The position numbers and the translations under genes are program-made. This document shows, piece by piece, positions 1 to 64,000 of a stretch of DNA of 64,000 bases. The DNA is from Octopus vulgaris. Taxonomy: Eukaryota. The stretch spans positions 70,556,001 to 70,620,000 of the forward strand of contig OX597821.1 of the NCBI GenBank assembly GCA_951406725.2, read 5' to 3'. The number at the start of each line of letters is the position of its first letter. Positions within the stretch are counted from its first letter, which is position 1. A model generated the notes under the pieces. It searched no databases and was not told the origin of the DNA. It saw only the letters and a program-made list of their open reading frames with translations.

Positions 1-1261
1 TATTCACCACTGAACCCTTATATAAAAGATTGGGGTCGACAAAGGGCAACACAATACAAAAAGATTGGGATTTAATCGTGTAAGAAGGTAATAACAGTAA
101 AATCATAACAAATAAATCCCCAAAGAGAGAGAGGTTTCCAAGGGCTGCTCGTGAAAACCCTGCAAAAACCATAATCGTCCTGACTTCGATCTAGAGGCGC
201 ATGCTTAAAGTTCACTCTCGCCATTCCCGCTACATTCACCCATCGTCACTCATACCCTCAACTAGCCCACTATAGAAATCTTGGTACTGGTTCTCATGGC
301 TTCTGATTACAACTGATTGGAAGTGTTATCATGTACATGTTTTGTCTTGGTATAAAAGATGGGCTACAACAAATATTCTGCCCAATACCACAGATTTGCT
401 TATCAGTTGCTTAACTTTTACCAGTTGAACATTTCCCTTAAATGTTGACGATATGTGCATCTCTAATCACAAGCAGAAGTAGTGGGGGTAGCATCATAGC
501 CATGTGTTGAGAGGAATTCTTTGGGGTTTGGATAATTCACCTTTGGAAACGTGGGTATTTCGTTCCACATCCTCGGAACAACCCTTGTTCAAAGACCTTT
601 TGAGTGAGATGGGTTACTCGACCAGAAGAAAATTCTAACTAGGGTCTACTTGCATTAAGCTGTTTATCTTGATATGAGATCACCATGTAACGCACTTATG
701 GTGATTGGTATAGCTTTCAATCTCTAAATTGGGAGCTGAACCTCCCAGGATGTAGCATATATATATATATATATTTTGCATATTTTTCGCCTCGTCTCTC
801 TGGAGAGTAGAGCCTCAGTTCTTCTAGCCTTTCCGAATAGCTCATTTGTTGCACCGAATCAATCTTCTTTGTGTATTGGCGTTAGATTGTCTCTGGTATA
901 TTCGTACAAACACACACGCACACACACATGCTAGTATGTGTGTATACAGCCCCACACGACTGGTAGCCTATCAGCAGATAGGTTCTCTATTGTATCTCTA
1001 AGCCCCTGTGGCAAATGAGCAATTATTATTATTATTGTCACCCATCTTGTTTTTCTTGTTATTGCTGCTGTTAATGCAACGGTTTTATATTTCTGCTTGT
1101 TTCGTATAAATTCTTTTTAATAATATTCTAATTGCTGCAACCAGCCCACACAGATTGTTGTTTAAGTTAACTGCTCGAAATTGATTCGGTTCACCTATCA
1201 AAATGTCATGTATCATCATCATCATCATGATTATTATTATTATTATTATCATTATTCAGTA

Positions 1262-1595
1262 GTTTTATTTTTATAGCGTGCTTTCACTTCACTACCGAGC
1301 GCAGCTCTGTGTGCCTTGGGTATGTGCTGTAATTTGTTGTGATGCTCTGATGGTTATTGTATGGAAAGTGTTCTGCGTAGGATGTGTGCAGTGCCTAGTA
1401 GTACAATTTTCTGTATGTTATATGTGTTTGTAAGTCCTGGTGTTTTTGTTATGTATTTATCTGAATATTTTTTTTATCATGCCTAATGCACCTACTATGA
1501 TAGGAATTGTTTCTGCTTTTCAGATTCCACATTCTAGTTACCTCTATTTCCAGGTCTTAGTATTTTGAGAGTTTCTCCATTTCTTTTAGAGACAC
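1262..1595 (-). mobile_element. 3' fragment of R4/Dong-type RLE non-LTR retrotransposon
   Basis: Minus strand reads SLKEMEKLSKY*DLEIEVTRMWNLKAETIPIIVGALGMIK, homologous to the C-terminus of the 17192-18286 ORF; flanked by (TTA)n on both sides. Confidence 0.8.
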
Positions 1596-1641
<46 letters not shown>

Positions 1642-2303
1642 ATAATTATTATTATTATTACTATTATTATTGGTGTTATTGATGTTGCTGTTGTTGTTGA
1701 CGAAGTACTTGTTCTACACGTTCCTCCTCCTCCTCCTCCTCCTCCCGCTAACATCTAGCTTTGAAATAGCGTTCCTTCTTGAGTGTGCTTCGTGGCGCTG
1801 CACTTTGGGAGGCAGCTGTTTGAGAGGCAGAGGAAGAGAGAGAATAAGGGGAAAGAGAAGGGGGGGGGAATGTCAGTGCACATTATGTTAAGACATGCAA
1901 CTGCAGCTGCCCTTTTAAATTGCATCAGTGTTCCCAACAAGCCTTCTCCAGTTCTGGACCTTCATTCGAGATACAATTATTTTCCTTGATAAAGAAATAT
2001 TCTTTCTTAATTCTTTTTAATTTTTCTTATTTCTTGTACACAAGTTCCTTCTTGTGTGTGTATGTGTGTGTGTGCGTGCGTGAGTATGTGTGTGTGTCTG
2101 TGTGCACGTGTGTCTGTCTGTATGCGTGTGTGTGCGTGTGTGTGTGTGCAAGTGTGTGCACGTATGTATGTTTTTATACATATGTGTGCATGTTAATATA
2201 TTCACATTTATGGTTACTTTCTTATGCATATTTACGGAAATCTATAAATTTTACGTATTGCACATAGATTTCTATTTTCTCCGTATTTATCTCTATATGA
2301 ATG

Positions 2304-2346
<43 letters not shown>

Positions 2347-2351
<5 letters not shown>

Positions 2352-2636
2352 ATCCAAACAAGAAAGCACAAAAAAATACAACAACGCGAGGACGTGGAAC
2401 AAATATAGTATTATTATATATATATCAAAATGTGACCTCGTGTGTACCGTTGGCGATTTTTTTCCTTTTGTCTTCCCTTCTCTGGATCTTTCTTTCTCCT
2501 ATGTTTCCAACGAAGAGCTCCGATCGAAACGTTAAACCCTCCTTCTTCCCTTCTTTCCTGAGCGTCCAATAATACTATATTTGTTCCACGTCTTCGCGTT
2601 GTTGTATTTTTTTTGTGCTTTCTTGTTTGGATTAAC

Positions 2637-2638
<2 letters not shown>
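2347..2638 (+). mobile_element. Penelope-type hammerhead-bearing mini-element (family 1) with an inverted partial copy upstream
   Basis: 2430-2638 is homologous to 41400-41600 and 63715-63912; 2347-2416 is the reverse complement of 2570-2638; both outer ends abut (TA)n. Confidence 0.7.
2503..2537 (+). ncRNA. Degenerate minimal hammerhead ribozyme motif
   Basis: GTTT-CCAACGA-A-GAGC TCC GATC-GAAAC-GTT-AAAC; stem I GTTT/AAAC; core and stem II each carry a mutation. Confidence 0.5.
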
Positions 2639-2699
<61 letters not shown>

Positions 2700-2706
2700 T
2701 TATATG

Positions 2707-2794
<88 letters not shown>

Positions 2795-3509
2795 CAAGTG
2801 TACATATATTCAAAGATATATACATACATATATATATGTGTGTGTGTGTGTGTTTATGTATATACACAAGTGGCGGGTGCTTGTGTGCAAGTGTTTGTGT
2901 ACCCGTGTTTGTGTGTAGTCATTTACATCTTCAGATTTTACCGCCATGAATTCTCTCTACATTACCTCAAAAGTCAGACGAAGCGAATGGCCCCGTAGGT
3001 GTACGGTAATGATAAATATCGATGTGTCGCTGTTATTTCAAGTCTTCGAATACCCGAGTCACCTCGAAACGAATCAGAATGGCTGGGTTGAGGTATTTTT
3101 TCCAGATTGCCTAAAATCTGCTGATGTGCAACAACCCCGTACAAGTAAAACGAACTCAGATTTTGACATTAATGATGTAAATATCACCGATGTCACATCC
3201 ATAATGTATGTGGTTTATTTATACGCTGATAGCTGCGGTTTAGTATGAGAAGGAAAGTTCCTTTCAAGCGTTGTTTTAAAAAACACTGAATACTACAAAC
3301 GAAATAATGATATCCACCGCTCTCGTTCATTTTCGCGGCAATTCATTTCCTCTGATTTTGTTAACATCCAACGCCTTAAAAAGACTTACCCTGGACAAAT
3401 CCTGCAGCCTATAAGCGTATAAACGAAACGCATACATTAAGTATGCAATATCACGCTATCAGGGCTGCTTTTAATTCAATAAATATATGTGTGTGTTTGT
3501 GTGTGTGTG

Positions 3510-3584
<75 letters not shown>

Positions 3585-3674
3585 ATATATATATATATAT
3601 ATACATACATACATACATGCATACATGCATATATGCATACATACATATATATATGTATATATATATATGCATAC

Positions 3675-3709
<35 letters not shown>

Positions 3710-4023
3710 CACAAACACACACGCACACACTCACATACACGCTCACACACACACACACACACACACATATATGATCCAGTAAATAATAATAATTGTATTT
3801 TTTATATGGGCTTAAATCTTATGGCGATCACATCATACATACACATCACATCATACATACATACATACATACACACGTCCAGACCTTTCATACGCACCAC
3901 ATACTCTCTCATACACACACGCACCCTTATGTTGGGGCGAAGTCATTTGACCCTGTTATCTCCCCTATTTTCGCTCATGCGTCTCACGTTTGATCTCTGA
4001 CTTCTGGCCAGAATCGCCATGTT

Positions 4024-4222
4024 GAATCGCTAGCTTCTGCACGCATTTTTTTCTGTCCTTGTTTCTCTCCGTGTTTCTTTTCTGTGTATCTTTCTGTTGA
4101 AGAGCGTAGGCTCGAAACGTAAAAGGCTTGTTTTATTTATATTCCTGAGCGCCATACTAATACAATTGTTTGTTTGTACTCCACCTGCCTTCGTCTTTTG
4201 TTTATTTTCATAAAGCTTCCCG

Positions 4223-4225
<3 letters not shown>
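4024..4225 (+). mobile_element. Penelope-type hammerhead-bearing mini-element (family 2)
   Basis: Near-identical inverted copy at 6172-6380 and a related copy at 61700-61916; 3' end CTTCCCGTTA joins (TA)n. Confidence 0.75.
4089..4126 (+). ncRNA. Minimal type I hammerhead ribozyme motif, CUGUUGA core variant
   Basis: TCTTT-CTGTTGA-A-GAGC GTAG GCTC-GAAAC-GTA-AAAGG; stems I and II present, palindromic ACGT stem III. Confidence 0.6.
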
Positions 4226-4259
<34 letters not shown>

Positions 4260-4299
4260 TATTCGTCATGTTGGAGCACTCAACTCAACGCGTTTATTT

Positions 4300-4462
4300 T
4301 TTTCATTCTATTTCTGTTTATTTTCTCTTGTTCCTTTCCTTTGAAGAGCGTATGCACGAAACGTAAAATACTTTTCTATTTTTCCTGAGCGTCAAACTAA
4401 TATACTTGCTTGTTGTTCCTACACCTGTCTTCGTATTTGTTTTTCTATAAATTTGAACTTTA
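4300..4462 (+). mobile_element. Diverged family-2-related hammerhead mini-element
   Basis: CTTT-CCTTTGA-AGAGCGTATGCAC-GAAACGTA-AAA followed by the shared CTGAGCG..CTAATA tail; ends in a TA/TG repeat. Confidence 0.6.
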
Positions 4463-5554
4463 TATATGTATGTGCGTGCATGTATGTGTGTGTGCGAATA
4501 AAGTAAGTGAAAAAAGTAACGTGACTTTGATTTTGGCTTGATGGACAAACGCCGTTTATCATGGCCTTGGTTCGACACACTGAAATTGGGTCGACGGGAA
4601 ACTGTATGGAAGCCCGTCGTATCGACCGTAACCTATAATTAAAATATCCGATCTTTTCCTCCACCATGTCACAGTGATTCACACTGATTCCGTCTGATAG
4701 CTTCGTTAAGCGCACACGTTTCTGTGGGACACACGTCTACATAAGGGACAGATAGTTGACCTGGGTCAAACATTTGAGCACTCATCGTCAAACTGACGAA
4801 GATCCATTTAGTCAGAGAGAGGCAACAATCATCCAAAATACCAACAGAAAAGCGGCAACGGCAGCTGCAGTTGCATTTCTTAATAAGAAAATGCATTGAA
4901 TCTCTCTCTCTGCTTTTCCTTCTCCGTTTTCCTCCTCTTTCTTTCTCTTTCTTCTCTCTTTCTAACAGCTGTAGCTTAAAGAACAACAGCAGGATGCAAC
5001 GACATGATGCAAATGCAGTTTTAAAACGTTCCAAGACTGCGTCCTCACAGCACTTGACCTCTTGAGGATTCAGAATCTCAGCCCTGAATAAGTCTTCAAA
5101 ATTCACTTCAACTATTTTAGCTCAACTCACTGACTTCTACCCCCACCCCCACCCCCACTACCACCACTGAATTCGGTTCAATAACTCCCAAATGCTCCTC
5201 AAACAAAAATTTTGAAAAACATACACAACAACGAAAACAACATTACGAGAAAGCTTCTGCCTGGTCGTCTAACTTGCTCGAAATAACACCTAAACATTGT
5301 TAAAGAGTTATTTCTAAAATCTATATTGGAGTCAAATCTATATTAGAATAAAAGTATTAAAAGAGATATTGTCGCTTGAGCGATTTCGATCGTAATTCTG
5401 CTCAGTCAATTGTGACCTGAGAGTACATCAACTCAACAAAGAACTGAAATGAGTCGATTGGGCGCAGCTGTTTAGCCACTGAGGATCTGGCACGTATGAC
5501 TGGATGTTCAATCTATTCTGACGATCGCAGCGGTAACCTTTCGAAATTTAAGCA

Positions 5555-5707
5555 AAGCTGTGTGGTTAAGAAACTAGCTTTGCAACCATGTGGTTCCCAG
5601 CTCAGTCCTGCCCCGCAACTCACTGGAAAAGTGTTTTCTACTTAGATCCCGGGCACGCCAATACTTTTTGAGAGAATTTGATAGACGGGAATTCTATGGA
5701 TAGTCGG

Positions 5708-5710
<3 letters not shown>
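5555..5710 (+). mobile_element. Degraded tRNA-derived SINE head (family A)
   Basis: GCTGTGTGGTTAAGAAACTAGCTT..CCATGTGGTTCC..CAGTCC..GATAGACGG resembles the 5' part of the SINE at 18995-19388. Confidence 0.55.
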
Positions 5711-5757
<47 letters not shown>

Positions 5758-5779
5758 TATGTATATATTAGTCTATATT

Positions 5780-5965
5780 GACCGCCAACTCCAAGAGTTT
5801 TTTTTTTTATTCTCTCTCTGCTTATTTCTTCGTGTTCCTTTCTGTTGAAGAGCGTAGCCTTGAAATTAAAAAGTTTTTTCACCTTCACGAGCATCAAACT
5901 AATACACCTGCTTGTTGTTTATAAACCTGTCTTCGTCTTTTGTTCTTCTGTAAATTTCAACTATA
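5780..5965 (+). mobile_element. Diverged family-2-related hammerhead mini-element
   Basis: CTTT-CTGTTGA-AGAGCGTAGCCTT-GAAAT at 5838-5866; shared 3' tail; ends at (TA)n. Confidence 0.6.
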
Positions 5966-5974
5966 TGTATACAT

Positions 5975-6090
<116 letters not shown>

Positions 6091-6100
6091 ACACACACAG

Positions 6101-6171
<71 letters not shown>

Positions 6172-6176
<5 letters not shown>

Positions 6177-6380
6177 CGGGAAGCTTTATGAAAATAAACA
6201 AAAGACGAAGGCAGGTGGAATACAAACAAACAATTGTATTAGTATGGCGCTCAGGAATATAAATAAAACAAGTCTTTTACGTTTCGAGCCTACGCTCTTC
6301 AACAGAAAGATACACAGAAAAGAAACACAGAAAGAAACAAGGAGAGAAAAAAATGCGTGCAGAGGCTAGCGAATCAACAT
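6172..6380 (-). mobile_element. Penelope-type hammerhead-bearing mini-element (family 2)
   Basis: Reverse complement of 4024-4225 with few differences; hammerhead motif at 6273-6310 with perfect TCTTT/AAAGA stem I. Confidence 0.75.
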
Positions 6381-7119
6381 ATATATACATGTACCCAGAC
6401 ATATATATATATGGGGAGGGTGAGTATCATTATATTTGTGATCGCCCACCCGACCACTTGACAACTAGTGCTGGGTAATTTTTTACGTCACCGTAACTTA
6501 GCGGTTCGGCAAGTGAGACACGATAGTATAAGTAATGACGTCGTTTCGTTCGACTAAATTCTCCAGTACGGTGTCCAAGAAGGCATACTCATTAAAAAAC
6601 ATAACCACGGATAAATATCCTTTAGAAAGAAGACAAAACACAAGAAAGAAGAAAAAATTAAATTTTTCCACAAAACAACAACAAAAAAAAAGACAGATAC
6701 ATCAAACATAATTCGAGAACTTAAGTAATAGTCTTGCTCCTGGGTTTCGAAACCGCAACTCCACATCACTATACAATAACGCCATACACCTTCTGAAATA
6801 CTAGTTGCTGACGCCGTCTATCTCTAGACTAATGAAATTTTACCTCCGATCAGAACAGGACCCTCAGTTAAAAAACAAACTGATCCCTTAAGAGAATCAA
6901 CCAACCGGAACGGTTGATGACTGTTCCCTACAGGAAAGTCAAGTAAACAGAACGCCAAATTTGACCACCAGAAAGAATAAGACGTCATCAGAATTATAAC
7001 GAATCAAAAATTCGATCCGTCCACGGAAAAACATATATTCACTGATTCCAAGACACTCCGTTAAAAGTGAAAAGCCGTGTACGCGACAGAAAGAAAAAAA
7101 ACAGAAGATATTTTACTCT

Positions 7120-7176
<57 letters not shown>

Positions 7177-7433
7177 CCACGTATTCTGTAATAAACCCAG
7201 TATGACCGAACTTTTGATAATCCACATATTCTATATTCTTCGCCGATCATTTTTGATATTATTTACTCTTGTCATAGAATTCTGTGAACATTTAATCATT
7301 TAATCATTGAAACATGTTTTCTATTTCACAATTTTAAATTGTTAAAACTACTTTGGTATGTTTGTAAATAAATTTATTTAAAAACAATTACAAGTTTTCC
7401 AAATTCAGTTGCATTTTCCAAAACAAATTCTCT

Positions 7434-7478
<45 letters not shown>

Positions 7479-7603
7479 ATGTATATATATAAGTGTATGT
7501 ATATGTTTGTATATATGTATATATATGTGTATATATTTATATGTATATATTTATATATGTATGTAGTTATGTATATATATATGTGTATATATTTATATGT
7601 AAG

Positions 7604-7683
<80 letters not shown>

Positions 7684-7684
7684 A

Positions 7685-7890
7685 CCATTATTATAATTGG
7701 AGCAACAGGATATATACCGGCCCGTCTGGAGCAAAGTATAGCAGAACTTATGATCCTGGGAAGAGAATGCATGTACTTAATTCATTGACTACAAATGACC
7801 AGGAAATCTGGGACTAAAAACCTGCAACCGTTCTTAAGAGTTAATGGATGACTGTTAAGACAAGGTGCTTTCCTTTATAACCCTGCGACT
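7685..7890 (+). mobile_element. Decayed 3' end of an RLE-type LINE
   Basis: Translates to ..[20 protein letters not shown].., similar to the PVIVGALG tail of RLE LINEs. Confidence 0.45.
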
Positions 7891-8163
7891 AAGTTGGAGG
7901 ACGGTCAAGATTTAGTCTAAGGTAAAAAGAGAAAGAGAACAAACATTCATACATACATGCATATATACATACATACATGCATACATACATGCATACATAC
8001 ATATATACATACATGCATACATACATGTATACATACATGCATACATACATATGTACATACATACATAAATACATACATACATACATGCATACATACATAC
8101 ATACATACATACATACATACATACATACATGCATACATACATACATACATGCATACATACATG

Positions 8164-8195
<32 letters not shown>

Positions 8196-9382
8196 CATAC
8201 ATAGATGCATGCGTACATATACACTTGCATACATGCATACATATACACATGCATATATATATATACATGCATGCATACATACATATATACATGCTTACAT
8301 ACATACATGCATTTTATGTCTTTTGTTTTGCTTTTTGTTTTTGATTATTTTCTTTTAATCAGTGAAAATACACAACCCAGTGCTGTTACCAGGATGCGAA
8401 ACCGACGACCTCTCGATTGATCGTCCGATACCGTATCGACAGAACAACCTTCCACAACTGTTCTTGCAGTGACATTACACAACAAGCAAAGCAAGCGACT
8501 TCCTGTAAAGGATTCTCGCAAACGGCAACGAGTCTTTGTCACTTGCGCGGCTTCGCGTTTTCCTTCCTTCCTTGCACAGGTCTGATCTGTGTTCAGCGAA
8601 GCGTAACATTAATGATCTGTAGCCGAGTTGTGTTAGCAAAAAGATATCATTTTCAACAGCTCCATTCAGTCGGATAATGAAACACTACAATGGAGGACTT
8701 TCTTATACGAGGCGTGTGTGTGTGTGTGTGTGTGTGCGTGCGCGCGCGCTTGTTTACATACATATAAACACACACGCATGCAAACAGGCATGAAACATAC
8801 ATGCATACACACAAGTATACAAACATGCACGCACGCAAACACGCAGACACAAACACGCACACACACACACACACACGCGCGCACACACATATATATATAC
8901 ATATATAAACATATATAAACACTTCAATGGCTTTCGTAATTTTCTTATTTTCGATACTACACCCCCTCCTCCCCCCCCGTTAATTCTATTTGAATATAGC
9001 AACAAGAAAAACCAACAACAAAAAGCAACATTGACAATCACAGCAGCAGCAACAACAACAGCAACAACAACAACAACGATGTGACAAAACAAGCAAACAG
9101 TGGAAAGCTTCAACTACAAACTACGATAACAATTCACATTTTGGCTTCTATGTCGTTTGTTGTTGTTGCTGCTGCTGTTGCTGGTGGCGGTGGGAGTGGT
9201 GGTGGTGGTGGTGGTGGTGGTGGTAGTGGTGGTTGTGGTGGCGACGGCGGCGGCGGTGGTGATGACGTTCGCGGTTGGTGGGGACGTTTGTTGGTGATTA
9301 TGTTGATAATGATGATGTTGATAGAGAGGAAACAGTAAGTAGTTGAAAGTGATGAGGATAAAGAAGTGGAGACGAAAGAGAA

Positions 9383-9913
9383 TTAGAAGAAGGAGGCGGA
9401 AAGGGAACTGATTTTTTGCAGCGGGATTTTAATAAACCTTATGTCGGCTAAACCTACACAGCCCCACCTTACATCTAAAACTTCATTCCAATCCTCCACT
9501 AACACTAAAGAGCGGAACTTTCCCAGGAAAATTTCCAGACATCTGAAGAAATCTGGTCGTTCTGCCCCTGTTGGGGCATAGACGGCTACTAGCCTGAAAG
9601 TATGTCCTTCGCAGTCTGTCACGTTCACCGACCACCGAATTTACCTTCCGGATCCAGGAAGATCGTCCGTATTGCAATACCAGATTTTTCCGAACCACCA
9701 CGGCGACTCTGCCGCCCGCTCCCGGACGACTTGGAGATGCGTACACCTCATAGTCACCGAAAATGGGTTGGAAGTCCCGTGAGTCGGAAATTCTGGTCTC
9801 ACTAATGGCTGCCACGTCGAGATTCAATTCCCTGATGTCGTTGGGCAGGTGACCCAGCTTCCAAGCGACCCCAGGCCACGTACATTCACGCTGCCTATTC
9901 TGTACACGACCAT
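9383..9913 (-). pseudogene. L1/Tx1-clade ORF2 AP-endonuclease fragment (frameshifted)
   Basis: MVVYRIGSVNVRGL..LDVAAISETR..RVAVVVRK..FRLVAVYAP..LVLVEDWN are EEP/APE motifs (NVRG, ET, VYAP, GDFN-like). Confidence 0.85.
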
Positions 9914-10079
9914 GTTGTCGAAAAACGAAAAGAAAAGGAAAGCTTATTTGGTTTTGTTTAGAGAGGTGGATTGCCCGTCCCTCCTTTTGATGAAGAATTC
10001 TCTTTTGATTGATTCTAGTTTCAGCTCACGAGCTGTGGCCATGCTGGGCCACCGCCATTTTTATTGTTTTAGCTTTTGA

Positions 10080-10280
10080 ATGACGCCACCCCGCTGGCTA
10101 AGCGAGCAGGCCAACAGAAGAAAGAGTGGGAGAAAGAGTGGTGAAAGAGTACAGCAGGGATCACCACCCCCTGCCAGAGCCTCGTGGAGCTTTTTAGGTG
10201 ATTTCACTCAATAAACACACACAACGCCCGGTCTGGGAATCGAAACCGCGATACTCCGCTGCCCTAACCACTGGGCCATT
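10080..10280 (-). mobile_element. tRNA-derived SINE (family C)
   Basis: Minus strand TGGCCCAGTGGTTAGGGC (A box) and GGTTTCGATTCCC (B box). Confidence 0.7.
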
Positions 10281-10729
10281 GGTGACATTTCCTCGAAAAT
10301 CTTCGATTTCCTGTGGGAATTGGGTTTTTAAATGTGTGCATGTACTTTGTGTTGTTTGAATGATTTGTATGTGTGCAGGTTGAGAGATTGTGGATGTGAC
10401 AAAATCTTCTGCAGTAATGTTTGTGTGTGTCATTAGGTACTTCATTAATTCATTGTTTTTCGTGTGCTTATTGCCATGCAGTTTGTAATGTTAGTGTCTT
10501 TGTGTTTGCTGTTGCTGTTGTGGTTGTTGTGGTGGTGGTAGTGGTTGTGGTCGTGGTTGTGGTTGCCTGTGTGGGATGGCTTGTGTTTCGGGTGTTAGAG
10601 GCGGTGATTGTTTTGGATGTATTTATTTTTGTTGTTTTGCTTGTTTTCTTTGTACTTCTTGGGTGGAAGAGGCTTGTTTCTTGTCCATATGTTTGTTTTA
10701 CTTTCTGTCTCTTCATTTCTTTTTGTTTT

Positions 10730-11250
10730 TTTAGTTTTCATCTTCCACTCTTCATCGTCGTCCGACTCTCCACCTCTGATGTCCATCCGATCCGCATCGG
10801 GAAGTGTGGAATATCTTCGGGCGCTGAGAAGTGTTTGGGGGAAACTTGGTGTCGGTGTGGCTGTTAGTGTTGGTGCTGGTAGTACCAATGCTGAATCTGT
10901 TGACTGTGATGGTTCTGCTGCTGTTATCACTGGAGTTCTGGTAGCCGTTTTGGAGTAAGGGAGGTGAGCGGCCCGTCTCTCTTTTTCCTTCAGCCTCGGG
11001 CAGAAGGCTTTTAAATGGTTAGTCGAAAAAGAAATGTAGCACTTTGCTTTCCTTCCGTCTACCCTGACTGGACTAATGCTGCCTCCAGGAAGAAAGATCT
11101 GGTCCGGGATGAGATCCACATTCTTTTGTGTCATTTGTATGAAGAGTTCTATGGTTATCCCGGATCAGTTCTCTTGTTTGGTGTGATAGGCTTCGAGGAT
11201 TTTCGAGCTTTCCTCGATGTTTATCGACACGGCAGCATTTAGCAAAGAAA
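10730..11250 (-). pseudogene. L1/Tx1 ORF1 (gag-like) fragment
   Basis: IPDQIFLPGGSISPVRVDGRKAKCYISFSTNHLKAFCP is a degenerate CCHC knuckle followed by a P/T-rich linker; same strand as, and upstream of, the APE fragment. Confidence 0.65.
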
Positions 11251-11329
11251 CGGTTATTGCTGTCCCCTTCTCAAGAGTCTTACAGTCTTTATTAAGGAAT
11301 CTATTTCTTATTCATTCTTACTGAAAATA

Positions 11330-13260
11330 TTCAGATCATCCATGTAGAGCAAATGGTTAATTTTTCCATTACTATTTCTGACCTGTTATCCTGCCTTTGC
11401 CTTCCTTAATTCTAAACTGAGGGGGATCAAACAAAAGACAAATATTAAAGGGGACAACGAGTCACCCTGGATAATTCCTCTTTTGATATTAGCTTTCCCT
11501 AAGAGTGTGTCACCTGAATAGCGATGTTATTTCCATTTCTTCATGCTAAAACTAATTAATTCTCTTATGTTGTCTGCTATACCGAATATACTCAAATATT
11601 CACTTATCCATGTGTGTGAGACAATGTCAGAGGATTTCCTATAATCCATCCATGCTATTAGATTTTCTTCGTAGCTTTGACTTTATTTAGAACTGTTTTG
11701 TTTTTATGTAGTGGATCATGCATTCCTCTAGCCTTTTTGTTATTCTGAGAGTAAATTCTGCTTGTCAAGGTGCTCGTAAATACTTTCTGAAAGTATTCCT
11801 GTTAACAGCTTCCACTCTAATGGTAAGCAATTGATTGGTCTATAGTTGCTAGCTGTATTACTCTTGCTCTTATACTTCATAAGGAGTATTGTCCTCCCTT
11901 TAGTCATCCAATCTGGTATTATTCCTACATTAAGACAATCTTGGAGTTGTTCTTTCAGCCTCCCATGTAAACTACTGAATTTATTTAGCCAGTACCCCTG
12001 AACTAAATCTGGTCATGGGCCCTTCCGTTTCAGCATTTTCCTAACACTTTACTCTTTAATGCACTAGTTAGATTTGGCTGCTTCTCACTCACTATTTCTC
12101 CCCTCACTTTCTTTCACTATACTCCATCTCCATTATGATTGACTGGCTTATCCTAAATATTAGTCCAGAACTTTCTAGCTTCTTCTGCATTAGGTTTCTG
12201 GTCTTCAGTACTTCGTTCTCCACTATTTATTTGGTTATAAAATCTCTTCTGGTCTGTCTCAAATAATCTATTCTGTTAATACCGATCTATTCTTTTATGA
12301 TATCTGAATAGCTTACCTGCTACTGCTATGATAAGTTGTTTCAACTCTACTATGACTGTTCCAAATCTTTAACTAAGCATCTTTTCTCAAGAAAAGATTT
12401 GCATCTTGTGTTTCCTAAATTATTCAGTTTTCAGGCTACTATTCTACTCAGAACTCTTCCCTTTATTCTGTAATCTCCTTTTCCACATTTGCTCTTTTTT
12501 TTTATCTTTCATTGTGGAATATCTAATCTTCTAGTAACTGCAAACCCTCCTACATAAATCAATAAGTTAGTGTCTCGTATATTTTTAGTATCTATCCTAC
12601 TGATAGCAGAATCTATTCGCCTAGTCATTTCTTGTAACTTCCTTCTGTTGCTGCCTTTTAATGCTGGCAATCTTTTTCGTACTTCTTTACTCATTATTTC
12701 CTGCAACTCATCTAAAATCTTCTGATCTTCCTCACTTAAATCACTTAAGTCGTTGCTGCTAGTTGTCCCTTCCTTTTTGGTAGCACTATTATTATTTTTG
12801 CCTTTAGGTTCTTCTTTGGTTTGAGATGTATCTTTTATGTTGTTTGTCTTTCCTACTGCTTGGTCTTTCTTTTCCAGTTCTCTTGTGATCTTTTCTACCT
12901 TCAATTCTGTCATCCACTTTCTTCTCTTAATACCATTAGCTTGATCAACTAATCTCTGCTCAGTCACTTAAAACGTACCCTTCTCTACCCAAAGTGTTAA
13001 CATCCGTTTTCTATCGCTCCTTCTTTGAAATTCACTTTCCAAGTAGCACTGCATCACTATCCTGTTTTCTTCGTTGGTTCACTTCCTCCTCCTAGCTCTA
13101 TTATCTGTTGATGGTGTCTTAGGATAACAGCTGTTGTCAGTTTACATATTTACTGAACCACTGCCGAGCGAGAGGCCTTCGCTTAAAGGTTCAGCTTCAT
13201 TTACAGAGTTCCTACGGAAACTCCTGTCTCCCATAAACTGAGGTAATATAACGTTCCTCA
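11330..13260 (-). pseudogene. Decayed R4/Dong-type LINE (N-terminal domain and RT)
   Basis: Minus strand has TEQRLVDQANGIKRRKWMTELK, NYRPINCLPL.WKLLTGI, WMDYRK, RGIIQGDSLSPL and NHLLYMDDL, with many stops. Confidence 0.85.
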
Positions 13261-13971
13261 CCAACGTCATCACCATTATTATTTTGCAACATTTGATAGT
13301 TTCAAGCAACTTTTTATTGCACCATTTGTTGCATCTTTGTGCTGGTGAGGTGGTGTGTGCTGCATTTTTCTGGTGGTGGGGGGATATTGCATTGCATCAG
13401 TATGTTTTGTTATGGGGTTTGGTTTGAGTCTTCTGTTGTATTAGTTTCTGTATTATGTGTTCTTTGTGCAGTGCAGGTCGAGTTCTTCTGACTGGTATCG
13501 GCCTTCTATGGGACATATTGTGGCCTTTGCTCATTTTGTTGGGTGTTTACTGTATGCGTTTATTCTTGTATGTTGGTGGAGGAGTGTTGCATAGTAGTGT
13601 GAGTAAATCATAAATCAACCATTTCCAAGTATTCGTGGTTATCTGTCCATCGTACGTTTTGGTTTTCGTTAGTTTTCGTATGGGTCCAACTTTACAGCGT
13701 TTACATTTTGACTGAACACTGCCCATGGACATGTGTTGCTGCTTCTCTCGTATTCATTATTATTATTATTGATGTATAAGCGGGAGACCGAGAACAAATA
13801 GAAAAGTGCTTGTATAGAGAGGTCTTGTATAGATATGGATGTATATGGAATTAAAATTAAAATTTTAAAAGTTTACTCCCAGATTTGAAACTTCCGTATA
13901 GAAATATTGCAGTCTTTGCGTTTACATTTTGGGGCACGAGTTGCTGTGGTGGCGCATCTGAAGCAAGCTAC

Positions 13972-14022
<51 letters not shown>

Positions 14023-14039
14023 ACACACACATATATATG

Positions 14040-14084
<45 letters not shown>

Positions 14085-14091
14085 TACATAC

Positions 14092-14140
<49 letters not shown>

Positions 14141-14170
14141 CTTACATACATATATATATACATATATATG

Positions 14171-14350
<180 letters not shown>

Positions 14351-14489
14351 GATACTGCTGTGACTACACATAAAACAATATCATTGATGATGATGGTGGT
14401 GATGGTGATGGTGATGATGATAATGATGATGGTAATGGTGGCGATAATGATGATAGTGATGGTAATGGTGATGATAATAACAATAATAA

Positions 14490-17400
14490 GCCGACTACGG
14501 CTGCTATAATGGTACGATTATAATTGTAACGGCAATGATGGCCGTCTCCCCACGAGCCAATCAAAGCTAAAAAATGATAACATTATCGTAGCACCAAAAT
14601 GTTTTTGGAAACTAAAAGGAAAACTAAATCAGTATACCAAATCGCTTGTCCTATGGTTAATCTGGAAGCGCGTCCCCCAGCGAAGAGCCAGCCTGGGATC
14701 GAAAAGTCATCAACTGGCACAAACTCTTCTCCGAATACGGACATGGATGGTCACTTGAACGGGAAATCCCCCAACTCGAGCCCTCCAAGTTCACCACCAC
14801 AACCACCACAGAAAGAAATATGTAAGCGGAACAAATGGACCCTAGAAGAGTATAAAGAAGTAATATACGCTTATTACTATGCATTAGGTAGGCCATCTCA
14901 AGAGAGACACACCGCAAACTCTTACAGTATATGGAGAACACGGAATCAAGACAGTAGGCCCTATTTGGACGAGAACAAATTAGCAAATGTGAGGAGGGAT
15001 ATCTTTAGAAATAACAGACTCACAGACAGTGAAATAAGCGCGATCAAGCACGCAACGGAAAATGACATAAATATAAGGCACAAAGGAAATGAAGAATCAG
15101 ATGAACAGTATAGCCCGCCACGAGGCTTAATTGAAAGACTGCCATCTGACCAAAGTACGCAAAGGCCTGAAGATACAAGAAATTCTATTGTACCTGTTAA
15201 AGATAGCCAGGAAAACGAAAGAACAACAGTAACTGAAGATCTCGCATTTGCTGAAGAACACAGAGAGTCTATAGCAGAAATGAGGCAGAAAATCCTGAAT
15301 ACGCTTCAAGTTGTAAGACATACAAGTATGAATGATAGAGAACCGCTTCATAAACTCTCAAATACAAACCAAAATAAAAAACAAATCCAAATTGGCAACT
15401 ATGTAACAAATGAAATAATACGAGAATTAAAACCTGATTTTACTGAGTTAAATGAAATTATTTACGCTTCTGCTAGGGCAATTGAAACCAGCTGTATGCC
15501 CCCGAAAAAACAAAGAAAACAAAACCTGGGAAGAAATCAAACCCGGAGAAGTAAAATTGAAAAAGAGATTGAATTTATGAGAGGGGAAATATCAATATTA
15601 AATGAACTAATATGTGGAAATGATGTAAGATCCAGAACAGGAAGAAAGATGAAGAGAAAATTTGGATCCTCACCAAGAGAAGAACTGATATCAATAAAAG
15701 AAACGCTGAAACAAAAAGTCCAAGCAAAAACCCAAAGAATACGAAGATTTGAGAAGAAAACAAGTTTTACAAGCAAAATAAGCTGTTCACATCCAATGCC
15801 AAAAAATTCTACAGAGAAATAGGGAAGGAGAAAGTAACCGTTAAAGACCCCCTCCCATGGAAGAAGTTCAAAACTTTTGGAAAAGGATTTGGAGTGACAA
15901 GAAGACGTACAACATAAATGCAGACTGGATTATACAAACTGAAGGATCCTACCAAAATTTACAACAACAAGCATGGGAAGACATCACAATAGCAGACCTA
16001 AGAAAGGCACTCACGAAGGCCCATAATTGGAAATCCCCCGGTAAAGATAGGGTGCCGAATTTCTGGCTCGCATCGCTCCCGTGCGCACACGGTAAGCTAG
16101 TTCAGCTGCTCAATGGAATTATGAGAGACCCAACGAAAACACCTGAATGGTTAGCAAGTGGCATTACTTACCTACTCCCAAAGAATAACGAAACCAATCT
16201 TCCAAAAAACTATCGGCCTATAACCTGTCTATCCACCACGTATAAAATCCTAACATCTATCCTGGCGGAGAAAACATATGCATTCATGGAGAAGAACGAT
16301 ATTTTCCCCATTGAACAAAAAGGGTGCCGCCGAGGCTCTTGCGGATGCAAAGATCAACTGCTAATCAATCGTATGATCCTTGAGAACTGTCACAACAAGC
16401 GCAGAAATCTCAGCACCGCATGGATTGACTATAAAAAGGCCTTCGACAGTATACCGCATCCATGGATCTTGAGATCGCTGGACATCTTCAAAATTTCCCC
16501 TGTGATTTCAAACTTCCTGAAGCACAATATGTCGTTGTGGAATACGAATCTCCAATTATACCACTCTAATGGAGTACTTGCCTCAGAAAATATAAACATC
16601 AACTGTGGAATTTTTCAAGGTGACTCACTTTCACCTTTAATATTCTGCATAGCCCTAATACCCCTTACAAGTGAATTAAACAGAACAGGGTATGGGTATA
16701 AAATTGCCAATAAAAAAATAAGCCATCTATTTTATATGGATGACTTAAAACTTTATAGTAAAAACAATAATGAACTTGAAGGCCTATTGCGCACCTGAAA
16801 TCATTCAGCGATGACATCGGGATGGAGTTTGGACTTGAGAAGTGTGCCAAGGCCACTTTCCAGAAAGGGAAAGTGAAGACCACAAATTCAGTCGTGTTAG
16901 ATGTTGACACAGTCATAAGAGAGCTTGAGCAAGAACAAACATACAAATATTTAGGGATAAATGAAGGCTCTGGTATTCAGCATGCAAGCATGAAAGAGAA
17001 AATCAGGAAGGAATGTTATAGGAGAGTTCGTGCAGTCCTGAAATCTGAACTAAATGCACGTAACAAGGTGTTAGCTATAAATTCCCTAGCAGTTCCAGTT
17101 GTTACTTATAGCTACAATGTGTTGAACTGGAATATGAGTGAAGTAAAGAATATAGATAGAAAAAATACGCAAGCTGCTGAGTTGTAATAGGATGCACCAC
17201 CCAAAGGAAGACGTAGATCGCCTTTACCTTCCCAGAGCCCAAGGAGGTCGAGGCCTGATCCAATTTGAACTAGCTTACAAAACAACCACAATTGGACTGG
17301 CCAAATATCTCGAAATATCGAATGACTGGATGCTAAAGCTCGTGGAAAATCACGAGAGACGAAAGAAGCTTCATTCTATCATCAAGGAAAGCAAAAAATT

Positions 17401-18461
17401 TGCTATTGATCTCGTGCAGGATACCCAAACTGAACAACCCGAGGGAAGTACGGCAACTATTGCTGCAAAGAAGGTGAAAATGATGGCAATGAAAAAAGCG
17501 CACGAGCAATTGGCTGATAGGTGGGAGGAGAAACCTCTGCACGGCAAATATGTGACCCGCAGCAAACAAGCTGATGTTGACCAGAAGCAAACCCATCAGT
17601 GGCTGCGGAGCTCAGGGCTAAAAGCAGAGAGCGAAGGTTTCATCCTGGCTGCTCAAGACCAAAGCCTATTAACCCGGAACTACCAGGCCAATGTGATGAA
17701 AAATGGAGCAGACCCAAAATGCCGATTCTGCAACGACATGATTGAAACAGTGGACCACCTAATCTCTGGATGTAAAGTCTTAGCACCAGTGGAGTATAAA
17801 TTAAGACATGACAGAGTTGGCCAATATCTCCACTGGCTAATAAGTCGGCATTACAATATCAAAACTGCCGACAAGTGGTATAATCACCACCCTGAGGCCG
17901 TAACTGAAGGAGAAAATGTAACCATTCTGTGGGACTTTCCAGTACATACAGACCGAACCATCAAGGCCAATAAACCAGATATTGTTGTGAAAGACCAAAA
18001 CAATAAAGTTTGCTTATTGATCGACATGAGCATCCCCTGTGATCATAATATCTCAGCGAAAGAGTTTGACAAGCTCAGAAAATATAAAGACCTACTCATT
18101 GAAATTGAGAAAATGTGGCATCTCAAGGCGGTTACAATACCAGTGATCGTAAGAGCACTAGGAATGATCAAGAAGGGAACCGAAAATTATATGAGAATGA
18201 TCCCTGGCTTACCATCCCTGCAAGAAGTGCAAAAGATTGTCTTAACTGGTACATCACACGTATTGAGAAGAGCATTGTCGATGTGAGAACTGTTGCTGCT
18301 CATGCATTTTAAATTAACTTTAAAAAAAAAAAAAAAAAAATGAACGAACTACTGAGTTTGGTTTAATGGCCTACCAATATACACTATGAGTTTCTTTGCC
18401 CTAGGAGTCGGGAAGACACTCGGCAAGAAATGGAAGAAAATTTGAAAGAAGAAAAAAAAAA

Positions 18462-18462
<1 letters not shown>
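14490..18462 (+). mobile_element. Near full-length R4/Dong-clade non-LTR retrotransposon
   Basis: Single long RT-RLE ORF broken by four 1-nt indels; short 5' UTR; 3' UTR ends in an A tract that joins (TAA)n at 18463. Confidence 0.92.
14599..18286 (+). pseudogene. RT-RLE polyprotein (~1,230 aa when reconstructed)
   Basis: N-terminal KWTLEEYKEVIYAYY (Myb-like, R4 type); RT motifs NYRPITCL, WIDYKKAFDS, GIFQGDSLSP, YMDD; CRFC..ETVDHLISGC knuckle, RHD, KPDIVV..LIDMSIP..KLRKY RLE. Frameshifts near 15757, 15855, 16795 and 17165. Confidence 0.92.
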
Positions 18463-18531
<69 letters not shown>

Positions 18532-18681
18532 TGATGATGATGATGATAATAACAATATATATATATATATATTCCATATAAGAAAAATCTTAGTTTTCTG
18601 TGATGGCTTACATAAAGACATAGCTTACTTTCATTGTTATTAACATCATAATCATCATCATCATCATCCTCATCATAATTA

Positions 18682-18744
<63 letters not shown>

Positions 18745-18812
18745 CATTATTATTACTATTATCATCATTATTATTATTATTACTATTATCATTATCATTA
18801 TTATCATTATTA

Positions 18813-18868
<56 letters not shown>

Positions 18869-18930
18869 GTTGTTGTCGTTGTTTTTGTTATTATTGTTAT
18901 TGTTGCTGTTGTTATCATCATCATTATCAT
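18463..18930. repeat. (TAA)n and (ATT/ATC)n microsatellites
   Basis: Visible directly. Confidence 0.9.
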
Positions 18931-18994
18931 TATTGTTACTATTTTTACTGTTGTGTTATCAGTACTATTTTATCATTCTCTTTCTCTTTTCTCT

Positions 18995-19386
18995 TTTACT
19001 TGTTTCAGTCATTTGACTGCGGCCATGCTGGAGCACCGCCTTTAATCGAGCAACTCGACCCCGGGACTTATTCTTTGTAAGCCCAGTACTTATTCTATCG
19101 GTCTCTTTTTTGCCGAACCGCTAAGTGACGAGAACGTAAACACACCAGCATCGGTTGTCAAGCGATGCTAGGGGGACAAACACAGACACACAAACACACA
19201 CATATATATATATATACATATATACGACAGGCTTCTTTCAGTTTCCGTCTACCAAATCCACTCACAAGGCATTGGTCGGCCCGGGGCTATAGCAGAAGAC
19301 ACTTGCCCAAGATGCCACGCAGTGGGACTGAACCCGGAACCATGTGGTTGGTTAGCAAGCTACTTACCACACAGCCACTCCTGCGC

Positions 19387-19388
<2 letters not shown>
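18995..19388 (-). mobile_element. Full-length tRNA-derived SINE (family A)
   Basis: A box TGGCTGTGTGG, B box GGTTCAGTCCC, TTGGGCAAGTGTCTT core, internal (TA)/(TG) tract, 3' GACTGAAACAAGTAAAAGA; copy at 38973-39419. Confidence 0.85.
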
Positions 19389-19466
<78 letters not shown>

Positions 19467-19551
19467 CATTGTTGTTATTATTATTGTTGTTGCTGTTGTC
19501 ATCATCATTATCATTATTGTTACTATTGTTACCGTTGTGTTAGCAGTACTA

Positions 19552-19608
<57 letters not shown>

Positions 19609-20417
19609 CATTACTATTATTATTCGTTGTTATTGTTGTTTGTTGTTGTTGTTGCAATCATTTTTGTTATTACTTTGATTTTCCAGAAGGGGATCATAAG
19701 CATAATTAAAAAAAAGAAACCTGAAGAATAACAACAAAGCCCTTCCGTATCGTCACAACCCCCTCCGCCAGCTCCGAACAATAAATAAATAAATAAATAA
19801 ACACATCTACATCACAATCACCAACAGCACTTTCCCCACCAACAGAGTTATAAGAATATATTGAAAATATATATTTGCAACAAAAAATAAATAAATAAAA
19901 GACAGAAGCAGCAACAATAACTGCATCAGTAATGATAGCTGGAGAGAATCAACATCACATCTCCATATGCATAAACAACACAACGATAAATACATCCCAT
20001 ATAAAGAGAAGATGGAGACGCTGCTGTCGCTATAATAAATATTATTTTTATATCAGCTTTCCAAGTGTTGCTTTGGTCGTGTCATCTTACTGTTTGCTCC
20101 GCTTAATATGGCCTGTTACGCACTTTGAAGTATGCTACACTGAAACAACAGCTGCCAGCTATGACGAAGGAAGCCTTTCTTTTGCAAAGACGCTTCGAAC
20201 AGATGAGAGGTGAATACTTTCAAAGATATATGGCTGTGTAACCGTGTAGCCATGCATGTTGCTGTAACTGTGAAGCTGTCTGCTGTGTGAGAGGAAAGTA
20301 TTTATGCGTAAGAGAAAGAGAGAGTATGTGTGTGCGCGTGTGCGTGTGTGTATTAAAGACAGACAAAGAGTGAATATGTAAATATACACACACTTATGCA
20401 CACACACGCACACACAC

Positions 20418-20460
<43 letters not shown>

Positions 20461-20664
20461 GCATATATATATAATATATAACGGAAGAGATGGGTTATAA
20501 ACTAAATCAGTCATTTGATGTGTGTGCATTTGTGTGTGTATGCACACAAGTGTGTATTTGGATATAGTTTAAAGATTAGACAAACATACTATATATGTAT
20601 ATATGCATACACACACACACACACACACACACATACACACACAAACACACAGATTATACGTGAA

Positions 20665-20960
20665 AGTGCCTGGCTCAGGGGTTAGCTTATTCAGCTCACG
20701 ATAGTGGGTTCGATACACGGCAATGCGTTTTGTCCTTGAGCACGACACTTTATTCAACATTGCTCCAGTTCACACAAATGTACCTGTACTTCAAAAGGCC
20801 AGTCTTGTCACATTATATTTTACACAGACCTTTCCTGAGAACTACGTTAAGGGTACACGAGTTTGGGGGAGTGCTGTGATTTGCACGTCAATCTTACGAG
20901 CAGGCGGCTGTTCGGTTGATCGGATCAACTGGGACACTCATCGGCGTAGCCAGCAGACTG
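20665..20960 (+). mobile_element. Diverged tRNA-derived SINE
   Basis: TGGCTCAGGGGTTAG..GGGTTCGATAC..GTCCTTGAGCACGACACTT. Confidence 0.6.
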
Positions 20961-20981
20961 CCAGGGAATATATTTATATAA

Positions 20982-21036
<55 letters not shown>

Positions 21037-21339
21037 TGTGTGTTGGGCAGATAATTATTGCGTCATTGAGAAAGACACTTCATTTCACGATGCCTCATTG
21101 TACCATTTCATTGAAGTGAGAATGATCGCTAATGGCTACTGAGGTGGGAGCTAATCCTCCCGAAAGTGTAATTCAGATGAGTTTCTTTTTTTACTTAACT
21201 GCTGCAGAATAAGCAAATGTTTCCACTGTGGCGCATTTGTATTAGCGTGGATGAAACCATTGCCCATATCAAAAACGAATGCCCTAGACTTGTCCAAATC
21301 CACTACAAGTTGTGACGACACGACCAGGTAGCGAAAGTG

Positions 21340-21895
21340 CTTCATTGGAAACTGTGCGAAAAGTAGGGGCTAGAGAGAGGCAAGACGTGGTATGAACACA
21401 AACAGCAGAGAGTGGTAGAGTCGGAGACCTGCAAAATTCTGTGGGATTTCTCAAGTCAAACAGATTAGGTTCTAGAGCATAACAGACTTGACCTAATAGT
21501 GGTGGACACGGTGCACCACATAAGCTATACAGTTAATGTTGCATGCCCTTTAACCCATGAATAGTCAAGAAGAAAGGCGAAAAAATAGACAGATGCAATC
21601 CTCTTATGTACGAAATAGCTCGGCTATGGAAAATGAGGAAGGTGAAGAGAGTGCTAATTATTTTGGGATCCTTGGGAACAACATCAAGGCATTAAGAGGA
21701 ATATAAAGGAAACTGGAATAGAGCGCCCAGTAGAACTGTTAGAAAAAAGGTTTGCCTCCCTGGCACGGCCAGAGTAATCAGGAAAATATTAGATAGCTGA
21801 AAAGAAGGAATAGCATAGTACCGTAGGCTTCAGGTAGTAAGCCCTCTAAGAATGCAAGGCTCTAGGAGCTCCTACAAAGCCTATGATAAAGAGAA

Positions 21896-21966
<71 letters not shown>

Positions 21967-22250
21967 CGATTTAAAGTGGGAAATACGAAGGTTGTGGTGA
22001 ATGAAGTGAGTAGACGTGATAGCGATAGTAATTGGTGCACTTAGATGTATCAGCGCTCAACTACCAGCATGGCTGAAAAAGATTGGTGCAAGTGTGAAGG
22101 GAGAACACCTACAAAAATCAGCATTGCTTGGAACTGCAAGAATTCTTCGCAGAAGCATGACCAGTAAACAAGTGTCGCCTTAGTCTGCTGGCTGTGGACA
22201 GCTTGACACTTTCCATCATACCCAACAAAATAAGCTGTGAGTTTTCATAT
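21340..22250 (+). mobile_element. Two decayed RLE-LINE 3' ends separated by (TAA)n
   Basis: WYEH..ILWDF..DLIVVD and VIAIVIGAL..QKSALLGTARILR remnants, each followed by (TAA)n. Confidence 0.7.
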
Positions 22251-22251
22251 G

Positions 22252-22340
<89 letters not shown>

Positions 22341-22343
<3 letters not shown>

Positions 22344-22760
22344 CATAATATCTCAGCGAAAGAGTTTGACAACCTCAGAAAATATAAAGACCTACTCATT
22401 GAAATTGAGAAAATGTGGCATCTCAAGGCGGTTACAATACCAGTGATCGTAGGAGCACTAGGAATGATCAAGAAGGGAACCGAAAATTATATGAGAATGA
22501 TCCCTGGCTTATCATCCCTGCAAGAAGTGCAAAAGATTGTCTTAACTGGTACATCAAACGTATTGAGAAGAGCATTGTCGATGTGAGAACTGTTGCTGCT
22601 CATGTATTTTAATTTAACTTGAAAAAAAAAAAAAAAAAATGAACGAACTATTGAGTTTGGTTTAATGGCCTACCAATGTATACTATGAGTTTCTTTGCCC
22701 TAGGAGTCGGGAAGACACTCGGCAAGAAATGGAAGCAAATTTGAAAGAAGAAAAAAAAAT
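22341..22760 (+). mobile_element. 5'-truncated young copy of the 14.5-kb R4/Dong element
   Basis: Nearly identical to 18042-18462 (HNISAKEFD..RRALSM plus 3' UTR); begins and ends in (AAT)n. Confidence 0.93.
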
Positions 22761-22779
22761 AATAATAGTAATAATAACA

Positions 22780-23200
22780 ATCCTATGAGATTTTATGATT
22801 CACGCGATAGGGAACAGGAAATCAGATATAGTGTTAATTGAGAAAGAAAGCAAATTATGCTGGATCATAGATTTAGCATGACCAGCTGACAAGGAAGGAA
22901 GAAAAGACGACATGGCAGGTTAGCATGGGAGGTTAAGCAGCTGTGATCGATAAAAAAAAGTAGCAGCAGTACCAATAATTGTCAGAGCCCTGGGAAGAGT
23001 GAACAAAAATATTGAGAAGTACATGGAACAAATAGGGGCTGCAATAAAGCTGGAGCACTTGCAGAAAACAGCACTGCTTGGAACCGCCTGAAAAATTCCG
23101 GATGGTACTCGAAAAATAAGTGGTGTTACCTTAGTTTACTGATAGTGAACAGCTGACACCGCAGTACATCTCCGGCGTTAGAAGCTGTGAAAAGACAATA
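22780..23200 (+). mobile_element. Decayed RLE-LINE 3' end
   Basis: DIVLIEKESKLCWIIDLA..AVPIIVRALG..QKTALLGTA remnants; followed by (TAA)n. Confidence 0.7.
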
Positions 23201-23221
23201 AATAATAATAATAATAATAAT

Positions 23222-23254
<33 letters not shown>

Positions 23255-23307
23255 AATAATAATAATAAAATAAGAAAAAATAAAAAATAATAATAATAAT
23301 GATGATG

Positions 23308-23399
<92 letters not shown>

Positions 23400-23400
<1 letters not shown>

Positions 23401-25160
23401 CTGTTGACAATGCTCAGAATGCACCACCCTGAGGCAGATATAGAACGAACTTTATCTGCCAAGAAAAGAGGGAGGCGGTGGACTTTTACAACTGGCAATA
23501 ACAATGAAGATTGCTACAATTGGCCTAGACACCTACCTGAAAAACTCTGGGGACTGGATGTTAAAACTTGTCTCAAAACATGAAAACAAGAAAACATCAT
23601 ACTCAGTAACAAAACAAGCAAAGGAATATCTAAGTGAATTCCGAATACAACAAATTTCGGAATTTGACGTACAAGAAACAAGCACAGAAAAAGCTAAGCG
23701 CATGAAAACCCGTGCTAAAACTGCTGCCTTAGATATTCTGAATGATAAATGGCAAGAAAAACCTCTCAATGGCAAATACCTAAAGAGAGCGAATAATGCA
23801 GATGTTGACAAAGCCCTGACCCATCAATGGCTAATGGCCTCTGACTTAAAATCTGAAACAGAAGGGTTTATCATAGCAGCTCAAGATCAATGCCTACCTA
23901 CAAGGAACTACCAGGCAATGTAAAAATATGCAGGGGCATTTTCTAAAGAGATTCGCTCTCTCCGTTACTCTTTGTCATAGCAATAATACCTCTGACAAGT
24001 ATGTTAAGGAAATCCAGACCCTGCCTATGAGTTTAACAAATCCAAGATGAGAAGAAAAAACCTACATTATATGGATAACCTCAAGCTATAATAGAAAAAA
24101 GTGAGGCAGACCATGACTATTTGATGCAAACTGTGCGAGTATTCAGTAAAGATACTGGAATGCAGTTTGGAGTAAATAAACGCGCAGTACTAATTATGAA
24201 GAGAGGCCGAGAGATAAACTCTGATGGCGAAATGTTACCACACGACAATATCGTTCGATCGCTGTGGAATAATGAGGGTTACAAATATCTAGGAGTATTG
24301 TAAGGCGATAGGATTGTGGAAGGAGAAATGAGAGAGAAAGTCCACTTATGAATACAAGAGCAGAATCCTGAAGATGATTGAAGCAAAATTAAATGGCAGA
24401 AACAGTATTAAAGCCATAAATACGTGGGCAATGCATGTACTGAGATACTCTGCTCCCTTTCTGAAATGGAGAAAAGTCGAACGGCAGAACTTGGACAGAA
24501 GAACTAGAAAGCGACTGACAATGCACAATGCGCTTCATCCTGAAAGTAATACCTACCAAGAGCGGAACGATGTAGAGGATTACTGAACGCAGAAGACCCT
24601 GTTACTACTGCGATACTGAGTCTGAAAAATTATGATCTGCAGAGTAAAGAGCGAATATATCGGCAACGAGGGAAATGCATCCCCCAAAATGACCGAAACA
24701 GTAGGAGAATTCAAAGAGAAACATCATAGCAAACAGATGGCCAATTCGCGCAAAAAAAAAACGAGAATGTCAGAAGTAAAGGTCGCTGACTCTGGTTAAC
24801 AGACAGGGACTTGAAACACTAATTATACCGATCAAAAACAAGCCCTTAGAATGAACCTGATAAATTGCAATGATCGATAAAATTCAGTCAGACAGAAAAT
24901 GTGGAATCTGCAGGAAAGGACTCACATTTTGGGTGAGTACAGTATACTAGCACAAAACGAGTATCAACGCAGACATGACTGTGTAGGCAAAAGAGTGCAT
25001 TGGGTTGTTGTTACTCATGTATGTGACTTCAAAACAACAGAAAAGTGGTATGAACAAGAACCGGAGGCTATGAAAAAAAAAGTGAGGATAACAAGATCTT
25101 GTGGGACAACGCCGTAAAGATTGACCATACTGTTGAGGCGAAAAGACCAGGCATGATTGC
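23400..25160 (+). pseudogene. R4/Dong-type LINE internal fragments (two families)
   Basis: MHHPEAD..WQEKPLNGKY..ETEGFIIAAQDQ (23400-23920), then DSLSPLLF..YMDNLKL..MQFG..RRHD..KWYE (23925-25160). Confidence 0.85.
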
Positions 25161-25269
25161 CTATCATCCTTTCGGGATCGATAAAATAAATATCAATTGA
25201 ACAATGGGGTCAATGTAATCGACTCATCTTCTCCCCCAAAATTTCAGACTTTCTGTCAGTAGTAGAAAG

Positions 25270-25450
<181 letters not shown>

Positions 25451-25755
25451 TTATAGTCATAACAAGAAGTATACTATTTGATCGTTCTCTGAAAATACTT
25501 GATATTAAATATATTTCCATTTCAACTTGTTTACATCTCTCTCTCTCTCTCTCTCCCTGTCCCTCTCTCTCTCTCTCATTTTCTTTGTATCCTCTCTCTT
25601 TCTCTCTCTCTTTGTGCTTCTCTCCCCATTTCTGTCCTCCTCTCTCTTTCTTTGTATTTCCCTCCCCATCTCTCTCCTCTCTCTCTCACTTTGTATTTCT
25701 CTCCCCATCTCTCTCTTCTCTCTCTTTGTGCTTCTCCCCATCTCTCTCCCTCCCC

Positions 25756-25789
<34 letters not shown>

Positions 25790-25983
25790 TGCTTATCCAT
25801 TCCACATAAACTCACAAATTCGCTTTATGCGTGTTATTCCTCGGCATAACGTATGAGTGTATGTGTGTGTGTGTGTGTGTTTACGTGTGTCTTTTTGCAA
25901 AGGTGTTTGCTTGTGTTGGTGTGATTTGTCTATGACAACCTGTATGTGTTATTGCGTGTGCGTGTGTGCGTATGCGTTCTTGT

Positions 25984-26022
<39 letters not shown>

Positions 26023-26592
26023 GGTGGGGGTGGTTAGTGCCAAATGTTCACTTATTCTATTTCTTATATTCATTAAACACGTCTTAAAGGTCGATAGAAC
26101 ATAAAACAAGAGACGGGGAAGCAGGAGAGTGGCGGTGGGAGGTGAGAGAGACAGAGGGAGGGAGGAATAAGGAGAGAGAGAGAGGGAGGAGAAGGAGAAC
26201 GGGAGTGGGAGGAAAAGAGAGAAAAGCGATTAACGAATTCGCGCATACGCACACAAACACAGTGGCACATAGAGAGACATACACACATGTTTACACACAC
26301 ACACACACACACACACGCATACATACGCACACACACTGACATATATGTGTGTGTACGTATGTGTGTGTGTGTTTGTGTACGCACAAATATATATGAGTGC
26401 GTAGAGAGAGAAAAACTGAGAAAGAGATAGAGATCAAGATAGACAGATTGAGAGAAAGAGAGAGAGATAAAGATGTGTGTGTATGTGTGTGCGTGTGTGT
26501 GTGTGTGTATACACGTTGAGAAAAAGATATTTATAGAGACCGAAAGAGTAAAAAGTATACATACATATGCGTATACATACACATATATTATG

Positions 26593-26634
<42 letters not shown>

Positions 26635-26851
26635 GTGTGCGCGCACGTATATGTATATAAAGAGGGAGATGTAGAGAAAGAAAGAAAGAAAGAGTGAGAG
26701 AGAGAAAGAGAGGGAAGGGAGAGAGGGAGAGAGAGGGGAACAGTGAAACTGTGATCGCGAAAAATGTCGGTTTCAACAAAGAGAGAGGGGGAGGGAAAGG
26801 GAAAGGAAAAAGACAGAGAAAAGGAGAGAAAGAAAGAGCGAAAGAAAGGAA

Positions 26852-26882
<31 letters not shown>

Positions 26883-27640
26883 TGAAAGAAAGAAAGAAAG
26901 AAAGAAAGGAAGGAAGGAAGAAAGAGCGAAAGAAAGGAAGAAAGAGCGAAAGAAAGAAAGAAAGGAAGAAAGAGAGGGAGGGGGGAGAGAGAGAGAGAGA
27001 ACAAAAATTGTTTATTACCAAGAAAGAATAGCAGAATGTAAATTCATAATAATATTATGGTCTGGAGCTATGTAGCAATCAGATTTTGTATTATATTAAC
27101 TGTAGCGTAAACGCGCGGCTCTCTCTTCCTCATCTTTATCATCTCGTCTCTTGTTTTTAAGGTCTCAGGCGAATCCGTTCTTACGTGAAAGCTTCAATTA
27201 CGATTCAAATCAGCCGCTAATTAAATAAGGGTGTTTAACCTACTCTTTTGTATATGTATTTTTGTTTGTTTGTTTGCTGCAGTTGTTTTCGTCATTGTTT
27301 TTAGTTATTTGTTGAGAGTTTTTTTTTTTGGCGCAAAAACTCTCCTCTCAACCGCTAATACGATCAGTCGTAAGAGGATGGAGATGATAGCTAGTCATAG
27401 ATACGGCCATTTTCTAACGCGACCTCTATCTCCCTCTGTTTCTACCTTCACCTCTCTTTTTCCTCTTTCTCCTTTCTCTCCTTTCTCTCCTCTCTCTCCT
27501 TCTTTATAACGATCATCTGCGCTACCACCACCACCACCATTATTATGAAAAACTTCATCACATCATCATAACCATCCCGTGCGCTGCCTCCGCCACCAGC
27601 ATCATTATTATCATCATCATGGCCATTACTATCAAAAACG

Positions 27641-27692
<52 letters not shown>

Positions 27693-27889
27693 CAACTACT
27701 GTCACCACAATCACCAGCATCACTATCATAATCATGACCAGCGTTACCAAAACCTTCATCATCACCATCCTCCTCTTCGTCCTCCTCCTTATTATCATCA
27801 TCACCGTCATCGTCGTCGTCATCATTTACCTCAATCTCTCCCACCACCAACCGCCCTCGCTACAACCATTGCCATCAAGTTGTTGTTGT

Positions 27890-27936
<47 letters not shown>

Positions 27937-28146
27937 ATGCTGCTGCTGCGGCTGCTGCTGCTACTACTACTACTACTACTACTACATCATTCATTATGGC
28001 GTATTGTTTCTGCTTGACGAAAAACAACTTGGCTCGGCCGCCAGTAAAATATAACAAAAAGTGATGACTGCGTGTTTTCGTGAGTTGTCTGTTATATTGG
28101 GATAATGGAACAACGTGGAGTTTAGTAAAGCGTTATGTGTGTGTGT

Positions 28147-28221
<75 letters not shown>

Positions 28222-30323
28222 CGTGTGTGTGTGTGTGTGTATGCGTGTGTGTGTGTGTGCGTGTGTATGTGTGTAGCGTGTAGGAGAACAGATAAATAGA
28301 AGGGGAAGAAAGAAGAGATAAGTGAATGAGGGAATAAATTAATGAGTGAAAAGAGAAGACAAAAAGAGAAGGATGATAAAAAGACGGAAAGAAACGAAAC
28401 AATATATATGTACGAATTTGTGTATGCTTGTGTAAGTATATGTGTGTGTGAGAGAGAGAGAGGATGTGTGTGTGTGTGCGTGTGTTTGTGTGCGCGCGCG
28501 TGTTTATATATATGCAAGTATACACGTATGTATTACGTATGCATATATGTATGTATGTATATATATATATATGTATGCATGTATGTATGCATGTATGCAT
28601 GTATGTATGTATGTATGTATGTATGTATGTATGTGTATATATATATATATATATATATACAGATGTATAAAGTCATGTTTAACACGTTCAATTGTATTCG
28701 GTCGTGTCAAGACCTACCACTGCATGAATAACCCTGCGAGAGAAAAATTCTCCGTTTAGACTTGTGTAGATATGAATTTGTTTTGAGCTGTGAATGGCGT
28801 CTTTTGAACTTTGCACGAATGCCTTTCCGTGTGCCTCCGCTTTGACAGCTACAGTAACTAACTCAGTCGATCAGAGCCTGGCAAATATAAAGTTGTAATT
28901 ATAAAAACAGCGGAGAGAGATAAAAAAAGAGAAACAAAGGACAAATTAAAGACAGAATGTAGATATGCATAATATCAATTAATTAATTGACGGATTGATT
29001 AATAAAGACCTACAAGTAAAATAATCCAGTAGCCTCGACCGTATAAACAACAATTAGTTAAGTTAGTGTTAAAATGTTTAATGCAAGGAGTTTTAAAATG
29101 TTGACAAGAAATAATTATGAACAATTAAACATATTTTTAAAAAGTGCTTCGATCATGTTTCGATCTTAATCTGCTTTCGTCAGCAAAGCACAACCTTCAT
29201 CGTAGATGCCGAAGTTCTAAATGTCTTACTAAGTAAACAAACATTTTCTTTTACTGATAGAAATTGTAGACCTTGATTGGATTTGATATCAAATTCAGAA
29301 TGGAACAAATTGCAGAAATTCTCTTTTGCCCAACGCGCTAACAATTCTATAAGCCTAACATCAATAAATATTTGGAGCACGAGCACAAAGTCAAGTCTTT
29401 TGGGGAGGGATTATATCACTAAACCAATTCCAGGATTTGAATTAAGAAAAATATATAATTAGCATTATTCAATGCTGGATTTGAAGTAAGCAGACAGTAT
29501 GACGGAACAAATATCGCAAGGCATTTAACTCCACGTTCTAATAATACAACTAACGTACAGTAGTTCCCAGAATAAACATCTTGTACAACTTACAACAGCA
29601 TTTCACCGGTAAAATGGTTTTTTAATCAATAAAAGAAGTAAATTTTAGACGAAGAATCTTAATTGGAACAAAAGAAGTCTTAGATGTTGTCAACATGAAT
29701 GTGCTGGTACAGCATAATTCAAAGACAAAATATTCGACTTCATGACAATATTACTTAGCAAACGCTTAATCAATCGATATAGATTGGATTCGATATAGAC
29801 TACATCAAATACTGACTCCAATCAATATTTCACCTCGAAATTAAAGGGAAACTTTTGATTTTAGTAACTTAGACCCAAGATGACGCTGACCATTCTGGTT
29901 TATAATGAAAATCTTTCAAGCCATCATCACTCATCATTTTTGATTCTGGGTCTGCCTTCATCGAGAAGACCTATCATCGAAAACATTCAAACCATAGCTG
30001 TACCACTAGTCACCCACCCACCCCGGATTAGTGTACCTTGAAATATATTAGCCAATGTGCTTATAACTTTTGCACGATGTAGGAGGGGTGTGTTTTAAAT
30101 GAGATTTGGCCACAATTTCTAGCAGATCGAACAACCATCCATTCCTTCCTTCACCTCGTCCTTCTGTTACACTCTCACTCAGGTACATGGCCACTCAATT
30201 CCTCACCCACCCTCACACACCGACTCGCTCACCCACACACTCAATCCCTCATTCACCCCCACTCACTCTCGCACACACTCTCAGACTCACCCACACTGAT
30301 TCTCGGACATACTCCTACCGCCA

Positions 30324-30378
<55 letters not shown>

Positions 30379-30579
30379 TAACATACTCTCTATCATTCTC
30401 TCTCTCTCTCTCTCTCCATCACTCTTTCTCTCTTTCCTTCTCTTTCTCTCACTCTCTGTTTTTCCCTTACATGAAAAACAGCAACGAAAACTAACGCCGA
30501 TGTCGTTGTTGTTGTCGTTGTTGTTATTGTTATTCTCCTCTTTCTTCCTTTTAAAATCTTAATATTGTAATAACTAACA

Positions 30580-30960
30580 TGCTCTTGGGGGTTTCAAACG
30601 GGTGTGAGCATGGGTGTAGGGTGGCTAAGCAAGAAAAAATTGTTTCGGGCAGTTTCTGGTTTCCTGGCACTTTAACTGAACAGAACAACCGACAGTGTAT
30701 TGAAGTGAATTCTTCCTGCAACAATTGACAGACACATTGTGTCTAAGCTAACGATGACATGCCGTCAAACCTCCAGCCAGACAATGGCTGCTCCATCCTT
30801 TCCTTCTAAACGCTATTGTAAACGGCCAACTAGCACAGGAAATTTGTCTGACCGTTAAGTAGCGAATTCTTCGGAAGCTGACGATCAGCATACCGGAAAA
30901 AGCCGACGGCGTACGAAATATGTTAATAAGTGTTAGTATTTATACGCTACTCATTTGCGA
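30580..30960. promoter_or_regulatory. Candidate cis-regulatory island
   Basis: Unique CpG-containing island between simple repeats; four Sox-type sites (AACAAT, CATTGT, ACAATGG, CTATTGT) and TGACAG within ~100 bp. Confidence 0.3.
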
Positions 30961-30986
30961 GAAGGCAGGAGAAGGGGAAAAGGAGA

Positions 30987-31018
<32 letters not shown>

Positions 31019-31736
31019 AATGGGAGAAAAGAATGACTGAAAGACTGAATGAAATAAACAAATAAATGAAGAAAGGAAAGATGTGAAAAAGGGGGAAGGA
31101 TAGGAATGATAGAAAGAGAGAAGGGGAGGAAGGAAGGAGGAGGAGGAGAGATAATGTAAGTAGAAAGAATGAGTGGATGGTTGTGAAGAGGAATTGATGC
31201 TTTTCGGTTTTGACCTCTCGACCTTGATTACTAACGGCTATTTTCGGGCGAGTTGAGATTTAGTAGGCAAGGAACAAGATGAACGAGAGGCTCTATTATT
31301 GAATATCAAACTTCATTTGACAGTTATCAATTGAAATACAGATTCGATAACGAGAAGATTTTTAATTTGAAAATAATAAGATGATTAAAAAGAAAAAAAA
31401 GAATGAAGATTACGAGGAGGACTGCTTAAAGTGTTTAAAGGGATCGTCAGGAAAGTTGGCGGATTATTCAATCAATTCGAAATTGTAGAAATAACGATAA
31501 CTGATGAGGATTGTGATAATACTATGATGTTTAGTTGTTATTCGATTAGCCATTGCAAGTCAATGGCGGGGGAGAGGGGGGGTCATGAAGATTGGCATAC
31601 AGACAGATAAATACAGAAGTAAATAGAAACTCGTTAGATATGAACAAGAGGATAAGGATTATATAAGACACTACAACGACCTCACATGGTGTAACTGAAT
31701 TGATCAACCTTTCAAGCACAATATATATTTATATGC

Positions 31737-31778
<42 letters not shown>

Positions 31779-32099
31779 ACAAACTCTAATTCATTTGTAA
31801 AATGAATAAATAATATAACATTATATTATCCGTAAGTTGATGAACAAACCAAATTTGTTTCTCCATTTTCTTATTTGTATTATACATTTACAGTAAAAAT
31901 ATTTCTTTACTTTCACCCATTTAAAACAATAGATGGATTAATTGCATTGCAATTAAAAACATTTGTGTATTAAGAATTTGGGTACTTTACCAACAATATA
32001 TTAGATAATTAATATACCATAGTGGGTTACATCCATAACCCCTATCTTACTTTGTACTATATATATATATATATATACATTTTCGGTTTAAATGTTAGA

Positions 32100-32660
32100 A
32101 CCAATATTGCTAGATATTAGATTTAGTAAGAACTTCCATAGCGACCATAAATTGTACAAATTCTTTAATAGATACAACCACAAAGTAAGTTATAGCTACT
32201 CGAACAGTTTCGTCTCCTCCCAAACCAGAAGTAATAGGGAAAAGCTAGCTTCCCCACTTCCAGAAATTATTCATCACTGCAATGCAACTGTCTCAACAAA
32301 AGTATATGCCTTGTATCCAGTAAATGCCATCAAAGAAACGTCGTTTATTGCACTAATATTTCAAACTAGACTAACAGCAATGGCACAAGGTATTACATAG
32401 GCGTCACTGGGAGCATGTTTATATTTAGGTATACTCAATATACATACACTTTCAGATATGAGGACAAAAACTCTGTGGCAACTTTTATGAAATACATTTG
32501 GAGCTTAAAGAGTAGAGGTGTCACCAACAGCATCATATGGCCTATTATTGAATTTTTACCAACTCATTATAAGCAGCTACTTCTGCTTAGCAGAAAAATG
32601 TAATATTCTCAGCCTCTCAGACATTTATATTCTTTGCGTCACAATCAAAGAAAATTCTTT
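32100..32660 (+). pseudogene. Penelope-like element GIY-YIG endonuclease remnant
   Basis: HKLYKFFNRYNHKVSYS..CNCLNKSICLVSSKCHQRNVVYC..YYIGVTGSMFIFRY..KYIWSLK..CLAEK: Cys-rich linker plus VVY/YIG motifs. Confidence 0.75.
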
Positions 32661-33061
32661 CTACGATTCTTCAGACTACCTTTATTACATCATTCGCATA
32701 TTTACTTTTTATCTTACACTTATCGAAATTCAAATCTATTTGATTTCTACAGCTTCCAAGAGCACAACTGTATTCGTTTTTGCTTAGGTAAAATGACAAA
32801 ATTGTGGGTGTTAAGTCCCCAAGGAGGGCTCTTTCTAACTTTGTAAGAAGATGAAATTTTATAAATATTACTTCATTTGTATCTAATATCTATGGTTAAA
32901 ATTTCATCAACAGCAAAAATATATGAATTGTCATGGGGGTTAAGGCCTTTATGCTTAGAATATAATTTCCAAATTTCATAAAGATCCATTCAGTAATTTT
33001 GACCTAGTTTTGGATCATAAAAGAAATGACTAAAATTTGGGAGTTAAGGCTCCCATTAGGG

Positions 33062-33131
<70 letters not shown>

Positions 33132-33427
33132 ATAGATAGATAGATTGATAGATAGATAGATAGTTATAGATACACACACACACACAAAGATAAATTGATA
33201 GATACAACTGAGTGGGCAAACAAAAATATGAGACACAGCCTAGTGCTTTTTTATGTTGATAAGACTAATACTTATTCTGTTAGTTTGTTCTTGTGAAACC
33301 AGTAAGTTATGTGGATGTAAATAAATGAACAGCAGTTGTGAAGCAGTGAAGACACACACATACACTTACATATATACATATATATACGATTGATTTGTTT
33401 CAGTTCCTATCTACGAAATCCATATAT

Positions 33428-35270
33428 ATTGTTGTTGGCATCCTTTTTGTCTCGGGAGACAATGGAGTTGCGCATAAAATAATCTAGTCCGGCTTTTACA
33501 TTTCAAGTCCTAATACATCTCCTGCTGTGGCTGTGTAGTCTTATTCTGAACAAACACTCCCTCTGGCAGGTGCCGCAAATGTAGCAAAGACTTTCCCTGG
33601 CTGGTTGTAATGTCATACTTTCTTGTTGATGTCTTTTCTTGTCTTTCCATTTCTTCTCTCCCTCTATGTCACTCCTTTGTGTTCCCTCTTTTACAGTACG
33701 TCGCCAATCTCCACGGTTGGTGGCAACTGCTTCCCAGTTGGTAATATTGATGTTGCAGGCATTCATGTCCCTTTTGCAAACATCCTTGTATCGTAAGAAC
33801 GGTCTTCCCATAGACCTAGTGCCCCTAGCAAGCTCTCCGTTGAGTATGTCCTTGGGGATTCTGCCATCTTCCATACGGCTAACATGTCGAAGCCATCTCA
33901 TACGTCTTTGTGTGAGGAGTGTAAACATGCTTGGTATTCCTGCTTGCTTGATGACATCTTTGTTGGGGACATGATTCTGCCATTTGATGCGAAGGATTTT
34001 CCGGAGGCAGCGTTGGTGAAATATATTTAGGCGACGTATGGCGTCGTATGGCGAGTGTATGGCGTCCAAGTCTCACTTCCATACAGTAGAGTGATAAGTA
34101 CACATGCCTGGTAAATCTTCATTTTTGTGGTCTTGGTCAGCTTATTGTTGTTCCATGCCCGTTTGGAGAGTTGGGTCATCACAGCAGCTGCCTTGCCAAT
34201 GCATAAATTGAGCTCAGTATCAAGGGATATGTTGTAGGTGACGGTAGAGACAAGGTAGGTAAACTTCTCCACCTCCTGTAGTCTGTGGTCTCCAATATGT
34301 ATGTTTGGGATGGTCGAAGTAGCCTGACCCATAATGTTGGTCTTCTTGAGGCTGATAAATAAGCCAAAGTTGCCACATGCTTGCTCAAAACAGTTGATGA
34401 GCCTTTGTAGTGCTTCTTCTGTGTGATGCCAGAGCGGCATCATCAGCAAATAGCATCTCCTTGATCAGGACGCTTCTAATTTTGATCTTGGCACGCAAAC
34501 GCGAGAGATTGAACAGTTTCCAAACAATTCTACTGTGCAGAAACACTCCATCATCTGATGTCACAAAAGCATGTGACAGCAGCAGCGAGAAGATGCCAAA
34601 TAATGTAGGAGCAAGGACACAACCTTGCTTTACCCCATTTTTTATTTGGAAGGCGGCTGATGTTGAACCATTGTGCTGTATGGTGCCTTGCATATCATCA
34701 TGGAAAGATGTGATGATCCTCAGCAGATTTGGTGGACATTCGATTTTTTGGAGCAGGGTGAAGAAGCTTTTTCTACATACCAAGTCAAAGGCCTTTGTCA
34801 GATCAATGAAGGCCATATATAATGGTATTTTCTGCTCTCTGGACTTCTCCTGAAGTTGGCGTATGGAGAATATCATGTCAATAGTTGATCTGCTTCTTCT
34901 AAAGCCACACTGCGATTCTGGATAAATTCGAGAAGCAAGCAGTTGCAGCCTGGACAGGATAATGCGAGCAGAGGCCTTTCCAACAGTGCTTAGAAGAGAT
35001 ATTCCACGGTAATTGTTACAATCACCACGGTCACCTGTGATTTTGTAAAGCGTAATGATGTTAGCATCCCGCATATCCTGAGGAACTGTGCCCTCTTCCC
35101 AACACTGACACAGAAGCCCATGAAAGTGCCGAAGCAGGATGGTGTTTTTGCCGGTTTTGATGATCTCTAAGGGGATGCCGTCTTTTCCCGGAGCATTGTT
35201 ACTTGCTAAGGAGACAATAGCCTTGGTGAGCTCTGCTATAGATGGCAGGCTGTCAAGTTCACACATGACT
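33428..35270 (-). mobile_element. 5'-truncated RTE-clade (BovB-like) LINE
   Basis: NYRGISLLS, AFIDLTKAFD, GVKQGCVLAP, MLFADD, LLYGSETW, HVSRMEDGRIPK, C-terminal C2H2-like motif; 3' end CCATTGTCTCCCGAGAC..GGATGCC(AAC)n; several frameshifts. Confidence 0.92.
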
Positions 35271-35580
35271 CCGGTGGCCATAGCGTCGATTGTGGGCTGG
35301 TAGCTGTGTGCAGTCGCACCAATGTCGCCCGGAGCGAGCTCCGGTGGCCATAGCGTCGACTGTGGGCTGGTAGCTGTGTACAGTCGGCCCAATGTCGCCC
35401 GGAGCGAGCTCCGGTCGCCATAGCATCTTTGCCTCCACTAAATTTATTCTGTCCAGTTACGTATCTGTATAGTGGTCATTTGCAAACTCCAGAGGTGACA
35501 CTTTCATTTCTCCTTGTCGACTGTGGGCTGGTAGCTGTGGACGGTCGACCCAACGTCGCCCAGAGCGAGCTCTGGCCGGT
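35269..35580. repeat. GC-rich 70-bp tandem repeat (2.2 units plus one detached unit)
   Basis: Units at 35271-35340 and 35341-35410, partial 35411-35425, variant 35516-35580. Confidence 0.9.
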
Positions 35581-35584
35581 ATGA

Positions 35585-35686
35585 TGCTATAGTAGAAGAC
35601 ACATGCCAAGTTACCACACAGTGGGACTGAACTGAGGACCAGGTGTTTTGGAACCAAGTTTGTTACCACACAGCCACACCTGCACC
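35585..35686 (-). mobile_element. SINE family A head
   Basis: GGTGTGGCTGTGTGGTAAC..GTTCAGTCCCACTGTGTGG. Confidence 0.7.
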
Positions 35687-35881
35687 TCTGTGTGTGTGTA
35701 TGTGGGTGTTGGTGCATCGGGACGTGTGTATGGGTGTATATATGTATGCATGTACATATGTGTATATATATATGTACATATTACATGTACATCTATATAT
35801 ACATCTAGACATACATGTTTACATATACATGTATATCTATAGAAATACATCTATACACATACAGCTATACATATACATCAG

Positions 35882-35924
<43 letters not shown>

Positions 35925-35941
35925 ATGTGTGTGTAGATATA

Positions 35942-35981
<40 letters not shown>

Positions 35982-35986
<5 letters not shown>

Positions 35987-36347
35987 ATATATAAACGGCA
36001 GTTTGTCTGTGCGTGTTTCTGTGTGTATGTTTGCTTGTACCCTCACCCTGACCACGGCTTTCAACCGATTCTGATGAAACTTGACACACACATAGCCCAA
36101 TGTCATAATTCAAAACTAACGCAGCGAAAATTTTGAAAAGTTCCCCAGTTCTGAAAAAAGTCGATAAAATCGACATGGGGTCGAGAATCAGAAACAAACC
36201 ACAGACTGTCTAGGGGACGCAACTCAACCTTTTTAACTAAAAAAAAAATTTACCATCATTTTTTTGCTATTTTTTGGCTATAACTCTCTAAAAATGCTTT
36301 ATAGTTATTTCCCTTACAAACCTGAGCAACGCCGGGCGATACTGCTA

Positions 36348-36348
<1 letters not shown>
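35982..36348 (+). mobile_element. Non-autonomous Helitron
   Basis: 5' TC(TCTATATATAA), subterminal GC hairpin CCTGAGCAACGCCGGG, 3' CTAG, inserted between A and T in (TA)n; same 3' end at 50283 and 63953. Confidence 0.8.
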
Positions 36349-36392
<44 letters not shown>

Positions 36393-37729
36393 AGTTATAT
36401 ATATGGTGGCGAATACTCGTTATAAATATCCCCACCAGTGGCCTAGCATGTATAAAATGTCAATAGACAACATATTCGTATTTCAAAATAGAAAATTACC
36501 CTTTAACAGGTAATTTTTACATGCTAGAAATAGCAGCCAACACGGCCAAAAACCTTAATTTTATAGCAAATTTCGAAATAAATGAAAAATATATGTTCTT
36601 AGCATTCTCGAAGTTTCCACCAACCTACATTATCCATCAACTAGGAGAATTAACTAACTTACTGTTGTTGTCAGAGGTACGAAGGAAGTTTAAGCCACTG
36701 GCAGCTGACAATCCAGATATCCATTGAAAGCCGCTGCTTCATACACAAGTATTACGGTGTTTAATCTTTGTCGCTCGTATAGACAACAGTCCCACCAATG
36801 GTTACTTCCAGAAAAAAAAAGGCTGTGTTGCCGTTTATATTGTTAGATTTTTATACTAACTAACCTGCAACAAACACTATTCTGCCCTTGTAATAAATGC
36901 TACGAACTGGTGTCGCTACGTAAACCATACCGCAGCTTTGTAGCTACCAACATTCATAATTGATGTCGCTTCCAGGCCAATAACACCACGTGACGTGAAC
37001 TGACTAATAGAAGTATAACATCTAGTGGCTACTTGCCATTTTGAATTTGTTTCATATCCTGTTACTCTGTTTCTAAATGCCTGATGAGTTATGTTCCTTC
37101 TACGAGCCTACGAAACTTTAAGCCGAATGGAATTGAGTCAAAATGTTTTCAAGCAATATATATATCTTCCAAATAAAGCTTCCAGTAGACTCTGTCTTCC
37201 GTATTAATAATTTCGAATACACTCAACGTGCACCGAAAAATTCCTTATGTACATCCAGCAACGAAAGTGCACCACCCCTGGGTGACGCCTGGTCGCCAAA
37301 AGCGGTGGACGTGCTCTGCAGATTCACTATAAGCGACATTCCCATAACAAGGTTTCGAGGCTACCCAAGCTTTAATTTTAAATACAAGTTCTACACACAC
37401 ACACATACATACATACATACATAAATACATACATATAAAGACATAATTTATGGTACTTTTTGTTTTATGTTAAATGATAAAAACAATTTTACATTAACCT
37501 GAAGGATGTGTTCGCGCGCGCATGTGTGTGTGTGCGTGTGTGTGTTGCTTCGTATATTAGGTGCACCGTGTGTGTATATGAGTGAGCGTATGTATATATT
37601 AGAAATGCAGAAAGCAATGATAATACTACAATCTCTTATCTATTATTATAATATAGTTTTATGCGCAGTTAAGTAGATGTCATTAAACTCTTTGACAAAG
37701 GCATTATATGACATTTCTCATGGCCCCAG

Positions 37730-37965
37730 CAGACAAAATGGAAAAGGCGTCGCCCCGGAGGATAGCGGCGGTGATGTACTGGAACAGACACTCTCACTCA
37801 CGTGGCTTGCACTTGCGGACAGCAATCTCTGCTGTGATAGCAGTGAGCAGGAATATGGTCCGGAAGCCAAGAACGCCGGAGGACTCCTATGACCCAGCCT
37901 CAACCATAAACCTGTTGGAGAGCGATCGACACCATGACAGCTATTTTATGGACTCCTACTGAGTG
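37730..37965 (-). pseudogene. C-terminal remnant of a CRE-like RLE retrotransposon
   Basis: Minus strand RSLSNRFMVE..ESSGVLGFRTIFLLTAI..PRE*ECLFQYITAAILRGDAFSIL matches the ETxG..FQRISxAxQRGNA tail of CRE/RLE elements. Confidence 0.55.
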
Positions 37966-38929
37966 ATATAGTCAGCCACATTTGGATATCTACAATCCAC
38001 AGAGTGCTTACAAGATATATACACGGGTTTATACATATCTACTCGAAGATAGGTCACTATATAACATATGTAAAAAAGGGGTCTATGTGTATACATACTA
38101 ACTTGATCTCTTAACGGCTAGATAATTCAAACTTGAGTCTAGAGTAAAATATATATAAGCGATTAAATTTTCACTTGATACGATTCGACGATCACGACTT
38201 CATGGATAGTTACTGGTATCTATTAGTAAGCCAATAGAAATTATACAGTTACAACGGTTTATTTATTATTGACTATTTTGTATCTATTTTTAAATTCATT
38301 TTTATTACATAATTATTTTCCCTTACAGATATATCATTATTTTTTATTATCTACATATTTTAAAATTTATTTTTATTTTATCTTTATTTTTTTTATTTTT
38401 TACTTACTTGAATTATAATCTTTGCAAATACACACACACACAATATATAAGATATAACTTTTTAAACTCCCTTAGTTTCAAATTTTTAAACTTCCTTAGT
38501 TTCAAATTTGAATCCCTTCAAAAAATATACAACCTTCGTTTTATAAAAACAAAAGAAAAAAAAAACTGAAGAGATTCTGACCCGCACAGTTTAAAATTAT
38601 AAACAATTCTTAACATCGGATCTGACCCAAATGATTCGAACCCAAATGCATTATTAAGGGCCCTGAATCGAAACAAACATAAGTTTTTTGAGTTTCTTGT
38701 GTACTCTTTTAAAATTGGTTTGTATTTAAAATTTAGCTTCAAACCTTGATACAAATAAATTAATTATACATCTCCAAATCTACATTTTCTTACCTTATCG
38801 ATGATACTTATTATAATAATCCATAAAACATTGTGGAGATTTTGTGATGGAGGTTAAACCAGTGAAATTTTGGATTTATTAATCCCCAATGTGGACATGA
38901 CACCGTTGAAATGACTATATACATATATA

Positions 38930-38967
<38 letters not shown>

Positions 38968-38972
38968 CATAC

Positions 38973-39182
38973 TCTTTTACTTGTTTCAGTCATTTGACTG
39001 TGGCCATGCTGGAGCACCACAATTTTAGTCGAGCAAATCGACCCCAGGACTTATTCTTTGTACGCCTAGTACTTATTCTATCGGTCTCTTTTGCCAAACC
39101 GCTAAGTTACGGGGACATAAACACACCAGCATCAGTTGTCAAGCGATGTTGGGGGGACAAACACAGACACACAAACACATAC

Positions 39183-39255
<73 letters not shown>

Positions 39256-39419
39256 TATATACGACGGGCTTCTTTCAGTTTCTGTCTACCAAATCCACTC
39301 ACAAGGCTTTGGTCAGCCCGAGGCTATAGTAGAAGACACTTGCCTAAGGTGCCATGCTGTGGGACTGAACCCGGAACCATGTGATTGGTAAGCAAGCTAC
39401 TTACCACACAGCCACTCCT
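38973..39419 (-). mobile_element. Full-length tRNA-derived SINE (family A)
   Basis: Colinear with 18995-19388; longer internal (TA)n. Confidence 0.85.
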
Positions 39420-39439
39420 ATATATATATATATATATAC

Positions 39440-40730
39440 TGCCTTGGAAAGCTAAGTAATGTATTTCTATTTAAGATTTAAAATTTTTTAAAATATTTTG
39501 ATAAGCCTTATTGTATTATTTTGTATAGTATATAAATACTGATTGTTATTTTATGATTTAGTTGTTGAAGATATGTATAAAATTATTAGATTTTAACTCT
39601 ACGTTATTTGTAAGATATTACTTAGCCAAAGAGATATATAGATCGTTAATAATTATACGGTTTTTTAAAGTTAGGTTACTAGTTTATAATTTGATTTTAA
39701 TCTTCAATTTTTTTAATGTATCCCATAATTATATTATATTAATATTTAATATTTATGTAAGTAGTATTGGATTAATTAATTTATTTTTCTTTATATGTCT
39801 ATACATTTATTGATAGCGTAAATTTTAGATTTTAATCACTATATTTGTTGATAATAAATTAGTTATTATTTTTATAATTATTAGATGTGTACTTAAATCT
39901 AAAATATAAATAATGATTATTTAGTTAAATAATTTGGTAATTAAATTTTGGACTATAACTGAGTTAAGGATATTCGTGAGTTTATTAGGTTTTTAAGCCA
40001 TATTATATATACATAGATATCTCTAATAGTGACTTTGTTCTATTATATCTTAAATATAGCCATTTTCCATTGATAATTTGTAGTGGTATTTGTCATTGAT
40101 AAAATATATTCGTAATTTTCAATGTTAAAAGAATTTTCCATTTGTTTATTATTAGTTTAGTTAATGACACGATTTTTGAAAGCTAAGTAAAACTTTTTAT
40201 TAAAGTTTTTTTAATAATTTATGTTATATTGTATTATATTGGATACTATATAACTAAGGATTGATAATTTGATTGTGTAAGTATTTAGTTGTTGAAGATA
40301 TGTATTTCATTATTAGATTATAACTATAGGGTTTTTGTAAGTTATTAATTAGCCAACGAGATATATTGATCGTTAAATAGTTATACGGTTTTTTTAAGAT
40401 AGGTTATTCGTTTATATTTTGCTTTTTCATCCTTAATTCTTTAATATATTTCGTAAGTAATAATGGAATAATTAATTTATTTAGTTTTCATTATACGTAT
40501 ATATATTTATTGATAGAGAAAATTTTAGATCATAATTATTATATTTATTGATAATAATTTAGTTATTATTCTTAAATATTTTATAATTATTAGATTTGAA
40601 CTTAAATTTAATAATATGAATAGTGATTTTTTTTTGTTAAATAACTTTGTAATTAGATATTGACTATAACTGAGATTAGGTTATTCGTGAGTTTATTATT
40701 TTTTTTAAAACCATATTATATCTCAATAGA
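39440..40730. repeat. Diverged AT-rich tandem duplication, period ~730 bp
   Basis: GAAAGCTAAGTAA at 39447 and 40178; TTTAGTTGTTGAAGATATGTAT and GACTATAACTGAG..TATTCGTGAGTTTATTA each occur twice in register. Confidence 0.75.
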
Positions 40731-41109
40731 TAAATATATTTTCTATCTATTTTTACCTTAAAAATTAATATTTAACATTATAATTGGATTGTATGATATA
40801 ATCCTAATCGTTAAAGTTTCTAATTTGATAATAGAGTTTTTTATAAGTAAAAATTATTATTTTATTTATTTCTTAAAAAATATTGTTTAAATATATTTGT
40901 TTATTTATTTAACTATTATGATTAACCTGAAGATTGACTATAATTATAATTCGAATGTAATTGAATTTAAATTATTGTAATTCGAATTGGGTTATGGCCA
41001 TGAAACGTACGTAGTGGTTTTACTTATATTATATATTAAACTTTTTAATACTTTTTGATAGTTATTTTTAAAAAATAAAAAGTTTAATAAATTAAAAATT
41101 TAAAATTTA

Positions 41110-41175
<66 letters not shown>

Positions 41176-41399
41176 TATATATATACATAATAAAAATTTA
41201 TGTAAATTAAAAATTTTGAATTTAAATAATTCAAATTTTAAATTTATATTTTATATATTTTGTATATTATATTAATTATATTTATTTTTATGTTTTGGTT
41301 TATGTTTTTCACTGTTTGATTTGCCTAATAGTGGTTTTATCTCTAATTTAATTATATATATATATATATATATATGCACACACTTACATACATTTCAAT

Positions 41400-41597
41400 A
41401 TGTGACCGCGTGTGTATCGTTGGTGAATTTCTTTCTCCGTCTTCCCTTCTTTGGACTTTTTCTATATTTCTGAAGAAGAGCTCCGCTCGAAACGTGTAAC
41501 CCTCTTTCTTTTCTTTCCTTTCCTGAGCGTCCAATAACACTGTACTTGTGCCAGATCCTCGCGTTGTTGTTTTTCTTGCTTGTTCTTGTTTGAATTG

Positions 41598-41600
<3 letters not shown>
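41400..41600 (+). mobile_element. Hammerhead mini-element (family 1)
   Basis: CTGAAGA-A-GAGC TCC GCTC-GAAAC-GTGTA at 41470-41498; flanked by (TA)n. Confidence 0.7.
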
Positions 41601-41662
<62 letters not shown>

Positions 41663-41773
41663 GGCAATAAGAACATGGAAGGTATCAAGAGGTAGTAGTC
41701 ATCAAATTTTAGACATTATATTATGTCTATTTATTTATTTAAAAAAAAAGTAATTATAATAATATACATACAT

Positions 41774-41906
41774 GTATAACATATTATGCAGATTATACTT
41801 TACATATATAAAAATACCAGTAATTATTAAAATATATAACGTAGAACTATGTTAAATATTTTTTTATAATTACTGGTATTTTTATATATGTAAAGCACAA
41901 TCTGTT

Positions 41907-41910
<4 letters not shown>
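41774..41910. repeat. Long fold-back inverted repeat
   Basis: 41798-41827 is the perfect reverse complement of 41866-41895; pairing extends inward and outward. Confidence 0.9.
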
Positions 41911-41973
<63 letters not shown>

Positions 41974-42130
41974 TCAAAATAATCTATTTTTTCGTTATTT
42001 TTTCATTTGTCCTGCTCGCTTACGTTCTTGGTGCTTTGAATTAGTTCTTGAGAACATTTCCTTGGTGATGGATTCCCTTTGCGGATCTATATCTAGCGTT
42101 AGAGCGTCCACATAGTGGATCCTCTCTTAT

Positions 42131-42188
<58 letters not shown>

Positions 42189-43120
42189 TTTTTAATTAAA
42201 TATATAGACATAATATAATATCTAAAAGTTGATGAATACCACAACTTGATCCCCTCCATTTTCCTATTGCCGTATAAATTAAGGGTAAAGCAACTTTTAC
42301 CCCCACCCATTTATTACATTCAGTGGTGTAATTGCCATGCAATAAAAAAACACTTGTGTATTAATAATTGGGTATTCTACCAGCAGTATATTGGAAAGAT
42401 ATTATCCCTTAGTTGGTTGCATTCACAACCTCTAACTTTCTTGGAATATATAGATGTATATATACACACATACACAGACACACACGCATTTGTATGCGTG
42501 TACGTGTATATATGCGTTTGTGTGCTTGTGTGTGTGTGAGTGTGAGTATATGTGTCTGTGTGTGTGTGTGTGTGTATGTGTGTGTGTGTGTGCGTGTATG
42601 GTACGTCGCTTGTCTCTTCTGCAGTAAATCGCCAATATTGTCTTGGCAATTGTTTATCGTCCTTTTCTACTTCCACCACTTTTTCAGAAAATCTTTTATG
42701 AAGGGAATTTTCACCGTGCCCATCCTCACTTTTTCTCGTACAAAGAAAGCCAAGACAAGCAAAATGGCTCCTTTTTTTTTCCAAAATCATCGCACAAGAT
42801 TTGAGGGCGATTTGGTTACTATTTCTAATAGATCGCATGACTGCATAAACACACCTCGGGATGGCTGTTATTTTTTTCAGCCTAGATAAGACCTGAGTGA
42901 ATAAGATCAAAAGTATTCTGACCATGACTATCCCGTCCTTTTCCAGTGAACGGATTCTTGGCATCGCATTATCCCAATATGCAGTGAAAAAATGGTAGTT
43001 TGTGATTTGAAAGACATTCGACTGCTATTTTTCGTGTGTTGTTCAACTATGTCATGGCTGTCTGTAATTATATAGAGGTGGCGAATGTGTTGATTGTGAC
43101 CAAACTGTGGAAGTAATATG

Positions 43121-43161
<41 letters not shown>

Positions 43162-43629
43162 GCTTGTGATGATGAGATGTGGTAGGGAGGAGGAGAATTG
43201 GGGATCGAGGTAGAGAGGAGTTGGCAGAGTCAGTGTGTTTTTGAATGAGAGGGGGAACAGCGAATTAGAGAGTGCAAAGAAGGGGAGAGACGGAGAAAAG
43301 AAAGGTTGCAGTCACGCAGGAATGGATGAGGAAGAAATGAAAGTGAACATGCTGGATGATGATGATGATGATGAGGAGGAGGAGGAGGAGGAGAAGGAGA
43401 AGAAGAAGAAGAAGAAGAAGAAGAAGAAGAAGAAGAAGAAGAAGAAGAAGAAGAAGAAGAAGAAGAAGAAGAAATAATGGAAAGTGATTTTCAAGAATTT
43501 AAAATGGTAAAAGAGAATTGTTTAAAAGACAAAAAGGGGAAAGAAGAAAGCAAGAGCCAGAGAGAGAAAAGGAGGGGAAAGAACTAGTAGAGAAGAAAGG
43601 ATGAAGGAAAGACAGCAATAGATAGATAG

Positions 43630-44480
43630 ATAGATAGAGAGTGAGATTGAAAATGCGAGACAGATCAGGAGTAGGCGGGGTTAGGGAGGAAGGAATAAGA
43701 CACGAAAGGTATGAGGTGAGGTAGTAGTAAGGAATTTGATTGGAGGCAGAGAAAGAGGAGAGAAAATAGGAAATAAAGGAGAAAGGGGAGAGAGGGAGAA
43801 AGGAGAGAGAGGGAGAAAGTAATGGACTTAAGAGAAGAGGAGGTTTTAGAGAGAAGGGAGGAGATTGGAGAAAAACATGGGTAAGAGGAAATGAATGGAG
43901 AGGAAGGAGAGAATGAGTGAACTGGAAGGTGAGATGTGAATGTGATAGAGAGAGAGAGAGAAGGAGAGGGACACGTATGAGGGAGTGAGAGGGAGAAAGA
44001 GAGACTTAGAGAGAAGAGAGATAGAATGAGTGAGCGACGATTTGGAGAGAGATAAATGAAGCAGGTTTTGGAAGCAGCAACTAAACGATAGAATGTAATT
44101 GAAGAAGAAGGATGGAGAAGAGAGCGCGATGGGTGATGTGCCGGAGCGTGAAAAGAGAATGGAGAGCAGGAAAAGGAGGAGGAGATGGACGAAAACACGA
44201 TGGCGACGATGATGACGACGACGACGTCGAAATTAAGAAGAATTAGAGGGAGGGAGGGAGGAGACAGAGTGGTGTACTATGAAGAGAAGAAGGGCGAGGA
44301 AGGGGAGTAATTTGAAGTGAGGTGGTAGTAGTAGTAGTCAGACGACAGGGAGTTGCAGTGTGAGTAAGATGTAGTGCGTAAGAAAGAAGCCGGAAGGAAA
44401 TGAAAGCTATAGTGAGAGAGTGGGTGGGTAGGTAGGGGTGGTGGGAGGTTAAAGAAGATTCGAGAATGGAAGGAAGAAGC
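43630..44480. repeat. Purine-rich (GA) low-complexity tract
   Basis: Strong G/A bias on the + strand. Confidence 0.8.
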
Positions 44481-44699
44481 AGGAGCGAAATGATCGTCTT
44501 ATTTAATGGAATACGTTATTGAATTAGTTTCAAAGAGAAAAATTGGCGGCTGAAAGCGTTTCGGTGGAAATGTCTGTATGAGTGATTATGTGTCCACATG
44601 TGTCTCGATGTATTTTGTTGTATATGGCGGTGGTGTATGTGATATGTTATAGTTTATCGTGTTTGGGTGATTCGTGTGTTTATGTGTACAAACAAGTGT

Positions 44700-44714
44700 G
44701 TGTGTATATGTGTG

Positions 44715-44760
<46 letters not shown>

Positions 44761-45530
44761 TATATGTATATATATGTATATATGTGTATGTATATATATA
44801 TATATGTACATATGTGTACGTATATATATATGTATATGCGTATATATATGTATATATGTGTATGTATATATATATGTGTTTATGCGTATATATATGTATA
44901 TATGTGTATGTATATATATATATATATGTGTGTATATGCGTATATATATGTATATATGTGTATGTATATATATATGTGTTTATGCGTATATATATGTATA
45001 TATGTGTATGTATACATATGTGTATATGTGTATATATATGTATATATGTGTATGTATATATATGTGTTTATGTGTATATATATGTATATATGTGTATGTA
45101 TATATATGTGCGTATATGTGCATATACATGTATATATATGTATATATGTGTATGTATATATATGTGTATATGTGTATGTATATATATATATGTATATGTG
45201 TATGTATATATATGTGTACATGTGTATGTATATATATATGTATATGTGTATGTATATATATGTGCATATGAGTATGTATATATATGTGTGTATGTGTATA
45301 TATATGGATATATGTGTATGTATATATATGTGTTTATTTGTATATATATGTATATATGTGTATATGTGTATATATATGTGTATATGTGTATGTATATATA
45401 TGTGCATATGTGTATAGATGTGTATATATGTGTATGTATATATATATATGTATATGTTTATATATATATGTGTGTAAGTGTGTATGTATATATATATATG
45501 TATATGCGTATATATATGTATATATGTGTG
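44700..45530. repeat. Compound (TA/TG) degenerate minisatellite
   Basis: Reiterated TATATATGTATATATGTGTATG-like units. Confidence 0.9.
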
Positions 45531-46004
45531 AGTACGACTAGATTAGACGCATGAATTTGTGTGAACGACTTTCTATGTAGCTGCGTTTCTGTGAATGTAT
45601 GTTTGTATGTGTGTATTTGTGTGTGTCTCTGTATGTGCGCGTGTGCCTTTATGTGTGTTTGTGCGGGTTTGTGTATAAAAGTTTGTATGTTTGGAAGCAT
45701 GTATTTATGTATTCATTTATGTATGTGCGTGTGCTTCAACGAAAGTGTATTTATACGATCACGTCTGTGTGTGTGTGTGTGAGTGTGTGTACTTGTATGT
45801 ATATAAATATGAATGTGTATGCCTATATAATTTGGATTTTAATGTATACGTCACTGTATGTTTCCGTATGTAAGAAAGGAATTCAAGAAGAAAAGATGCG
45901 GATGGATACGTGTGTGTATGTGCACGCGCAAGTACGTGTGTGCATGTAAATGGTATGTATCTGTGTATTTAAGTGTGTATGAGTCTGTACGAAACTGTGT
46001 ACAC

Positions 46005-46052
<48 letters not shown>

Positions 46053-46914
46053 TTCATCTTACTGTTTGTTTCTCTATAGGTTTAACGGAACGGATTATGC
46101 AATGTTGATCGTTTCCTTACCGAGCCGTTTTCACCCCCTTCTTGCAAGCAGCAATTTTAGTCAACGTCCAATAACCAAGAGAAACATTCGCTCAGTCATT
46201 TTGATGTGGCCTTCTCTATCAAACGGTAGCCATAGACTCCCTCGTAATATACGCAAAAATGTTGCACATGAACAAAGTATTTCAAAACTCACTGAATGCT
46301 GTTTTCGTTAATATGTGTTTTAAGCAACTCACTGTGTCACACATACACACACAGCTCTTCATTCGTTCATTCTCCAGGGGAACATGTCTCTCTCTGTCAC
46401 TCATTCTCTCTCTCTCTCTAACTGGAGAAACGGAACTTCTCACTCGACAATCCCCAATATAATTTCTTTGGAACTGGCTCTTAGTTTCGACGATTTGCTT
46501 CACTTGCCAGGCAAAACCTGCGCTTTGGCGGAAATACACTTTAGGACAGCTAGATTGAACTTGACTCAAAACGAACAAATCCCGCAAGACATTTGATGGT
46601 CTGACATTCTTACAGTTCTACCTACCCTTGGTTGCTACTTTTTTCGTATCTTTCTCCTTTACCTCGAAAGAATGAAAAACAACGTTGAAGTAGTCAAGAT
46701 TTGATCTCTGAAAACGGTGAATCAGGACAAACACCGCATAGCTTTCACTCTTACACTCTAACGCCACATTCTACCAGTCCGACAACTTTAGAAAAACTTT
46801 TTTCCTCAAGCCTTGGGTCTCTCATAAGGCTGTTGACCTAGCTTTGTTGGTGTCCACGTGACCGAGATCATGACAGACTTCCTCAATGAGACTTCCGTCC
46901 GTTTCAGACTCCAA

Positions 46915-47110
46915 GGGCAGCAATTTTGAGGGGAAGGACAAGTCGATTACATCGACCCTTGTACATAAGAGGGGCTCAATTTTATCGACCCCAAACGGAG
47001 GAAAGGCTAAGAGGACCTTGAGTAGATCTAAACTCAGAACCTAAAAATCCCTAAGAAATGCCGCTAAACATTTTACCCGACGCAGAACGACTCTTCCAGC
47101 GCGACGCCTT
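46915..47110 (-). mobile_element. tRNA-derived SINE (family B), diverged
   Basis: Colinear with 54810-54995 (TTTATCGACCCC..GAAAGG..AACTCAGAAC..CCGCTAA). Confidence 0.65.
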
Positions 47111-47429
47111 GTACGCCAGTTCTATATACGATATATTTTGCCGAATTCTGTGTTTTCTATAATTCGGTATTTGATTTGTCATAGAGATAGACTCCTTGAT
47201 GAATATCATAGCGTTTCTTATTAGCGGAAGCATTCATTAGGGATTCAAGAGACTCTTAAGAGTTGCAGGATATTTTCAGCTTTATTAGGTTTCGTGCTAA
47301 CCATTATCGTTTTTGTAGGGTATGATAATAGATAAACTAGTTTTGAATAACTTGTGATGATTCTCTCCAAGAAAGGTTCACTAGCAAGTCTACACTTCAC
47401 AATCAGAAGGAAGTTCTTTGATTATGTTG

Positions 47430-47780
47430 AGTAGTATTCAGATAACGAAGGATCCCCGTTTCTTAGTTCATGAAATCGTTTATTTTGAATTGAATCGTTT
47501 TGATATTTCTCGTGCGGTGTGCATAGGATTTTCCTTAACCTCGGTTTCCAGAAGCTCAGTATTGACAGCACTTAGCCATCCAGATCGGAGGGAGTCTGCG
47601 AGAGAAAGACATTTTCCGGCGAAACTGGCCATATTATCGTTGGCATGTCCGAACATTTAAAGTTTCGTTCTCATAGTTGAAATATTCTTTGCCGCTTCTA
47701 TTGCTGAAGAGTTCCTTTAGAATTCACAGAGCATGTGGTGTCTGGTATGGATCTGATCTAAAAGCGTAAAGTCAATAGGA
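47430..47780 (-). pseudogene. Mariner transposase N-terminal remnant
   Basis: HTRHHMLCEF..SAIEAAKNI..NVRTCQR*YGQFR..DSLRSGWLSAVNTELLETEVKENPMHTAREIS resembles the mariner paired-HTH and RSGRP region. Confidence 0.6.
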
Positions 47781-48189
47781 ATTTAATCATTATGGTATAA
47801 TCTGGAAAGACTCGATCATATTGAAAAAAAGTACCTTTAAAATGATTATGTCAATAATGCAACATGGTTCTTTACAACTTAATTGCTCGTTGCTTATATA
47901 TAGCAGGGAGTCGGTAGTGTTCTATTACCTTGTGGTAATTGTTTCGGCTCTCAGATTTGATAACCAGGCAACGGCAAAATGATGTCGTAGAATTGTTAAT
48001 GCGTCGAACAAAATGCCTTGAGATATCTGGTCTGCTTCTTTGCGCTCTAAGTTCAAATCCGCCTCGTGTGCAGATGGTTGGAGCTAATTACCCAACTCTG
48101 GATGGATTCATACCCAGCTCAAAGAGGACAGATGAGCGTGAAACAAGCAGAAATAAACTAGCAACAGTAGATGATGAATGTGTGCGCGC

Positions 48190-48231
<42 letters not shown>

Positions 48232-48319
48232 GTGTGTGTGCAGTTGTTGTTATTGCTCTCGCTATTTAGCCCCAGGTCATCTCTGACGGAGTAGGTATGA
48301 GGTTGAAGGTAATTCTTCG

Positions 48320-48630
48320 GTAACTATTCTGTCTGTGAAGACACTTGTGCATAGCTCAGAGATCAAAGAGTCTCGCTCGGTCCAGCGGCTACTTCTCTGC
48401 ATTGAGAGGTCACAGCTCTTGGACTACGGACATGTGATTGATATGCCGCAGGAAAGAATTGCAAGGCGAATTCTTCAAACCGAGCCAGTTGGTTGGAGAC
48501 CTAAGGGTTAACTAGCAAGGAAATAGTTGGATAATATCTGTAGTTTCAGTTGGTCAAGCTTGTGTATCCACCCGGTAATTCTAATGAGGGTTGCTCTTGA
48601 AAGGACCCTATGGAAGTAGTGCCTAAGAAA
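48320..48630 (+). pseudogene. RTE-type LINE 3' remnant
   Basis: LLCIERSQL..HVI.MPQERIARRILQTEPVGWRPKG resembles the RTE GHVxRM..GRP tail. Confidence 0.6.
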
Positions 48631-48752
48631 TCTCCCCGCTACACGCCATTCAAAGAAATAGTGGGCGGCAAAGATGGTTGGATGGAACAACATGGTTCAC
48701 GTTCAACGATACTCGGAGTTAAGCAACGTTCTGCACACTGGTACTTCGACGT

Positions 48753-48841
<89 letters not shown>

Positions 48842-49004
48842 CGGGTTTATTTGAGTATGTGTGTGTTTATTTGAGTTTATATGTGTGTAACACTATGGAC
48901 GTGTGCGCAGCTAAATGTATGTATGATTGCTCAAGTATATGCCACCGAACCGATAGCTTTTGTATGTCATGCTGTATTTTTATGTGCGGTGCTGATTCTG
49001 GAAG

Positions 49005-49083
<79 letters not shown>

Positions 49084-49779
49084 ATGGCATTATTTACCCC
49101 ATTCCTAACAAATCAACCTTCTTGGAATTTCTCTATTCCCGAATTCATCACTTCACATTCCCACTTCTACTTCTGCGCTCCACCCTTCATCTCATCCACT
49201 ACAACAGCCTCATCCATTCTGGTGCTGCATTCTCCCTCGTTTATTGGGCTGCGAGAGGAGAATCCCATTTTCCAAGCCCCCTCCCCGCCTCGCCGGCACT
49301 ATCAATGGTTTATCATTAACGGGACACCAAATCATATCGTTAATAGAAGACTCTACACTGAGACGGTTGGATAACACGACATTCAGAAAGGATTGCAGCA
49401 ATGAGAAGTGTGGCGGCGGTGGTTTTGGCGGGTGAACATACACTGATACAGAGAGAGAGAGAGAGATAAAGAGGGAGGGAGATAAAGAGTAGGAGAGAAA
49501 GAAAAAGAAAGAAACAGATGGAACGAAAAGGGAAAGGAGGAGAAAGACGAAGTAGAAAGTTTAATGAATATTTGTAAACTCACGTACAGGCTAAATAAGC
49601 TATTAGCTTATAGAAGGATATGTGTGTATATATGTGTGTATTTGTGTGTGTGTTTGCGTGCGTGTGGGTGGATATAAACACATATATGTATATGTGTGTG
49701 TATATATATATATATATATAAGTATATATGTATATATATATATTTATTTATTTATATATATACATACATATACATACGT

Positions 49780-49824
<45 letters not shown>

Positions 49825-50110
49825 CATATGTGCACGAACACCTATAGATACACAGCCACACACATATACACATATATACGCATAAATATAGATGTATAAA
49901 TACTTATATATGTGAGGCAAATTAATATTTATATTTATAAGGAAGTATAATGCTTAATCATAACGAAAATATTTATTTAGCAGCAAGTAATTAGCTGAGG
50001 GCCGAATAAATATGAAGCGGACCATGTTTACGCATGAATATATTGATATATAAGTCTAATCTGATCGAAGAGAGACTTCGACATATAATCAAACGACACA
50101 CTTAAATTAA

Positions 50111-50204
<94 letters not shown>

Positions 50205-50230
50205 TACACATATATATATATGTATATATT

Positions 50231-50282
<52 letters not shown>

Positions 50283-50679
50283 CTAGCAGTATCGCCCGGC
50301 GTTGCTCGTGTTTGTAAGGGAAATAACTATATAAGCATTTTTAGAGATGTAAAGTATAATAGCCATCTCAATATGGCTAACCACAAAGGGGGGTGTTACT
50401 GTAGCTTTTTACGTTCTGAGATTTAATAATACATTTTTAGAGAGTTACGTCCCTTATATAATAGCAAAAAAAAATGCATTAAAAATGGGAAAGAATGATG
50501 GTAAATTCTTTTTAAAATCGTAGACTCATCGTAGATGCGCGCTAATACCCAGAAGGTCTCGATATGAATCACGACTATAAGATACCCACTTTTGGTTACA
50601 CTGCACCACAAAATGTGGGAGTAGTTAGGAATCTAAATCGTCGGAGACAGACACACAACTTCACTTTTATATATAAAGA
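50283..50679 (-). mobile_element. Non-autonomous Helitron (different interior)
   Basis: Minus strand TCTTTATATATAAAAG...GAGCAACGCCGGGCGATACTGCTAG, in (TA)n. Confidence 0.8.
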
Positions 50680-50816
50680 TATATATATATATGGTATGCT
50701 GGTATGCATGGGCGACTGCTGGTCTTCCATAAACAACCTTGCCCGGACTTGTGTCTAGGAGGGTAACTTTCTAGGTGCAATCCCATGGTCATTCATGACC
50801 GAAGGAGAGTCTTTAC

Positions 50817-50890
<74 letters not shown>

Positions 50891-50943
50891 CTTATATGTA
50901 TATATATATATGTAAATATATATATTCCCTAATAAATAAAATG

Positions 50944-51001
<58 letters not shown>

Positions 51002-51024
51002 TTATTATATATATGTAATGTACT

Positions 51025-51072
<48 letters not shown>

Positions 51073-51521
51073 AACTTACTTGGAAATGAATTTGTGGCGT
51101 TCAATCGAATAATAATATAAGTAATAGATACATGCATATATGGGTACAGGACGTCACAACCAGTAAACAACATGAATTACGAAAACAAATGAGTTCAATA
51201 CACTAACAACGAGAGAAACAAATGGAAAACATGACATGTAACATAAACAACGACCCTTAATCAGTTGTCGGCTGCCTATCTATTTCTCATTGAACGACAA
51301 TATGAGTCTTCGAAGGTAGTTGCTCCCACAAATACCAAAATAAATTTCGGAATTTATGGTGGGGAAGGGCTCAAAGTTGGGAACAAAAGCAGGACAGTGG
51401 AGACATACAAGGAAACCGAACAAAAAACAAATATGGAGGGTCGTTAGCCCAGAATGAGGGAAAATAGTGAACGCTGGAGAAATATTTTCTTTGACAGGAG
51501 AAAAAATAGATAGATAGATAT

Positions 51522-51573
<52 letters not shown>

Positions 51574-52005
51574 TTATCTTTTTATCGATGATTGTCCCGC
51601 CATTACGGCTTGACAAGCGGTGTTAAACATTTTACGTCTTCGTAACTGGGCGGTTCGGCAAAAGAGGCCTTTAGAAAAAATTACTGAAGCTGATTTGTTT
51701 GACTGGAGCTATCAAGGCGGTGCCCAGTATGGCCGCAGACCAAAGGCTGAAACAGGAAAACATAGAAAACATTATATAACAGTTAGAGACACCTGCACAA
51801 TATTGATGCGCCCCAGTCGAAGTTTTAGAACTTGGAAGGAAGAGGTGGGAGCACAAAAGATGAATCTGAACACGTCATCATACGTAATCAGTAATACATA
51901 GACATTCACGTAAATGTATCCCTACACACACAGACACACAGACACATGTTTGTATGTGTCGGAATGTGTCTGTAGGCAGATGAATGAACATGTGTGTGTG
52001 TGTGC

Positions 52006-52045
<40 letters not shown>

Positions 52046-52050
<5 letters not shown>

Positions 52051-52140
52051 GAATTTACAAAAAAAGAAAAAAATATGAAGACGTGTGTGTAAGCAACAAA
52101 CAGGTGTATTAGTTCAACGCTCGGGAAAGTGAGAAAGTCC
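52046..52140 (-). mobile_element. 3' fragment of a hammerhead mini-element
   Basis: Reverse complement of the shared GAGCGTT..CTAATACACCTG..GTCTTC tail; joined to (TA)n. Confidence 0.55.
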
Positions 52141-52151
52141 TGCTGCTACTG

Positions 52152-52221
<70 letters not shown>

Positions 52222-52261
52222 CGCCACTACTGATGCTGCTTCTGTTAACAATAATAATAAT

Positions 52262-53320
52262 CATATGATTTCTTTATTGGCCACAAGGGTCGAACACAAA
52301 TCAAATAGGGATTATACAAGAGACAAATGACGTGTTGAACACTGTCGAGGATACAATGAATAACAATTACAATTAACAAGAAAATTCTAACAATAAAATC
52401 TCCAAGAGCTGTGGGGAGTCCCATCCAGGGCCAACCAAGGCAATCTACACATACTGGTCACCCCGACCACCAAGAGCACCTCAAGCACGTACCCCAACGG
52501 CTCTGTCTTACAAGCTTATATTCAGAACAGGCCCATTCACACGGGTCATTTTCGCCACATTCACCCACCTTTCAACGAAAATATTGGAGTGGGGGCAAGA
52601 CTTCCCTCTCTACCCTCACTTTCCTTTTCAAGTGGAATTTGAAAAAGTCGATGAGAGCTTGGTCGAAATAGAAAGTATCTGTCTTCAGTCGTTTTAATCT
52701 CGTCCACCACACTATCTCCTTCGCCATAGCCACCAGTGGACAACTTCATCTCCTTCTAGGCCAAAGGAAGACGGCGGGGCGATCTTCTCGATGGACTCGG
52801 CTGATAACCGGGTCCGTTCTACACGTAACAACAGCTGATCGATAAAGCTCCGCAAATCAGTAACATACGGACACTGAACGAGTGCGTGCAGGACGGTTTC
52901 GTCGCCATGCGCACGCCTCGGACAGGTCCGTCTGACAGAACTTTCGTGTCTGTAGAGCTTGTCGCCAACTGACAGAACTCCCAGGTGTCACTGCAAGGCC
53001 AGATATTTTTGGAAGTTATCCATAGGCCCTGACCCGAAATATCTCCGGAAAAGCCCAGTTAATTGATCCCTCCCGACGCCCAGAGTTCCCCCGAGGACGT
53101 CGTTGCTCTTTCCCGCCACGAGTCCCCAATAGAACTCCATACTGGAACTTCCACCGACCGCGTTACCCGACTGGTAGAAAACTGTAAGCACTTGCTGACA
53201 CTCCAGGTGCCAGGAGCCCTTCCTTGGTCTACGCCTCATCCAGTGCTGTAGCTCCGTCAGTGAGACGAGCTACGGAAAGTCCCGTTTGACAAACGGCGGC
53301 CACACCTGCTCACAGGAAAG
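52262..53320 (-). pseudogene. L1/Tx1 ORF2 3' fragment
   Basis: FGSGPMDNFQKYLA..LYRHESSVRRTCPRRAHGDETVLHALVQCP (zf-RVT-like); 3' end GTGGCCAATAAAGAAA is repeated at 53445-53475. Confidence 0.75.
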
Positions 53321-53325
53321 TAAAC

Positions 53326-53361
<36 letters not shown>

Positions 53362-53399
53362 TAATAATAATAATAATAATGATAATAATAATAATAATG

Positions 53400-53446
<47 letters not shown>

Positions 53447-53840
53447 CTTTTCTTTATTGGCCACAATGGCCGAACACAAAAATATATAGGAACAATAGAA
53501 AAAGCAAGGGACAAGTTTGATTAAAACAGAAACAAGCATACCTGTTGTGATAGCTGCCCTAGGAAGTAAAAGGGGCTCATTGCAACCTAGCTTAGATACC
53601 ATAAAATCCAAAAACGGCATAAATTAAAAAAATAGTGCCTATGGGAACTGCCCATATCCTACGTAAATCAGGCACGTAGCTACGAGGGGCTATGGGGCGC
53701 TCAGCACCTCCAGTTAGGATTTCAGCCCCTCCACCCACCAGTATGAGAATTTGTTTTATCCACAATATCTGAAGTCGCTAAAGATGCAATAAATTGAATT
53801 TCTTTTGATTTAGCAGTAGTTAGTGATATGAAAATGTCGG

Positions 53841-54423
53841 TAAATTAGAGCTGGTTTATTGTAGCTGAAATTGTTGTCGCAGAATTACCTGCTGACCCGG
53901 TCATCAACTGTGGGTTGAATTAAGGAGTGGGTGATGCTTGGTCAGTTCTTGTTATTGTTGTGATTGTGGTGGCGACGGCGGTACTAGTGACTGTTGAAAA
54001 GTATGTGAAGAATCGTTGCTGTAGTTGGAGATTTATGGTAGTAAATGCATCACTACCCACGTATATATATATATGAACAGAGACGGACGTTAAAAAAGTC
54101 ATTTTATTTCCACTAGTCAGAGAGGATTATTATTCGCGAAAAAGGAAAGAAAAATTTTGAAATTTCCCCAAATATACATTCAGAAAGGATTTTCAGATGA
54201 AAACTTTCGCTGAATATTTTTTCTTACTCTTTGAACAAAGTAATATATTGAAATTATTTTGTGTGGCTAAATCAGAGCTGGTTTGTTGTAGCTGTAATTG
54301 TTGTCGCAGAATTTGCCTGCTGACCCGGTCATCTACTGTGGGTTGAATTAAGGAGTGGGTGATGCTGGGTCAGTTCTTGTTATTGTTATTGTTGTGGTGA
54401 TTGTGGTGGCGACAGCGGTGCTA
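53841..54423. repeat. ~150-bp direct repeat (two copies ~427 bp apart)
   Basis: 53841-53985 and 54268-54423 are near-identical (GAGCTGGTT..CCTGCTGACCCGGTCATC..GTGGTGGCGAC). Confidence 0.9.
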
Positions 54424-54424
54424 T

Positions 54425-54790
54425 CTCACATGGGATCTGCCAATATACACAGAAACTGCAATATAACCCACGGAAGGATTCCAAAGAATGGGCCTTCATC
54501 AATGTAGACCAGAATATTGCAAAGACAGGACGAGAAAGTAAGATCAAGGATTGGAAGTAAAATGAGTCCATACAGCCTCAAAAGTGAGTGTGGTACCTCT
54601 TGCGATCAGTGTACTTGGGATCCTCTCAAAGAGTGCAATATTCTGGCATCAAAAGCTGCAAGTACCAAACTTCATAGGAAGTAATTTAGATGTCAGCAAT
54701 GCTTAAAACAGCTTATGTGTTCAGAAAGTGCTGTGTCTCTAATCTGCGGGATGGAGCTGAGACGAGACAGAGGTACATAAGAAGTTAAGT
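54425..54790 (+). mobile_element. Decayed RLE-LINE 3' end
   Basis: WDLPIYT..SECGTSCDQCTWD/VVPLAISVLG..QQCLKQL remnants followed by TAA repeats. Confidence 0.5.
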
Positions 54791-54809
54791 AATAATGATA
54801 ATAGCCTGG

Positions 54810-54995
54810 AATTTTGGGGGAGGAATAAGTTGATAATATCGGCCCCAGTACGCAACTGGTACTTATTTTATCGACCCCGAAATGATGAAAGGAAAAGTCG
54901 ATCTCTACGAAATTTGAATTCAGAACGTAAGGACGGACGAAATGCCGTTAAGCAATTTTTCCGGCGTTGTAACAGTTCTGCCAGTTGGCCGCCTT
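54810..54995 (-). mobile_element. tRNA-derived SINE (family B)
   Basis: Minus strand GGCGGCCAACTGGCAGAAC..GTTCTGAATTCAAATT; relatives at 46915, 58000, 60815 and 25165. Confidence 0.75.
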
Positions 54996-55075
54996 AAAAT
55001 ATTTAGACTTTACTTTGGTGTTAAGCCATTGCTATGTCGAATCTATAAAACCATCAGCAGCAAATATATGTGTGG

Positions 55076-55107
<32 letters not shown>

Positions 55108-55108
55108 G

Positions 55109-55167
<59 letters not shown>

Positions 55168-56169
55168 GGTAGATACATTGGTAAAGCGACATTAAGAAGT
55201 ATATTAGACGTGTCAAACTGTGACGTTGACTCGCACTCCATCGAGATAAGATTAACTGATTCCATCTCCGTATAGCTATCATAACAGACTCCACCACCAA
55301 CATCGCTTTATCTCACCCTCAACACCCCATCCAGTGCGACCACAGCCACCACCAACAAGATTAACATTATCTTCTTCCAACGTCAATACGACCAGCACCT
55401 TATCTTTCGAACGAAAGACCCAATGGACTGACGCTTGATAGGCTAGAAATAGCAGCTAAATTCCTCTCAAATAACACCTCCACTGACTTAATGAAAGAGC
55501 ACTTTGAATAATGTTGTTCAGAGTGGGGATGTGGGGAAAAAAAAAACACCACCATCTCCCTCATCATACTTCCCTACTTTATCACCACTACAACCACCAC
55601 CACCACCATCGACATCACATCACCGACAACAATCATCAACACGACCAACACCAACATATTTATATATATAAAAAAAAAGGATTGACCTGGTGGCCTAAGT
55701 AAAAAGTGATCATTACTTAAGAAAGCATTGTTGCCAGAGTCGCTGATGAAACGAGGCGGGTGGAACAAGAAAAACAAAACTAAGATCTCAGCAGGGATTG
55801 CGCTGATCTTGAAAGATTCCCAAACGCAATTCTTAAGCTGCCTTATGTAAATGTGTTCTATTTTGCGCTTCCGTATTCATTCAAATCCCTTATTTATTCA
55901 CTCGTATCTTCATCACATTTATTTCAATCGCTTTTTATTACTTTTTTTGTTTCTTGAAATAAAAACGAAAAGAAATAAACTGTCTTACGCTCTCTCTCTC
56001 TCTCTCCCTCTCTCCCCCTCTCTCTCTCTCCCTTCTTGTTTTCAAACTGACGCAAAAAAGTGTCAATTTATAATGTCAAATACGTCACCAACCGTCGCAG
56101 ACTCTCCCTTTTCTCCCTCCCTTTGTCTCTGTCTCTGTCTCTCTCATTCTTTGTCTTTCACTCTCACGC

Positions 56170-56223
<54 letters not shown>

Positions 56224-56748
56224 TCTTACTCTCTTTTCTTTGCGTTTCTTTCTCTTCATCGATAGCGAGAAAGAGACAGTGACAAAGCCTGGCTCTCACC
56301 CTCTTCTTCTTTCTTTCTTTCTTTCTTTCTCTCTCTCTCTCTCACTCTAATTGTTGCATTCATCTTATCTCTCTATCTATTCCTCCTTTTTCTTTTCTCA
56401 CATTACCTCTCGGTCTCTATTTCTGTTTCTTTCTATTTCTCTCCTACCCTTCTCTCCCTCTCTCTTTCTTTCTCTCTCTTGCTCTCTCTCCCTCTCTCTC
56501 TCTCTCGCTATTACATTTTTTCTTTCTCTTTAACCCGAGGCAGAAAAAATGTCTGCAATGTGTCAATTTTTATACGCTTTTTATAAATAGTGTTGTTGTT
56601 GTTGTTGTTGTTGAACTTATTATCCCTGAAGGGGCAGAAATAGTTACTTGAATGAGGATCTGTTTAAGCGAAGAACAGTCGAGACATTCTTTCGAAATCA
56701 ATGTATCCTTCAGCCAGTCTTTGTTTCTGGTTTTCTCCCATCTCAACT

Positions 56749-56791
<43 letters not shown>

Positions 56792-56978
56792 GCCTCTCCC
56801 TCATCATTCTCGTCTATTCTTTCTGTCTATGCTTGTTGTTGTTGTTGTTGTCGGGTTCACCTCTTATCACTCGTATCCCTTTAACTGCTTTTTACATCTG
56901 CAGCACTCCACTTCACTCGTCTCTACTCACACACACATACACTCTCTCCCCTCTTTCTCTCTCCCTCTTTCTCTCTCC

Positions 56979-57025
<47 letters not shown>

Positions 57026-57214
57026 ACACTTAACCCTATTCTTCCCGTCATCTTCAAAATAATCTTCACTTACTTTCAAAACCATAAGAATCTGCTGCTA
57101 TCACTGTCACTGCTGCTGCTGCAGTTTCCATCGCTGCAACTATTGTTGTTGTTGTTGCATTTCTTTTTATTATTATTTTTATTTTGTTGTAGTCGTCGCC
57201 GATACTTGTCCGTC

Positions 57215-57460
57215 AATGAGCAAGCAGCAAGGCCCGGTATATTGGCCGTTGCGGCGCGCGAAAATGAAATTAATCTTGTCCTGACATGTCTGAATACAAA
57301 TTATGCCGCACAAAAGGCGGCCATCTTGGCCGAGCGCGCCATTGTTTGGTGCCATATACAACGTTACGGTGATTTGAGGTCATCCACAAAGCTGTAATTA
57401 GATTAAAGGTTGTAACTCTACATAGGGCTAATCAATGGCTGTCGCCTTGTTTTCCTCTTA
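57215..57460. promoter_or_regulatory. Candidate conserved enhancer or promoter island
   Basis: CpG-rich; YY1-type GCGGCCATCTTGG, CGCCATTGTT, TGAGGTCA, TAATTA, CTAATCAATGG. Confidence 0.4.
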
Positions 57461-58169
57461 TCTCATCATCATTATAAGCGCTTTCTCCATTGTAGAACAG
57501 CATCATCGCTTCCAACTTTAACAGACAACAAGGGGCCGGGGAGATGGCGGGGATGGCGGGGAAGGGAGTCCCAGTCGGAATAATTGTTCACTCAGCATTC
57601 AACCACTCCCAACATATTTTTTGTTCATTTATTCATTTATGTATTTAAACGCATGGTTCTATGCAAAAAGTGTGAGAGCGGTAAAAACAAGCATCAGCCA
57701 ATACGGACATATTGAACAACAACAAAAACAAAAGCAACAAAAGCTACAACAACAATTTCTACTACAAACAACAAACGACAACAACAATTAAAACATGAAA
57801 CAAAAATAAAAAAGCAAAATAGCAAGAGATGTGTGAAATGATAAGGTTTTAATGATGGCAATATCAAGGACAACATGGACTTAACAAATTTATATTAATT
57901 TCTTATGACTTATTTTAATTCGGGGTGGGGCTTACGGTGGTGGGGGCGGGCGTAAAGGACAGAGAAGGATTGCCACTAAAGATATAATTATATTTAGTTT
58001 CGTCCTTCGATGTTCTGAGTTCAAATCCGGCCACGGTCGACTGCTCCTTTATCCTCTCGCGGCTCTCAATTAGAATTAGATATGTACCAGTTGTATAATT
58101 AATTTATTTAATTCGATTATATTTATTCACACTAACGATGTAACTTCTTGTGCCAGGCATTACTGAACG

Positions 58170-58183
58170 ATAGATAGTTAGAT

Positions 58184-58228
<45 letters not shown>

Positions 58229-58255
58229 TATAGATAGATAGATAGATAGATAGAT

Positions 58256-58326
<71 letters not shown>

Positions 58327-58327
58327 T

Positions 58328-58422
<95 letters not shown>

Positions 58423-58423
58423 T

Positions 58424-58500
<77 letters not shown>
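58170..58500. repeat. (GATA)n / (TA)n microsatellite
   Basis: Visible directly. Confidence 0.95.
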
Positions 58501-60814
58501 CACATGAACACATGCAGCCACGTAATAAAAAAAAGGATTATATATTTGTAGGCTAGTATTTAAAAACTTCATTTAAAGCCAACTCATGAAAGCAATGGAT
58601 GTGTCTCAATGTTATTTGGCCACCTCAGTGAAGTGTATTCCACTAAATTGACCAGACTAAACGTGTTCTGTAAGAGAAGAGGAGTTGTAGCGTCGCTTAT
58701 TATGTTATGTCAAGAATATGATTGAGGAAAATATCTCTGAGTAGTATTCTGTATACTAAATAGGAAGTGATGTCAACTGTAAGGTCCTTCTATATTTAGC
58801 GTTTTGGTATACTGTCAAGTAATTTGTCAAACATCTCGATGAAGCCTGTCGAGCTTCATCTCCGGGTATATTCATTTTGCTGAAGACCTTAACACAACGT
58901 TCTAAATTCCTAACATCATTTTCTCCACCCTCATCTTCACCTATATTAATATTCATATCAGTATCATTACAATCCTCATCATTATTCTCGTCGCAGTCAT
59001 CCTCTTTGGTGTTGTTGATGACGATGTCATCATTGTCATCATCATCATCATCATCATCATCATCGTCGTCGGGAACAATAACAACACTTGAAGCAACAGT
59101 CGTTCTCCCACCATCATTCTATTATCACCCCTAACAACTACGACCAACACTACTACTACTACCACAGATCTGTAACCACAGCTTCAGAAGTAGCCAAAGT
59201 AAGTACTGATGGTGATGGTGATGGTGATGGTGATGATGATGGTTGTAGGTGTAGTAGTGCTGTGCGCTGGTAGAGGCGAAGAATATACTTTACGTAAAGA
59301 TTGCTTCGGAAATAGTCACTGTGGTGGAAGTAGTTGTGTTGGTGGTGGCGGCGGCGGTGGCGGCGGTGGTGGTGGTGGTTGCATAATAGTTGAAGTCGTG
59401 ATTCTGTTTGCTGCGCTAGTGGTTGTTATTGTTGTTGTTGTTTAATTTCAAGCCATTTCTGATTCCGTAGACATATGATCAACGTGGTGCCAGGTCTAGG
59501 GACAGTTCTTCCCTCCCCCCTCCACACACCTTTCTTTAATATGAATCTAATTTTGGCTGTTGTTAAGAGTCTCGCTTTGCAACTCTGTGATTTCAGGTTC
59601 AGTCCCACTACACGGAACCTTAAGCAAGTGCCATATGACAGTAACTGTGCAGAATCCCATCGTATAAATATATGTAGGTGTGCATGCGTGTGTGTGTGTG
59701 TGCGCGCGTGTGTGTGTATGCGTGTGTGTGTGTGTGTGTGTGTGTTTGTGTTCCCACCACCGCTTGGCAACCGGAATTAGTTTGTTTATGCCGTTGTAAC
59801 TAAGCTTGTCGGCAGAAGAGACCGATAAAATAAGTGCCAGAACTGGTGTTGGTTTGTCCAAAGAAACCTTTCAAGGCGGTGCTCCAGCATGGCCGCAGAC
59901 TAATTACTGAAACAAGTAAAAGATAAAAGATAAAAGAAGAAATATCGGGGTTATAGTAAGTGGTAGACTGAATGATTTGAGGGGAAATTTGACTTCTATA
60001 TCTAACAGGTCGAGCGATCGTGTAGACGTTTTCTCATTGTTGTCCTTGCTGCTGTTTAACCCCAGTTGATATAATCAAAAGCGTTCCAGTCGTGGCTATC
60101 TCGTTCTTTTTCTAATTGCAATAAACCCAAGACGACATTATCCAATGCAGCGACGTTTGTGTTGGTCGCTGTGGCGGTGACGGGGATGGAACGGAAAATA
60201 AGAACTCACTGGCGGCGGATTTGTCAATAACTGCATTCCCCACCCCCACCACACCTAATCCTGCTCTCCTCTCACAACCAGCACCACACACGCACACACA
60301 TGCACACATGTACATGTACACACAGGCTTACAGTGTGTGTGTGTGTGTGTGTGCTACGATGTTGTTGACTGTTGACAATGAATGGTGCCTGGCGGATGCG
60401 ACGCTAAAAACTGATGTGTAATTAACCACTTCAGTTCCGGTTTGGTAGGTCAACTGTCCGATAGGGGTTATCTCATAGCACTTGTGCCCACTTCTCCTCT
60501 CTTGTCATCACTTGTCATCACTTGGCTTATGCGATGACAACCATTTACATTCTAACATTATTTACCCTTCTCTTCAGCCACTCTTGATTTTCGCTTTAAC
60601 TACAATGCTTCATGCCACACACTGGTGATTGCAGACTCTGTACTGCATATTACAAACCGCCGATTAACTGCAACATATTCCTTGCATATTGTAAATTATT
60701 TTCTATCTACTTCATACATATTGCATAAACCTCATTATATTGCCTGCATATTGCATGCCTATAAGTTGTTCTTTTAAGCTAATATTTACGCGTTGTTATT
60801 CGTAGCTTTAACTA

Positions 60815-60975
60815 AGACGGCGAACTGGCAGAATCGTTACCGGACTAAACGTTTAGTGGTATTTCTTCTGATGCCACCGAGGTTGACTTTGCCTTTCATC
60901 CATTCGGGAACAGTCGAGCACTGGGGTTGATGTAAACCTCCTAGGATTTCAGGCTTTTTGCCAATAGTAGAAATA
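60815..60975 (+). mobile_element. SINE family B, internally deleted
   Basis: GACGGCGAACTGGCAGAATCGTT..GAGGTTGACTTTGCCTTTCATCC. Confidence 0.65.
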
Positions 60976-61321
60976 ATTTATAGCTATATCTAATTCGAGT
61001 TCCACTGTTAAAAAGGATTTATTCTCAATGCAACATACATACAGCATGTTCACTGATTCTGACAACGACGGCTCCAACACAAGATGCTGAGATACCCTGA
61101 AGAGCCAAACATGGCCTTTATGCTAACCATCAACATCGGACTAATTTCAATTACATCACACTAAACCGTCTTGGAGGAAACAAAACACATTGAATAAGGT
61201 ACGCTTTGACACACAGTGTCTGAGAAAAACAGAGAACAGTGTCGCGACTGGGATTATGTTAGATATTGTTTAGTGTTGACCTGGGACCAGACAAGAACAG
61301 TAAAACACTCGTATTTATTCA

Positions 61322-61480
61322 GACACAGGAGTAGCTGTGCAGTAAGTAGCTTGCTTACCATCCACATGATTCCAAGTTCAGTCTCACTGCGTGGCACGTT
61401 AGCAAGTACCTTCTACTGTAGCCTCGGTCCGACCAAAGCCTTGTGAGTGGATTTGGTAGGCGGAAACTGAAAGAAGCCAG
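61322..61480 (+). mobile_element. SINE family A 5' half
   Basis: CAGGAGTAGCTGTG..GTTCAGTCTCACTGCGTGGCAC..GGATTTGGTAGGCGGAAACTGAAAGAAGCC. Confidence 0.75.
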
Positions 61481-61625
61481 TGGCACATATACATACATGC
61501 ATATAAGTGTATATGTATATACCGGAGTAAGCACATAAATGTGAAACAAGGTGGAAAAAAGAGTACTCAAATACCAGAGGTAGATTAATATGCTTTATTT
61601 AAAAGCAGAAGAAATATAACAAAAG

Positions 61626-61663
61626 CTGTTACTCGGAGTTTCACGTTCCCGTTCGTCGGATAG
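61626..61663 (-). ncRNA. Minimal hammerhead ribozyme motif (family 3)
   Basis: Minus strand CTAT-CCGACGA-ACG GGAA CGT-GAAACTC C GAGTA-ACAG; GNRA-capped stem II, near-palindromic stem III, GUA triplet. Confidence 0.6.
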
Positions 61664-61699
61664 TTTTGTTAACAAAATAATATATATATATAAATATAT

Positions 61700-61914
61700 A
61701 TATAACGGGAAAGTTTACAAAAATAAACAAAAGACGAAGGTACGTGGAGTACAAACAAACAAATGTATTAGTATAGCGCCCAGGAATAGAAATAGAAAAA
61801 GTCTTTGACGTTTCGAGCCTACGCTCTTCGACAGAAAGATACACAGGAAAAAAATAAGGAGAGAAACAAGGAGAGAAAAAAACGCGTTTAGGAGCTAACG
61901 ATTTTTCATGGCGT

Positions 61915-61916
<2 letters not shown>
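61700..61916 (-). mobile_element. Hammerhead mini-element (family 2)
   Basis: TCTTT-CTGTCGA-A-GAGC GTAG GCTC-GAAAC-GTC-AAAGA at 61802-61839; (TA)n on both sides. Confidence 0.75.
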
Positions 61917-61968
<52 letters not shown>

Positions 61969-62949
61969 CTGCTATTTCTAAACTTCGCTATGTGGTAAAG
62001 CAAATTTTTGCTGAACCCTAATTATAATTATACTCGTAATTATAAAATATTGTTATATATATATGTGTGTGTGTGTATATATATATGTATGTATGTATAT
62101 ATATATATATATGTATGTATATATAAGTATATATATGTGTATATATATATATACATACATACATACATACATACATACATACATACATACATACATACAT
62201 ACATACTTATGGTGAAAAGATGCTAGCGAATGCGGAGAATAGATAAGCACCGAATTAGAGCTCGGAGTGACGACATTTAAAAACATCCAACTCCTTAACC
62301 AGGACAAAATAGTCCGGCAAAAGAAGAAATGCAAAACGTGAACGAGTAATGAAAGGACAAAAGATAAACAATCAATTATTGATAGCAGAAATTCATTTAT
62401 GAATTATGTTTTACAGGTTCAAAGTAGTTTTATACACAATTATGCTTGAACGTAGGTCGTCGAGAATTTTCTCTGTCTCATCGTTTTTGTTATAGGTGTT
62501 GATGCTGTTTCTTCTTTTCGATCATATACTTGTCTTTACTCGAGTTTGTTGTTCTTCTTGTTGTCCTTCCTATCGCAGCTGCCAAATATTCTCTTTGATT
62601 CATCGAAAGATTTCATAACACAAGAGCAATCATCTGATCTCCTTCCTCAAAGCGTACTTTTCACACCAAAACCACAACCACAACCACCAATAATCCCGAC
62701 AAATCCCTGTATTAATCCCTTAACCACATTCGTTCACATAACACTAACCCAAGAACCGAAACGCCACACAGTGGAATGGAACCCCGAAACTGCATCATTG
62801 CAAAGCGAGCTTCAATTTGAAACAGAAAACAGAAACGGGCCTCCGTCACTAGCAAACCTCAAACTATGTAAGGGGACTTGAGCCAGATGAATGCGATTGA
62901 ATTCAGTCTCATTGGGACAGCGATCAGTGACTGACAAATTATCTTGATG

Positions 62950-63275
62950 TGTGACTGTGTGGCAAGCAGTTTGCTTCCCAACCACATATGGGTCCGAGTT
63001 CAGTCCCACTGCGTGGCACCTTGGGCAAATGCCTTCTACTATAGCCTCGGGCCGACCAAATTCTTATGAGTGCATTTGGTATACGGAAACTGAAAGAAGC
63101 CTGTCGTATATATGTATGAGTATGTGAATATATGTATGTGTGCGTGTGCGTGTGTGTTTTTGTACCTCTGTCGCCCGCAAACACTTGGCAATCTTAAAAG
63201 AATAAGAACGAAGAGCGATTCATTCGACTAAAATTCCTTCCAGGCAGTGCCCCAGCATGATCGCTGTAAAATGAT
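62950..63275 (+). mobile_element. SINE family A, degraded
   Basis: GTTCAGTCCCACTGCGTGGCACCTTGGGCAA..GAAACTGAAAGAAGCCTGTCG. Confidence 0.75.
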
Positions 63276-63714
63276 AGCGTTCTCTACCGTCCAGCACCCA
63301 GGTCCGCCTGCATCTGCCATGTTCTCTCGGTTGCTAAAACAGGGTTTTTTTTTTGTAATAAGCAAGATGAGAAGACGTTGCAAAACTCTCGCTCAACCCT
63401 TCCGGTTGCATTTGAGCAATGGAACAACGTGTCGTTGTTCTCCATTCGACCACATCGTCTCCCTCTAATTTGATTTCTTGCTTTCGATTTTCCTCTGAAC
63501 GATCGCAAAGTAAAAGGCTCTCTCACTAGTGCATCGATAATCAGCAGAAAACTATTGAAAAAAAACATTCTGCTACGTGTTTATCCTATACAATGCGTAT
63601 GTATATACATACATATATTTACATACATACATATATTTACATACACGAGTGCGCAAGTATATACGCACACTGCACACACATATACATGTGTATGTATATA
63701 TGTATATGAATATA

Positions 63715-63906
63715 TGTGACCTATGAAGACTACCTGCAATATTTTTCCCTCTGTCCTCCCGCCTATCTTTATTTCTCCTATGTTTCCGACGAAGAGCTCC
63801 GCTCGAAACGTCATACCCTCCTTCTTCCCTTCCTTCCTGAGCGTCCAATAATACTTTATTTGTTCCACATCCTCGCGTTGTTGTCTTTTTGTTTTCTTTT
63901 TTGGAT

Positions 63907-63912
<6 letters not shown>
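63715..63912 (+). mobile_element. Hammerhead mini-element (family 1)
   Basis: GTTT-CCGACGA-A-GAGC TCC GCTC-GAAAC-GTC at 63782-63812; ends GGATTAAC(TA)n like the copy ending at 2638. Confidence 0.75.
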
Positions 63913-63952
<40 letters not shown>

Positions 63953-63953
<1 letters not shown>

Positions 63954-64000
63954 TAGCAGTATCGCCCGGCGTTGCTCAGGTTTGTAAGGGAAATAACTAT
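63953..64000 (-). mobile_element. Helitron 3' end (runs off the window)
   Basis: CTAGCAGTATCGCCCGGCGTTGCTCAGG is the reverse complement of 36321-36348. Confidence 0.8.

What the first reader, a model, noticed from the sequence alone, without database searches (positions are those of the whole stretch)
4024..4225. Ribozyme-carrying ~200-bp elements with a fixed non-canonical hammerhead core (CUGUYGA) that end in (TA)n
Seen: copies at 4089 (+), 6273 (-) and 61802 (-), plus diverged ones at 4334 and 5838, share TCTTT-CTGTYGA-A-GAGC(GTAG)GCTC-GAAAC-GTH-AAAGA. They have a 5-bp stem I, a 4-bp stem II, an extra A after A9 and a loopless palindromic stem III (ACGT). In the three best copies, variation falls mainly at the tolerant positions N7 (T/C) and H17 (A/C), while U replaces the conserved A6 in every copy. 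No ORF is present. Known: PLEs carry minimal hammerheads whose palindromic stem III needs dimerisation, and retrozymes are non-coding mobile RNAs with hammerheads. Inference: this is an abundant retrozyme-like or solo-terminal-repeat system with an unusual catalytic core, which canonical CUGANGA searches would miss.
Basis: partly seen in the sequence, partly recalled or inferred. Interest (0 to 1): 0.78.

Follow-up and report, generated by a model that had tools for sequence, protein, structure and literature searches.

The report
Penelope-element hammerhead with fixed A6U core
These ~200-base repeats are the tail ends of a very abundant Penelope-type jumping gene, and their small hammerhead RNA motif has carried U instead of the normally invariant catalytic-core base A6 through every generation of the family, so it is likely a slowed but still selected self-cutting RNA and a natural test of what these motifs do.

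Summary
The repeats are 3' pseudo-LTRs of an autonomous Neptune-type Penelope-like retrotransposon, not retrozymes. Full-length copies (pLTR, RT + GIY-YIG ORF, pLTR; 4.0-4.5 kb period) carry the same U6 hammerhead at both ends. The genome holds 17,610 exact CUGUNGA cores against 226 CUGANGA. In 100 copies picked by an anchor outside the motif, position 6 was U in 86 of 89 readable copies and A in none. Across eight subfamilies (73-94% alike) the 38-nt motif changes only at N7 (all four bases), N17 (A/U) and the outer stem-I pair, while 69 of 134 flank columns change. That is the tolerance pattern of a hammerhead under selection. Minimal fold, extra A9a and palindromic stem III are published PLE features. 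A6U was not found in the papers searched (Lunse 2017 unreadable). Cleavage is untested; copied RNAs were mostly uncut (1 of 100 5' ends at the cut site). Half of the copies start at one site upstream of the motif, likely a transcription start. The scan noted other PLE core variants on other DNA, not this one. New variant of a known kind.

The parts
3830..4225 (+). Copy 1: 5'-truncated 3' end (3' UTR + pLTR) of the Neptune-type PLE, youngest GUA subfamily
   Evidence: 95% identity over 398 columns to the 3' end of full-length copy L068; 98.5-99% to 29 other genome copies
4008..4031 (+). Hot spot of 5' ends around the GCCATG landmark (A of ATG = 4019); putative transcription start, inferred
   Evidence: 49 of 100 unbiased copies start within -12..+12 of the landmark, 0 in -59..-31
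4089..4126 (+). Minimal type I hammerhead: stem I 4089-4093/4122-4126, core CUGUUGA 4094-4100 (U6 = 4097), extra A 4101, stem II 4102-4105/4110-4113, GAAA 4114-4117, palindrome ACGU 4117-4120, H17 = 4121 (predicted cut after it)
   Evidence: sequence; conservation
4224..4258 (+). (TA)n target microsatellite, continuous with the element's own TATATAT
4266..4460 (+). Copy 4: old, decayed terminus (core CCTTTGA at 4338), oldest subfamily group; ends approximate
5780..5964 (+). Copy 5: old, decayed terminus (core CTGTTGA at 5842, stem II broken); ends approximate
6174..6375 (-). Copy 2: ~200-bp terminus, core CTGTTGA (C3 at 6305), TA runs on both sides
   Evidence: 96.5% to copy 1
61703..61910 (-). 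Copy 3: ~210-bp terminus, core CTGTCGA (C3 at 61834), TA runs on both sides
   Evidence: 87.6% to copy 1
52008..52128 (-). Further fragment of the same terminus, 3' of the hammerhead only (range includes some TA run)
   Evidence: 79% to L106

Best explanation
The repeats are 3' pseudo-LTRs of an autonomous Neptune-type Penelope-like retrotransposon, and their minimal hammerhead has U6 fixed across eight subfamilies while likely still working as a slow, dimer-dependent self-cleaving RNA. Shown: the parent is pLTR - 5' UTR - one RT + GIY-YIG ORF - pLTR; copies share a fixed 3' end at (TA)n and differ at the 5' end; the motif is held constant between subfamilies except at hammerhead-tolerant positions. 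Inferred: the endonuclease nicks (TA)n and the templated UAUAUA primes reverse transcription at a pLTR 3' end. Copying back ~215 nt to a preferred RNA 5' end (probably an internal promoter start, TCA...GCCATG) gives the common ~210-bp solo copies; longer copying gives truncated or tandem full-length copies. Inferred: two motifs pair through ACGU to form a double hammerhead that occasionally cuts after GUA/GUU. U6 lowers the rate, by loss of A6 contacts and by a predicted U4-G16.2/G5-C15.2/U6-A15.1 off-hairpin, so that most templates stay uncut.
For: PLE identity: 17 of 20 loci picked by RT sequence carry the U6 terminus. Of 39 loci picked by the ORF 5' end, 32 have it downstream and 16 on both sides, 3957-4544 bp apart. 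The 827-aa open frame of L102 has RVT_1 (E 7.5e-07) then GIY-YIG (E 0.0056), both just or well below Pfam's cut-off; RVT_1 passes in L105. Motifs ADKG, GVAMG, YIDD, linker CSRPRCRTC, FTC..IYCISC..YIGQT, RFAEH, RHF match the Neptune rows of Craig 2021 Fig. S2 by eye. U6 fixed: 17,610 U / 226 A / 497 C+G; 86 U, 2 C, 1 G, 0 A in 89 unbiased copies; the nearest relatives of an A6 query are U6 (2 of 30 A6 in each of two searches, query included). Selection pattern: 1 of 32 constrained motif columns against 69 of 134 flank columns vary between 8 subfamilies, Fisher p = 7e-08; N7 takes U, C, G, A; N17 takes A or U; with stem II left free no other stem II appears in 100 listed of 18,957. Stem I fourth pair is C-G here and G-C in the sister family. 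Natural A6C hammerheads still cleave slowly (PMC3088659) and better in Mn2+ (PMC7151607).
Against: No cleavage data. Only 1 of 100 5' ends lies exactly at the predicted cut (L397, ambiguous by TA microhomology), so most copied RNAs were uncut or re-ligated. No compensatory pair change inside the family; the evidence is conservation, and shorter invariant blocks also exist downstream of the motif. A6C cost over 10,000-fold in 0.3 mM Mg2+ in one ribozyme and minimal PLE hammerheads are already weak, so A6U may leave nothing. Nearest-neighbour energies put the double hammerhead 1.3-6.7 kcal/mol above two monomers for U6 copies, and it is never the dimer minimum, also not for A6 copies. The off-hairpin gain is 2.4 kcal/mol with U7 but only 0.2-1.2 with other N7. 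Subfamilies S3-S5 were mostly picked by patterns that fix stem II and GAAAC; two searches were run to remove this circularity.
Confidence: 0.55

Rival explanations
1. Same element, but the motif no longer cuts: it is kept as a fold (RT/endonuclease binding site, RNA dimerisation or template-jump signal, or a rod hairpin closed by U6-A15.1), with A6U as the change that switched catalysis off.
For: Templates were copied uncut. The monomer minimum-energy fold with U6 is a rod that hides the ACGU palindrome (P(6:15.1) 0.41-0.98 against 0 with A6). The sister family is also dominated by a core variant, U4C (73 of 100 listed), as if both lineages moved to lower activity. Naiad PLEs thrive without canonical hammerheads (PMC8557442).
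Against: The two free positions are exactly the two that catalysis tolerates; G at 17 is never a subfamily state (2 of 89 copies). The rod would favour U7, yet N7 takes all four bases. C3, G5, G8 and G12 stay fixed.
Confidence: 0.3
2. U6 is a neutral or mildly harmful change that hitch-hiked in one master lineage; the motif is a relic conserved only by recent common descent.
For: Single master lineages do fix neutral changes; inside subfamilies the motif decays about as fast as the flank in the one group picked without motif bias (5.7% vs 4.7%), as expected after insertion.
Against: Between masters the motif is frozen while flanks diverge to 73-75% identity (p = 7e-08); five changes at N7 and none at the other core positions.
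Confidence: 0.1
3. An independent non-coding retrozyme or SINE-like ~200-bp element that replicates through its own ribozyme-processed circles.
For: 49 of 100 copies share nearly the same ~210-bp extent; a preprint argues animal retrozymes derive from pLTRs (10.64898/2026.07.22.740005).
Against: The same subfamilies hold short, intermediate and ORF-bearing copies; no uniform tandem arrays among fetched loci; copy ends lie ~100 nt either side of the cut site, not at it.
Confidence: 0.05

Closest known systems
Minimal hammerheads (min-HHRs) in pLTRs of metazoan Penelope-like elements (Cervera & de la Pena 2014, PMC4209133)
   Same: Type I, no loop III, palindromic 15.2/16.2 (ACGU), extra base between 9 and 10.1, G10.1-C11.1, short stem I, U-rich 5' side, one copy per pLTR, thousands of solo copies from 5'-truncated PLEs.
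   Different: All 56 families of their Fig. S3 have A6 (their descriptor fixed the core, so this is biased); their core variant is U3-A8. Here U6 is the family state and the motif is frozen over eight subfamilies, unlike the high variability they report.
Neptune-clade EN+ Penelope-like elements (Arkhipova 2006 as summarised in Craig et al. 2021, PMC8557442)
   Same: C-terminal GIY-YIG with CCHH, CX2-5CxxC linker, partial tandems forming pLTRs, microsatellite targeting.
   Different: Only the hammerhead core; this family was not matched to a named library entry (no repeat library on hand).
Natural A6C hammerhead of phage Bcep176 (Perreault 2011, PMC3088659; PMC7151607)
   Same: Pyrimidine at position 6 in a natural hammerhead; low but real activity, better in Mn2+.
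   Different: One phage motif with C and a full stem III, against a U fixed in about 18,000 eukaryotic copies with a dimer-type minimal fold.
Non-LTR retrozymes (PMC7761336; preprint 10.64898/2026.07.22.740005)
   Same: Short non-coding repeats with a type I hammerhead, related to pLTRs.
   Different: Retrozymes are tandem units with canonical cores and circular RNAs; these copies are dispersed, 5'-truncated ends of a coding element.

Membership tests
EN+ Penelope-like element | Single ORF with PLE-type RT followed by GIY-YIG endonuclease | tested here: met
   L102 827-aa open frame: RVT_1 then GIY-YIG, weak Pfam scores; motifs; 477 homologues at 42-58% among those listed. No copy seen is open from start to stop; longest frames 930, 844, 827, 826 aa
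EN+ Penelope-like element | Pseudo-LTRs from partial tandems, fixed 3' end, variable 5' truncation | tested here: met
   16 of 39 loci have the terminus on both sides of the ORF
Neptune clade | CX2-5CxxC linker plus CCHH endonuclease, long linker-to-GIY spacing, C-terminal EN | tested here: met
   CSRPRCRTC at 694, FTC..IYCISC at 725; compared by eye with Fig. S2 rows of PMC8557442, closer to Neptune than Nematis
Neptune clade | RT phylogeny with named Neptune references | not tested
   No named reference proteins were available as session sequences
Neptune clade | Insertion into (TA)n microsatellites | tested here: met
   91 of 100 copies end in a TA run; 50 of 82 have TATA on the 5' side
Minimal type I hammerhead of PLEs | Stems I and II, GAAA, palindromic 15-16, extra base after A9, UH cleavage triplet, location in pLTR | tested here: met
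Minimal type I hammerhead of PLEs | Core CUGANGA (A6) | tested here: not met
   U6 in 17,610 vs A6 in 226; 86 of 89 vs 0
Minimal type I hammerhead of PLEs | Compensatory base-pair changes | tested here: inconclusive
   None within the family; one C-G/G-C swap in stem I against the sister family, seen by eye
Minimal type I hammerhead of PLEs | Self-cleavage as a dimer | not testable with these tools
Non-LTR retrozyme | Uniform head-to-tail tandem units each with a hammerhead, no coding parent attached | tested here: not met
   7 close pairs among fetched loci are nested, mostly mixed-subfamily insertions; coding parent present

The most novel reading that the evidence does not exclude
Position 6 of the hammerhead is not invariant in retroelements: a U6 class exists that CUGANGA searches cannot see (this family, and two unrelated full minimal motifs in metagenome records L249 and L251). 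In this lineage U6 turned the ribozyme into a switchable or non-cutting RNA element that the retrotransposon still needs, which would show that PLE hammerheads are selected for something other than fast cleavage, such as RNA pairing for template jumps or protein-triggered cutting.
Probability: 0.3. Interest if true: 0.75.

Novelty: new variant of a known kind. Interest (0 to 1): 0.5.

Why it matters
The role of hammerheads in endonuclease-bearing PLEs is stated as unclear (PMC8557442; PMC4209133). This family is a natural experiment: a core change expected to cripple catalysis has been carried through eight successive subfamilies and about 18,000 exact copies while the rest of the motif stayed frozen. 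A one-week cleavage assay decides between a working new core variant (which widens search descriptors and the catalytic rules for position 6) and a non-catalytic job for the fold. The element itself is an ordinary Neptune-type PLE.

Tried and rejected
Rfam: no hammerhead match for the window or copy 1, nor for two A6 controls, so the miss says nothing about U6. An ancestral A6 subfamily: suggested by the tree (short alignment, weak support) and rejected; A6 copies are mostly post-insertion mutants, apart from L215 and L217, which have sister-family-like upstream sequence. Pile-up of 5' ends at the cut site: not found. One search was flawed by TA runs in the references and was redone. A splice-acceptor reason for U6 (CTGTAG in the A7 subfamily): dropped, because other subfamilies lack it. 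Dimer energies do not separate U6 from A6 convincingly. Viral contigs: tight pattern 0 hits; loose pattern chance-dominated, 80 of 120 loci listed and screened, 1 weak fit. No PDB match; NCBIfam only below cut-off. DNA around homologous proteins in other species and host RNA data could not be obtained, so the spread of U6 in related PLEs and any in vivo cleavage remain open. Lunse et al. 2017 could not be read. No complex or structure prediction was run; neither bears on the question.

Full report
1. Observation. The 30 best genome matches to 4024-4225 are 98.5-100% identical, end at the same base before (TA)n and differ at the 5' end. Exact-pattern counts: CTGTNGAAGAGCGTAGGCTCGAAAC 17,610; CTGAN 226; CTG[CG]N 497 (89 C and 11 G in the 100 listed, counted by eye); reversed controls 0. 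These exact counts are lower bounds on copy number.

2. The parent element. Two of the 30 loci run upstream into endonuclease or RT sequence. Of 20 loci picked by RT sequence alone, 17 carry the U6 terminus. Of 39 loci picked by the ORF 5' end (39 of 40 hits fetched around; the 40th is L068), 32 have the hammerhead downstream, 20 upstream, 16 on both sides, 3957-4544 bp apart, and all 52 hammerheads have U6. The layout is pLTR, TATATAT(T/C) (14 of 14 junctions), 5' UTR, ORF, pyrimidine-rich 3' UTR, pLTR. The L102 frame has RVT_1 and GIY-YIG matches, weak in Pfam, the linker CSRPRCRTC and the CCHH residues. By eye it resembles the Neptune rows of Craig et al. Fig. S2 more than Nematis or Poseidon; no tree was built. 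Homologues are 42-58% identical, the few named ones from molluscs, an echinoderm and a coral. No copy seen is intact end to end, but frames of 826-930 aa exist, L102 and L103 differ at 17 bases over 721 codons, and between-subfamily pairs show more synonymous change than the roughly 1:3 expected by neutrality (33:40 for L102/L097; within-subfamily pairs such as 9:20 do not).

3. U6 is the family state, and old. In 100 copies picked by a 23-nt anchor outside the motif (17,855 in the genome; the first 100 on C1), 89 had an ungapped motif: position 6 U 86, C 2, G 1, A 0; N7 U 34, A 19, C 18, G 18; N17 A 62, U 24, G 2, C 1; the outer stem-I base C 46, T 41; every other position at least 78 of 89, with losses mostly at CpG. 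The 11 dropped copies were truncated inside or below the motif (8) or gapped (3). Searches with two A6 copies as queries returned U6 relatives: A6 in 2 of 30 each, query included. So A6 copies are mostly later point mutants.

4. Selection on the motif. I grouped 115 copies by hand into eight subfamilies whose majority states are 73-94% identical. In the 38-nt motif only the outer stem-I base, N7 (U,U,C,G,A,C,U,U) and N17 (A/U) differ; 69 of 134 flank columns differ; for the 32 constrained columns p = 7e-08 (columns are not independent, so the p value is indicative). Three subfamilies came mostly from patterns that fix stem II, so I freed stem II: 18,957 matches, and the 100 listed show one stem-loop with scattered single changes. 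N7 and H17 being the tolerant positions is established knowledge (core consensus). There is no covariation within the family; a sister family in the same genome (12,432 matches) has G-C where this one has C-G in stem I, keeps A6 (98 of 100) and is mostly U4C (73 of 100, counted by eye).

5. Why ~200 bp. 49 of 100 5' ends fall in a 25-nt span around GCCATG (window 4019), 4 in -30..-13, none in -59..-31, 18 run past -60; one lies exactly at the predicted cut. The sister family piles up at the same distance from its core, often at TCAA(A)ATGTGACC (by eye). Drosophila Penelope has an internal promoter with its start in the pLTR (PMC2377424). I infer an RNA 5' end here (about 55%); an RT stall or TA microhomology at ATG/ATAG is the alternative. 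Upstream pLTRs of full-length copies start at scattered places, often further upstream, as in known partial tandems.

6. Mechanism. See Best explanation. Folding shows that U6 allows a rod, U4-G16.2, G5-C15.2, U6-A15.1, (U7-A14), which hides the palindrome, strongly only with U7. Dimer energies are not decisive. From memory, not from a call: A6 ends the U-turn (UNR) of the core, so a pyrimidine there should cost rate. In print: A6C is slow but active and Mn2+-rescued; minimal PLE hammerheads show no monomer and low dimer activity.

7. What is known. Every anatomical feature except U6 is in Cervera & de la Pena 2014 (seen: main text parts 1-2 of 4, supplement parts 1-2 of 3); its 56 listed families all have A6, under a descriptor that fixed the core. 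Other papers seen: Craig 2021 (passages, Introduction, supplement hits), Perreault 2011 (passages, one section), PMC7151607, PMC6765202, PMC7761336, PMC2377424, PMC11014351, PMC6466107 and PMC13282606 (passages; the last, an octopus repeat annotation, lists active Penelope families and has no occurrence of hammerhead or ribozyme), and the retrozyme preprint (part 1 of 5). Searches for prior report: A6U: one twister paper; CUGUUGA: one engineered-ribozyme paper among 20 listed of 176, not opened. None showed a natural A6U hammerhead. Lunse et al. 2017, the most likely place, was seen only as a title; it and repeat libraries may bear on novelty.

8. Elsewhere. The same core and stem II pattern gave 8 metagenome hits; 2 of 8 have complete minimal-hammerhead anatomy with U6 and unrelated flanks (L249, L251). 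They are single copies and may be mutants of A6 families. Earlier scan notes hold other PLE core variants in other genomes and nothing on this sequence or genome.

9. Verdict. A real, very abundant Neptune-type PLE terminus (confidence about 0.97) with a published kind of minimal hammerhead, but with a core substitution that appears unreported and is held under a hammerhead-shaped pattern of constraint. New variant of a known kind; interest 0.5.

Noticed in passing
window 2425-2640 (+), 41390-41600 (+), 63710-63910 (+): Three copies of a sister ~200-bp terminus with the same stem II but loop UCC and A6 cores (CCAACGA, CTGAAGA, CCGACGA). 12,432 pattern matches in the genome, 73 of 100 listed with the U4C core. 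Its coding parent was not looked for.
   Followed up: partly
hammerhead position N7 across subfamilies: N7 changed five times (U, C, G, A, C, U) while most flank columns show one or two states; unexplained, possibly tuning of activity or of the off-hairpin.
   Followed up: no
L249:287-338 (-) and L251:64-116 (+): Unrelated complete minimal hammerheads with U6 in metagenome records; L251 sits in an apparent ~100-bp tandem repeat, retrozyme-like.
   Followed up: partly
L215 (= L134) and L217, around position 1500-1560: Rare copies with sister-family-like upstream sequence, core CTGAAGA and this family's stem II and 3' part: an ancestral link or template-switch chimeras.
   Followed up: partly
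window 4225-4266; L065, L240, L465: Copies of different subfamilies stack head to tail by inserting into each other's TA runs, placing two hammerheads 180-250 bp apart on one strand; such pairs could form double hammerheads in read-through RNA.
   Followed up: no
L102:5738-6883 (+) and L068:539-1261 (-): Fragments of a different RT/GIY-YIG element directly follow the 3' pLTR in two full-length copies; not classified.
   Followed up: no
L083 around 1335 (+): One full-length copy begins 2 nt below the predicted cut site of its upstream pLTR; a single case, compatible with chance.
   Followed up: partly
window 35269-35424: A GC-rich 70-bp unit in 2.2 tandem copies, 94% matches.
   Followed up: no
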